Shown here piece by piece: positions 1 to 64,000 of a stretch of 64,000 nucleotides of DNA. The position numbers and the translations under genes were made by a program. A model generated the notes under the pieces. The model did no database searches. It worked only from the letters and a program-made list of their open reading frames with translations, and had not been told where the DNA came from. Source of the DNA: the human T2T-CHM13v2.0 reference genome, Homo sapiens; the NCBI RefSeq assembly GCF_009914755.1, contig NC_060933.1; one strand, given 5' to 3'. Position 1 is the stretch's first letter; every line of letters starts with the position of its first letter.

Positions 1-700
1 GCCTGCAGGATCAGGCCCAAGCTCCTCAGCATGGCTTTCATGGTCCCCATTGTTCTGACTCCTACTGAACTCTCTGGTCTCACCCCTCACCTTCCCTCCT
101 CCCCTTTCCCTTTATGTTCCAATAGTAATAATAACGAGGAGGAACAGTGATAATAATATGAATGGTCATAACTAATACATGTTGAGTGATAGCCATTTTC
201 CAGGTACTCTGCTAAGTATGCTACATGCATTATTTCATTTAATTCTCACAATAACACGATAAGAGAGGTACCATAATTAAGTCTATCTTGTACATAAGGA
301 AATGGACCCTTTTAAAGGTTAACTGACTTGTTCACATTCACACAGGTAGTCAGGGGTGGAGTAGAGATCCAAACTCAGGCTGCCTGACCGCTGCCCGAAT
401 GGATTCCTGACTGCTGTCCGGGAGTTTGGGGCTTTGCAGTCCCCCTAAACATACCATTTAGGAATGTTGATTTATCATTACACCTTGGCACTTGCTGGGC
501 TCTCTACCTGGACTGCCTCCTTCACCAGGCAAGTTTTTCCTTGTTTGAAACACAGCCTAGCAGTCAGCTCCTCCAGGATACTTCCTTTGCCTATTTGCCC
601 ATTCTATCAGACAGTGAACCCTCAGGGCAGAGACTCCTGTTTATAAACCCCCACTGCCCAGTCTAGCAGATGCTCTGTAAATATTTGTTGAATTGAATCA
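1..700 (+). mobile_element. L2 3' fragment interrupted by a MIR (~150-395)
   Basis: L2-like 'aagctcctcagcatggc..' and L2 3' end 'aaatatttgttgaattgaat'. The MIR core 'attatttcatttaattctcacaataac..aaaggttaactgacttg' lies between them. Confidence 0.6.
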
Positions 701-1933
701 CCTAGTTCATCTTTCTTGTTTCCCTCTGTGGATACAGAGTAAGTACTTAGGACAACAGTGAGGTGAATCAGGACGCTTGGCTTGCCTTTTGCCTGAGGGC
801 TAGAATAACACAGGGCCTCATTCTCCCACTGGCTTTGCAGGTCAGGCTAGATTAGATGGGAAGATAAGATTCATGCCTTGGGCTGAGGCCAGCACAAAAC
901 ATCAAGAACAGGCTCTGCTCATTGGCCGAAAGCCCTCTTACACTGTTCTCCTTACCCCTTATGGCAGGTGAGCCTCTGTAAACAGGTGGCTGGAGAAGTG
1001 CAAGCCCAGGCTTGCCTCTCACACGTTCTGGTTCTTTTGTTGTTTTTTCCCCTTTGGGTTGACCTCAGTTGTAATTCTGAGAAACCCGAGGATGGAAAAA
1101 AAAAACACCTTATTTTGAAACATTTGCATTTCCTGAAGTCAAATGGCATGGTATATTTTAGTTTTTCTTTAAAAATCATTTAGATGGTTTCTAGCTAAAG
1201 GGAAAAACACAGGCAGCCCTTTTAGGAATGATGTTGCCAGAGCTGGTTCAGAAAGGGGCTAAAAGCAGGACACTAGAGGAGCTATTGAGGGAATGGGCTG
1301 TTAAACTTGGAGAAGACCCCAGAGAAGGGCACAGCCTCTGTCCTTTAATGCTTGATGAGGCTGTCGGCACACCGTGGGGCCCAAGCACTAAACCTCCAAG
1401 TGGAAGAGGAAGGAGATGAAGCCCTCAGCTAAGAGCTAACACTGCTCTAATCCCCATTTCTCAGATGCAGCAATGGAAAGACGTACACTAAAAACACCTA
1501 TGTCACACTGTGAGTCACAGTGCTGGCAGCTCACAGAGTTGACCAGTCAGTGCTGCTCAAAAAAGAGGTGGGCTGCTTTGGAGGTCATGAGGCTCTTATC
1601 AAGAGCTAGATGAACATTTCATGGGTCATCAGCCGTGTGGCCTGAGTCTTCTCATCACCCTGTGAGTCTATGATATAACTTTCTTTTTTGGTTATGAAGA
1701 CAGAAAAACGTGACTTATAAATAGTGGCATTACATGCAGCTGAAATTCTGCAATGTCCCTGGAATTCTGAAGGCTGGGAGCAGAGGGAGCAAAAAGTGAT
1801 GCCTGGAGAGGTTTAGTTTGAAGAACAGAGCATCAGAGTGGGGGAAGTGAGAACTGTCTGCAAGTCACGGCTGAGTTGATGACCTGGGAGTTAGAATCCT
1901 GGGATTTCTCCTCTCTGGGCTCTAGTGTCCCTA

Positions 1934-2012
1934 TTAGGTTTGTGCAAAAGTAATTGTGGTTTTGGCATTAAAAGCAATAACAAAAACTGCAATTACTTCT
2001 GCACCAACATAA
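1934..2012. mobile_element. Made1 MITE (Hsmar1-derived), full length
   Basis: TTAGGTTTGTGCAAAAGTAATTG...CAATTACTTCTGCACCAACATAA inverted termini, ~80 bp, flanked by TA. Confidence 0.93.
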
Positions 2013-3924
2013 TAGATGAAGAGCAGTGTGGATTTGATGATCTGTCTTAAAGGGCCTACCTAGCTTATTTCAGCAGGCTGTATAGACTCAGCCATCCCCT
2101 ATCAGACCTGCTGGTGGTGGGGGTGGGAAGGTTTGGGATGGGGAGTCGGTCCCAGCTGCACCTGTCTATCTTTATGGGCATGTTGCATTACCCAAGGTAG
2201 GAGACTGTGTCTTCACACATTCAGGTTTTCAGACACCTGCAGTAGTAGAACAGAATATTTTAGCTCTGAGGACAATCTAAGTTATGAATAGTCTGGTTCT
2301 GTAAGGATTTGCATAGTTTGGAGAAATGAAAGTTCCCTGAGATGGCCTGGTTCAGGCTTGGTGAACACATAACCCATGTGCTCCTCAATGTTGCCCCTAT
2401 GGCAGGCTGATCCTAGGTCATCCAGAGAGTTAGTGAGAGAGACAGGACCAGAGACCAGGGCTCCTTACTCTTTCTGTAGGGCAGTCTATCTTTCAGACAA
2501 CCCTAGCACTGCCTGAACTTCCCTGAGGACCAAAGCTTTCAGATGCATCAGCTTTGTAAATCATCTTTCCAAGCTTTAGCCTCTTCTAGAAGGATCATGG
2601 GACTTTCTGTGGTTTTGTTTGAGAGGCTGAAGAGAAAGATGTGCCAACAAAACCCTCCTGGCCAGTTTCACACAGAGGAGAGAGATAGAAAGAGAGGTTG
2701 CTCGAGGTGGTGAAAGGAGCATATTCTAGAAGGTCAAGATTATGGAAACCTTAAGACTAGCTCTCACCTTGAGATTTCACAATATTAGACAGAAAGGGTC
2801 ACTAAATGCCATGCTAACAGAGATCCTAGTTTTAGGAGTGGCGAGACTACCCAGAGAGACTAGGGTCTGGCCCAAGACTCCACAGTAGGTAAATGGTGGA
2901 GCTGGGTTCAGAACACAGGGCTTCTGACTCCTAATCCAGGGCTCTTCTCTGACTTTCAGTATTCCTGTGGAATAGGAAGGGTTAAATGCAGGAAGAAGTG
3001 GGTTTGCAGCCACTACAGACACTGGAACTGAAAACTGACAAGACAGCTGGAGGTGCTGGGAAAACAAGCACTAATGAGCTCCTGGGTTCCATCTTGTGGG
3101 AGAATGCCAGCAGATGACTTCAGGCCCATGTGCTGAACACTGCCAAGTTACAAGTCATGGGCACATAAAGATGCAAATATGCTCAAGGCGGCTCTACCAT
3201 GGCAAAACAGACCAAGCCAACCATCCCGGCCAGATGGTATGTGGTTTGAGTGCCAGGTACCTTCCAGATGTACAGCACCTTTGATATAAGAACAAGGAAG
3301 ACACGATGCATCGCAAAAAGAGCACCTGAATTCTGGTCATAGCTTTTAGCTCTGGATCTGTCATTTCCCCTTACTGAGCCTCAGCTGCCACATCCATTAA
3401 GTGAGAATTAAAACAATCAACCTAAATGTATGGATGTCATGAAGATGCAATGAGACCGTGGATGTCAAGTGATCAGTGTGGCCTGTGGCTAGAGGAGACA
3501 CTCAGTAAAGTAGATTCTTTCTGCCTTACTCCTCTTTTCTTTGTTGTTATAGTGGCACAGTTTAGCAATGCCACTTAGCAGAGTGAATTGGCAGATGAAA
3601 TGCTCATTAAAATGAAGCTCATGACATTATTTGATGGACGGGAGCTTCTCAATTAAGTACCTAAGTGTTTAAGGCTATCTGATGCTTCCAGGAATGTGTG
3701 CTGAATCCTCTTTACATTTGTTGAAAAATGTTTTAATCCTTCCAAGAAGGAAAGGGATTATCCTAATGACTCTGCATCTGCCATGCCCTGGCTTCTTCAT
3801 TCCAGGCTTCAGGGACAATATCCAGGAGAGTCCCAACAGTGACATCTAGAGGACAGTCTCTCCCCTCTGGATAAAATTTGGATTCAAAGTGAGTCCTTAA
3901 CCTGAGCAAGGGTCATTTCAACTA

Positions 3925-3960
3925 TTAGGTTGGTGCAAAAGTAATTGAGGCTTTTGACCA
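3925..3960. mobile_element. Solo Hsmar1/Made1 terminal inverted repeat
   Basis: TA|TTAGGTTGGTGCAAAAGTAATTGAGGCTTTTG; one arm only. Confidence 0.88.
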
Positions 3961-4822
3961 ATTCCTTGATATCACTAAGCCAACTAGTAATAGAGAGATA
4001 AACTGCAGGATGGACCATTTGTTAAACAAAGGACCACTAGGTGACCCTGATTTCCAAAAGGATTTGGAGAATGCCCATATGAACACACTTAGTGCTGACT
4101 GAGCACATAGGAAGTGATCAGTAAATATAAATTAAGGTCAAGTTGGAATTCCTTTAAATAATTTAAATCCTGCCTCCCCCCGCCCCCTGCCCCACCTACT
4201 TTCCTTGGGATGTTAAGGTCTTTTCAGTCCTGACTTGTTGCAGTGTATCTGCAACAGTTAGTAAACCTGTCTGACACTATGGGCATTTCCTTGGAATTCA
4301 TTTATACTAAACACAGGTTGAATTGACATTACTGTGGGTAAGTAAGAAGCATCTTTAAAGTCTATAATTTAAAAGGAAAGGTGAGTCTGGAGACATAGGG
4401 TAAATTTTGCTAACATTCTAATAACCTTAATAAAAAAACACTCCCTACCTGTTCAAAATGCAAAAGTATGGCAGCAATTTTAGAAAGTTCGTTTTGGGTT
4501 CAAATCAATTTTAGAAAGTTAGACAGACTTATGTTCAAATTCCACGTCTGCCATTACTAGCTGTGTGGCTTTGCAAAAATCATGCAGCCTCTTTGAATTG
4601 TCCTGTTTTCTTCTTAAAAGTGAGAATAATAAAATAACTGTCATGGAGAGTTGTAGAGAGGATTAAATGAGATAATGCATAAAAATGAGCCTGGTGTCTA
4701 CCACCCAAACTATACCAAACAGTGGTTGAGTCCTGTGCCCTAGTCCATGGTTTGTGCTGCTTGAAATGTAGAAACTTAAGCCAACACATGTTGTGTCTAG
4801 ATAGTTTGAATGAAATACATAA

Positions 4823-5105
<283 letters not shown>

Positions 5106-8100
5106 ACGTTGCCTCTTGACTGCTTCCAGTGTGGTGTTCCGCTAGGGCGGCTGTCATCTGATTGTGACCATGGGACATGAGGGATAGTTGGGTCTTAGTG
5201 AGAACCTAGTCTTGGATTAATGTCACTGCCTTCAAGGTGCAGCTTTTATTGTTTCTTTGGGGTGGGTTCATTTGGTAAAATTAGAGAGCCAACCTCACTT
5301 CGTCTTCTTTAATGCCATTTTCTTTTTAGCAAGTGGAGGGGCAAGGAGGGTAGCTGCCACGCCTTATAAAATTGCAAATGTTAGAATGTTAAAGTGGTCA
5401 AAGAATCCTAAGATATTTGTTTGATTCATAGAACGCTATAATCAAAGCAAAATCCATCTCAGGGTTAGGACATCTGGCTTGTTCCCCTCACTTCTGATAT
5501 TTTAGAAAACAGGAAACCCAAGACCCTGAGAGGGAAAGTGAATTGCTTCAAGTCCCAAGACTTGAATGTCAGCATTCCAAATTCCTGGGCCAGTCCTCTG
5601 CATTTCATACCCCAACTTTGGCTGCAGACTGAATTCAGGCGAGGGTGGAGTTGTCAGGACCCACACGAGGTCTATCCACTGTTCCAACTTCCTTAGGGCC
5701 TCCAGGAACCTTTGGGTGTTGGAGGCTACATTACATTTGTAGGAAAGACAAATCTGTCTTAACTGGTAGGCAGTGGGGAAGGAATTGTCCCAAGGCACAT
5801 GACCCTTCAGCTGCAAAGCCAGAGCTGAAATTCAGCCTCTAGAACCCTCGCCATGGACCATGTTTCCCCTCAGCACTTCACCTCATTCAAACCCATGCGT
5901 GTGGCCCTCTGTGACCCTGAGCTTGGTAACAGAGAGTGCACTTCTGAGACATGAAAGCCAAGAGCTGGGGGCCGCAGGTGCCAAAGAAGTGATAGAGCTG
6001 ATAGAGCCCTGGAAGGGGATATGTAGACTTGGCCAGCAGGTAGGGGCACTGGAAGGATTTGCGGTACTGAGTTTTCCCAGATGGTCTACAATACAATCCC
6101 AGCTAAGCACAAGGGCTGCAAGGTGGATACGCTGGATTTGAGGTCTCACCCCTCCTAACCAGCTCTGAAATTTTAGGCAAGGCAACAAGCCTGTCTGTGC
6201 TCCAGTTTCCTTACCTATAAAATGGGGCTAATTATGATTCCTGGGGGCTTACTGTGAGAACTGCATGAGTGAATTACTAAGTACTCAGCCAATTCTTGGC
6301 ACATAGTGATGCCTGTCAACGTTCATTATTCTCACTCTGCCGTGGCCTCATACGGATGCAATGAGGGAGTACAAGAAAGAACACTGACTACAGAATTCTT
6401 CTAGTGCAGGTAAGAGCTATCATTTGGTGGGGTGATTTGTTATAAAAAGGGCCAGGGTATATTGAGAAGGCCCAGAGGTGAGACCAAAGGACCAGAATCA
6501 TTCTGCAAATCAAAGTCAGAACAATTTGAATTTCTGCAGAGTTTATGAGGGAAGTGGAAAGTGGAGGGGAAATGGGAGAAGGACATTAAGACAGGAAGGA
6601 GAGTGAGTCAGTTCAGGTGTCAGAGGGCTGAACCCCAGGGAGGATAGCTGTCCCTTGAGAAATTCCCAGTGGCTGGAATAGCTGAGGCCTTGCAAGAACA
6701 GAGGGACCTAGTATTCAATTCTGTGTCATCTGCTGGGCTGCACTGGGATGTGCTACACTGCCCTACCAGCTTCTCTGCATACCCCAAATCCTTCTGTAGA
6801 TGTCGCTATTCATAAATGTGGGTTACTATTCAAACTTGGAAATCAAGGCAAAAGTGGCTGTCTTCTCTGATTTGGGCAAATAAGCCAGAAACCATGTGCA
6901 GACATGAGATTCAAAATTTGGTGGAAGCAGAAAAGTGAAACAAGGAGTGATGAGGAGAAGGATGAGCTTCACTCTCTTTACAACATTCTCCTTGGTTCCA
7001 TGCCATTTGTGAAATGAGATGGGAACATTTTATCTGGATATGAAAGAACAGAGTGGATCCTATGCCCAAAGGACATAGGTTCAACCAGGTATCAGATGAG
7101 CGTCCAATTGCTGTCCCATTTCATCCTCATGGTGGCTTCATGCAAAAATCATTATTAACTCTGTCTTCTGGGTGAGAAAACTAAAACCCAGAAAGGAGAA
7201 GGGTGTGGGGGAAAGGTTCTCCTCCCAGGCGCTCTTCCTGGCTTACTGCCTGTGAGGTGTCAGTTGGCTGGGGGCTATCCTGGCCAGGAATGGGAAGCTT
7301 GTGATAGGACTCAGAAATCCTTTCATTACCCAAAAGGGTTTGATTTTTGGTGTTTCCTCTGTAGCGAAGTGTATCCTGTGTTTTTTCTTTAGCATGTGCA
7401 CATAGCTCTACATCCCAGGCTCTGAGCCACTGCTGATTTTCTGCTGATGGTGGAAGATTTTCAACAGCCAGTGACAAAGGGCTCCCTAGAAGGTGTCTAG
7501 CTTCTGCCCTTTTCCTTTCTAGTGACAAACCACATGCTGCCCCTGAAGCTTCCTCCCAAGAGTACCTGAAAGATGGTTCCCCTCTGCCTGGAATGTCTTG
7601 CAATGGCTTTTTTCAAAAGGGACAATTTACTGCTTCTGTGCCTGTTTAAGCTGGGTTCGTTGGGGAAGGAAGCTGTGACTTCAGATTTCCTTGAGATTTT
7701 TGTTAGGTTTTTTTTCTTCTATTTTTACATATTGTACAAAAGAATTATAGTCTCATAAAGGGTCAAAGCTGGAGAGACTCCTCCAGGGCATTTAGTACAT
7801 TGCTGTTATATTACAGATGAGGCTCAGAGAGGAGAAAAGACTTGTTGATGTGGTCAGTTCTGGAGCCCAGGAATATTTTTTCTACCTCACCCTACTACAG
7901 TGTCTCTGCAGATTGCTGAATTAAGGGGATGTTGACTTGCATTAAAAGCAAGAGAAAGTCAGGTACTGCCTCCAGCAGGTCACTGGCATCTCATGGTGGA
8001 AGCCGGTCATGCAGGGAGAAGAGGGAGGAGCCCCGGATTCTCACTTGGCCATTAACTCCTTGTATGACCTTGGGCAAATCACCTGGCTTCTTTAGGCCTC

Positions 8101-8233
8101 AGCGCATCATCTGCAAAATGGGAAGACTATTCCCCATGTTGCTGTGGCTTGCTCACAGGGTTGAGGTGAGAATGAACCCAAAGGAGGTATGGGAAGGTCT
8201 TTAACAAAAGTTTCACAGTCCCAGTGGGGATTA

Positions 8234-8313
8234 TTGAGTTGGTGCAAAAGTAATCATGGTTTTTGCCATTGAACATAACGGCAAAAGCTGCAATGTCTTT
8301 TACACCAACCGAA
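8234..8313. mobile_element. Made1 MITE, full length
   Basis: TTGAGTTGGTGCAAAAGTAAT...TTTTACACCAACCGAA, 80 bp, TA flanks. Confidence 0.92.
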
Positions 8314-8524
8314 TATTATTAGCATTTAAAAAAATCTGGTTGTGGAAACATTGAATTGTAAACTGAGGTTGGTTTTGATTACTTTGTGTTCTGATATTCC
8401 CATTCACGGTCCAGATAAGAAGAAATGTGATAAGTGATTTCGTCCATGGTTGTGAAAAGTTTGGACTTTATAGACCCAGGAAATTTCTCCCCAGAATGAA
8501 AATTCAGAGACCAATATGAAGTGG

Positions 8525-8708
8525 ACAGCTTTTTATTTTGCCTATTGTGATGATTAAAACAAAACAAAATAACTCTGGCAAAAAACAAGCCAACTTAACT
8601 CCTGTCTATATCAACTTCATGTTGTAAAAAAAGGACATTTTGACACACAAAAATGAAGGACCGTCTCAGAGGAAGAGTGCCTCTTACATTAGATATAGTT
8701 GGCCCTGT
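8525..8708. mobile_element. hAT-Tip100 MER45-like fragment
   Basis: 'ttttgacacacaaaaatg..gaccgtctcagaggaag..tagttggccctg' resembles the MER45 terminus. Left boundary uncertain. Confidence 0.5.
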
Positions 8709-9129
8709 GAAAAGGGGGCTACCGTGTCCTTATTTTTTGTACTTCACTTTGGACTGATGAAAACTTTATCAACTTTATTATGGTACCAGAATACTAGTTA
8801 GAGCCCCTATGCTTGGCGACTTTGCATTGAAGTGCTCTTTAGGCGAGGAAACTGAGATCCAGAATGGCTAAGGTCTTATTACCTAATCAAAACTATCCTC
8901 GTCACTGAGACCGTGTTCATGTTAAAAATCCCTTCTCCCTGTCAAAAAATGAAAAGTTTCCATCTTCCTTGGAAAGTCTGGGTGGAGGTGGTGGTGGAAC
9001 AGTGGGAGTGGGGAGGGGCAAGTTATATTCACTCAGAGCCTTTTGGTTTTTCCAAAGCTCCGTGTGAACGTGCATTACATGTTTAACTGAAACATCTGTC
9101 TCCAAAGCCTGCAGTGACTCCTCCAATTC

Positions 9130-9327
9130 ATAAGCCAAATCCAGCCCACCACCTCATTTGATAAATAACGTTTTATGGAAATGCAACCGTGGTTACTTAT
9201 TTGCGTGTAGTCAGCCTGGCTCAGCACTACAACAGCAGAGCTGACTAATTGCAACAGAGACATAGTGACCCCCAAAGCCTAAACGTTTACTATCTGGCCC
9301 TTCGTAGAAAAAGTTTGCTTACCCCTG
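9130..9327. mobile_element. MER58A-like hAT element
   Basis: 'ccaaatccagccc..actacaacagcagag..tttactatctggccctt..gaaaaagtttgcttacccctg'. Confidence 0.8.
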
Positions 9328-10546
9328 CATTCTACTATGCTCCTTTTAATATTAATGTGACTGTTTACATAGACATGGTAGGAACTGAGGTCACATGCTA
9401 AGTAATTCCAGCCAAAATGAGATATTGTTGACAAGGCTATGATTATTAGTCTGCCTTGAAAGATCCAGAATCCCTGTCTTTTGGGGACTTTTGCCCCTAT
9501 TTTTGAAGTCTCTGGGTGATAAACCACAGGAAAGGCATGGCCAAGGGAAACTTGAAGGACACTCCAAGTGTGATGCTGTGAGTGTGAGGAGCTGTGTCCA
9601 GTCATCTGTGTCCTCTGGTCTCAAGGACACTCTTGTGCCACTACTCTGGTGCCTACATTAACTCACTTCCTTACTTTTTGCTCTGAGCTTTCTGGCTATC
9701 CAGCTGTGTTTGCCATCTAGGTTCTAAAGGTTACAGGACTGAGATGGGAGTTGGTGTTCTTGGGCAGAAAAGACACTGTATCAGAGATGAGGACATCTTT
9801 CTGGGTTCTAGGCTTGGCTTTGTATGACCTTGGACGAGATACTTCACTTTCCCTCTCTGGGTCTTCCTTTTCCTTCTCTGAGCAATAAAAACATTAATCA
9901 GGTCATCTGAAAATTTCTCATCATCGATGTTAACTGAACTCGGCATATCATCTCTCTGAGGCTAGTAGAGACGACGTGTTAATTAGTGACTTCAATGATT
10001 GGAAATATAGGAGTGAGGAGGAAGTCTGTTTTCACAAGTCCTTGACTTCATTATGCATTTTAGCTATTACTAGTTATTTAATGATTACTATGTGCTGGTT
10101 GCCATGCCAAGCAATTTACAGATGAGATCTGAATGGCTTCTCCAATACCTTGATGAGGTGAGTATTATTATTATTCCCATTTAACAGATGAGGAGTTGAG
10201 GCTCCCCAGTGGGAAGTCAAGCCAAGATTCATTCCCCCATTTATCTGATTTCAGGTTTCAAGCATTTAACACAACACTGCCTTGCAGTCCTGCCTATGCC
10301 AGAGGTAGAATTTTCATTAGTGGGAGTGTCAAGAGCTGGTGGGAGACTTGTGGGGATGAGTTCAGGAGCTGCTAAGATGAATTCAGGTGCATCAGCTCAG
10401 TCCTGAACAGCCCTTGCCTCCACCCCTACCCACTTTACTGTTGGGTCATGTCATAGAGTTGTTTCTGGTTGATAATCAGGTTTCACACTTTATGGCATTT
10501 ATCTAGATGACTTACTACACATTTACACCTAATTCCAAGATCTTAC

Positions 10547-10589
10547 CTCCTTTGAGGGGGACGTTGTCAGGTGAGTTGGGAATGGAGTC
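10547..10589 (-). CDS. TNFSF8: TNFSF8 coding exon 2 (43 nt, stalk DSIPNSPDNVPLKG+G)
   Basis: Minus strand reads ttttcttccag|GACTCCATTCCCAACTCACCTGACAACGTCCCCCTCAAAGGAG|gtaaga. It continues exon 1 in frame and matches the CD30L sequence after ...VVQRT. Too short for the ORF track. Confidence 0.96.
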
Positions 10590-10905
10590 CTGGAAGAAAA
10601 GAAAGAAAAAAGCAGCATGAGGTGTGACATTCAGTTGAAACAACTTTTTTTTTTCTTTTTCATTTTGTTGTCCTTAAAGTACTGTGCAATTTACAATTCA
10701 TCCTCCACCTGAATTTTAAAAATTAATTCACTGATGTAGTTTCCAATGGGCTTTCTATCCATTTGTTTGACAATCTATTAGAAATGCAAGATGAGGATTA
10801 CTGTCCCCGTTCCACAGGCAAGAGACACGGGGTTGAGTGAGATAAAATGACTTGCCTAGGGCCACATAGTTAATTTATAGAAGATCAGGGACCAGAGCTG
10901 GGACT

Positions 10906-11348
10906 TTTTTTTTTTTTTAGACAAAGTTTTACTCTGTCACCCATGCTGGAGTGCAGTGGTATGATCATGGGTCACTGCAGCTTCATCCTCCTGAGTTCAA
11001 GCGATCCTCTTGCCTCAGCTTCCTGAGTAGCTGGGAGTACAGGTGCACACCACTACACTCAGCTAATTAAAAAAAGGAGTCTTGCTCTGTTGCCAGGCTG
11101 GAGTGCAGTGGCACTATCTTGGCTCACTGCAACCTCCGCCTCCCAGTTCAGGTGATTCTCCTGCCTCAGTCTCCAGAGTAGCTGGGACTACAGGCACCCA
11201 CCACCACACCCAGCTAAGTTTTGTATTTTTAGTAGACACAGGGTTTCACCATATTGGCCAGGTTGGTCTCGAACTCCTGACCTTGTGGTCCACCCGCCTC
11301 AGCCTCCCAAAGTGCTGGGATTACAGGTGTGAGCTATCACACTCGGCT
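10906..11348 (-). mobile_element. Three-arm Alu (AluS left+right arms fused to an AluJ-type right arm), inside a MIR
   Basis: Poly-T, J-type right arm 10919-11068, A7 at 11069-11075, tail-less AluS 11076-11348. One TSD pair AGAGCTGGGACT/AGAGCCAGGACT (10894-10905, 11349-11360). Confidence 0.88.
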
Positions 11349-13022
11349 AGAGCCAGGACTCAACTCCCAATCTGGTGCTTTTCCCCCCTCCATATGTTTG
11401 GGTGTTTTTTTCTTTTTTTTTCCTTCTGGTCAACATGAGAATAATCAAGTATATCATAAAAGTAGATGTGTTTTTTTTTTTTCCATGTTTGATTCATCTG
11501 TGAACGTATGTTGTAAACATACCTGGGAAGGTACATCTCTATGTCTCCTGTGGTTGGAAATTCTGAATTAATTGTGTGTTTATATGCCAAGCATTGTGAG
11601 GACACCATACATAATTAAATTGGGTCCCCATCCTTATGGATTTATTACAAGTTTATATTTAAATATACAAATATGTATACACATGTAGTATACATACAAA
11701 TGCATATTATATATTTAAACATTTACATAGTATATTATTTATTCTGTAATAAATATATACATAAATATTTACACAAATAAGAGGTTGATAGAAACAGATT
11801 GTCTTTTGAAGGAGGGAATCCTGGGCTGGGGATTGAAGGTGACTAAAGGGAGGTTCTAGTTCAAGGACTCTCAACAAGGAGTTAACAGAAGCAGAGAGGC
11901 ACAGTTCTTTTCCCCTAATAAATTCTTCAGACACTAAGTTTCACACCCTGATTGTCCCTCCCCTTTCTCTCCAGCCATGGAGACACCCATACAATATTCT
12001 GCCAATAAGGAATGAAGTATTTTATTCATCTTTTGACCTTCCCAGGTTGGAATCTCCTGTATTGCATTGAATTAAAATATTAGTAAAGACCTAGAGAGGT
12101 GTGAGCGTGTGTATGCGAAAAAACCAACTTCCTAACCTCTACCAAAGCAAGAAATTAGCAGCCGCCCACAGCTTATTTTCTTAGTGTTCTGTATGAACAC
12201 TAGGACCATCTGGAGTTCCCCTATTATTGTAACATTTCCCTGGGAGCTCTGTCATTTGCCTTCCGCTGAAAGCTTGTTTTCTTATGAATGGATCTCTTCT
12301 CTAGTGCAAGAGGTTGGTAGTGAGTCAAGGAGGTCTCCTGAAGGCAAAGCCCTGGCACAGCACCAATCTGGAGATGGGGGAAGTCAGCTTAAACATTTGG
12401 GCCCTACCTTCTCAGGGGAAGGGAGGCAAACTTGTCCTGGAAGGCCCTTCCTACTGTAACAGTCTACGACTTTGTTGCCTTAGTTGAAAGCTTTTAACCT
12501 AACAAAGCTAAGTTTTTGTAGTCTTTCAGTTATGCATGCAGTTTGCAGGAAAACTTGATATCACAAAATTCCCCTTTATGTTGCCCTTGTGAGACAACAC
12601 ACAACATTTTAAAATTTAATAAACAACTTACAACTTACTGCCAAGCGTGACCATTGATTAGTATGATGTGCAAATGCACTAAGAAAAATATCTGCATTGA
12701 AATGTCTTACCACAATCATCAAATTCATCAAGCTGCCCAGGGACATATACAGGGACAGTGAGAGAGGCTAGAATAGCAAACCTGGTACAGCCATCATTGC
12801 AGAGGCTGCTAGCAGTTCGGGAAGTCCTAGAGAATCATTCATGCAGCACACCTTGAATGAGCACCTGGTCTGTGGTAGGAACTACGTTAGTCACTAAAAG
12901 ACATCCTATGGATTTTATGCTTTAGTCATTAAGGCAGCCATTTAAAAAATATAAATAAATGTGTAATTAGAATTGCAGGTTGTGGCAAGAGCTATGGAGG
13001 AAAAGAATCATAGTGCTTTAAG

Positions 13023-13491
<469 letters not shown>

Positions 13492-15242
13492 CTGTGAGAA
13501 GTAATATCAGAGAGGAGGACCTAATTTATATGGGGGTCAAGGAAAGCCTCTTTTCTCTCTGTCACTTGAATGCATTCTGGTTTCCTAATTTCAGACATGG
13601 GATGTCAAAAGCAGAGCATCTCAAACAGGAAAGAAACCTGTCATTTAAACCTTCACCCAGGGCCCAGGAAGTCCATGACAGAAGCGTGACTATTCCTATT
13701 TTGAAGAGCTCTTGGGATGAGGTCTTTACAGCTTCTCCTAGCTACCCATGGTAGTCAAGATTAGACAATCAAAGCCAGAGGGAGATTGAGACATCTTTCA
13801 GTCCATCAAGCTAATTTTATGGAGGAGGAAACCAAGGCACTCATGAGTCAGAGGCAGATCTTGGACTGAAATTCTCTGGTGTACTTTCCACTGCCCTAGG
13901 AGAGATGCTGTTTCCAGAAACAAAGGATAGAAGAGCTCATTCCTCCCTCCTCCCCTCTCCCATAAGCAGTCCCTGCATTTGGAGGTGGAGAAGCAATGTC
14001 TAAGGAGATGATGGCTGTTGAAATTCAGTGAAGACTGTTCATAAACAGGTATTACACTAAGTGTTGTTCACCAACTCCTCTTTGGCAAGATGTCCCCCAG
14101 TCCTAGAATTCTCTCCCTAATCTTGTCTGGGGATCTGGGTCCTAGCTCAGGAAATGTGAACTATCTTGCTCAATGACTTGGCTTTGTGTAAGGTAGTGCC
14201 TAGGCTGAATGCAGGCACAAACAAATGGACTCTCCCAGGTTTTCATTCTCAGCTCCACTGAGTAGCTCAGGAAACTTTGTCTCCGTGGTTATCAACGAGG
14301 TATACTTCCTTAAGTGTACTTCCTCTGTTTTTGGCCTCTGTAGATGTCTGATGAGTATTCCCAACAGTAATAAAGTTATTTTCATGTATGGAGGGAGGAA
14401 TGGTCATGTTTAACCTGTTTGTCTCCAGGTAAAATGACCCCCATCCCAACCATCTTCCTTGCCTTGGAGTGTTTTCTTCTCCTTTAATCAGTGGTTAGAT
14501 GGCTAATCATCCATCTTTCCACGGGTTATTGTGGACATCATAAGATATTATAAAGTGTTAGCAAGTATTTGAAAAGCATAGCTATTTTGAGCACTGCCTT
14601 GGTGTTAATGATGTGCTTAATTTGCCTCAATACCTTGAAAGGCTTGTTTCTTTTCACAGAGGAATGATCAGCAGATGCAATGAGCTCCTGAATTTGCTTT
14701 GGACACAAAATGCCCTCGTGGACCAAAAATGATCAAAGGCAGCTCTGTTTGGAATATGCCAGGGGAAGTCCACATTCCTTTCCTTGTTGCCCTCACATAG
14801 TCTTGTAAGGTGGGCTCTGGCTCATGGCCCAAAGGGACTTTTGCCAAGGATACCTCTTATTTTCAAGCTAATTCATTGGGCACTTAATGAGGGTTACTCT
14901 ACATGCACTATTTCATTTGGCCTTTAACTTGACCCCAAGAGTTACGGATTCATCAAGACTTAGAGAAGTGATTTCATAATGTGATAATGTTTATAGAAGG
15001 TCCCACAGGTGGCGAATAGCACAGAAGGGATTCAAACTTAGGTGTTTGACTTTGAAGGCACTGCTCTTCAATGTCCTGCTACATTGCCTCTCTAGATGAG
15101 GGCAGGATAAAGCTGAGCAGAAAAATCTCCTGAAATTTCATGGAAAAGTGAATAGAAGTCATAGAAAATCCTCAGGGGAAGACTATTTTTACTGGGAGCA
15201 CATGGTCTGCCAAAGTGAGAAGTGGACCACAGTGGCTTAAAG

Positions 15243-15401
15243 CAGTGCTTCTCCCACTTTAAAAGACTGACCAGCATCGGGGGATTTTGGTAAAAGCAGA
15301 TTCTGACTCAGTAGGGAGGGGCCCTTAGGTTTTGCATTTTTGATGAGCATCCAGGTGATGCCAATGTTGCCAGGCCATGGACCACACCTTGAGTAGCAAA
15401 G
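15243..15401. mobile_element. MER5A1
   Basis: CAGTGCTTCTC...GACCACACCTTGAGTAGCAAAG. Confidence 0.8.
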
Positions 15402-15873
15402 TCTTAAATACACTACTCAGTAGGCAATCAGAACACCTGAGGTCTTGAGAGATGGCTGTAGGAGGCTGAGTATAGATTTGGGCTCAGATATGGGCTTAGG
15501 AAATCTTTCTAGTTTGAAGATGGCAGTGATATCCTGTCCTCTCCGTCTCTTCTATCAAATCTTTTTGTCATCTAGTTCCGTTTCTTCTCCTCTGTACAAT
15601 CTGGACTGACTTCTGGCCCTACCATTCCTCTCCTCACACCTGGGCTTGCCTTCTTATGGGCTGTGCCACTGCTTTCTCTTTTGCCTCACCTGGAATATCC
15701 TGCTCCTCCTCCTCCTGCCACCATCTTTCCAATGGGGAGCTCTTCTCTACAGAAGAATGACAGCTAATAAATTTGGAAGGAGTGACAGACTTAGGCATTC
15801 CCTCTTTTTCAACCCTCAGTGCATTAGCTGATTCAGACAAGGATCATTAAGAAATGGCAAAACCACCAAGTGA

Positions 15874-17110
<1,237 letters not shown>

Positions 17111-17474
17111 ACTTTGGGAATAAGCCATGACTGTTGTAATTCTTGGAAGCCTGGCTTTTGTTCTAGCTCTTCTACAAACTCCTCCTTCATCCCAAGCAGA
17201 AATGACTTCTACTTTGCTCTGTGGCATTCTGTGCCATTCTGCCCGGAACCCAAGAACTTGGTGTTTGGGCTTCATCTGCTCAATTTAACAGAGTTCCCAG
17301 AAGACAGGGTCTTGCCCCTTCCACTTGGGACCTCCCCACATAACCTCACACAGGGCTCGCTCCTGGGAAGATTTACAGTGGATTTTTCTGGATTGCTAAA
17401 TGGAATGAATGTCAGGTGGAGGGAGTACCTTGGGTAGTGGGAAGTGTCATGGGGCATTCCAAATAACTTCTTCT

Positions 17475-18014
17475 TGTGCCGAACTCCTATTAGCTCAACA
17501 GGGAAGGCACCATGTTCAAGAGGCTAAAGAAGAGGTGTAGAGTCAGCAAACAAGATGTGGGGTTTTATTGGGGGCTTACATACAGGGGAGAGAGTCCAGT
17601 GGCAGTGAGCTGAACAGGAAAACTGCTTTACGGACAGAAATGATCTCATGGCAGCAGGCTGGACAACATATTCACCTTATATACCGTCCAGTGGTGGTGG
17701 GTTGGGCAGGAAAACCACAACCACTTGCAAATAGCATGCAGTTTCTATAGCATGCTCACTTAACAGCCTCCCCTTAATGGCCTCCACCTGGCAGCCTTCA
17801 TGTAACCAAAAACTCAGGCCTCAATCTCCTGTATGGCCCATGTTCCACGGGATGGGCTGGGGGCTCAGATGTTCCTCACAGACAAGGAATGAGTCTCCAG
17901 GTTGACCACTCCTGGACTCTCTAGCTTGGAACACCCATTCAGACGTGTCTGCCATATGTGGTTATTCTAAGGGTATGCTTCAGTTATTGCTATATCAGGT
18001 GTGTTTACCCTACA
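17475..18014 (-). mobile_element. Solo LTR, ERVL-class (family not assigned), sense to TNFSF8 in intron 1
   Basis: TG...CA termini, exact 5-bp TSD CTTCT (17470-17474, 18015-18019), minus-strand AATAAA at 17564-17569. Confidence 0.8.
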
Positions 18015-18665
18015 CTTCTATTTTGTATCTGAGCTTAAAAATAAACCCAAAATACCACACCACCATCACCACCACCAATAATTACTCCCCTTAAACAGGT
18101 GCTCAGCTCCACTGTTGGTGTGGAGATAATTTAAAAAGAGTATTATTATTATTATTTTTAAAAAAAGAATTTTTTTTGCTTATAAAGGGAAAAGAGGCAG
18201 CTTCTTTCTTGAAAGCCTACCGATTGTGAACCCTATACTCCAACCTTTTGGAATGTAACCCTTTACATTCTCCCCTGGGGCTAGAGAAGCCCAGTCTCCT
18301 GGTTTACAAAACAAAGACGTCTCTAAGGTTGAGGGCTTCAGAGGCTTTTTGAAATGTAAACACCTACCTGTGGTGTTAACCTAGGAGTCTATCTCATTGT
18401 CTATCTCATTATGTATTCCCCTGTCTCTTGAGGAGATAAGAGAAGTTTTATTTTTTCTTCTTTTGCTTTGCTAGATTAATTGTGTGAAATTTCATCCTGA
18501 CTTTGTAGTCTGTTGCAGGCTGCCTATTTGCATGTACAATTGTGCTTGCTCAACAGTAAATCATTTTTTTCTTTCCATATTGATGTAAAGAAGTGTCTGT
18601 TGGTAGGACTTTTAATTCCTCAGGGGTACACTAGTACAATCTCTTTGGAGACAGACTGACATTTA

Positions 18666-18931
<266 letters not shown>

Positions 18932-19440
18932 TTATTCCCCAGATATACTTGCAGACACGCACAGAGGGCACAAATTCTAGAGAAAACATTGATGTCTCTC
19001 ACCAGGCACAGATAAATTATGAAGCATTTACACTTCGTACTATGCGACTCTTCAAAAGAATGAAATGAACTTCTATGTACTGACATGGAAGGATCTCTAA
19101 GATATACAGTGTGTTGTCAAGTGAATAAAGCAAGATGCAAAATTATGGGTTTATTATAATGACCCATGGGTTTATTATATATTATAATGTGTACTGTGTA
19201 TTTGTAGATGCACAGATTTTTGGAAGGACACACAAGAATCTGTCAATGGTGGTTATCTCCGTGAAGAGGGATTAGTGGTTGGGTGGGGAAGGTGTGAAGA
19301 TTTTTACTTTCTTTTCTCTTATTTGCTAGTTACTTTTCTTAAACCATGTAAGTATAGTGTTTCCTAATATAAATATTATAAAATATATCAATATATTATA
19401 AAATATTAAATAACATAAAATATTATTTTATAATATAATA

Positions 19441-19600
19441 TTTATAATATAAAATGTTTATTTTATAATATATTTATAATATAAAATGTTTATTTTATAA
19501 TATATTTATAATATAAAATGTTTATTTTATAATATATTTATAATATAAAATGTTTATTTTATAATATATTTATAATATAAAATGTTTATTTTATAATATA
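19441..19600. repeat. AT-rich minisatellite, 5 perfect copies of TTTATAATATAAAATGTTTATTTTATAATATA (32 bp), in an AT tract ~19365-19640
   Basis: Counted directly; units start at 19441, 19473, 19505, 19537 and 19569. Confidence 0.95.
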
Positions 19601-22361
19601 AAGTAATATTATTATATAAAATAGTATTTATTTTATAAATATGCTGGCTTAAATGTAAATAAAACAAAATACAACCACCACTGAGGCTTCAAAAATATCA
19701 CAGGAAAGAAGTAAGTTCCATAGTAACTCAAAGACAGGGATTTTGTTGTTTTTTTTCAAGGCTTTAGAACAATGTCCTGCACACAGTAGATATTTAATAA
19801 ATATTTGAGATAGAAACCTAAGTTCCTCCTTTGTCTCTCCCAAGGAGTTTAAGCTTGGAGTTATCTGATCTTCAAGTCAAACCTCAAGGCAAGCTTTGTT
19901 GATTTCCCTACACTTTCTCTGTCTTCTCTCCTCTGTCTCTTTGCTCATGCTGTTCCATTGGCTAGGAGTGCCTCTCCTCTGCTTTCCCTTCCCTGCCTGT
20001 TTGAAATTGTTCACATTTCTCAAGCCAACCTGAAACTAATCCCCAGGAGTTTTTCTTAAACCTGTCTGGAAAAATATATTCTCTCCTTAACTTGTGGTGT
20101 CATGGTATCCCTTTAATCACTCATTATATGTTATGACTTAGCTGTTTTAAATTTTGTCTATACACGTGCCTTGGGATAAGAATTGTGTGACTTCTTGTGC
20201 CAGTAAAACCATTCTTATGGTTCTCCACCCCTGTTCCCATCACATACAGAGTGCTAATTGACCATTAACTCATTCCATTTTTAATAATGGTGATGTGAGT
20301 CTAAGCTCCTTGGCTTTCTCCCATTGATTTCTTTCCTAGAGTTTCTTTTAGAGTCTCTTCACTTGTCTGAGTTCTTCCTGTTTTCAAGTCAGTCTACATT
20401 CCATCTTCCTATAGGAAACCCTTCCTGATAACTCAAGTTAATGGGAAAATGATGCTTTTTTTTTTCTTGTTAGGTCTTACAACAGTTAAGGTCTGAGGAA
20501 TTTATTGAAAATGATATGTGCAATGCATTTGACACTTTATATACCACGGCTACTATTAACATGGCAAGCCTTAATTTTAAGGAAGCAACTGATATTTCCT
20601 GGTCTAAGAAATCACAGCACACCGCACTGTACAATCAGATTGCACAGTGAATCTTTTCATATCCAAACATGAGGGGTAAGTCAAGGAAGTGGATGCACAA
20701 GAAGATAAAGCTCCCAAGAGAAGAGTGGGTGCAATGTTTCTTAGTGCTTCTGTGGCTGTCTGTATTGGCAAAGGGGATGCTGCTTGCATCAAGCAATCAA
20801 GCAGTATTGGCTCTACCACTTTCTCAGGGTGACGTAGTTCAAGCCCTGTTCCCTCTCTGCTCCTCATTTTCCACATTTACAAAAATGAGGCAGAAAGATC
20901 TGCTCTGGTTCTTTTATAGAAGAAATCAATTCAACTAAAAGTTGGATATGAATGAGCTCTGAAGCTCTCTCTAGCTTTATATATCACCATCGCCACCCAT
21001 TTTTCCACCATCTCTCTCTCTCTCTCAGCAGTTCTAGTTGGATCCTTTAACTAAAGAACTTCTTAAAGGACACTTCAATTTCTTTTCTTTGGCCATTGCT
21101 ATAAAATGACATACCCTTGGTTCACTCCAAATTAGAATTACAGAAATTGCAGAGCCCCTGCAGAAGAAAAGATGTCCTAAAGTGTTTTCAAGATTATTAT
21201 ACTTAATAGATGTAGATAAGCCATTAAATTATGAGTTTTAAGAATTCCACTATCTAAATCAAATATTTGCAACTCCTTCTTTTCACTTTTGTAGAGATAT
21301 GAGCTTCAAAGCTTCCATTTAATTTCAAAGCTTGATGACACTTGAGAAATAGATATCAAAGCCTTTTAAAGCCTAGTTCTTTCCAGCAATTGATAAGCTA
21401 TAGAGTATTTGGCCTAAGAAAACTGAAGAAAAACCAGAATAAATTCAGCAGGATTATAATACCACGAAAAGTAGGCGCTATGAAGTAAGAAACAGAAATA
21501 TTCTCACTTTGGCAGGTCACGTGGGTGGGTGCAGCTCTTAAATTACCCATTAACAACTTCATCAAAAAATTCATGAGCAATATATGCTATTACTACAGCA
21601 TTTTCTATATAATATATACTGGTAGATTCTCTGTAAACACCAATTTTCTAAAATATGAAGAAGCTTCCTCTTTCTCCTCCTCTTCTGTTTTCAGAAACAA
21701 ATCTTACCATTTACTTCAAAGTAAATCTCCGAAGACAGTCTGACCCTGTACAGTGTGTACCCAACGATTGCTTAGTATTGTGAGGAACATCAGAGAGAAC
21801 AGGTGCTAAAAACCTTTCAACTTTCTGCTTCTATGTGCTGTTTCTTTTTTTTTTTTTTTTGTGACGCCCTAACTTCTTCAAAGTTGTGGCTTAAGAGGAA
21901 GCTTTCGATTTGTCTTGCTGGCTTTAACACCAAAATGTCCAAAGCTCTAAGAAGCCATGGTCTTCTCTTTCGCCTCCTTTCCTTCTAGACCTTGGCCTCT
22001 GAAACTTAGCTCCTTGTATAAAACAAAAGCAAAAACAAAACTCTTGGCAATGGGTGAGGCCTCAGAAACCTCCAGGACACTCAGACTTAGGATATAGAAC
22101 CTCAGAATCCAGTCTGAAGTCCTTGAAGACATGATAACAACTTGTGCAAATGTGTTATCAGGTTTCTCTATTGCTTCCTTCCTTGATATGGGTCTCTGGC
22201 TCATTAAGATTTAAATCTTAACTTTAAAAGGCCAATAGCTCCCCTCCACTGTTTTGCTCAGACAGATCTGCAAAGTTTTAAGATGATGGTCTAACAATAT
22301 TTTTCTCAACAAGCCAAATTATTTTAGAGAGTTAAGTTCCTCTTTCTTTTCTCCCTTTCTC

Positions 22362-22447
22362 ATATATATATATATATAATATATACTGTATAATATAATA
22401 TATATTATGTAACATAAGTGTATTACGTTATACAGTATATACTATAG

Positions 22448-22478
<31 letters not shown>
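22362..22478. repeat. (TA)n/(GA)n compound microsatellite in intron 1 near the donor
   Basis: Direct reading. Confidence 0.9.
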
Positions 22479-22597
22479 TTTATTTATTTAATTTTATTTT
22501 GTGCTCTTAACCAACAAACGAATATCATTTGTTCCCAGGGCTCTTTCTCTCGGGAAAACAACAAGAAAAGGAAAGGGAGGAAGAGGAGTCCACTTAC

Positions 22598-22792
22598 CGT
22601 CCTCTGAACGACCAACACCATAATAGTGGCCACCGTGAAGACAAGGCACAGAGCCAGAGTGGCTGTGGTCAAATAGAAATAGCTGCGGCTCGTGGTCCCC
22701 AGGTGGCTGGCCACGGAGCCCGCCGGCACATGCATGGCTGTGTCTCCAGGAGGGGCCATTCCGTTGAGTGCTTGCTGCAGCCCTGGGTCCAT
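22598..22792 (-). CDS. TNFSF8: TNFSF8 (CD30 ligand/CD153) coding exon 1: cytoplasmic tail plus type II transmembrane anchor, aa 1-65
   Basis: Translates [65 protein letters not shown], the human CD30L N-terminus. ATG is in a strong context (AGAATGG). The exon ends at the donor ACG|GTAAGT (22592-22597), 195 nt, phase 0. Confidence 0.98.
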
Positions 22793-23250
22793 TCTTTATA
22801 TAGTCTTCCCCACATCACACCTTATCTCTCTTCATCTGATTCAGTTCTGGGCCCATCTCTGTTCCAAGAAGGATTCTCCCCCTGAATCCTGAATCATGTG
22901 ACTTGGAAAAAAACCTTCACCTGCTGCCTGGTGGAGAAACTCTTCTCTGGGGGCGTGAGGCGAGAGGCGGCAGCAAGGGTGGGGGAGAGGTTCATTTTTC
23001 ATTGCCAGGGATTAAGTTGTGTGCAGAGAAACTAGCTACAGAGAAGGTGGCTGATGTCAGAGGGCGCGTAGGAAAATGACGGTTCCCCGACTCTGTGTGT
23101 GTATGTGTGTGTGTGTGTGTGTGTGCATGCGTGCGCACACACAAAGCAACTTCTGTTTCGTTTAGACTCTGCCACAAAACGCCTTCCTGTTCAAGAAGCT
23201 GCACCTTCTTTCAGCGAGGCCTGTGGCTCAGAAGACCTCCCCAGATAATG
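22793..23250 (-). promoter_or_regulatory. TNFSF8: TNFSF8 5' UTR and proximal promoter (exact TSS not determinable from sequence)
   Basis: Non-repetitive DNA directly upstream of the ATG. Motifs: TATATAAA (22795-22802, minus), STAT GAS TTCCAAGAA (22862-22870), E-box TCATGTGA (22894-22901), NFAT-like TGGAAAA (22904-22910), E-box CACCTG (22918-22923), AGGAAAATGACG (23070-23081). Confidence 0.75.
23094..23143. repeat. (TG)n-based alternating purine-pyrimidine tract in the promoter
   Basis: 50 bp of uninterrupted alternation. Confidence 0.95.
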
Positions 23251-23581
23251 AGTCCTTGCTGGGTCTCAGGGAGGCCGGATCCCTCGGACTGCAGTGTAAT
23301 AACTCCAAAGGGTTCGGTTTGATAGGCTACTGCTGAAAAAGGGACATGCTGCAGGTTCCCTGGGGGAAAAAGGGCACGCAAATGGAGATATTTCTCCAAA
23401 GGGGGACTGGCTCATGGCAGTATGAAATTTGGGGTTCAAAGATACTGTCAGAAAGCAGGAATCTGGAAATATCAATCTTTTGAACAAACACTCCTGCAGA
23501 AGTTTTGGGATCTGTTAAACTGGCAGATGAACCTGGACCTGCCGTAAAACTCATGAAGAGGGGAAGGAATTGGCAGTGAGA

Positions 23582-23836
23582 TGGTGTGGTGTGGAATATG
23601 GGGGCTGTGTGTGTTCTGCGTGGTGTACTATGTAGTGTGTGTGTATTTGTGGTATGGGGGTATGTGTAGGTGTTGTGTGTTCTCTATGGTATATGTATGC
23701 AGTGTGTGTGTGGTGTGCATTTGTGATCTGCAATGCATGCCGAGTGTGGTGTGTATGTAAGTGTTGTGTGTGGTGTGTATGTATGTGTTGTGTGTGGTGT
23801 GTTGTGTCTTGTGTATGTATGTGTTGTGTGTGTATA
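23582..23836. repeat. GT-rich low-complexity tract
   Basis: Degenerate (GTGTG/TATGT)n. Confidence 0.85.
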
Positions 23837-25839
23837 TGACTACTATAATTGAACCTCTACTGTCTCAGGCACAGCGCTAGGAGTTACATGTGGCTTCATT
23901 CCACTTCCACCTCCACCCTCCGAGGCAGGCAATGTTTATTTTTTACAGATGGGAAAACTGAGGCTCAGGGAGGATGAAAACTATCTCAACCTAAGTCGCA
24001 AGTGTCGATCACTGAAAGAACTTGGGTGCACTTTGCAGCCTGCCTGGCTGAAAGCTCGTGCTAAGTCATTCAATCTTCACTGCACCTGAAAGCTAAAACC
24101 TGAAGTGTGGTCTCAGCCCTTTCCCTTCTTAGCCTTGGGCCATCATACAAGTCTTTATGGCTTTCTCTGTTCCCAATCTGCATTACAGTCATCAGGAAGA
24201 CCAAGCGAGATGATGTCAGAGTACTCCATGAATAAAAATAGATTTGGGGATGGTGTTGGACAATTCCTGTTAAACATCCCAAGCTGTCTACTGGGCTAAG
24301 TCTGGAATTTAGATACAATAGACAGATTACCTGGGGGACAGAGTCAGATCACATCTGTGGTTACTAATGATCTCCATTTCAAAATACCATTTAAAATGTT
24401 AATCACTGCATAGCTGCTGCCTCCAGATGTGGGCCTTTGAAAGCTCCATTTGGTATCACCGTGGAAGAAGCTCATTCTGCATAGCACCTCCTTTCCTTTC
24501 TGCTCACTTTTTGTCTGCAGCGCATCACTTTGAGCCAGCAGAGATCCCAGATGCCCCTAAGGAAACGTCCTGTGTCTAAAGCCAAGCTTGGATTATTACC
24601 ACTGCTGTTCTTGCATAGAACCAAAACTTCTGAGCATCTCCCAAATTAGATCAGGCTTTAGGATTTGGTCTGGATATTTCCTCCCAGTGAGTCTGTAAAA
24701 GCATAGATCCTGGAGACGAAAGAGACATCAAGAGATAAATTGTTTTCTTGGGCTAAATAGAGTGGGGGGCGATATACCCATTTTACAATCAAGGAAACCG
24801 AGGCCCCCGTGATCCCAATTGAGTTTGGTTTTGAAAACAGTGTGTTCACGTTCGTTTGGTCCGGTAATTAAGGTGGGAACGAGGCAAGCCAGTGTTTTCT
24901 GGGGCATGTACCTGGCTGATTTGGGGAGAAGGCTGTGTCCTCTGGTGGGCACGGACAGTGAGTGGGTAGCAAGGGCTCTGTGGTCTGCCCAGAGTTGCTG
25001 AGAACCAGCTGCTCCCTTGGCCCTCTTGTTCAGCCTCTTTGATCAAAGTGGAAAACTTCTGATTGTTGAATGGAAGCTGTGGGTGTTGAAAAATAAAAAG
25101 GCTTTGCTTGAAGTTCGGGTCTTCCTGAAGGCCTGTGGGGCTGAGAAGGGCAGTGGAAAAAAATGTTTGTCTTACAGTTACCCGTTTTGCATACAATACA
25201 ATGTCCTGGGAGGGAAGGCTGACAAGGGGGAAAAATCACCCTTTGTTTTTACTCAACTTTCTGAGCAGTTGAGATTTTCGGATCAGTTCCTAGTACAGTA
25301 GTTTGTGGGCTCAATTCATTCTTTTGCTGTGACACTCCTCTACTCACAAACCTTCAGTGGCTCCCTATTTCCCACCCCCATTGCTCTAAGCCCCTCTCTG
25401 CTTTCCAGCTGTTCTAGAATCTAGCCTGGCCAACATAGAAATCCATGACCTGTGCTAACTGGCTTCTTTCTGTCTTCTACTCAAGCTGTACGATGTGCAG
25501 ATGGAAGGAGCCTTTATAGAATTTCTTGTTGAGTAAGTTTTAAATCCTTTCTGGAAGCAAAGCTGTATAAGGAATATAAAAACATAAGAAAACAGGGCTG
25601 CTTTGGCTGAAGCACAGGTGGGACAAAGAGAAGGGCTAAGCTTCACCTGCTCATTTGCCCTTTTCTGGCATGGGGTCTCTCCAAGGTGAATAAAATTTAG
25701 AAACTTCAGAAAATTTGGCTTGAATCCTTCATTCCACAAAAGGAGGAAACTGGGACACAGAAATGGGAACAACTAAAGGAAGTACATACCATCAGGGAGA
25801 GAGACAGGTGTAAGAGTCCCTTCTGCTCATTCTCTCTCC

Positions 25840-26139
<300 letters not shown>

Positions 26140-26912
26140 CCCTCTGCTTGCCCGGCCCTCTCTGCTCATTCTCATGTCAGCTCTGCTAATATTCCAGGTG
26201 CATCCAGGCTTCCTCTCGTGTTTTACTTGGCTTTCCACTGCTCCTGTTCTTCCTCTCCCTTCCAGCCTTTGCCAACCCGCCTCACCATCTCCAGGAATGC
26301 TTGCCCAGATCTCTCAAGTCCACCAACACCCTCTCTGGAATGCCTCTATTTTCATGCCACATAACCTAATTGTCTAATTATCTACTTCTCTTGATGTGGA
26401 ACCCAAGTGTGTAAACACATGTAAATGTTGCCTTGCTCATAAGATGAGAGTCCCTGAGGGGGGTCTGCACTTTCCTAGTCTTCTAAGTCCTTGCATCCCA
26501 CCTTGCGTTTCTTGCTGCTGGTCATATATGTAGGGTTGACCTTCAATCTATGCTTCATGTTTATGGAAAGAGAAAGTTCTAGAAGAGTGGCTTATGTAAA
26601 GGAATTGTGTGGTGGCATTCTTGCCTCTCTCTTCTCAACTGTGCTCCGTGTCTCTATCTTTCTCCAGAGAATGGCCTCATGAGAGTGACCACCCCAGCCT
26701 CCTTTCAGCCTGGAATTGGCTGCTGAGATGTGGCTGCAGTGCCTGAGACTCAGTGGGCAAATAGAACTAACGTCTCATCCCTTCAAGAAGGAAAGCCATT
26801 TTGAAAAGTAAAGGGAAGCCAGCAGTAGCCATTCCTCCAACATTGCTTTCCTGTATAAGGGACTGGGAGATCTCTGTTGTAGAGACTAGAGGCCTTCAGG
26901 TGTAAGCCCACA

Positions 26913-27066
26913 CCAGCAGTGGCAGCAGTAGCACCTGGGAACTTGGTGCCACTTTAAGACCCTCTAGACCTACTCTAATTCAGAAACTCAGGCTGGGGTC
27001 TGGTAGTCTGTTTTAACAAAGCACCCCAGGGAATGCAGATGCCTGAGACCATTTGAAAAACACTGA
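26913..27066. mobile_element. MER5-type hAT element
   Basis: 'agcacctgggaacttg..ttcagaaactc..ctgttttaacaa..tttgaaaaacactg'. Confidence 0.65.
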
Positions 27067-27354
27067 TTTAGGGAAACAATCTCCAAGAGATCATCTGGTC
27101 CAAAATTTAGCCTTTGGACAGGTAAACTAACACCTCCATTGTGTAGGTAGGGAAACTGAGGCATAATAAAAGTTATTGTCTGGGGCCATGTAGCTGGGTC
27201 ATGTTGGTTTACAGACTAGTTTTTCTGCTCCCTTTATTGAGCCCTCTTTCTAACCTTGACTACGGCTGCAGGCTCTAGAAATACCTTCAGAACCTTTCTG
27301 GAATGCAGATATATTTGGAATAGAATGGAGACATTTTACTCCATTTAAAAATCA

Positions 27355-27399
27355 TTAGATTGGTGCAAAAGTGATTGCGGTTTTTGCCATTAAAAGTAA
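27355..27399. mobile_element. Half Made1 (one TIR plus spacer)
   Basis: TTAGATTGGTGCAAAAGTGATTGCGGTTTTTGCCATTAAAAGTAA. Confidence 0.9.
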
Positions 27400-27695
27400 C
27401 TTAATAATTTTATCCATTTAAGATTATCTTTTGATGATCACTGTACATGGTAGGAATATATATTTTTAAACTATGGGTATATGTGAGACAAGGACAGACT
27501 CACCCAGGGTATATTCAAGCAATAACACATGTAACTAAATGGCCTTTTGAGGAGGGAGGGTCCTGTCCCTTTAACTTTAGAGCTCTTTGTCTTGCTGGGG
27601 CTAACTTGAAGAGATTGGATGTTGGAGTCGAGCCACAGTGACACTTCATTGAGAGGGCCCAGTGAGGACAGGGGCAGTGGGAGGAAGATTTGGAA

Positions 27696-27912
27696 CAGGG
27701 CTAGCAAACTGAACCATAGGCCAAATCTGGCAGGCACCTATTTTTGTAATTGAAGTTGTATTGAAATGTAATTATATCCATTTGTGTATACATCTATGGC
27801 TTCAATTCCACTACAACAGCAAATCTGAGTGGTTTCAACAGAGACCTCACAGCTGGCGAAGTCTAAAATATTTGCTATTTAGACCTTTACAGAGAAAGCT
27901 TGCTGACCCTTG
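27696..27912. mobile_element. MER58A
   Basis: CAGGGCTAGCAAACT...AGCTTGCTGACCCTTG terminal inverted repeats. Confidence 0.82.
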
Positions 27913-27997
27913 GTTTAGAGTATTAAAATAGACTCAAGGCAGGGTAACCGAAAGAGATCTGGGAAAAAGAACAGAAATGCATTTCCTAATACACTTC

Positions 27998-28711
27998 CAT
28001 GCAGAGAAAAAGGAACTCAATTCCCTGTTGGTAGGAATGTAAACCAGTACAGCCACCATGAAAAATCATACGAAGAGTCCTCATAAAGCTGAAAATAGAA
28101 CTACCATTTGATCCAGCAATCCCACTACTGGGTCTCTACCCAAAGGAAAACAATCAGTATATCAAAGAGATACCTGCACTCATATGTTTACTGCAGCACT
28201 ATTCACAATAGCAAAGATGTGGAATCAACTTAAGTGTTCATAAACAGATGAATGGATACAGAAAATATGGTATATATGCACAATGAAATACTATTTGGCC
28301 ATAACAAAGACTAAAATCATGTCATTTGCAACAACATGGATTAAACTAGAGATCATTATCTTAAGTGAAATAAGCAGGCACAAAAAGACAAATATCACAT
28401 GTTCTCATTTACAAGTGGCAGCTAAAAAATTGGGTCACGTGGAGGTAGAGAGTAGAAAGATGAAGAATATAAACTGGGAAGGGTGAGTGCAGGGGGAGTG
28501 GGAAGACAAAGAGAAGTGGGTTAAAGCGTATGAATATACAGAGGATAGAAAAAATAAATTCACTGATTGATAGTAGAGTAGTATGACTATATTTAAACAA
28601 AAATATACTTTACTCAGGAGCTGGACACCCTAAATACCATGATTTGATCACTGTGCATTATACACATGTAACAAAATTTCACATGTGGCCCATAAATTGG
28701 TACAAAAAAAA
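27998..28711 (+). mobile_element. L1MA 3' end (ORF2 C-terminus, 3' UTR, A-tail)
   Basis: 'gatccagcaatcccactactggg'; ORF 28283-28486 (..IMSFATTWIKLEIIILSEIS) is ORF2p C-terminal-like. Confidence 0.92.
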
Positions 28712-28949
28712 GGCAACTCTATAAAATCTTCCCTAATGTCTAAATTGTTAACTCATGCTTCATGTGAGAAGATTCTTTTTGGAATTCACTAATTGTAGAG
28801 AAGCTATGTGTTCTGGTTGGTGGATGACAAAAATAGATTACTGAAGAAGACAGAGCTGATAGAAAGGTGGGACAGAAGCCATCTGGGAGTTAGATAGATA
28901 TACTTCCAGTATTGGTGATATATATATGTGTGTATTTAAATCATATATT

Positions 28950-28965
28950 TATCTATTGATCTATC

Positions 28966-29021
<56 letters not shown>

Positions 29022-29033
29022 CCCTATCTATCA
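28950..29033. repeat. (TATC)n tetranucleotide STR
   Basis: About 13 consecutive TATC/ATCT units plus degenerate flanks. Confidence 0.95.
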
Positions 29034-30607
29034 TCTTCCTGTCAACCTTAAAAAGGTTTTGAGACAATGTAAAATAAATGCACAGGTATATACTGAAGCC
29101 ATTAACACAAAGTAAAAGGTAGGAGTCAAGATATAAAAGTAGAGAGTAAAGTGAATGTATTAAGAAATCCTGTCTGATAACAGTTTTAATAGTTAAGCAT
29201 AACATGTATATTTATGAGCTTCCTGGTAACCAGGGAAAAGAAGCAGATACATTGGATTGCATAACTCTCTTTGGTCATAAAAAGCAGATGAGCTTAAAAG
29301 GAGAAATGGATATATTGCTGGTTATATTAGCGCTTTGAGATATGCAACATATTCCAAAATACCAGATGAATGTAATCTATGAATTTAAAGCATGCCATTG
29401 CAATGAATTAGGATAATGGCAGATTTTACCAAGTGGAAATACTGAAACTTTTTTTTAATGTAGTTTTATGATTTTTAGTGATGCAGGACTAATGATAAAC
29501 TAATACTAGGGAAGTAGGAGATTCAAGGAAATAAAAAATAAAAAAGAACATCACTTTTCTGGCTTCTGGGGGCTTCCAGTATAGCTGAATGGCTAGAAAA
29601 CTCTATTAGTTACATGGTCCTTAATAACTCCATTGTCATTCAAAGAAGAGAGATGAGTCTGCATTCTTTGCAAAGCTGGGGAAAGTCCTTCTATATCGAT
29701 TAATAATGGATAAAGGAAGAGACATCCATTGGGTATTTGAGAGCTTAATATGTGCTAGGTGCTGCCCATGTAACAATGAGCAAGTCAAACATTATCTCTG
29801 CTTTCATGAAACTTACAGTAAGGTGGGTAAGACAAGAAGTTAAATAAGTAATTATTATATAACCTAATTTATATTAATAACAGACAATTCATGGTGTTAT
29901 GTGTACACAGTAGGGAAATCTTAAGCTGATCTGTCATTCTCTAGGGGACTTCATTGAGGTTAACTCTTCTACCTCTACACTAGCTTGACGAGTAAGGCTC
30001 CAACCCAAACTCTTTCTAGTTCATTTCACTCCCTTCCTCTTCCAGTTTAAAATCTTTCAACATCTCCCCGTGCCTGCAAAATCCTGGTCATGTTTCCTTG
30101 GAAGGCCTCCCTGGCCTTCCCCTTAGCTTTGTTTTCAGCCTCTGATTCCACTCCCTTGACTCCAGGCACACTTCTTTATTCCAACCCCAGTGCCTGACTC
30201 CATTTTTGTGCAGGCGGCATCCTCATTGTGACATCGAAAACCCTTTCATACATCTTTCATTAAAAAAAAAAAAGTTACTGCTCATATATTGCCTCATTTC
30301 TGTGCTTCCTCCCTCAACTTCCAGTAAGAAAGAAATCCTTCTTTCCTCTGTAGGGTTTCATATTATGCTTCTACCTGCAATCAATAATGATGAGAGTACT
30401 AATTACTATTTTACCGTCACAACAACGGCCTACCTTTAGTGAGCTCATATTACGATTTTATGTGCTAAGCACATGATGCTCATAATTTCACTTAGTTTGA
30501 CAATAATCCCACTAATGCTATTATTCACATTTGGCAGATAAAGAAACTGAGACTTGGAGTGGCAAAATGGCTTTTCCAAGTTTTTACTGCTACTAATTGA
30601 CGGAGAA

Positions 30608-30941
30608 AGTAACAAAACAAAACAAAAACTTTACATATACCAACTCAGTCCCCTAAGTAGCTAGGATTGCAGGCATGTGCCACTATGCCTGGCTAATTAA
30701 AAATAAATTTTTGTAGAGTGGAAGTCTCGCTATATTGCCCAGTCTGGTCTTGAACACCTAGGCTAAAGCAATCCTCCTGCCTTGGCCTCCCAAAGTGCTA
30801 GTATTTCAAATGTAAGCCACCACACCTGGCCAGGGGTGAGCCTTTCTTATGTTGACTTGAAGTGTGAGACTCCAAGCTAGCCAAATAAATCACTGGGCTA
30901 CATCTCCAGACAAGAACAACTCTCCCTTCTTTCTTCTCAAA
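30608..30941 (+). repeat. 334-bp direct copy of 32845-33178 (includes a partial AluJ), inserted into a MIR
   Basis: Manual alignment: 5 substitutions, no indels, offset 2237. Confidence 0.96.
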
Positions 30942-32529
30942 GCATTGTTGCACAGGTCTGCCTGATTCCAGAGAAAGTTGCTGTAACCAGTATGTAATTA
31001 TATTACCTGTATTCTAGGTAGCTATGTAGGCCTCTCCCCAAATGCAGTGTAAGCACCTTGAGAATACAGCATGTGGTTTGTACATGTTCATGCCTAGCAG
31101 GCTCCTAATAAATGTTTAAACTGTACATTTACCTAGTAATTTTAAATACAAAATATCAGGAAAAACACGATTTGTTTTAAGGCTTTTTTTTTTTTTTTTT
31201 TTTTTTTTCATTTTACAGAGATCCAAAAACACAGGACCATCCCAGAAAAGAGATCTCAGCTCAGGCCTGGCTTTTTCTCTGGTTCCCTCTTGCTGACTTC
31301 CATCCTCCAAATATCTGTCTCTCCCCACTCTGCCTTTTGCCTCTAAGTGCATGTACTCACACATGTTTTCGAAACAGAAGTAGATAGAAAATGTTGCACA
31401 TAGATGTCTCAGGGGACTGGTGCCTTCTTGGAATGGTTCCTGGAACATAATTGGTGTGCAAAAAGTTTGGATGAACAAACGCTATTTCAAGAAAGAAAGA
31501 AAGAGAGAGAAAGAGAGAGATCTGAATCTGAGTACATTTTAGAAGTTCAAGATCTGAAATTTTTTGAAAAGAAGAATGGCTAATTTCTGAGTTACTCAAA
31601 CTTTTCACATGTACAATCAGTCAAGGCATCTGTCCTCTGGTTATGCTAGATTTATAGGCTTTGTTGGGGACGGAGGCAGGTACTGAAAGATCTAAAGCTT
31701 TGTTTCCTGATGTTAGCAAAATCAGGAAGTGACCTTTTCTCTTTAAAGTGGGCTTTTTCTTTTTTTTTTCAATTTCTATGAAATAGGAAGCTTGGTGGTG
31801 TTGGTTTTGAAGTAAAAATCAATGTATCTCTGCATGGATAGGGCAATTGAGTAAGCTATATCAGATTGGACAGGTACATTAGCTGTACAGTGGTGCATAT
31901 ATTCAGCTGTGAAAAGACAAGCAAAAGAGAAACAGGTGAACCACAGCATAGAGCACCAGTTCATTTTACAGTGATTTTTTTCTTTTTATACTTTTAATTA
32001 CTTCGCCTTCTTAACATTGAACTTTCAGCTGTGCAAAGAAAGGGAGGATTGGAAGACAGTAATTGCCCAAGTGTGGGTGTTTGCTTGATGCCTATGGGCA
32101 GAGGGGCCAGAGAGGGGATAGTCAATGTGGGGGATGCAAAAGGTGTTGAAAATGGAAAGACTGAGTGGAGCAAATTTCTCTGGGAAATTTGTCCTCAGTG
32201 AAGCTATAGAAGACTGAATATTTGAAGAATAGTTCAAAGAGGTGTCTAGGAAATGCAGATCTGGCTTCAACTCCCCTTCCACTTTCTTCTACTCCAAAAC
32301 AAACATCTATGAAGCCCTGCAATAAGGTAGGTGCTTGCAGCCTTTAGGGGGGCCACTCAGTCACCCCAAGTCTCAGTTGTTTCCACTGGTAGCGTGATAA
32401 TAATCATTTTCACTTTTAGAGTGGTTAAAGGATGGATATTGTGTGTTTAAAACACCTGAATCTCCTTGTATAATACATAGCGGGCACTTAATTTACATTT
32501 GTTGAAAGGATCTGAGCCTTTGCTTTCAT

Positions 32530-33068
32530 TTTTCTTTTCTTTTTTTTTTTTCTGAGGTAGGGTCTTGCTCTGTTGCCCAGACTGGAGTACAGTGGCATGA
32601 TCACTGCATGCTGCTCACTGCAGCCTTGACCTCCGGGGCTCAAGCCATCCTCCCACCTCAGTTTATCAATCAGATGTCATTTTCCTCATTAACAATGCCA
32701 TTCCACCTTTATCGGGGAATAGCTTCCAGGGAATAGTGCTATAAGGTTACTCCATAGTCATTTTCCTAAAGAGAAAGCAAAGGCATTTTATTAAAACTTG
32801 ACGTATACCTATGTCTTTATAGCAAGAAAATAAAATATAATAATAGTAACAAAACAAAACAAAAACTTTACATATACCAGCTCAGTGCCCTAAGTAGCTA
32901 GGATTGCAGGCATGTGCCACTATGCCTGGCTAATTAAAAATAAATTTTTGTAGAGTGGAAGTCTCGCTATATTGCCCAGTCTGGTCTTGAACACCTAGGC
33001 TAAAGCAATCCTCCTGCCTTGGCCTCCCAAAGTGCTAGTATTACAAATGTAAGCCACCACACCTGGCC
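32530..33068 (-). mobile_element. AluJ interrupted by a templated insert at 32658-32880
   Basis: The Alu breaks at 'cctcccacctcagt' and resumes at 'ctcagtgccctaagtagctagg'. Confidence 0.92.
32658..32880 (+). repeat. ~223-bp direct copy of 34981-35208
   Basis: Manual alignment: 8 substitutions and one AAAAC-unit indel, offset 2323. Confidence 0.96.
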
Positions 33069-33221
33069 AGGGGTGAGCCTTTCTTATGTTGACTTGAAGT
33101 GTGAGACTCCAAGCTAGCCAAATAAATCATTGGGCTACATCTCCAGACAAGAACAACTCTCCCTTCTTTCTTTTCAAATCACCCAAGACAATCTTTTCAC
33201 TTTTCTCCCATCTTCCACACT

Positions 33222-33546
33222 CCCAGTTATCCATTTGTAAGCTGTTGATTTCTTTGGGGGCATTGTCCCCATAAACTTTTTGTAAAGCATCATTGATTTC
33301 ACCATTCTTCCACTCAAGCTTCACCAAAAATTTGATGTTTGTTCTTGCTTCCATTCTAGCAGAATTCACTTCATTCTGATATGGGAGCTTTTCAAACTAT
33401 ATTTCCTTTTTAGTGCCTCAAACTAAATCTGTTTCAGACATGTTATAACAAGTTAGTATGAGTTTATTTTGGTGCAAAACATTTTTGAACTTCATGGAGT
33501 TTGTTCACAATATGCATTTTTCATAAAGTTTTTTGAAGACCTCTTG
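33222..33546 (-). mobile_element. HSMAR2 mariner 5' fragment (TIR plus start of a frameshifted transposase)
   Basis: ORF MNSARMEARTNIKFLVKLEWKNGEINDALQKVYGDNAP matches the Hsmar2 transposase N-terminus and continues as KKSTAYKWIT after a +1 frameshift. TIR 'ttttgaagacctcttg' is followed by TA. Confidence 0.9.
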
Positions 33547-34470
33547 TATTTATCTCTTTTGTTTTCACATTTTATGTATTTTCATTTCAAATAAAAAATG
33601 TGTGATTGTATTATTTTTATAATACAATGCATTATATTATGTGTTATTTTTTATAAAGAAGGTACTGGAAACAACTCATAATCCTTACCCATAGAGAAGA
33701 CTATAAGTAATATCTTGGGACCATATGGAATATATGTTATATGGTTGTTTTCATTTTTAATACATGTGGTTTCCTATTTCTCATAGGAAAATCTAGTATT
33801 TCCTTATCTAAACACCAGGCATGACTTCTCACTACCTCTTTCCAGGGAATGTGGAATATATAAAAATAAAATTAAATTTCTCCCTCTGAAGCCAGCCCAC
33901 AGAGTAGTTGACCCAGCCCTGTGTGCCCTTTTCTTTGTTCTCCAAAAAGTTGCTTTCCGGGGTAGCCCATTCTGTTCTTCACTTCAAAAGATGTTAGTAT
34001 AGCTGATGAACAGCTGGACAGAATGGGAACTGGGAGAGAATAAAGTATCAGTCTAAGGGCCTCACTGTGCCAATTTGGCAACACTATAGAAGACAATTCC
34101 TCTGCTGTCAGAGAGCTGGAACCCATGCATGGCTGGAAAAGCAGGAAGGACTCTCTTGGCCTTGAGCTTCTCCCATGAAGTCCTGCCTTTAATTTCCCTG
34201 TAGATGTTTATTGGAGGGTCCAGGCTGAGCGAAACTGGCCCAGCTCTCCTGGACTTCATGGGACCAGGGGAGCCTTGTGTTCTAGTCTACATGGATTTTC
34301 TCTTATTGTCTTTTTCTCTTGCTTTCATGTGATGGAGCTTGGTAAACATTTCTGAGGGAAGGTAATAAAGCCTAACTGTTAATACACTTAAAACATTGAG
34401 GGAAATTGTTGTCTAGGCTGTGTTGGGACTGGAGGCTATTTGATTAGCCATAGTCCTGGTTCATTCATAC

Positions 34471-34636
34471 CGCTGCCTCTCAAACTTTAACTGTGCGTAA
34501 GAGTCATGGTGAGACCTTGTTAAACTGTAGATTCTAATTTAGTAGGTCTGTAGGGGAGGAGGTTGACTGCATTTCTCACAAGTCCTGGGAAAATGCTGAT
34601 ACTCCTTCTCCAAGATGCATACTTTGAATAGCAAGG
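34471..34636. mobile_element. MER5A1
   Basis: 'ctcaaactttaactgtgcgtaagagtca..tactttgaatagcaagg'. Confidence 0.7.
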
Positions 34637-36168
34637 AAAAGTAATCAAAGTCACATGACCACAGTGGTCAATTTCACTTAGAAGAGTGTTCCAGAGGAAA
34701 CACAGCAGGCCAAGAGGGCAGCATCAAGCATATCATCTTTTTGGTGTGAGTCTTCATGGCAGTCCAAGGGCCAGGCTCCTCCTCCCACCAAAAACACAGG
34801 TGTTGTTGTTGTTGTAGAGACTACAAGATTAAGTATGGGAACCATCCTAGCTTAAAAACTCAAAGCTCCATAGGAACCAATATCTGTTATAACAGCATCC
34901 AGGTCTTGCACTATGGGAAGCTCAAATCTATGCCTTCCCTCCAGGTATTCATATTCATTCACAATTTGCCCAGTGTAGAATCAGTTTATCAATCAGATGT
35001 CATTTTCCTCATTAACAATGCCATTCCACCTTTATCAGGGAATAGCTTCCAGGGAATAGTGCTATAAAGTTACCCCATAGTCATTTTCCTACAGAGAAAG
35101 CAAAGGCATTTTATTAAAACTTGACATATACCTCTGTCTTTATAGCAAGAAAATAAAATATAATAATAATAACAAAACAAAACAAAACAAAAACTTTACA
35201 TATACCAATTTGTTTTAAGTTCATGAGCATACAAGGCCACCAGGAAGTCTACAATAACCTGTCTGCCTTGCAATTAGAGTGAGGCCATGTGGCCAGTTTG
35301 AGGCCATGGAATATGATTGTGAGTTAGGTATTTCTCTGAGCAATTTCTCAGCCAGCTAGATGGCTGCAGGCAGATGATCCAGTAAACTTTACTTAGTAAA
35401 GGATTCCAGGGAAGACTTTTGGGGATGATGAAGCCTCAAGGTGGAGGGAGAACAATAGAATGGGCAGAGAGGTGTCTGGTAAGAATTGTGTATGATATAA
35501 CTACCTTAACCCCATAATTTATTGTTTAAACCAGAATGCCTAAGAGGCAAATGGGGGGCTCTTTTATTAATAACCATAATGAATTACACTGAGACAACAG
35601 GCATAAATGGAGATTTTCCTAGCCAAACCATGACATATAAGGTCATTCTAGCTATAATCCCTGTTGTTATCATCCAAGAAATTCGTCAGTGAAAAACAAT
35701 GTGATTTATCACTGCGTTTAGGACTGTGTGTATGTGTGGGAGGGAGGGATATAATGAAGCATTGAATCTGGCTTCCAGGTAGATATGGGGCAAAATCAGA
35801 GACCGTTCATGGTGATCTATTCACATTTGAGTAGCATGAATGAGAAAATTCAGGGCTACAGAGGAGATGATGTTCCAATGTCACATCACAAGCTGATGGT
35901 TGAACCAGGCCTCAAACCCTTGATCTCTTTCTTTCTTTTTCCACTGTTCCACTCTGCCTCTTTGCATTAGTCAGGAAAATACCAGGATATGCAGCAGTGA
36001 CAAATAAGCCCTGAAATATCAGGGGCTTAATAAAAGAAAAATGTATTTCTCACTTGTTTGAAGTATAATAGGTGACAAGTAGCCCTGTTAACCTACAAGG
36101 TGGTAATGGAGGGGAAGACTGTGGAATATTGCACACGGGATATTTTTTGGGTCAGGCATGGGAATGAC

Positions 36169-36171
36169 ATA

Positions 36172-36230
<59 letters not shown>

Positions 36231-36238
36231 GTATATAT
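36169..36238. repeat. (TA)n microsatellite
   Basis: About 23 TA units. Confidence 0.95.
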
Positions 36239-36505
36239 AAAATCTTTCTCTCTCTAGCACTGCTGTCTGCATTCGATTAACCAGGACTCAGTCATGTGAC
36301 CTGCATCCAAGTACAAGTAAGGGAAATGTGCTCCTTCTGTGTGTCCAGGAAGAGGAAATAATGTGGTGGACATAAAGCGTTTTCTTTGCACACTTTTTCA
36401 GAACTATGCTTTAACAATTGTGTAAGAAACTATATAAGTAAGGTTGAAGTATCCATGAGTGCAGCAAATTGTCCCCCACCCCCACTCCCATCCATTGCAG
36501 GAGAC

Positions 36506-36722
36506 TGCATTAGTCTTCTTGGGCTGCTATAATAAAATACCTTAGACTGGGTGGCTTAAACAACAGACATTTATTTCTCACAGTTTTGGGGGCTGGGAAG
36601 TCAGAGATCAGAGTGCCAGCAGGGTCAGGTTCTGATGAGGGCCCCCTTCATGGCTTGCAGATGGCTGCCTTCTTGCTGCATCCTACATGGTGGAAAGAGA
36701 GGGAGCAAGCTCTCTGGTCTCT

Positions 36723-36770
<48 letters not shown>

Positions 36771-37225
36771 AGACGGAGTCTCGCTCTGTCGCCCAGGCTG
36801 GACTGCGGACTGCAGTGGCGCAATCTCGGCTCACTGCAAGCTCCGCTTCCCGGGTTCAACGCCATTCTCCTGCCTCAGCCTCCCCAGTAGCTGGGACTAC
36901 AGGCGCCCGCCACCGCGCCCGGCTAATTTTTTGTATTTTTAGTAGAGACGGGGTTTCACCTTGTTAGCCAGGATGGTCTCGATCTCCTGACCTCATGATC
37001 CACCCGCCTCGGCCTCCCAAAGTGCTGGGATTACAGGCGTGAGCCACCGCGCCCGGCCTCTGGTCTCTTCTTATAAGGGAACTAATGCCATCACAAGATC
37101 CTTCCCCTTATAACCTCATGTAAATCTAATTACCCCTAAAGGCCCTACCTCCAAATATCATCACATTGGAGGTTAGGGCTTCAACATATAAATTCTGGGG
37201 GGACACAAGCATTCAGTCCACAACA
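36506..37225 (-). mobile_element. MaLR solo LTR (MLT1A-like) split by a young Alu
   Basis: 'gggctgctataataaaatacc..ggcttaaacaacagacatttatttctcacagtt' ... 'ttcaacatataaattctggggggacaca..ttcagtcca'. Confidence 0.85.
36727..37058 (-). mobile_element. Full-length human-specific AluYb (Yb11 diagnostics)
   Basis: Yb 7-bp duplication GCAGTCCGCAGTCC, GGATCATGAGG, AACAAGGTG, CTACTGGGG, GGCGTTGAACC, GTCCAGCC. All CpGs intact, pure T45 run (36725-36769), 14-bp TSD TCTGGTCTCTTCTT (36713-36726, 37059-37072). Confidence 0.96.
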
Positions 37226-37916
37226 GATAGCTTCTTTCATTTCCTTCCTATGCCCCGGATACTCTGCAATTGGAACTATGCACATTTGGGTTGTGGCCCA
37301 CCTGTGAATCTGGGAGCTGAGATCTCTGGTCATGTGTCTTTTTGATGCATCAGCTTCTTGAAATGCCTACCTTTAGAGCTCTTGAAATAAGGAGGATGAA
37401 GGAAATTTATGAAGAGGGGTGTGAAATTTATGAAAAGTGATTACTATGGCACGAAGGGAGAGAGGTTGTCTGTTCATTCATTTAACACATTTTTTGAGCA
37501 CTAAATGCAAGACATTATTCTAGAACTAGAGACACAAGGGTGGACAATAACAAACATGCTTGCTGCATGTTTGAGAAAAACATCCTCAAGGAGTTTTTTC
37601 TCTTATTTGGCAACATATACATTATTTTTGTGTTTATTTGAATAATATCTAATTATGGGTTATAATTAGTGCTATGAAGAAAAGGTACTAGTCATATGAA
37701 TGGGCACGATCGGGGCATCCAATCCAATTTGGGGTATGTAAAAACTTCCTGGAGCTAGTAATATTAGATTAGAGATCTGAAAGATAATTTGGAAGTAGAG
37801 TAGTAATTGATGATGTGGTCAATGATGATAATGATGATGGCATTTATTGAGACCTTACTATGTGTCAGGCTCTGTTTTATGTGCCTTGCATGTATTATCT
37901 TGATTATTTCATACAG

Positions 37917-38122
37917 CAGGGGTGTCCAATCTTTTGGCTTCCCTGGGCCACACTGGAAGAAGAATTGTCTTGGGCCACACGTAAAATATGCTAACACTAG
38001 CGTTTGCTGATGAGCTAAAAAAATTGCAAAATACCTCGTAATGTTTTAAGAAAGTTTACAAATTTGTGTTGGGCTGCATTCAAAGCCATTCTGGTCTGCG
38101 GGCCATGAGTTGGACAAGTTTG
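37917..38122 (+). mobile_element. MER30 inside a MIR
   Basis: CAGGGGTGTCCAATCTTTTGGCTTCCCTGGGCCACA...TTGGACAAGTTTG. Confidence 0.9.
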
Positions 38123-39267
38123 CCTTACAGTCATTCTACAATCTAGTTATTAATATTACCCCCTTTCTGTTTTTTTGTTGTTGTTGTTTAAAGACAAAAC
38201 TAGCTGGAGAAAAGAGAGTTGCATTTCCTACCAAAAAGGAACAAGTACAAAGACCCTGTGGTTGGAGAGAACATGGCATATGACACATTTGAGGAACTGA
38301 AGGAAAGTATTTGGAATTATGCTGTGTACGATGCTAAAGGAAAAAGACTTCCTCCTTTCCCATCAAAGTGACAATGTGTTGGGGAGGGAGGAGAGAAGGA
38401 AATGTGGAAGTTTGTGTTTCGGTGTTAAATGTAATGGTCTATAAATTATACTTCCATGTAATATGAACTTATGGAAATTTTGATTTAAAGAGGTTGTGTC
38501 TGGATTCCTTGCAATGGTACTGCAAGATCTCAGAGAAATGTAGACTTTTGGAAGATGTGTAAAACCCCAATTCCAAGAGAAGGGGACTCAGATTTTGCTA
38601 GTATTTTCCATCTTTTGAAGCTAAAAAGTTGGGTATGGGAGCTACTGAGGTTTTTTAAAGAACAGAGTTTAAGGAGAATACTCCCACTCAACCTCATTTA
38701 AATCTGCAATGTGTATTGGGGAAGATAACAATTTTGTATAATACAGTGATAGCTTATCTAGTCTGGCTCAGCGTGTTTCACAGGAGGTTAATGGGAAAGA
38801 CTTTCTCATCTCAGAAAATGATCAGCTCTCTTTGAAGTTAGAATTTGAGTCTCTATGCTAGGCAGCATTTTGTTTTCATTTCATTGATTTAGATGTGAAA
38901 TGTTCTGGCATTTCTTAATTCTGCAGAGGAGGTTTGTTTCTTTGAAGCTGAGATGTATGTGTGCATAATTATATGTGTCACACACATATTGACACATGTC
39001 TACATATCTGATGGATCCATGTGTTCACTCATTTATTAGCAAGTATTTATTCAACATCTGTTATATGCTACATTCTGTGAATGCTTCAGTGAGCTCACTA
39101 AATAAGGTTCCTGTTTCATGGCCATGGAGTTCACAATCTGAAGGTGCTTATAGACATAAGCAAAAAGATAAATGTAGAATTAAAAATGTTATTGACTACT
39201 AAGAAGAAAAACAATAGGTTGGTATGTATGAGGCAGAATAATCAGAGTGTCTACCTAAGAATGAGTG

Positions 39268-39715
39268 GTGTGTTTGGTAGCTTCTGTTTGTCCCAGCAGC
39301 CCCTTTTCCCACCCTTCCTCGCCCTTCCTGGGAGCCTTTCTGCATCGACTGCTTTAAAGGGTTCCTCTGCGTCCAGTGGGGATTGGCCATTGAGATGGTG
39401 GGTGAAGAATGAGGCTGGGTTATTTACTTTCCTGGCTCTCTCCACGTCATATCTCTATTTGATTGAAACTCTCCACTGAAGGCCATCAATTCTCAATTCT
39501 TTAAGGTGGCCCTTACACTTACACTCTCCAGGTTCTGGTACATTCCCTTCCCTCCTGCTTCCGGCCTCCCCAGCTGATGGTAGCCATAGGGTACCACACT
39601 ATCTCTTGTTGGTGTCCCTAAACCCTGTCCATAACTTTGTATATGGCTTCTTTGTGAACATTTTACCCCGTTTGGAATATGACACCTGTTTCCTGCCGAG
39701 GCCCTGACTGATGTA
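39268..39715 (+). mobile_element. LTR33-like ERVL LTR within an L2
   Basis: 3' end 'cctgtttcctgccgaggccctgactgat'. Confidence 0.65.
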
Positions 39716-40856
39716 TATCCAAAAGGGTCTTTTTGAGGATGTGGCTTTTAAGTTGAAGCCTGAAATGTCGGAAATTGTGGACCAGATGATTAATGGGAGG
39801 AAGTGGGTTTTAGAAGAAAGAAAGAATATGTATGAAGGCCCCCCAGGATGGAAAGAACTTTGTATGTTCAAGGAACATACAGAGGAGGGACCTACATATA
39901 GGGACAAAGGGCAGGTGGTGCTGGATGAGGCTGGACAAGTGAATAAGCACAGCCACACCCAGCTTCGTAGATGCTGTTAGGGAGTATAAGCAGGATAATC
40001 AATGACACTGTGTTTAGCTGAGCTGAAAAGAATAGGGAAGACTTTCTGGAGGTGGTGGACTTTGAGTTGGACTTTAATGGACAGATAGAACTGTATTAGG
40101 CTGTGGTATTCAAAATAGCTGTTCTGAGATTAAAAAAAACTTGTGCTTGAATGTAAATCAATACATTACTTTCTTCATCAAGGCAGCCTTGCATTGGGCC
40201 ACCTGGCATTCATAGGTAGGAGGTAGAGAAGAAGAGAGAGAAAGAGAAATTTGGTAAAGCAGGTGCAGTCAAACCAGATCACAGAAGGGTACAAATAGTA
40301 GGATAAGGAGTTGGGACTTTATGCTGTGGGCAATTGTGGGACATTAAATTTTCTTTTTAGAAGAATGGCAAGATTAGAGCTATAGTTAGAAAGATAATCT
40401 AGCATGATGTCATGGCTGGGTAGATCCAAGGGAAGAAAGTGTGGGGCAGTGATCAGAAACACTGTGGAAGTTCAGTTCTCTCTTTTGTGGTTTCATTAAT
40501 TTAACAAGATTTGTTTTATCTTTGAAATGATGGCTGTGGCCTAAAATGTGCTATTATTTATTGTCATCTTCCCATGCTAATTTTTGGTGATGATGCTGAC
40601 TTTTGATGAACAAAGCCAGGAGTCTTCAATAAAATAAAACAGAAGTCTTGAGAACAAAAGTCAATTGTGGTCTGCTAATTTTTAGCATATTTATTTATTT
40701 ATTTTTGGAAGTGAGGAGAGTGTCTATTCTGTAAATGTTGACTTGGGCAAAATATGAAATTTTACACAGACCTATCACTTTCAGAGTAATGTCAAAAGGA
40801 TCACGTAGAGAAATTTGGTGAATTATCAGCAGGTTAGTTGTAGATAAAAGACAGCA

Positions 40857-41185
<329 letters not shown>

Positions 41186-41689
41186 ACACCACAGCAATTA
41201 CTTTTACTATAAAGGCTGCAAATAAGATTTATAGAAGAGAAAGGGGTGAGGTGGAGAAGAAGAAAACAACTGCAGGCAGTCTAGGGAAAAAGTGAATCTC
41301 GTGTGCACATATTCTGGGTAAACTAATTAGCTGGTATCAAGTAAATATTTCAGGGTGGACAGTATTTCTTTGAGAAGACAGGCTAGAGATGTCAAGGGGA
41401 ACCATTCCCATTGTTTATGGATTCTCTGGAAAGCCTGGAGAGTCTGGTTGAGGCACACATGTGATGGGCTTCTTCTCTGTCCTCCTGCGTCCTTGCCGCG
41501 GCACCTTCACCACTTTCTTCATCAGAACTTCTCAGCTATCAAACTGATGTTATCAAAGTGATGGGAGTAACATAGTGCTGAGCATACTGTAGGTGCTCAA
41601 TAATGCTCTTTAAAACACATGCACTTATGGGCACACACAAATTGGAGTGGTGACAAATGCCTAGTCACACGTCAAAGAAGCCTGTAGAG

Positions 41690-41902
41690 CAAGCATGTCC
41701 AACCTACAGCCCGCAGGCTGCATATGGCCCAGGACGGCTTTGAATGTGGCCCAACACCAATTTGTAAACTTTCTTAAAATATTATGAGATTTTGTTGTGA
41801 TTTCCTTTTTAAGCTCATCAGCTATCATAAGTTAGTGTATTTTATGTGTGGCCCAAGACAATTCTTCTTCTTCCAGGGAAGCCAAAAGATTGGACACCTC
41901 TG
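41690..41902 (-). mobile_element. MER30
   Basis: Reverse-complement orientation relative to 37917-38122, with TSD CTGTAGA(G/T). Confidence 0.9.
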
Positions 41903-42153
41903 CTGTAGATGGTTCTGTTTGGTGACTGGCTTTAGTTAAGGGAATAGAGTTATCATCAGACCTGATGCTCCAGGCTCTTTCCCTCCCAGCTTTGTGTGTG
42001 ATTCCTCTAGAATATACATCCATGCTTCACTCACATCTGCCGTTAATAACCTGTCGATGGGATCTGTACTTTACGTGTTCTGTGATGTGAACATTTTGGA
42101 CCTTTTTCATAGAATACTCTCCTATCTTAAGCCTGCATACATAATTACTATAA

Positions 42154-42779
<626 letters not shown>

Positions 42780-43008
42780 TTACTATATTTTCTATAAGGC
42801 CAGACTCCAAATCATTCTGAAGTCACTTCTTGAAGCCATTTCCTATTCCCTCCGTTCACAACAGTCTCCCTTCTCTAAATGCTTCTTAATAAATTTACCA
42901 ACACATCTCCTATATATTTATTACTTTTGTCAATTCATTCAGTAAACATTTCTTGAAAGCCTACTCTGTTATTTAATGAATGTTTACTAAGTGCCTTTAT
43001 TATTATCA

Positions 43009-43298
43009 TTTTTTTGAGACAGAGTCTCGCTTTCTCGCCCAGGCTGGAGAGCAGTGGCACAGTCTCGGCTCATTGCTTACTCCGTGCCCCTGGGTTCAAG
43101 CAATTCTCCTGCATCAGCCTTCCGAGTAGCTGGGATTACCAGCACCCACCACCATGCCTGGCTAATTTTTGTATTTTTAGTAGAGATGGGGTTTTGCCAT
43201 GTTGACCAGGCTGGTCTTGAACTCCTGACCTCAGGTGATCTGCCTGCCTTGGCCCCCTAAATTGCTTGGATTACAGGCGTGAGCCACCACGCCTGGCC
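43009..43298 (-). mobile_element. AluSx
   Basis: Full dimer with TSD CTTTATTATTA. Confidence 0.95.
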
Positions 43299-45100
43299 CT
43301 TTATTATTAAATATATTATTCCATTCATGACTTGAAGCCATTCTACAGATAGGGCTGTTATTGCCATGTTACAGATGAAGAAGCCTGCACTTGGGAAGAT
43401 TATGTGGCTTTCTAGAGGCAGACAGCTAAGTGGGTTAGTAAGGTGACCAACCATTCTGATTTGCCCAGAACTGAGGGGTTTCAGCAATTGTGAACTTTCA
43501 GAGTCTTGGGCAAGCCAGAATGGTCAGTCAACTGACCTAGATTTAAACTTTACTCTTTGCCGACTTTGACCTTAGGCAAATTTCTTCACCTCTCTGAATC
43601 TGTTATTTCATCTGCAAATTTTGGTCCTGAGAAAATTAAACAGATCACGTGTATACAATGATTAGCACAAAGGAACAACTCAAAAAGTAGCAGCTATTAT
43701 TATCCTTAAAAGGCTTTGGGCTGTTAGTTATTTGGAAAGTTTATGCCTGGGATCTGTGCTTTCAGCAAATCTAAATATGTGTGGCCTGAAGTAGAGGTGA
43801 CAGCCTCAGAGGCTGTTATCACGTTCTTTTCCTTTGCAACTATATAGAAGTTAGAGAGAAAGGAGAAAGCAGACATTTAACAAGCAATTATACAATTGCT
43901 TCATTAACTGACAATATTATGAAGAAACACCAGGTTTTCTGTAAACCTATGGAGGGAGATAGGAGTGTGACTGATCTGGGTAGTCCAGGAAGGCATCTCA
44001 GAGGAGGTGATTTTTACTAGCTCTGAAGGGCAAACAGCTGGGTGACTGTGAGTATGGAGGGTTTTAGGTGCTTTCAGTCAGAGGGAATAGCATTTAGAAA
44101 AACCCTGAGGCTGGAAGGAGCCTGGCATGATTGAGGGTCTGAAAGGTGGCTCTTGTGGCTGGAATACAGATAGAGAAGGAAAGGAGAGGCTGTAGTTTCT
44201 GGCTGTGATTCTGGACCCTCTGTGGGTCCTTGAATCAATCTGACTGTGCCAATGTCAGGGGTATTGTTTCATCATCACTACTATAATCTGCGTAATCACA
44301 GCACTTGTCCATAGAGCTCTCACTATGTATCAGGCACAGTGGTAGGCACCTTCCATGCATTATTTTATAGGAACTTCCCAACAGCCCTGGGAGAATGGCA
44401 TTGTTATCTTTGTTTTACTGATAAGGATACTGAAGTTCATGGAGTTCCTTGACTTGCCCAAGTCATACAGTTAGTAAGTAGAAGAAATGAGTTGGAAGCT
44501 AATTCCATTTTATTGTACAACCCCAGTCTCTTTATACCACACTCATTGCTTCTTCCAGTCCCCCTCTTCCTCCTCAACTCCAACACTCAGCAAAGTGCAA
44601 ATTGGTATTTGCTCAGCGGATTATTGCTATGATTATTATTTTGGTCAGCAGATGGCAGGTTTAGGACATCACCTCCCCTAAAAGTGGTACAAATAAGGAA
44701 TAGGAAACAACAAAATAAGACATCCTGCATCATGAAATAGGCATCTACACTATAGGAAGATGAAATAGAATTGAGATAAGCTATTGGATGATGGATCCAA
44801 ATGAATTACCTACAAATGAATATTCAAGGACAGAGTGAAATACTAAGGTAAATCTGTCATCTTTGAGTGACATCACTTTGGCCACTGGATGTCACGCAAA
44901 AATTCCACACCCAAATCCTGGCTTATGCATTCAGATGTTTAAGAGCTGCTTCACTAATTTACTGATGAACACTTTGTCATATGTAATTGGATATAACATA
45001 TCACCTCCTTGGTTCGTTGGGAGGACTAAATGAAAGCACTCATATGGAAATATAATGTTTGGATACATAAATGAATTTTGCTTTATTATTTTAACTTAGC

Positions 45101-45653
45101 CAGTGGTTCTCAAAATGTGGTCCAGAGACCCTTAAGTATCCTTGAAACACTTTTAGTGAGCTCACGAGGTCAAAACTATTTTCACCGCAATACCAGCATG
45201 TTATGGTTCTTTTTCAGACTCATTCTCTCCTGTAAGTGGAGCTTTTCTGAGGTTGCATGATGTATGATATCTGCAACGGACTCAAGGAAGAAGCAGGTAT
45301 GAGAATCCAGCTGTCTCATATTAAGCCAGAGATAGAAGAGATTTACAAAACTCTAAAACCAATGTTGCTCTTAGCATTTTTTTAAATGTTATTTTTTCAT
45401 AAAAATATGTTAAACTATTTCTGTAACTCTTTACCTATTAATTTATTTTAAAATAATAATAACCCATGACTCCCACTGCAACAGGATTATTGCTGTTGTT
45501 TTAAAATAAATTAATAAGTACAGATTTTTTAAGTTTCTCAGTTTTTATTTCTAATAATATTCATAGATAAAGCCGTATGCACACAAGTTTTTTGGAGTCC
45601 TCAATTTTTAAAAGGCTACGGAGTTTTGAGACCAAAATGACTGAAAACTACTG
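45101..45653. mobile_element. Non-autonomous hAT-Charlie element
   Basis: CAGTGGTTCTCAAA...TGAAAACTACTG termini; internal 'gaggtcaaaactattttca' and 'atgagaatccagctgtct'. Confidence 0.8.
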
Positions 45654-47059
45654 ACTACATTAACGTTTAGGAGACATTGTTGATTCTGTGCTGCCTACTC
45701 CCAGTGCAATAAAAGTAATTTGTAATTAATCCTTAGTAATTCTGACAAGAAAATGCCAACAGCAATGATGTGAAGGCATCCTGCTGCTTTTAAAGGAAGC
45801 AAGACTTAATATGCAGAGAGTTAAGAGCTATTTCACAAAAATAATTACATCTGGGTTCACTTTAACCCAAGGGCATGGATTGCAAAATGTAATTAGAGCA
45901 CATTTTCTCAAATATTAATTGCTATTTCTTTAATAGAGGAAAATCGTAATAGAAAAAAATAAAAAAGGAACTCCACCTCTCGGAATTTCACTATGCCAGG
46001 CTTCTGGCCAAGGGCATGTGATGGCTTCTTTTCAGCAGTCTTGAAGGGGTCTCCTCACAAGCAAAGCAATGCAATCTGCATTGTGATCCTGATTCTGCTA
46101 TCAGCTTGCTGCTCTCCCTGGGTTCCATTTTCCTCATGGAGGTAGGGAGAGAGTATCTCTTGGGTCCTTCCTTGAGAGACTCATCTGTATTGAGACATCT
46201 GAAACAGAATGAGGAGCGGATAAAGAGGGCATTTAGGAAGCCAATGCAGTGATGGCCAAGACCAAGACTTTGGATTTAGTCAAAGAGAGGCCCATAGGAG
46301 CCCAAGGAGAGATTGTAGGAAATCTTGCATCCAAAATTCCAGGAGGGATTAAGGGAAAGTAGTGGGTATGTATAAGGAGCAAAGTAGGAGTTTACTTGAG
46401 AAGAAGAAGCTGTCACATAGTTGATGAGAGCAGGCAATCCCTGAGTAGCACATGGCCACTTCCAAATCCAGCAAGGACATTGGGGAGGTCCCCTTGCTGG
46501 CTTATGTCTAAGCTTGACATGTCATCCTACAGGAAACACATACAGTCTGGCTCCACTTTCTGACAGTACGGTAACTTCTTTTGTTAGGTTATGGACTGGA
46601 ATCTGTTTATAGGCAAAAATCTTAAAAGGAAGAAACATATGCCAAATGTTGGTCTCAGTCTTGCGACACATTCTTGTGTTTATGGCATCATCCAGTGACT
46701 CAGCGTTGCTTTTTGGATAGGGTACAAATGCTTCATGGTCTCTTTCCTGCTGTCTTTGCAAGTTTGCTCCTGAGGGCTTCTGCAGGCACACTCTCCCCTT
46801 CAGCTGATCGTAACCACTTCAGATCCTTTAAGTCCCAACGGAGCTCGCTCTCACACCCAAGCCTTTGCACATGCTGGTCCTTCTACCTGGAGGCCCATTC
46901 CCCTAAACTGGCTGACTGGCTAGCTTTCAAGTTCTCAGTTTAAATGTCATCTTCTTAGAACCACCTTCCCTGCAGACTAAAGTAAGCTTATAGTTTATCT
47001 ACCTCCATTATTCTCTCTCATGGTACCTCGTTTTAGGGCTTCATAATACCTATCATATT

Positions 47060-48900
47060 TTATAATTTTTGAGATTGAGTATTTTTGGAAATTAACTGCC
47101 ACTTTATCAAGTTAAAAAACATGCTGAAGGTTTATAATGAAAACAGCAGTGCTCTGCCTATGAATCTCTACCTCACTTGGTCCTGCTCTCCAGAGAAATC
47201 ACTTGGAACTGTGCTAGCTGTCTCTTCTAATACATGCCTCAGTATTTCTAGCAAATATGCTTATATTGTTATATATTGATTTATTAATATTAGACTTCTA
47301 CTGATTTTCTGCTATAAAAGGAAAATTTAGATCTTCTATACATCTCTTCATTTCTCCTCTTGCTTTAATATTCATTTCACAATTTTTGGATAAATCCAAA
47401 TCATTGTTTATGTTTTTATGATTATACAAAAATTATTTGCAGAGTCCAAGTAGTATACTAGGATCATATATTTTCTTGTCCAACTTTATTCTTCCTAAAA
47501 TTGCCTGTTTACCTCCAGTTGGTGTTGTTTGTTCTACATTTATTTTTATCTTTTTTTCACCCATTCCATCAGATCACTAATTAGTTTTTCCTTTTAAATC
47601 AGGCGTTGGCAAACTCTTTCTATAAAAGATCATATAGTAAATATTTTTAGACTTTTTGGTCCAGACAGCCTCTGTTGCAACTACTCAACTCAGCTGTTAA
47701 AGTCATGGGCAATATGCAACTGAGCTGCAGACAATATGTAAATGAAGGGGGGCAGCTGGCCATGTTCCAAAAAACCTTTATTTACAAAAGCAGGTGGTAG
47801 GCAGGATTTGGTCCACGGACTGCAGTTTGTCAACTCCTAATCAAAATGATAAAATAGACCAGATATTATTTTTTTGTAATGCTTTACTTTCCCAAAGCCC
47901 TGTCCTAGAGCCCCCTTGCCTGCGTTGCTATCTGTACTGCTGGTTCTCTTTGTGTCCTACCCTGCTGGCATCCTGGAACTTCCCCCCACTGTTTTCCTGT
48001 TTTAGACCCCTTGTTTTTTGGACCTCCGCACTTCCTCTTTCTTGTTTCATTCCTTGGTTTAGCTGGAGGATATTCTCAAGTAACCTCCTAAAAAAGAGGG
48101 TGTAAAAGGGAGGTAAATTTTCCGAGTCTTTCTATGTCTGGAAATGTCTATATGTTCCTCTTATGTCTTTTGATAGCTTAGCTAAGTAATGTATTCCAGA
48201 TAAAATATTTTGTCAGAATTTTGAAGGCTTTCTTCAGTTATTTTCTGACTTCTAGCATTTCTGGCAGATGACTGATTGCCATTCTGATTCCTGTTTGTAT
48301 ATGATCTTGATCTTCTTCTCTCCTTGCCCTCAACCCTTTGTCTGAGAGGTTTTAGGAACATGTCTTTATCCCTGGAGTTCTGAAATGCATGATCATGTAC
48401 CCTGGCGTGATCATTTTCAATCTCATGTCTCACTTGTGTCCCAGTCTGTGTCTGATGTACGTGAGTCTGGAATTTCTTCAAAAGATTTCTCCAGATGCTA
48501 GCTTTCCTATCTTCTGTCTGTGGGGTTGCCATCAGGCTCTGTGGGGCCAAGGGAGGGAATCTACCAATTTAACTCTTCCTGCATTCAAATGTGCGGCCTC
48601 ATATCTTGCTCCTTGCCTCTGTGGGCATCAGGTCTCTAAGAGCCACACTTTGCAGGTATGTGTAGGGTTCATGAGAATGATTATGTTCAACATTCTCCTC
48701 TCCAGGCTTGTTAAGTTGAAGTTTTCTCAACTTTTCAACAAAGTTGATTATTACTCATGTATCTATTCCCTGTCTTTCAAAATTTGATTAAAATTTGTTG
48801 TTCATTTATACCTTAAAATAATTTTTGGTTCATTTTATTGGGAGAAGAAAAAGATATAACTGCTTATGACCTATCTGTTGTGTTTAACCAAAGTTCACAA
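47060..48900 (-). mobile_element. Ancient L1ME fragments containing a MER58 (47600-47838)
   Basis: Degraded L1 ORF1-region sequence. The MER58 reads 'caggcgttggcaaact..tgcagtttgtcaactcct'. Confidence 0.6.
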
Positions 48901-48921
48901 TTTGTCTCTATGTATGTGTTT

Positions 48922-49215
48922 TTTCTTTTTTTTGAAATGAAGTCTCACTCTGTCACCCTGGCTGGAGTGCGGTAGTGCAATCTTGGCTCACTGCAACATC
49001 CAGTTCCCAGGTTCAAGCAGTTCTCATGCCTTAACCTCCCAAGTAGCTGAGACTACAGGCACCCACCACCACACCTGAATAATTTTTGTATTTTTAGTAG
49101 AAACGGGACTTTGCCATGTTGGCCAGGCTGTCTCGAACTCCTAACCTCAAGTAATCTGGCCTGCCTTGGCCTCCCAGAATGCTGGGATTACAGGCATGAG
49201 CAACCACACCCAGCC
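48922..49215 (-). mobile_element. AluS (Sz/Sx-like)
   Basis: TSD TATGTATGTGTTT. Confidence 0.93.
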
Positions 49216-49747
49216 TATGTATGTGTTTAGTGGTCTAAAGCCTGTCTGCTTTCCTGCTAGGAAGAGGCTGTGTCTGTTTATTCACCCACTGTATCCATCA
49301 CACCTGGCTCCAAGTGGGTATTCTACACATATTTGACAAATGAGGGACTACATATTGAGTGAAATGGTTTGAGGAAGAGGCCTCAGGTGGGAGCCCAAGG
49401 AGACGATGCTGGGAGACACTGATCCTGTTTTATGAAGAGCCTTGAGTACTCAGGGCAAGGAGAGTGAATTTTTTCCTGGTTGGGAGCTTGTTAGTATTTT
49501 TTCAGTGGTGGGAGAGGTGGTGATGGTAGGGTATTTTGATCAAAGCAATTTCAGAAATAACTTTTCTGGTTGTGGTATGAAGGCTAGTTTGAAAAGGGTA
49601 CACATGTAGGAAATAAGATGCTATGAACCGACGAGAGCTTTTGAGAAAGGAAGAGTGGGACTGCAGAAAGTTTAGAGAAGAAAAATCAATAGGACTTTGG
49701 TTCTGATTTAATATAGGAGGTTAAAGGTGATTCTCAAAAACGCTTCC

Positions 49748-50048
49748 ATCCAGGCATGGTGGCTGACACCTGTACTCCCAGCTCTTTGGGAGGCCAAGGT
49801 GGGCAGATTGCCTGAGCCCAGGAGTTAGAGACCAGCCTGGGCAACATGGTGAAATCCTATCTCTACAAAAAATACTGGTTAAGGACATGGTGGCAGGTGC
49901 CTGCAGTCCCAGCTACTTGGGAGGCTGAGGTGGCAAAGTCACTTGAGCCTGGGGAGGTGGAGGCTGCAGTGAGCAGTGATCACACCACTGCACTCCAGCC
50001 TGGACAGCAGAGTGAAACCCCATCTCAAAAGCAAAATAGAACAAAACA
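49748..50048 (+). mobile_element. AluJ
   Basis: J diagnostics 'gagcccaggag' and 'gaggctgcagtgagc'. Confidence 0.92.
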
Positions 50049-51539
50049 TGATGGTTGTCTTAGCAGAAAGAAAGAATATGAAAGATTTTGGGGGGATGGG
50101 GAAGAATAGATAATGGTTTTCATTTGTCATACTTGAGGCAATAAAGGAACGTCCAAGTGGAAATGTTTAGCAGGCAGTTGGCTATATTAGAGGTGGGAAA
50201 TGAAAACAGGTTAGAGAGTTGTTCTCGCAGAGTAATTCAAGAAGAGAATGACATGAAGAAAGATGATTACTTGCTTAAGGTCATAAAACTGATAATTGGC
50301 AGGGCCCACACTGGAAGTCAGATCTGGCTAAACTCATGCCTCATGTTCAACCACAATAGTGTTCTGACTCTACAACTTTGTTGAGATGCAGCCAGAAGAA
50401 CAGAGACTTAGCACTGGCCTTGGGGAATACTCACATTTAACAAGGCAAATGACTTCTTAAGAATGAAGGTGCAAAATGCAATCGAAAGCTAATGAGGTAT
50501 GAGGGGAGAATACTGATGCTCCAAGAATGCCCTAAAATCTGGACAGGAGGGTAGGACCTGGTACCTTGGGCCAGGCAGCTTGGCTAGGCCCATTTGGCTT
50601 TAGCGAGGGCTGAAGTCTCCCACAGGCGCCTCCTGCTTTCACTCTGAGGACTTCTCCAAGACCATCAGTTGCACTTTCTTTTCATACACTTTCCATTCTG
50701 CCCACTGCTATGGTTCAAGCCAGAGAAAACTGTGGCCAAGTAGCAATTCTGAGAACATAAGCACGGCTGACATCCTGCCTGGTTTCTTCCACTCTTGCTC
50801 AGCCCAGAGCAGCCTGAGAGAATTTTGGTGAAGTGGTGTTTGGGGATTTTCAGAAGTGCCCTTGCAGGGAAGGGCTCCTGGGCTCTTCTCTCCCCTAGAC
50901 CCCCTCCCTGTCGCATGCCTTCGGGTTCATGGCATGGGCTGGGGGAGGAAGAGGAAGCAGATGCCATGAGAGTGGGGGCGTGGGCATGTAGGTTGTGAAA
51001 CAATATGAGAAACCTCCAGAGCCAGCAAAGAAAGTTTTATTTTTGGAATTTGGAATTCAAAGTTTTTCACACTCAACATTTCTGTGACTAGCAGGTGAGA
51101 TAAAAATCTATGTCATTCCACTGGTTTTCACCTTTGTTTTAAATTATCTGATTTTAAACAGAAATTATTATCAGTCTGATATTGTTTCCTTTTCTAAAAT
51201 GTGGTTTAATTTCGTAAAGAGCCGAGTAGGACGGCAGAGCTGAATCATAGGAAATGTCAGCATGCAAGCTCTACACCCATGATTACAAAACGGTGTTCTA
51301 GTAACCTTGGTGCTCTCCTTGAAAAAGCGTTCCTTAATCCTAGGTTTTTGTTTTCAACTAGGCAAATTTTCTCTTTGTTTGTTCTACCATATGATGTCTT
51401 TAATTTCATGCGAGAGAACTAATCATGGATCCTGAGTTTGAATCCTACTTTCTCCTCTTCCTTCCTGGGTAACAGTGGGACAGTTACATAACCTCTGAGC
51501 CTTAGTTGTCTCCCTATAAATGCAAATAAGAAGATGGAC

Positions 51540-51540
<1 letters not shown>

Positions 51541-51582
<42 letters not shown>

Positions 51583-51591
51583 ACACACACA
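51541..51591. repeat. (CA)n microsatellite within a MIR
   Basis: Direct reading. Confidence 0.95.
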
Positions 51592-53346
51592 ACTGGCACT
51601 TAGTAGGTGCTGAAATCTTCTTACTTCCTATCATTGAACAAGATTGGATAATTTTTTTTTTCTTTTGGCGGTCACTGACTCACCAAAGAAAAAAGAAAAA
51701 ATATCAATTTACTGTATGTTGTTAAATCAGGAGAGACAATTGTGGGTGTTTGTGTTTTGGATCTTATTTTTAGACATTACAAAAATGTTCCATGCACTGG
51801 ATTTTGAAATTAAGAATGAGGAAACATTATTTATATCTGAATCATAAATTACAACAAACGAAAATATTACACGTATGATTTCAGTTCTATATTACAGGTA
51901 TTTAAAGGGAAGGGAGAGAGGGAAAAGGAAGGGAAGGAAAAAAGGGGAGGTAGCAAACATACAAAATTGGCAGAGATATGAAAGACATGGCAAAGGTAAG
52001 AGACAGTGGATGTAGGTGCCATTGTTTGCAGATAAATATTTTTGGTTTTCCCCTAATTAATACTTGATCTATGGGTGCTAGAGTTATGTATTTGCTGCTG
52101 TAACTTCTCTTTGAAACCCATCTATTCATCCATTCATTTATCTGCCCCCCTTTCATTACTGTTTGATTTAATAAACAACTACTCAATATATCCTTTGTGT
52201 TTGGCCCTTTCCTAGGTGCTAGCAAGGCAAGAAATCAAGCCAACCTTGCTTTCCCAGAGCTCATAGTCTTGCAGGAGAGACAGACAAGTAAACAAATAGC
52301 AGCAGAGAATAATAAGTGACTGACTTGGATTTGGGGTGGTGGAAAGTCTTCATAGAGGAGGCAATTCTATGCTAAGACAGTGTGGTGGGTAGTTAAGAGC
52401 ACGGATGTTACAGGCAGATAGATATGGGTTTAATCCTGATTTACTAGTTGTGTGGCCTTGGTCAAGCTGTTTAACCTGAGTCCTCACTTCATATTTAAAA
52501 GGAGGATAAAACACAGAAACATAAAGTTTAGGCAAATTGTGAATAATACACATAAAAGCTTTGTATGTTGCTAGGCACACGATAGACCCTAAAATTGAAA
52601 CCATGATTTTCATTTCAAGGTACGGGATCTTTAGTTTATTAGAGTCTTAGAGGCACTCTGGGAAAGTTGGATGGGGTTGAGAGAACGTGTCTCTGTGGAA
52701 AAAAATGGGTTATGTACTATTACTGACTTTTCAACATTTCTGTTGAAACTTTTTGAAAACTTTTCTGAATCACAGTAGCTTAAGTATCAATGTTGAAACT
52801 TTGCTTTGGGGTGCATTCCCCTCTGTATTTCCTAAGGTTGGAAGAAATCAAACCAAGGGTGGGCGATTGACTATCTTTATCGTAGATTACCTCTTGGTTA
52901 AAAGACCCTAAAGCATTAACTCCTGAGATTAACTCTAAAGCATTAACTTCCAAAGCTCTTTGGAAGGCCATCAGCAACACCTGCAGCGCAAAGCTGTTGT
53001 CAAGCCTGTAATTATGAGTAGCACCAAGGGTACCAAATGGTGACGATATTCTAGATCTGGTTTCACTCTCTTAGCACAGACACTCATATACAGGATGTAG
53101 AGAAAGCAAGTAAAACCCTAAGATTAAAATAGAAATGGAAAGTAATCATTTTTTAACAAAGACCACTCTGAAGTTAGCTGTTTCTTCCACAGGAATAACA
53201 TTAATCACTAGGGGATAGAAGTGTAATTCATATCAACTCATTGGCTCTCCAGTTTATAGTTGTTTCTTCTCATGTAATGGCCCCTGTAACGCAGTGGCCA
53301 GATTTCCTCGTTGTCCTTGTGCCCATGGCCACAGTTGATTCTAAGG

Positions 53347-53524
53347 CAGTTGTTCTCAAACAGGAGTGTGCATCAGAATCTCCTTGTTACAATAGAGTTC
53401 TGGATCCCATCACCAGTGTGTCTGACGCAGCAGGTCTAGGGTGGAGCTTGAGAAGTTTCATTTCAATAAGTTCCCAGGTAATGCTGATGCTGCTTATCTA
53501 GGGAGTGAGCCTTGAGAACCACTG
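53347..53524. mobile_element. MER5A
   Basis: CAGTTGTTCTCAAA..GCATCAGAATC...TTGAGAACCACTG. Confidence 0.85.
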
Positions 53525-54970
53525 ACCTAGGAGAAGGTAACTGAGCTCTCTGTGTTCTTCCAGTGCACCCACCACCTTCCATCCTCATTCCAACCCCACT
53601 TTTCACATGTTTTCCAGGTATATTTTCCACTGGTTACAAATACAATAATTTTAATAAGTACTGGAGGGGAGCTTGTCTACAGCCTGGAGAAGAAAGGGAA
53701 TCAAAGTGTGAGGGGAACATCAAGGTGTTCTCTAACATCAGAAATCTGTGTGTCAAAACAAGAATAGGAGGTAGATCTTTTCAACCTGCCAATTTTCCCT
53801 CCCTCAAAGGAAGACATTTTTAACAATTTTTAAATGTCTGAAAATAGGCAGCTTTTGGTTAAAGATGATATATTAAACAAATTCATTTATCCTTGCACCT
53901 TCTTAAATAACAACACAATGCTAGCAGCTAAACTTTTGGCATAGTGTGCAGCATAAACCCTCAAGGACAAAAAGAAGGGTAGAAGGGATGATAAGAATAT
54001 TGAAAATAAGAAAGCAGATAGGCAACTGTTCCAACTGGCTTCTGTAGACCTGGGAATTCTGAGCTGTAAGCAGCAGAAGCTGGAGAGCGAGGGGATTTGC
54101 ACACCAGAGCCCCAGAAAAGTTCTGGATTCTGGAACTTCTGAATGAGGTAAAATTGGGCCTAAAAGGAGGAGTGACTGAGAATCTGTATAAAGAGCAAGA
54201 GAACTTCTAGGTCCACCCTACCCACTACATCAGGTGATGTCTTCTCCTTTGCCCTGGCATGTAGCTGGAGGTTTACTCTCAGAAGGCAGTGAATCAGAAG
54301 AGCTCTGGACTGGTGGACACCAGGCACAGTTGGAAGAAGGGGTACTTTATAGAAAATGGTTGGGGGATTAAATGAAAGTCAACTTATGGAAACTTTACAC
54401 TTTAGTCTTCTTCCCAACTTGAGCTCCCAGAATGTTGGCCTCCAAGTGTATGCCTTCCAGATTAGTAGCATAATGCTGCGATTTTAGAAGGTACAATCTT
54501 CTAACAATCTGTAGCTATTTTCACAAAAAGATTGAGGGAGAATGGAAGGGGTTTGTGGTGCAAGAGAGGCCTGCAGAGGATGTCCAAGCTGAGTTTAAAG
54601 TCAGCCATATTTACTGAGCAACTATTCTGTTCCAAATAACAAGCTGTGAGCTCAGATGATTCCCCAATAAGAAAGATTCAGTGTGCCCATCCCTCATTGA
54701 ATTAGATGGGAAGGTTGGAGGAAGGAACAGTGCATACAGAGGGAGATGGTGGAGAAAAGACATGCTGAGTTTGTGGAACAACAAACAGTTCAGTATTGTT
54801 GGCATGGAAAGTATAGATGTGTAGGGAGTATGGGAGGGAGGGAGGGAGGCCTGAAAGATGCTGCTTTGCTTATGTCCCTCTCTTTCTTTGTATGTGTTCT
54901 GTCACAATGCATATTATTTTATATGCATCTATTTTGAATCTTCATAAATGTAATCCATTCTCATTTTTAA

Positions 54971-56308
<1,338 letters not shown>

Positions 56309-56309
56309 A

Positions 56310-58230
56310 AGGGAAATCTTTTTTTTTAAAGATCCATTTGTGTTGCTATGAAAGTAATCTAAGCCATTTCTTTGAACTCATGCCTGATATTTTATGGTAT
56401 TTTATGATGTGGCTTTACTGATTTTTACCTACTCATTCTTCCAGGCATGGTTGTCAAAGTTATTTTCCATCTCTCCCCTGACTCCCCAGCACTCGCTCCA
56501 TAAAAAGAAATATAGCAATGAACATCCCCAGGAATGTCCTCTGATAAAACTATATGAGAATTCCTTGTGTTATATACCCTGGAGAAAGACTGCTGCTGTG
56601 TGCATATGGATTGAGGCTAAATATTGACAGTTTGTCCTCTAGGATGGCTGCCTTCTGGGTGGTCCACCATGGAAATGGTGGCCATGATATTCCCCATTGC
56701 TGCTAATCTAGTTTTTTTCACACAGTTTTAGATTTTTGGCTAGTGCAAATGTCATTTTCTCTGGGTCCAAAATATCATTTGCACTTCTCTAATTGCTAAC
56801 GATTTTGAACACCTCTTCATAAACTTGTTAGCTTTTGAGGCTTTCTCATCTGTAAATTGACTGTTTATATCCTGTTACCATATTTCTATTAATATTGGGG
56901 CAGCTATCTATTTCTTCCTGATTTACAAAATTTTCTTATGTATTTTAGATATTAAGCACTTGTTGACTTTAGACCTTAAACATGTACTTTTTCAATCACT
57001 CATCTATTTGTTAACATTGTCTTCTTCAACTTTAATTATCTTCTTCATTAAACAAAAATCCTTAGTTACAATATAATCAAATTTGTCAATTTTTTATGGT
57101 TTGCGCTTTTGGAATTTTAGCTTTTGCATACCTAGGTTACAAAGACATTTTTCCATATTTTCTCCTACTAACTATAGTTTTAGCCTTCATATTTAGATTT
57201 TCAATTCTTTTAGAGTCCACCTTTTGCATGTGATGTTAGGTGGGGATTCAGATATATTTTTCTCCACATGGTAAGTGTATCAGTCAGACCTATTCAGAAA
57301 AATGCATGTCATTTTTAGTGTTTACAACAAAAGAAATTTAATGCAGGGACTTCGTTACGTGAATGATGGTAGATCTGGTGAGTTAACCAGGAGATGCTGA
57401 GGCAACCCAGACCTTAGCAACAGCAAGAAGCCACTATCACTCTTAGGCTTAATAGTAAAGAACAGGAGGAGCCAATGTTACTGGAACTTGGGACTACTTG
57501 GTAGAATTGGAATTCATGAAGGAGTTTTTGGAGGGAATGGGAATGAACAAAGGGATGCCACTGCTGCCATAAATGTCATCAAATGCATGAAAAGTAGGAG
57601 AGAGTACCCTGGATTATTTCTTCCTCTTTCTCTGCAGTCTTCTCCATTGCCTCCCGTTGGCCTCACTGGATGAAGGGCAGGTGACAAGAGAGACTAGGAA
57701 TGTAGCCTGCAGCCTGCAGCCTGCAGCCTGTGATATAAAGCAGAGGAGGGCAAGAACTGTATTTGGGGTCAAACAGGTCCAGGGTCAGCACAGTGGGCTG
57801 ATATTTCCCAACATCATCTGCTAGAAACTACTCTTTCCCATTGATGTATGGTGTCACCTTTGTTATATATTAAGCCTTCAAATGTACATGAAGTCTATTT
57901 AGAATCTATCTGTAAATATAGACTAGATTCTAAATAGACTTCATGTACATTTAAAGACTTAATATGTAGACTCTAAATTAGAGTCTATTTCTAAACTCTC
58001 TATTCTGTTTGATTTGTCTATTTATCTGTTCTCATGCCAATTCTATTTTCTTTTAATTACTATGGCTTTATAGCATGTCGTATCTAGTAGGGGAAATCCC
58101 CTTTCTTTACTCCTCTTTTTTTAAGTCGACTTAAATATTCATGGACCTTTATTCCTCTATGTAAGTTTTTAGAATATTTCCATTTTTCAGCTCTTCTGTA
58201 TCTATTATTATTTTAAAGTTTTCCTCATGG
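56310..58230 (-). mobile_element. Ancient L1M fragments interrupted by an old LTR-like segment (~57276-57790)
   Basis: Antisense L1 motifs ('gcacttctctaattgctaacgattttgaacacctcttcat', 'ctctctattctgttt'). Confidence 0.6.
57864..57987. repeat. Inverted repeat with perfect 29-bp arms (57880-57908 / 57924-57952), followed by a 10-bp-arm palindrome (57967-57987)
   Basis: AAATGTACATGAAGTCTATTTAGAATCTA and its exact reverse complement, 15-nt spacer. Confidence 0.97.
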
Positions 58231-59403
58231 AAGTCTTAGGTATGTGGCAGCAGAAGAAAAAAGAAGTATAAATAGTATACTGTCTCGGAAGTGAGAAGGG
58301 TCACTTTCACTCACATTTCTAGTCATAGTAAGGCACATAGTCACACTCAATTTCAAGAGGATGAGGAAGTGCAATGTTTCTGGTAGGAGAATTGGAAATC
58401 ATTGGTGGAAAACATTAATAGTGACCAAAGTCTGCTATTCTGGTCAGCAAATATTTAGTTCACTGACCTTCTTACATGCAAAAGACAATCATGCCACCCC
58501 AAGACAGAGAGAAAACACAACAGTTCATACAGTCTCTGGAATCAGCTAAAAGTCCAAAGTAGACTAAGTGATGCTAGGTGGCCTCTTTACTAGATCTGGA
58601 TGTGCCTTCTCTCACTCTGGTAATTTGTAAACTAAAAGGAGGGGTTTTCTATGCTCCCCTTCTCACATACCTAATATACAGAGACCACAAAACCAAAATA
58701 ACTCTTCCCATTGGAAAGGAAAAAGAGGGGAGATACATAACTAGGTGTATTCTTAATGAAATGAAAACATATATCCAACAAAAGCAATTGTACATAAATG
58801 TTCCTAGCAGCATTTTCTATAATGGCCAAACATAATGTTAATGTTTAACAAATGTTAAAAACATTATATTATGCTAAGTGAAAGGAGCCAGTCACAAAGT
58901 ACCACATATTGTATGAATCCATTTATATGAAATGTAAGGATAAATGGGTGAATTGTATGGTATGTGAATTATATTTCCATAAAGCTCTTAAGAAAACAAG
59001 CAAACAGACAAAAACAAAACAAAACAAACAATTATTGGTCTACTGCAGTTTAAATGAGACATATTTGGCTGGAGCATGAGTGATTATATCAGAGCTGAAG
59101 ACTGCCTTTCAATTGCAGGTCCTGCCTCAAGATGTAGCCACCGAGTCTCAGAAAAAGAAAAATGACCTTGAGACTTGAGACGGCATAACCTGGTGTTGAG
59201 TCTCTGTGTCATATATGCTCACTTATGGCCCCACGGACCACTGGGGTTATCTTGCCATTAAATCTCCCTGACTTCATTCACAAACCCCACCCTTAATTAT
59301 TTCCTCTGCTGGGGATAATCTTCAGTTATAAGCACATGTTATTACTATTATTATATTTTATTTTATTAGATGAGTAAGAAGTGTTTTACTGTTGAAAAAT
59401 TGG

Positions 59404-59551
59404 GGCTGAATGTGATGGCTCATGCCTGTAACCACAGCACTTCGGGAGGCCAAGGCGGGAGGATTGCTTGAAGCCAGGAGTTTGAGACAAGCCTGGGCAA
59501 CATAGCAAGACCCTGTCTCTATAAAAATAAAAAAATAAAAAAAAAGAAAGA
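59404..59551 (+). mobile_element. FLAM-type free left Alu monomer
   Basis: Monomer plus A-tail with TSD GAAAAATTGG. Confidence 0.9.
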
Positions 59552-59831
59552 GAAAAATTGGAAAATACTCAAAATGACAACAAAATTATTAAAAATCACT
59601 TACAACTCTGCACCTAGAAATAACTACAGTAAATCTTTCAGGATGTATTTCAGTCTCTGAAACGGAAAGGCTAGGAAAATGTAAGCAACCTTATGACAAA
59701 CAACACTCCCATTTTTACCCCAGTGTTCTGTATTAATCTCTCTTGTAGAACTTTCTACATTTTACTATAGTTATTTTTCAGGGATTAGTAGAACAGGAGT
59801 CAATTGACTTATGTTTTAGTTCCATCTTTGA

Positions 59832-60140
<309 letters not shown>

Positions 60141-60414
60141 CAGCTTTTTTTTTTTTTTTGTAGAAAAAGAGAGAAGAAATTGAAAATTATGACAGTGGGT
60201 TTGGAGTTTCTCCTGTAAGTGATTGGGAGCCATTGAAGGATTACAAGTAGTTGAATAAATCAAAATAGTTTTTGAGAAGGAAGTTTCCCTGGAAGAATGA
60301 TGCATGAGTGTAAGTGAATGAGAATAACATTTACAGGTATGCTATTGTACTAAACTTATTATTTATGATATTTTACTTGATCCTTTTGGTTCTATAGCAT
60401 AGGGGTAATCATCC

Positions 60415-61192
60415 TAAGGACTAGGCTCTGGTTTTTTTTTTATCTTGCCCAAATTCCTATCTAAGGAGTCTGTGGAGTCATGCCCGACAAACCATAAATT
60501 CTCATCAGATGGGTTTTATTTAACCCTATATATCGTGACTGACTTTCCAATATGACTCTGGCATAACATTATGTGACAAAGAAGGAAGTAAACATATTTT
60601 ACTTTGTTTGTTTGCCATTTTTTGAAATGGTCCTGCAAAGCTGTCCTTTGTAGGGGAAAATGTGCATCTGTAAAGAATCTCTATTAACATAGCCAGATAT
60701 TTTTATTCCAGGCCCTCCCAATCCTGAAGAGATTAAGTAAGACTCTAGCACCTTTTAAAGGTCTGAATAAAAAACATTTGTCATCTATTGTCTCTAAGGG
60801 CAGCTACTATATGACTTCAAAAGAACCTTGGTCTCCACAATCTTTTATCTTAACCTGAACATTTCCTTTCTTTTGATCCCAGGTCTTTAGACAAGCTCAA
60901 CCAATTGTCAATCAGAAAATGTTTAAATTTACCTGTAGCCTGGAAGCCCCGCCTCCCCTGCCCTTTGATTTGTCTGTCCCACCTTTCTGAACCAAACCAA
61001 TGTATTTCTGAAACGTATTTGATTGCTGTCTCATGCCTCCCTAAAATGTATAAAACCAAACTGCACCCTACCCACCTTGGGCACATATTCTCAGGACCTC
61101 CTGAGGGCTGTGTCATAGGCCGTGGTCACTCATATTTGGCTCAGAATAAATCTCTTCAAGTGTTTTACAGAGTTTGACTCTTTTCATCCACA
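60415..61192 (+). mobile_element. MER4E-like ERV1 solo LTR inserted in a MIR
   Basis: 'tttatcttgcccaaattcctatctaagg..' to 'ctcagaataaatctcttc..ttttcatccaca', with 4-bp TSD ATCC. Confidence 0.88.
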
Positions 61193-62479
61193 ATCCCCCA
61201 GTTAGAGATAAGAAATTTAAAACTTGGCTGGGTTAAGCAATGTGCTCAAGGACACACAGCTAATAAGTGTTATAGTAGGGAATTAAATCTAGCATGTCCA
61301 ACTAACTGGTTTCTTTCTAGGCACAGAGGTTGGCTCAAGAGGTATTTCAGCAGTCTGGGTGGGCTCTGTTCCCATTGCATAATGAGAAATTATAATAGAA
61401 TATTTAGCAAGCTGCATTGTTGAAACAGCAGATTGGTTGATGGCTGTCCCCAGGGGTTTTTCCCTATGACTCATATACAGTTGGGGAATCCTGAGGAAAG
61501 CTCAGCTTTTACTTCTTGAAATTTAAGGTCCTGACACTCTGAGGTGATTGCAGACAGAGATCTGAGTCGTTGACAACAAAGAGATTAAGGGAGGGACCTT
61601 GGGTAAATCCCTTTGTCCCTGGACCTCAGTTTTCTTAACCACAAACAATTAAATGATCTCTGAAGCTTTCTTTTGTTTTAAGACTCAAGGATAATACTGA
61701 GTGCCTAATGTAATGTGAAGTTCTATGTAGAGGCTTAATGATAGCGTTACTCATTTATAGGGATTAAACAGAATGTCCACAAAGAACTGGTTGAAAATAG
61801 GCTGCAAAAATGGTACAGAAGATATGTGTTCTTAGTTACTCAAGTTTTATGCATTCACTAGACTGTAAGATTCAGGTGGGGGTGGGCTGTATGCTTGTTC
61901 ATCCTACATCTTAGGGGCCATCACTAGTGTCTTGTAGATAGGGAGCCAAACAATTTTGTTGAAAGAAAGAACAAATAATGCAGAAAGGCTGCTTGTCCCC
62001 GAGTATTTGTTCTCCACTTCTTCCTCAATAATGCACCACCTAGAATCACCTGGATACAGAAGCCCAGAACAAACTACATTTCCCAGACTTCCTTGCAGCT
62101 AGATGTGCTCAATTCTGACCAATGGGATGGAAATAGAATTAATGTTGACTTTTTTTTTTTCCAGGAAATCTTAGAGTGAGAGGACATAATTTTCTCCTTC
62201 CAATATCTCCTTCTGGCTGACTAAGATAAAATGGATAAATGGGTAAGATATTTGGAACTTGGATCATAAAATGGAGTTACATGTTGAGAATTGCAGTGCA
62301 TTGAGAAGCATGGTGTCCAGGTTATCTGCCAATAGTCAAGCCTCTATGCAGGCTTTTAACTGTGTATGTTTACATAAGCATGAGAGACAGATATATTTCT
62401 ATTTTGTTTAAAACACTCTTATTTTTGGTTTACAAATTGTTGTAGCTGAACTTAATACACGGGAACATTTTCAAAAGAG

Positions 62480-62785
62480 GGCTGGGCACAGTGGCTCACT
62501 CCTGTAATTCCAGCATTGGGAGGCAGAGTTGGGAGGATTGTTTGAGGCCAGGAGTTTGAGGCCAACTTGGGCAACATAGTGAAATCCAGTCTCTGTAAAA
62601 GACTTAAAAATTAGCTGGGCATGGTTGCATATGCCTGTAGACCCAGCTACTTGGGAGGCTGAAGAAGAAGGATCACTTGAGCCCAAGAGGTTGAGGCTGC
62701 AGTGAGCTATTATTTCACCACTGCATGCCAGCCAGGGTGACAGAGTGAAAAAGTCTCAAAAAAAAAAAAAAAAAAAAAAAAAAAG
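62480..62785 (+). mobile_element. AluJ
   Basis: Full dimer, A-tail, TSD AAAAGAG. Confidence 0.93.
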
Positions 62786-63242
62786 AAAAGAGTACACAAC
62801 TTTCATAATTTCATAATTTTTCTTTCAAGAACAGCTAATAAAAATATTTTGAGCTTGCTTACCATAAACTTCACAATCATGTATGGTAGATTTGATTTTG
62901 GGTGATGATCAGGGAGTGCCTACCTAGTTGGCCACTAGTTAATTTTTGTATAAATACAGGGTTTGCTTGATCAACAACTTGAATATTTTATACTAAGTAT
63001 CTAAACTAATCCTTTTATTTTCACTGAAAACTGTTATATTTCCATTTTTTACATGAGGTTGTTAATATAAAACCAATTTGTTTTTGTGAATGAAGTGAGG
63101 AAAAGATCCATTTTTTTTTTGAAAAAAGAGATAGCTCATTATTCCAAACCACTTAATTTATAGCATTTATATACATATTTTTGCTGCTGATTTAAAATGT
63201 ACATTTATCAAATGTTAGCTACTTATATCAACATTTATATTT

Positions 63243-64000
63243 GAAGGACAATGACTAGGAATTTTATGAATTTCATAAAAAATATAAATTCACAGATCCA
63301 AGATACTCAATAAACCTCAAGCTGAAATAACACAAAGAAAGCCACACAAAAAACCCATATTAATTAAATTCCTGAAAACAAGTGAAGAGAAAAACCTTAA
63401 AAATAGAAAAAATATGCATAAAGAAACAAATATACAAATTAATTTCCCCTCAGAAACTATGTATTTCAGAAGAATGGAAAAACATCTTTAAAATGCTGAA
63501 AGAAATTATAAACTTAAAATTGTATATCTGACCAAAACATTATTCAAAATTAAAGGCAAAATAATTTTTTTTTTCTGGAAAAAAAAAAAACCAGAAAATT
63601 TGTGGCTAGGAGACCTGCATAACAAGAAATGTTTTTTAAAAATTTAAGTCCTTAAATGGAAGAAAAATAAGTGATGAAAACTTGGATCTACACACAAAAA
63701 TAAAAAGCTCCAGACATGGTAAATATAAAATACTTTTTTATTTGTTAAATTTATATAGTTCTTAAAAATAATTGATTGTTTAAAGCAAAAATCATACCAA
63801 TGTATTGAGAATTTTAAGCTATGTAAGAATAAATTTTATAATAAAATAACTCACAGTATATTAGGAAGTGAATACTGTTGCAAGATTTTAAATTTATATG
63901 TGAAGTGATATAATGTTAATTGAAAGTAGACTGTGATAAAATTAAGATGCATGTTATGAACCTTAGTGAACAAAGAAATAAACAAAAAAGTATAGCTTAT
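63243..64000 (+). mobile_element. Ancient L1M ORF1/inter-ORF fragment, runs off the window
   Basis: 'cacagatccaagatactcaataaacctcaagc..', 'aacatctttaaaatgctgaaagaaa'. Confidence 0.7.

What the first reader, a model, noticed from the sequence alone, without database searches (positions are those of the whole stretch)
30608..35208. Copy-of-a-copy: two nested local templated insertions, each taken from ~2.2-2.3 kb to the right
Seen: donor C (34981-35208) is copied in direct orientation into an AluJ as B (32658-32880; 8 substitutions, one 5-bp indel). Then 32845-33178, which spans B's new right junction, the rest of the Alu and its flank, is copied to A (30608-30941; 5 substitutions in 334 bp). 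A interrupts a MIR that resumes at 'caggtctgcctgattccagag'. A contains the B junction and shares B's variants (AGTA, shorter AAAAC run), so it is the later event, matching its lower divergence (~1.5% vs ~3.5%). Neither copy has a poly(A) tail or an L1-type TSD. Inference: these are two separate template-switch repair events (FoSTeS/MMBIR or polymerase-theta type) with the same polarity and almost the same jump (2323 and 2237 bp). That hints at a recurrent local geometry, such as a fork or loop, 8-12 kb upstream of TNFSF8. With n=2 the equal spacing may be coincidence.
Basis: partly seen in the sequence, partly recalled or inferred. Interest (0 to 1): 0.8.

Follow-up and report, generated by a model that had tools for sequence, protein, structure and literature searches.

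The report
Two nested local copy-and-paste insertions
A unique 0.2-kb stretch upstream of TNFSF8 was copied into an Alu about 2 kb away, and part of that copy plus its new surroundings was later copied about 2 kb further on into a MIR; this is a clean example of a known kind of DNA repair or replication scar.

Summary
C (34981-35208) is copied as B (32658-32880) with 8 substitutions and one 5-bp indel. S (32845-33178) is copied as A (30608-30941) with 5 substitutions in 334 bp. C and the non-Alu flank of S occur nowhere else in the 3.1-Gb assembly, so this is not a repeat family.

B splits an Alu, and 5 bp of the target (CTCAG) are duplicated around it. A splits a MIR that is continuous to within about 4 bp. 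A carries B's right junction, so it was copied from a template that already held B.

The best reading is two successive DNA-templated local insertions (dispersed duplications). Each was primed with 0-4 nt of microhomology 1.9-2.1 kb downstream of the break. The insert sizes and distances do not fit polymerase theta scars, L1 retro-copies or distant RNA patches.

- The divergence difference (3.6% vs 1.5%) is not significant (p=0.15), so the order rests on structure alone.
- I found nothing beyond n=2 for a recurrent local geometry.
- Primate orthologues and human haplotypes could not be reached, so the timing is untested.

This is a known kind of event and a tidy new instance, of modest interest.

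The parts
30440..30607 (+). Left part of the MIR-like element that A interrupts
   Evidence: nhmmer with this stretch finds 11 further MIR-like stretches in 264 kb plus four loci. A genome search gives one 80% match, L010. The name MIR rests on recall of the consensus.
30608..30941 (+). Copy A (334 bp), the later insertion. It consists of 30608-30643 (the last 36 bp of B), 30644-~30836 (the right part of the Alu) and 30837-30941 (the Alu's right target duplication plus unique flank).
   Evidence: 5 substitutions in 334 bp against 32845-33178, no indel; the flank is unique to these two places in the genome; sub-threshold Metazoa_SRP hit at 30722-30830 on the minus strand.
30942..31010 (+). Right part of the interrupted MIR-like element
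   Evidence: In 4 of 6 MIR-like copies the two flanks of A abut to within -3 to +4 bases. In 2 of 6 the fragments were misplaced (-71, +28).
32513..32521 (.). Left target-site duplication (TGAGCCTTT) of the host Alu
   Evidence: Read directly. The same 9-mer is at 33074-33082.
32522..32661 (-). Host Alu: tail and 3' part, lying left of B on the + strand and ending in CTCAG
   Evidence: alignments to other Alus in 264 kb end at 32661; degenerate T run at 32529-32553.
32658..32880 (+). Copy B, the earlier insertion. The part that is unambiguously donor-derived is 32662-32880 (219 bp). 32658-32661 (TCAG) is shared by the Alu target and the donor's left edge.
   Evidence: 8 substitutions plus a 5-bp indel against C. 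E 4.8e-96 in the whole-genome search.
32881..33073 (-). Host Alu: 5' part, lying right of B. It starts with the second CTCAG (32881-32885).
   Evidence: By hand extrapolation of that table, 16 of 23 paired hits to intact Alus give exactly a 5-base overlap of the two halves, 21 of 23 give 4-6 bases, and 2 of 23 are inconsistent. Metazoa_SRP sub-threshold hit at 32959-33067 on the minus strand.
33074..33082 (.). Right target-site duplication (TGAGCCTTT) of the host Alu. It was carried along into A at 30837-30845.
   Evidence: Read directly.
32845..33178 (+). Donor S for copy A. It spans B's last 36 bp, B's right junction, the Alu 5' part and 105 bp of unique flank.
34981..35208 (+). Donor C for copy B. 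It is unique sequence ending in an (AACAA)4.4 run.
   Evidence: no other full-length copy in 3.1 Gb; tandem-repeat table; no RNA family hit inside C.

Best explanation
These are two successive DNA-templated 'copy-and-paste' insertions, also called local dispersed duplications or templated insertions. They were made in the germline of an ancestor.

Event 1. A broken or stalled 3' end inside an Alu, after ...CACCTCAG, paired through the 4-nt microhomology TCAG with sequence 2.1 kb downstream on the same or the sister chromatid. It copied about 220 nt (C). It then returned to the Alu 5 nt behind the point of departure, so CTCAG is present twice.

Event 2. A 3' end inside a MIR primed 1.9 kb downstream, 36 bp before the end of B. 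It copied 334 nt across B's right junction, the rest of the Alu and 105 bp of flank. It then returned to the MIR with at most about 4 bp gained or lost.

Insert lengths of hundreds of nucleotides and a distance of about 2 kb point to processive synthesis after a template switch. Candidates are MMBIR/FoSTeS-like replication or an SDSA-like repair of a double-strand break that uses the resected neighbourhood. They do not point to polymerase theta.

Shown: the three copies, their uniqueness, the direction of copying, the junction anatomy, and that A's template already held B.
Inferred: the enzyme pathway, that the two events were separated by millions of years, and the dates. The dates are B about 18-37 My and A about 8-15 My, using substitution rates recalled from general knowledge, with wide intervals.

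The near-equal offset is most simply a coincidence within a length scale of about 2 kb.
For: - Copies and their statistics.
- Not a repeat family. C and the S flank have no other copy in the genome. The sequences between the copies have no paralogue elsewhere.
- The donors are intact and the recipients are interrupted known elements. The Alu halves overlap by 5 bp on intact Alus. The MIR is continuous to within -3 to +4 bp in 4 of 6 comparisons.
- B's right junction...ATACCA(A/G)|CTCAG..., is reproduced in A. At the variable base A agrees with C, so the G in B arose after A was copied.
- Microhomology is TCAG at B's left junction, 0 nt at B's right junction, and 1-3 nt possible at A's junctions (read).
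- There is no poly(A) at either end of A or B.
- Rarity. These are the only pairs at >=93% identity and >=50 bp among 180 non-self HSPs in the 64-kb window. 0 of 19 non-satellite random 10-kb tiles held a local pair at >=90% and >=100 bp.
- Literature. Copy-and-paste templated insertions and local n-jumps are ascribed to template switching (PMC7025897, passages). Germline templated insertions linked to MMBIR, some built from several templates, exist in normal human genomes (PMC8421209, passages). Structural variants at meiotic breaks are enriched below about 2 kb, the extent of resection (PMC7615360, passages).
Against: - No outgroup was available. 'Insertion' is inferred from interrupted repeats, not from an empty site.
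- The divergence of the two pairs is statistically indistinguishable (8/223 vs 5/334, p=0.15). One complex event is therefore not excluded.
- The pathway cannot be read from the scar. 0-4 nt microhomology also fits end joining of a copied fragment.
- The offsets (2323 vs 2237), the polarity and the orientation agree better than a broad prior would predict. My own arithmetic gives about 1-2% for the offsets alone, and this is post hoc. 'Coincidence' is therefore not comfortable.
- The background sample is small (190 kb). It bounds the rate only at about 1 such pair per 80 kb or rarer.
Confidence: 0.7

Rival explanations
1. One complex event. A single replication-based episode with several template switches made both B and A, with A copied from the nascent strand or sister that had just acquired B.
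For: The divergences do not differ significantly. The same orientation, side and near-equal offset would follow naturally from one episode. Germline templated insertions with up to five templates are reported (PMC8421209).
Against: The two insertions are separated by 1.7 kb of undisturbed sequence (30942-32657; unique and colinear). A single strand path would need five jumps, including the identical C-end to Alu jump twice at a junction with 0 nt of microhomology. The point estimates differ 2.4-fold in the expected direction.
Confidence: 0.12
2. Tandem duplication followed by deletion. A 2.3-kb tandem duplication, and later a 2.2-kb one, arose, and most of the first copy was then deleted. This left only its last 0.2-0.3 kb.
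For: The geometry allows it. The junction C-end|Alu is what a tandem duplication of 32881-35208 would make, and TCAG could mediate the deletion (reasoned).
Against: In both cases the deletion would have to start within 0-5 bp of the left edge of the duplication. By my arithmetic that is about 5/2300 each, so of the order of 5e-6 for both. No remnant of the deleted part is present.
Confidence: 0.04
3. RNA-templated patches. Local transcripts were reverse-transcribed and used to fill double-strand breaks (class 2 templated sequence insertions), or were inserted by L1 (class 1).
For: Class 2 events have no TSD and no poly(A), and show microhomology, as here (PMC5110952, abstract and passages). 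B has a 5-bp target duplication, which is the lower limit quoted for class 1.
Against: The experimentally induced insertions in that work mapped to 18 of 24 chromosomes with no chromosomal or regional preference. Here both donors lie about 2 kb away in cis. Both events lack a poly(A) tail and a TTTT/A target. Four of B's 5 duplicated bases are equally explained by donor microhomology. A copies an Alu's upstream flank together with part of the Alu on the strand opposite to the Alu, so it is not an Alu transcript.
Confidence: 0.06
4. Polymerase theta-mediated end joining made both scars, as the reader offered as one option.
For: Templated insertions with short microhomology are its hallmark (PMC7165422). 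Meiotic-break variants show this signature (PMC7615360).
Against: The reported scars are 3-30 bp, and microhomology search reaches about 15 nt from the end. Here the inserts are 219 and 334 bp and the templates are 1.9-2.1 kb away.
Confidence: 0.05

Closest known systems
Templated insertions and local n-jumps of cancer genomes (PCAWG 'cycles of templated insertions'; PMC7025897, passages read)
   Same: Both are copy-and-paste events. The donor is kept, a segment is inserted elsewhere, the path returns to the host, and a little host sequence is re-replicated (here 5 bp of CTCAG). They are ascribed to template switching.
   Different: Those events are somatic. Each event there strings several copied templates together at one locus, whereas here each event has a single template. 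Here two separate events are nested over evolutionary time. Both are germline-fixed, with 0.2-0.3 kb inserts and donors about 2 kb away.
Germline templated insertions linked to MMBIR (MMB-TIs; PMC8421209, passages read)
   Same: Both are germline and local, have microhomology at the junctions, and can be multi-template. They are proposed to accumulate during evolution.
   Different: The paper's basic signature is an insertion inverted relative to a nearby template, detected within short reads, although its most abundant germline class was 'direct duplications'. Here the copies are direct, hundreds of bp long, and 2 kb from the template.
Templated sequence insertion polymorphisms, class 2 (PMC5110952)
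   Same: Both are insertions of unique genomic sequence at a break without poly(A) or a long TSD, with end-joining features.
   Different: Those are described as derived from distant regions via RNA. Here the donors are 2 kb away in cis, twice, which argues for a DNA template close in space.
Dispersed duplication (dDUP) class of population structural-variant catalogues. The class name is recalled. One example of a 'dispersed duplication deletion' shared with Neanderthals was seen in bioRxiv 10.1101/200170 (passages).
   Same: The structural class is the same: a segment is duplicated and inserted nearby, not in tandem.
   Different: Catalogue entries are polymorphic and usually larger. Here both appear as fixed-looking old events. 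Their polymorphism status is untested.
[quoted passage not shown]
   Same: New duplications arise preferentially next to older ones. Here the second copy starts inside the first copy.
   Different: Those concern duplications of kilobases and more. DDSA requires the break to lie in the repeat, whereas the break of event 2 lies in a MIR 1.7 kb from B.

Membership tests
Local templated insertion / dispersed duplication | The donor sequence is retained at its original place and an extra copy is present nearby | tested here: met
   C and S are both present. The copies are 96% and 98.5% identical and are unique to this locus.
Local templated insertion / dispersed duplication | The copy interrupts otherwise continuous target sequence | tested here: met
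   The Alu halves overlap by 5 bp on intact Alus: exactly 5 bp in 16 of 23 pairs and 4-6 bp in 21 of 23 (hand extrapolation). The MIR flanks abut within -3 to +4 bp in 4 of 6 copies.
Local templated insertion / dispersed duplication | Junctions have no or short microhomology, not long homology | tested here: met
   TCAG (4 nt) at B's left junction, 0 nt at B's right junction and up to 3 nt at A's junctions. No similarity extends beyond the ends.
Local templated insertion / dispersed duplication | An empty site exists in an outgroup or in other haplotypes | not testable with these tools
   No primate or pangenome sequence is held. No paralogous copy of the region exists in the genome to serve as an outgroup.
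L1-mediated retro-copy (class 1 TSIP, processed copy) | Poly(A) tail at the 3' end of the insert | tested here: not met
   B ends ...CTTTACATATACCA and A ends ...TTCTCAAA. Both ends are present in the donors.
L1-mediated retro-copy (class 1 TSIP, processed copy) | Target-site duplication of at least 5 bp and a TTTT/A-type target | tested here: not met
   B has CTCAG (5 bp), but 4 of these bases are shared with the donor edge and the target is ACCTCAG|CC. A has 0-4 bp (AAAG), which cannot be decided. Criteria are from PMC5110952.
Polymerase theta templated insertions (TINS) | Insert of 3-30 bp copied from DNA within about 15 bp of the break | tested here: not met
   The inserts are 219 and 334 bp and the templates lie 2100 and 1903 bp from the break. 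Criteria are from PMC7165422.
Interspersed repeat / transposable element family | Many dispersed copies in the genome | tested here: not met
   only the local copies. For contrast, the neighbouring 33225-33555 has 956 first-look candidates.
Tandem or segmental duplication | Adjacent head-to-tail copies, or copies of at least 1 kb at 90% or more | tested here: not met
   The copies are 223 and 334 bp long and are separated by 1.7-2.1 kb of unrelated sequence.
Duplication-dependent strand annealing | The break lies inside a pre-existing repeat, and repair uses another copy of that repeat | tested here: not met
   The break of event 2 lies at 30607/30942 in a MIR. B lies 1.7 kb away, and only the donor, not the target, touches the B/C repeat. 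The model is as described in PMC3276153.

The most novel reading that the evidence does not exclude
The first insertion caused the second. Event 1 created a 223-bp direct repeat (B and C) spaced 2323 bp apart. During later repair or replication, out-of-register pairing of B with C on the sister or homologue brought every position close to the position about 2.3 kb downstream. A 3' end broken in the MIR therefore primed 2237 bp downstream, in the same orientation and on the same side. Templated insertions would then be self-propagating at the sub-kilobase scale, a miniature of duplication shadowing, and chains would show conserved offsets genome-wide.
Probability: 0.1. Interest if true: 0.6.

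Novelty: new member of a known kind. Interest (0 to 1): 0.3.

Why it matters
As a single locus it is a neutral-looking scar. No RefSeq functional element is listed in 30-36 kb, and no RNA family hit reached threshold.

Its value is as a very clean natural record of kilobase-range template switching in the germline.
- Both targets are recognisable repeats, so the junctions can be read to the base.
- The donors are unique.
- The nesting gives the order without an outgroup.

A genome-wide scan might show that chained local insertions tend to keep their offset and polarity. That would say something new about how an existing small duplication biases later repair. It would also explain part of the clustering of duplications at a scale below that of segmental duplications.

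Tried and rejected
- Background rate. I planned 200 random 10-kb tiles, but only the first 20 were delivered. I did not ask again and used the 20 tiles. The result was 0 of 19 non-satellite tiles with a local high-identity pair, and 1 tile was a satellite. This is too small to give a rate, only a bound.
- An internal outgroup. I searched for a paralogue of the region elsewhere in the genome and found none.
- MIR continuity by whole-genome search. The left flank gave one truncated copy, L010, which stops before the break. The right flank gave only itself. BLAST within 264 kb found too little. nhmmer plus alignment worked for 4 of 6 copies. The automatic fragment placement by MAFFT misplaced the right flank, and the first local-alignment attempt was mostly noise.
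- PRDM9-type 13-mer (motif recalled). None lies at the breaks, and the nearest is 36100-36112. Given the likely age of the events this is not informative either way.
- Base composition shows nothing special at the sites.
- Further small patches at 2.2-2.3 kb offset. None were found. The 15 other 13-mer pairs are 14 Alu-Alu or Alu target-duplication matches and one isolated chance match.
- Inverted repeats that could fold donor onto target. Only the (AT)n tract at 36.2 kb was found.
- Divergence as proof of order was rejected as not significant.
- Papers on dispersed duplications in primates. The search with 'dispersed duplication', 'microhomology' and 'primate' gave 4 papers, none on this kind of event. 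I have not shown that nested local insertions are undescribed. Only searches were run, and supplements were not opened.

Full report
**1.

The repeat finder on 29000-37000 returns two direct families. One is 30608-30907 vs 32845-33144 (99%, spacing 2237). The other is 32658-32864 vs 34981-35187 (97%, spacing 2323). It also returns a three-copy 33-mer at 30611, 32848 and 35176.

Global alignments with 30-nt flanks give the following.
- B 32658-32880 vs C 34981-35208: 8 substitutions and one 5-bp gap.
- A 30608-30941 vs S 32845-33178: 5 substitutions in 334 columns and no gap.
- In both pairs similarity collapses immediately outside these limits.

The gap is one unit of an (AACAA)n run, with 3.4 units in A and in B and 4.4 in C.

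**2. It is not a repeat family and not chance**

A search of the whole 3.1-Gb assembly with C gave 6 matches. These were C itself, B (E 4.8e-96), the 33-bp piece in A, and three hits elsewhere that cover only the A-rich tail, query 170-224. The non-Alu flank 33068-33178 gave 2 of 2 matches, itself and A.

The stretches between the copies have no paralogue elsewhere.
- 30942-32520 matched only itself plus two 35-44-bp low-complexity hits.
- 33180-34980 matched itself plus copies of an unrelated 325-bp interspersed repeat at 33225-33555.

No segmental duplication therefore exists that could serve as an internal outgroup.

**3. Direction and order**

The host Alu lies on the minus strand, shown by sub-threshold Metazoa_SRP hits at 32959-33067 and, in A, at 30722-30830. 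It is flanked by its own 9-bp target duplication TGAGCCTTT at 32513-21 and 33074-82 (read). S is therefore the original setting of that Alu. A holds only its right part, the right target duplication (30837-45) and the flank.

I aligned the two Alu halves separately to other Alus in 264 kb (the window plus 20 random tiles).
- The left half ends at 32661 and the right half starts at 32881.
- After extrapolating truncated alignments by hand from the table, 16 of 23 paired hits give exactly a 5-base overlap on the intact Alu.
- 21 of 23 give 4-6 bases, and 2 of 23 are inconsistent (-179, -18).

B therefore sits in the Alu with CTCAG duplicated (32657-61 and 32881-85). The bases TCAG also precede the donor (34977-80 read AATCAG|TTTATC). 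So the left junction has 4 nt of microhomology. The right junction (...ACCAA|CTCAG) has none.

For A, nhmmer with the left flank found MIR-like copies. In 4 of 6 of them the two flanks of A abut to within -3, +1, +2 and +4 bases, and in 2 of 6 the short fragments were misplaced. A is thus a clean insertion. Whether AAAG (30606-09 and 30939-42) is a 4-bp target duplication or junction microhomology cannot be decided without an empty site.

A reproduces B's right junction. At 32880 B has G, while A and C have A, so that change arose in B after A was copied. At 32846 and in the AACAA run, A and B agree against C. Hence A was copied from a template that already carried B.

**4.

The ratios 8/223 and 5/334 do not differ significantly (Fisher p=0.15, binomial p=0.16). 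I used substitution rates of 1e-9 to 0.5e-9 per site per year, recalled from general knowledge. With these the point estimates are 18-37 My for B and 8-15 My for A. The Poisson intervals overlap widely. Two of the eight B/C differences are CpG/CpA sites.

The order therefore rests on the inherited junction. A long interval between the events is an inference.

**5. How rare**

Self-comparison of the window gave 180 non-self HSPs. The only pairs at 93% or more and 50 bp or more are these two. In 20 random 10-kb tiles of the same genome, one tile was a satellite and 0 of the other 19 held a local pair at 90% or more and 100 bp or more.

It bounds the density only at roughly one per 80 kb or rarer. 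Because the first stage scanned the whole genome, a handful of nested cases could arise by chance. That figure is my own order-of-magnitude reasoning, not a computation.

**6. Mechanism**

Both events share a set of features.
- They are direct in orientation.
- Their donors lie to the right of the break, by 2100 bp (32881 to 34981) and 1903 bp (30942 to 32845).
- They copy 219 and 334 nt.
- They return to the target with 5 bp and 0-4 bp re-copied.
- They show 0-4 nt of microhomology.

This is the anatomy of a templated insertion 'cycle' or local two-jump, ascribed to template switching (PMC7025897, passages). It also matches germline MMBIR-linked templated insertions (PMC8421209, passages).

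Several alternatives do not fit.
- Polymerase theta scars are 3-30 bp and are copied from within about 15 nt of the end (PMC7165422, abstract and passages).
- L1-mediated copies need a poly(A) tail and a TTTT/A target (PMC5110952), and neither is present.
- RNA-derived patches come from distant loci without regional preference, whereas here both donors are about 2 kb away in cis.
- A two-step history of tandem duplication then deletion fits the geometry. It needs the deletion to start within 0-5 bp of the duplication edge in both cases.

A length scale of about 2 kb is also the extent of resection at meiotic breaks, below which structural variants are enriched (PMC7615360, passages). A donor within the resected or nearby tract is therefore a plausible reason for the distance, without any locus-specific geometry.

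I commit to the following mechanism, with probability about 0.7: microhomology-primed, processive, DNA-templated synthesis after a template switch, occurring twice in succession.

**7. The equal offset**

Nothing further supports a standing local geometry.
- No additional 13-mer matches occur at 2.2-2.3 kb offsets in 26-40 kb.
- No inverted repeats link the sites.
- There is no compositional feature.
- The nearest PRDM9-type motif lies 0.9 kb beyond C.

Coincidence costs roughly 1-2% for the offset under broad priors. This is my own arithmetic and is post hoc.

The boldest reading still open is that B and C, once they existed as a 223-bp direct repeat 2323 bp apart, guided out-of-register pairing and so biased the second jump. 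This echoes duplication shadowing (PMC3759715, passage). The DDSA model proper is not met, because the break is not inside the repeat (PMC3276153, passages). I give this reading about 0.1.

**8. Verdict**

The finding is a real, precisely readable, nested pair of local dispersed duplications. It is a known kind of event and a new instance.

Noticed in passing
33225-33555: An interspersed repeat about 325 bp long lies just right of donor S. It has 956 first-look candidates genome-wide, and 39 scored copies are at 79-84% identity. The family was not named here.
   Followed up: no
36166-36240: An (AT)n/(GT)n microsatellite of about 71 bp forms a near-perfect palindrome. It gives a weak sub-threshold mir-297 hit. 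Such a tract could stall forks, and it lies 1 kb right of C.
   Followed up: no
31184-31208 and 36725-36769: There are long T runs of 25 and 45 nt. The second is the tail of a minus-strand Alu with a 15-bp target duplication, CTCTGGTCTCTTCTT, at 36712 and 37058.
   Followed up: partly
57864-57968 and 45425-45527: These stretches match their own reverse complement, at 88.7% over 106 bp and 73% over 109 bp. They are near-palindromes.
   Followed up: no
window-wide; 18060, 36100, 49790, 54213, 59446: The 13-mer CCNCCNTNNCCNC occurs 5 times against 0.91 expected from shuffles. Two of the hits have an Alu-like ...TTGGCCTC context.
   Followed up: no
32344-32452: A second MIR-like copy lies in the opposite orientation, between A and B (E 0.035).
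   Followed up: no
L020 (G000:C16:40337001-40347000): This random control tile is a satellite with a 3194-bp period and more than 99.6% identity between units. It was excluded from the background count.
   Followed up: no
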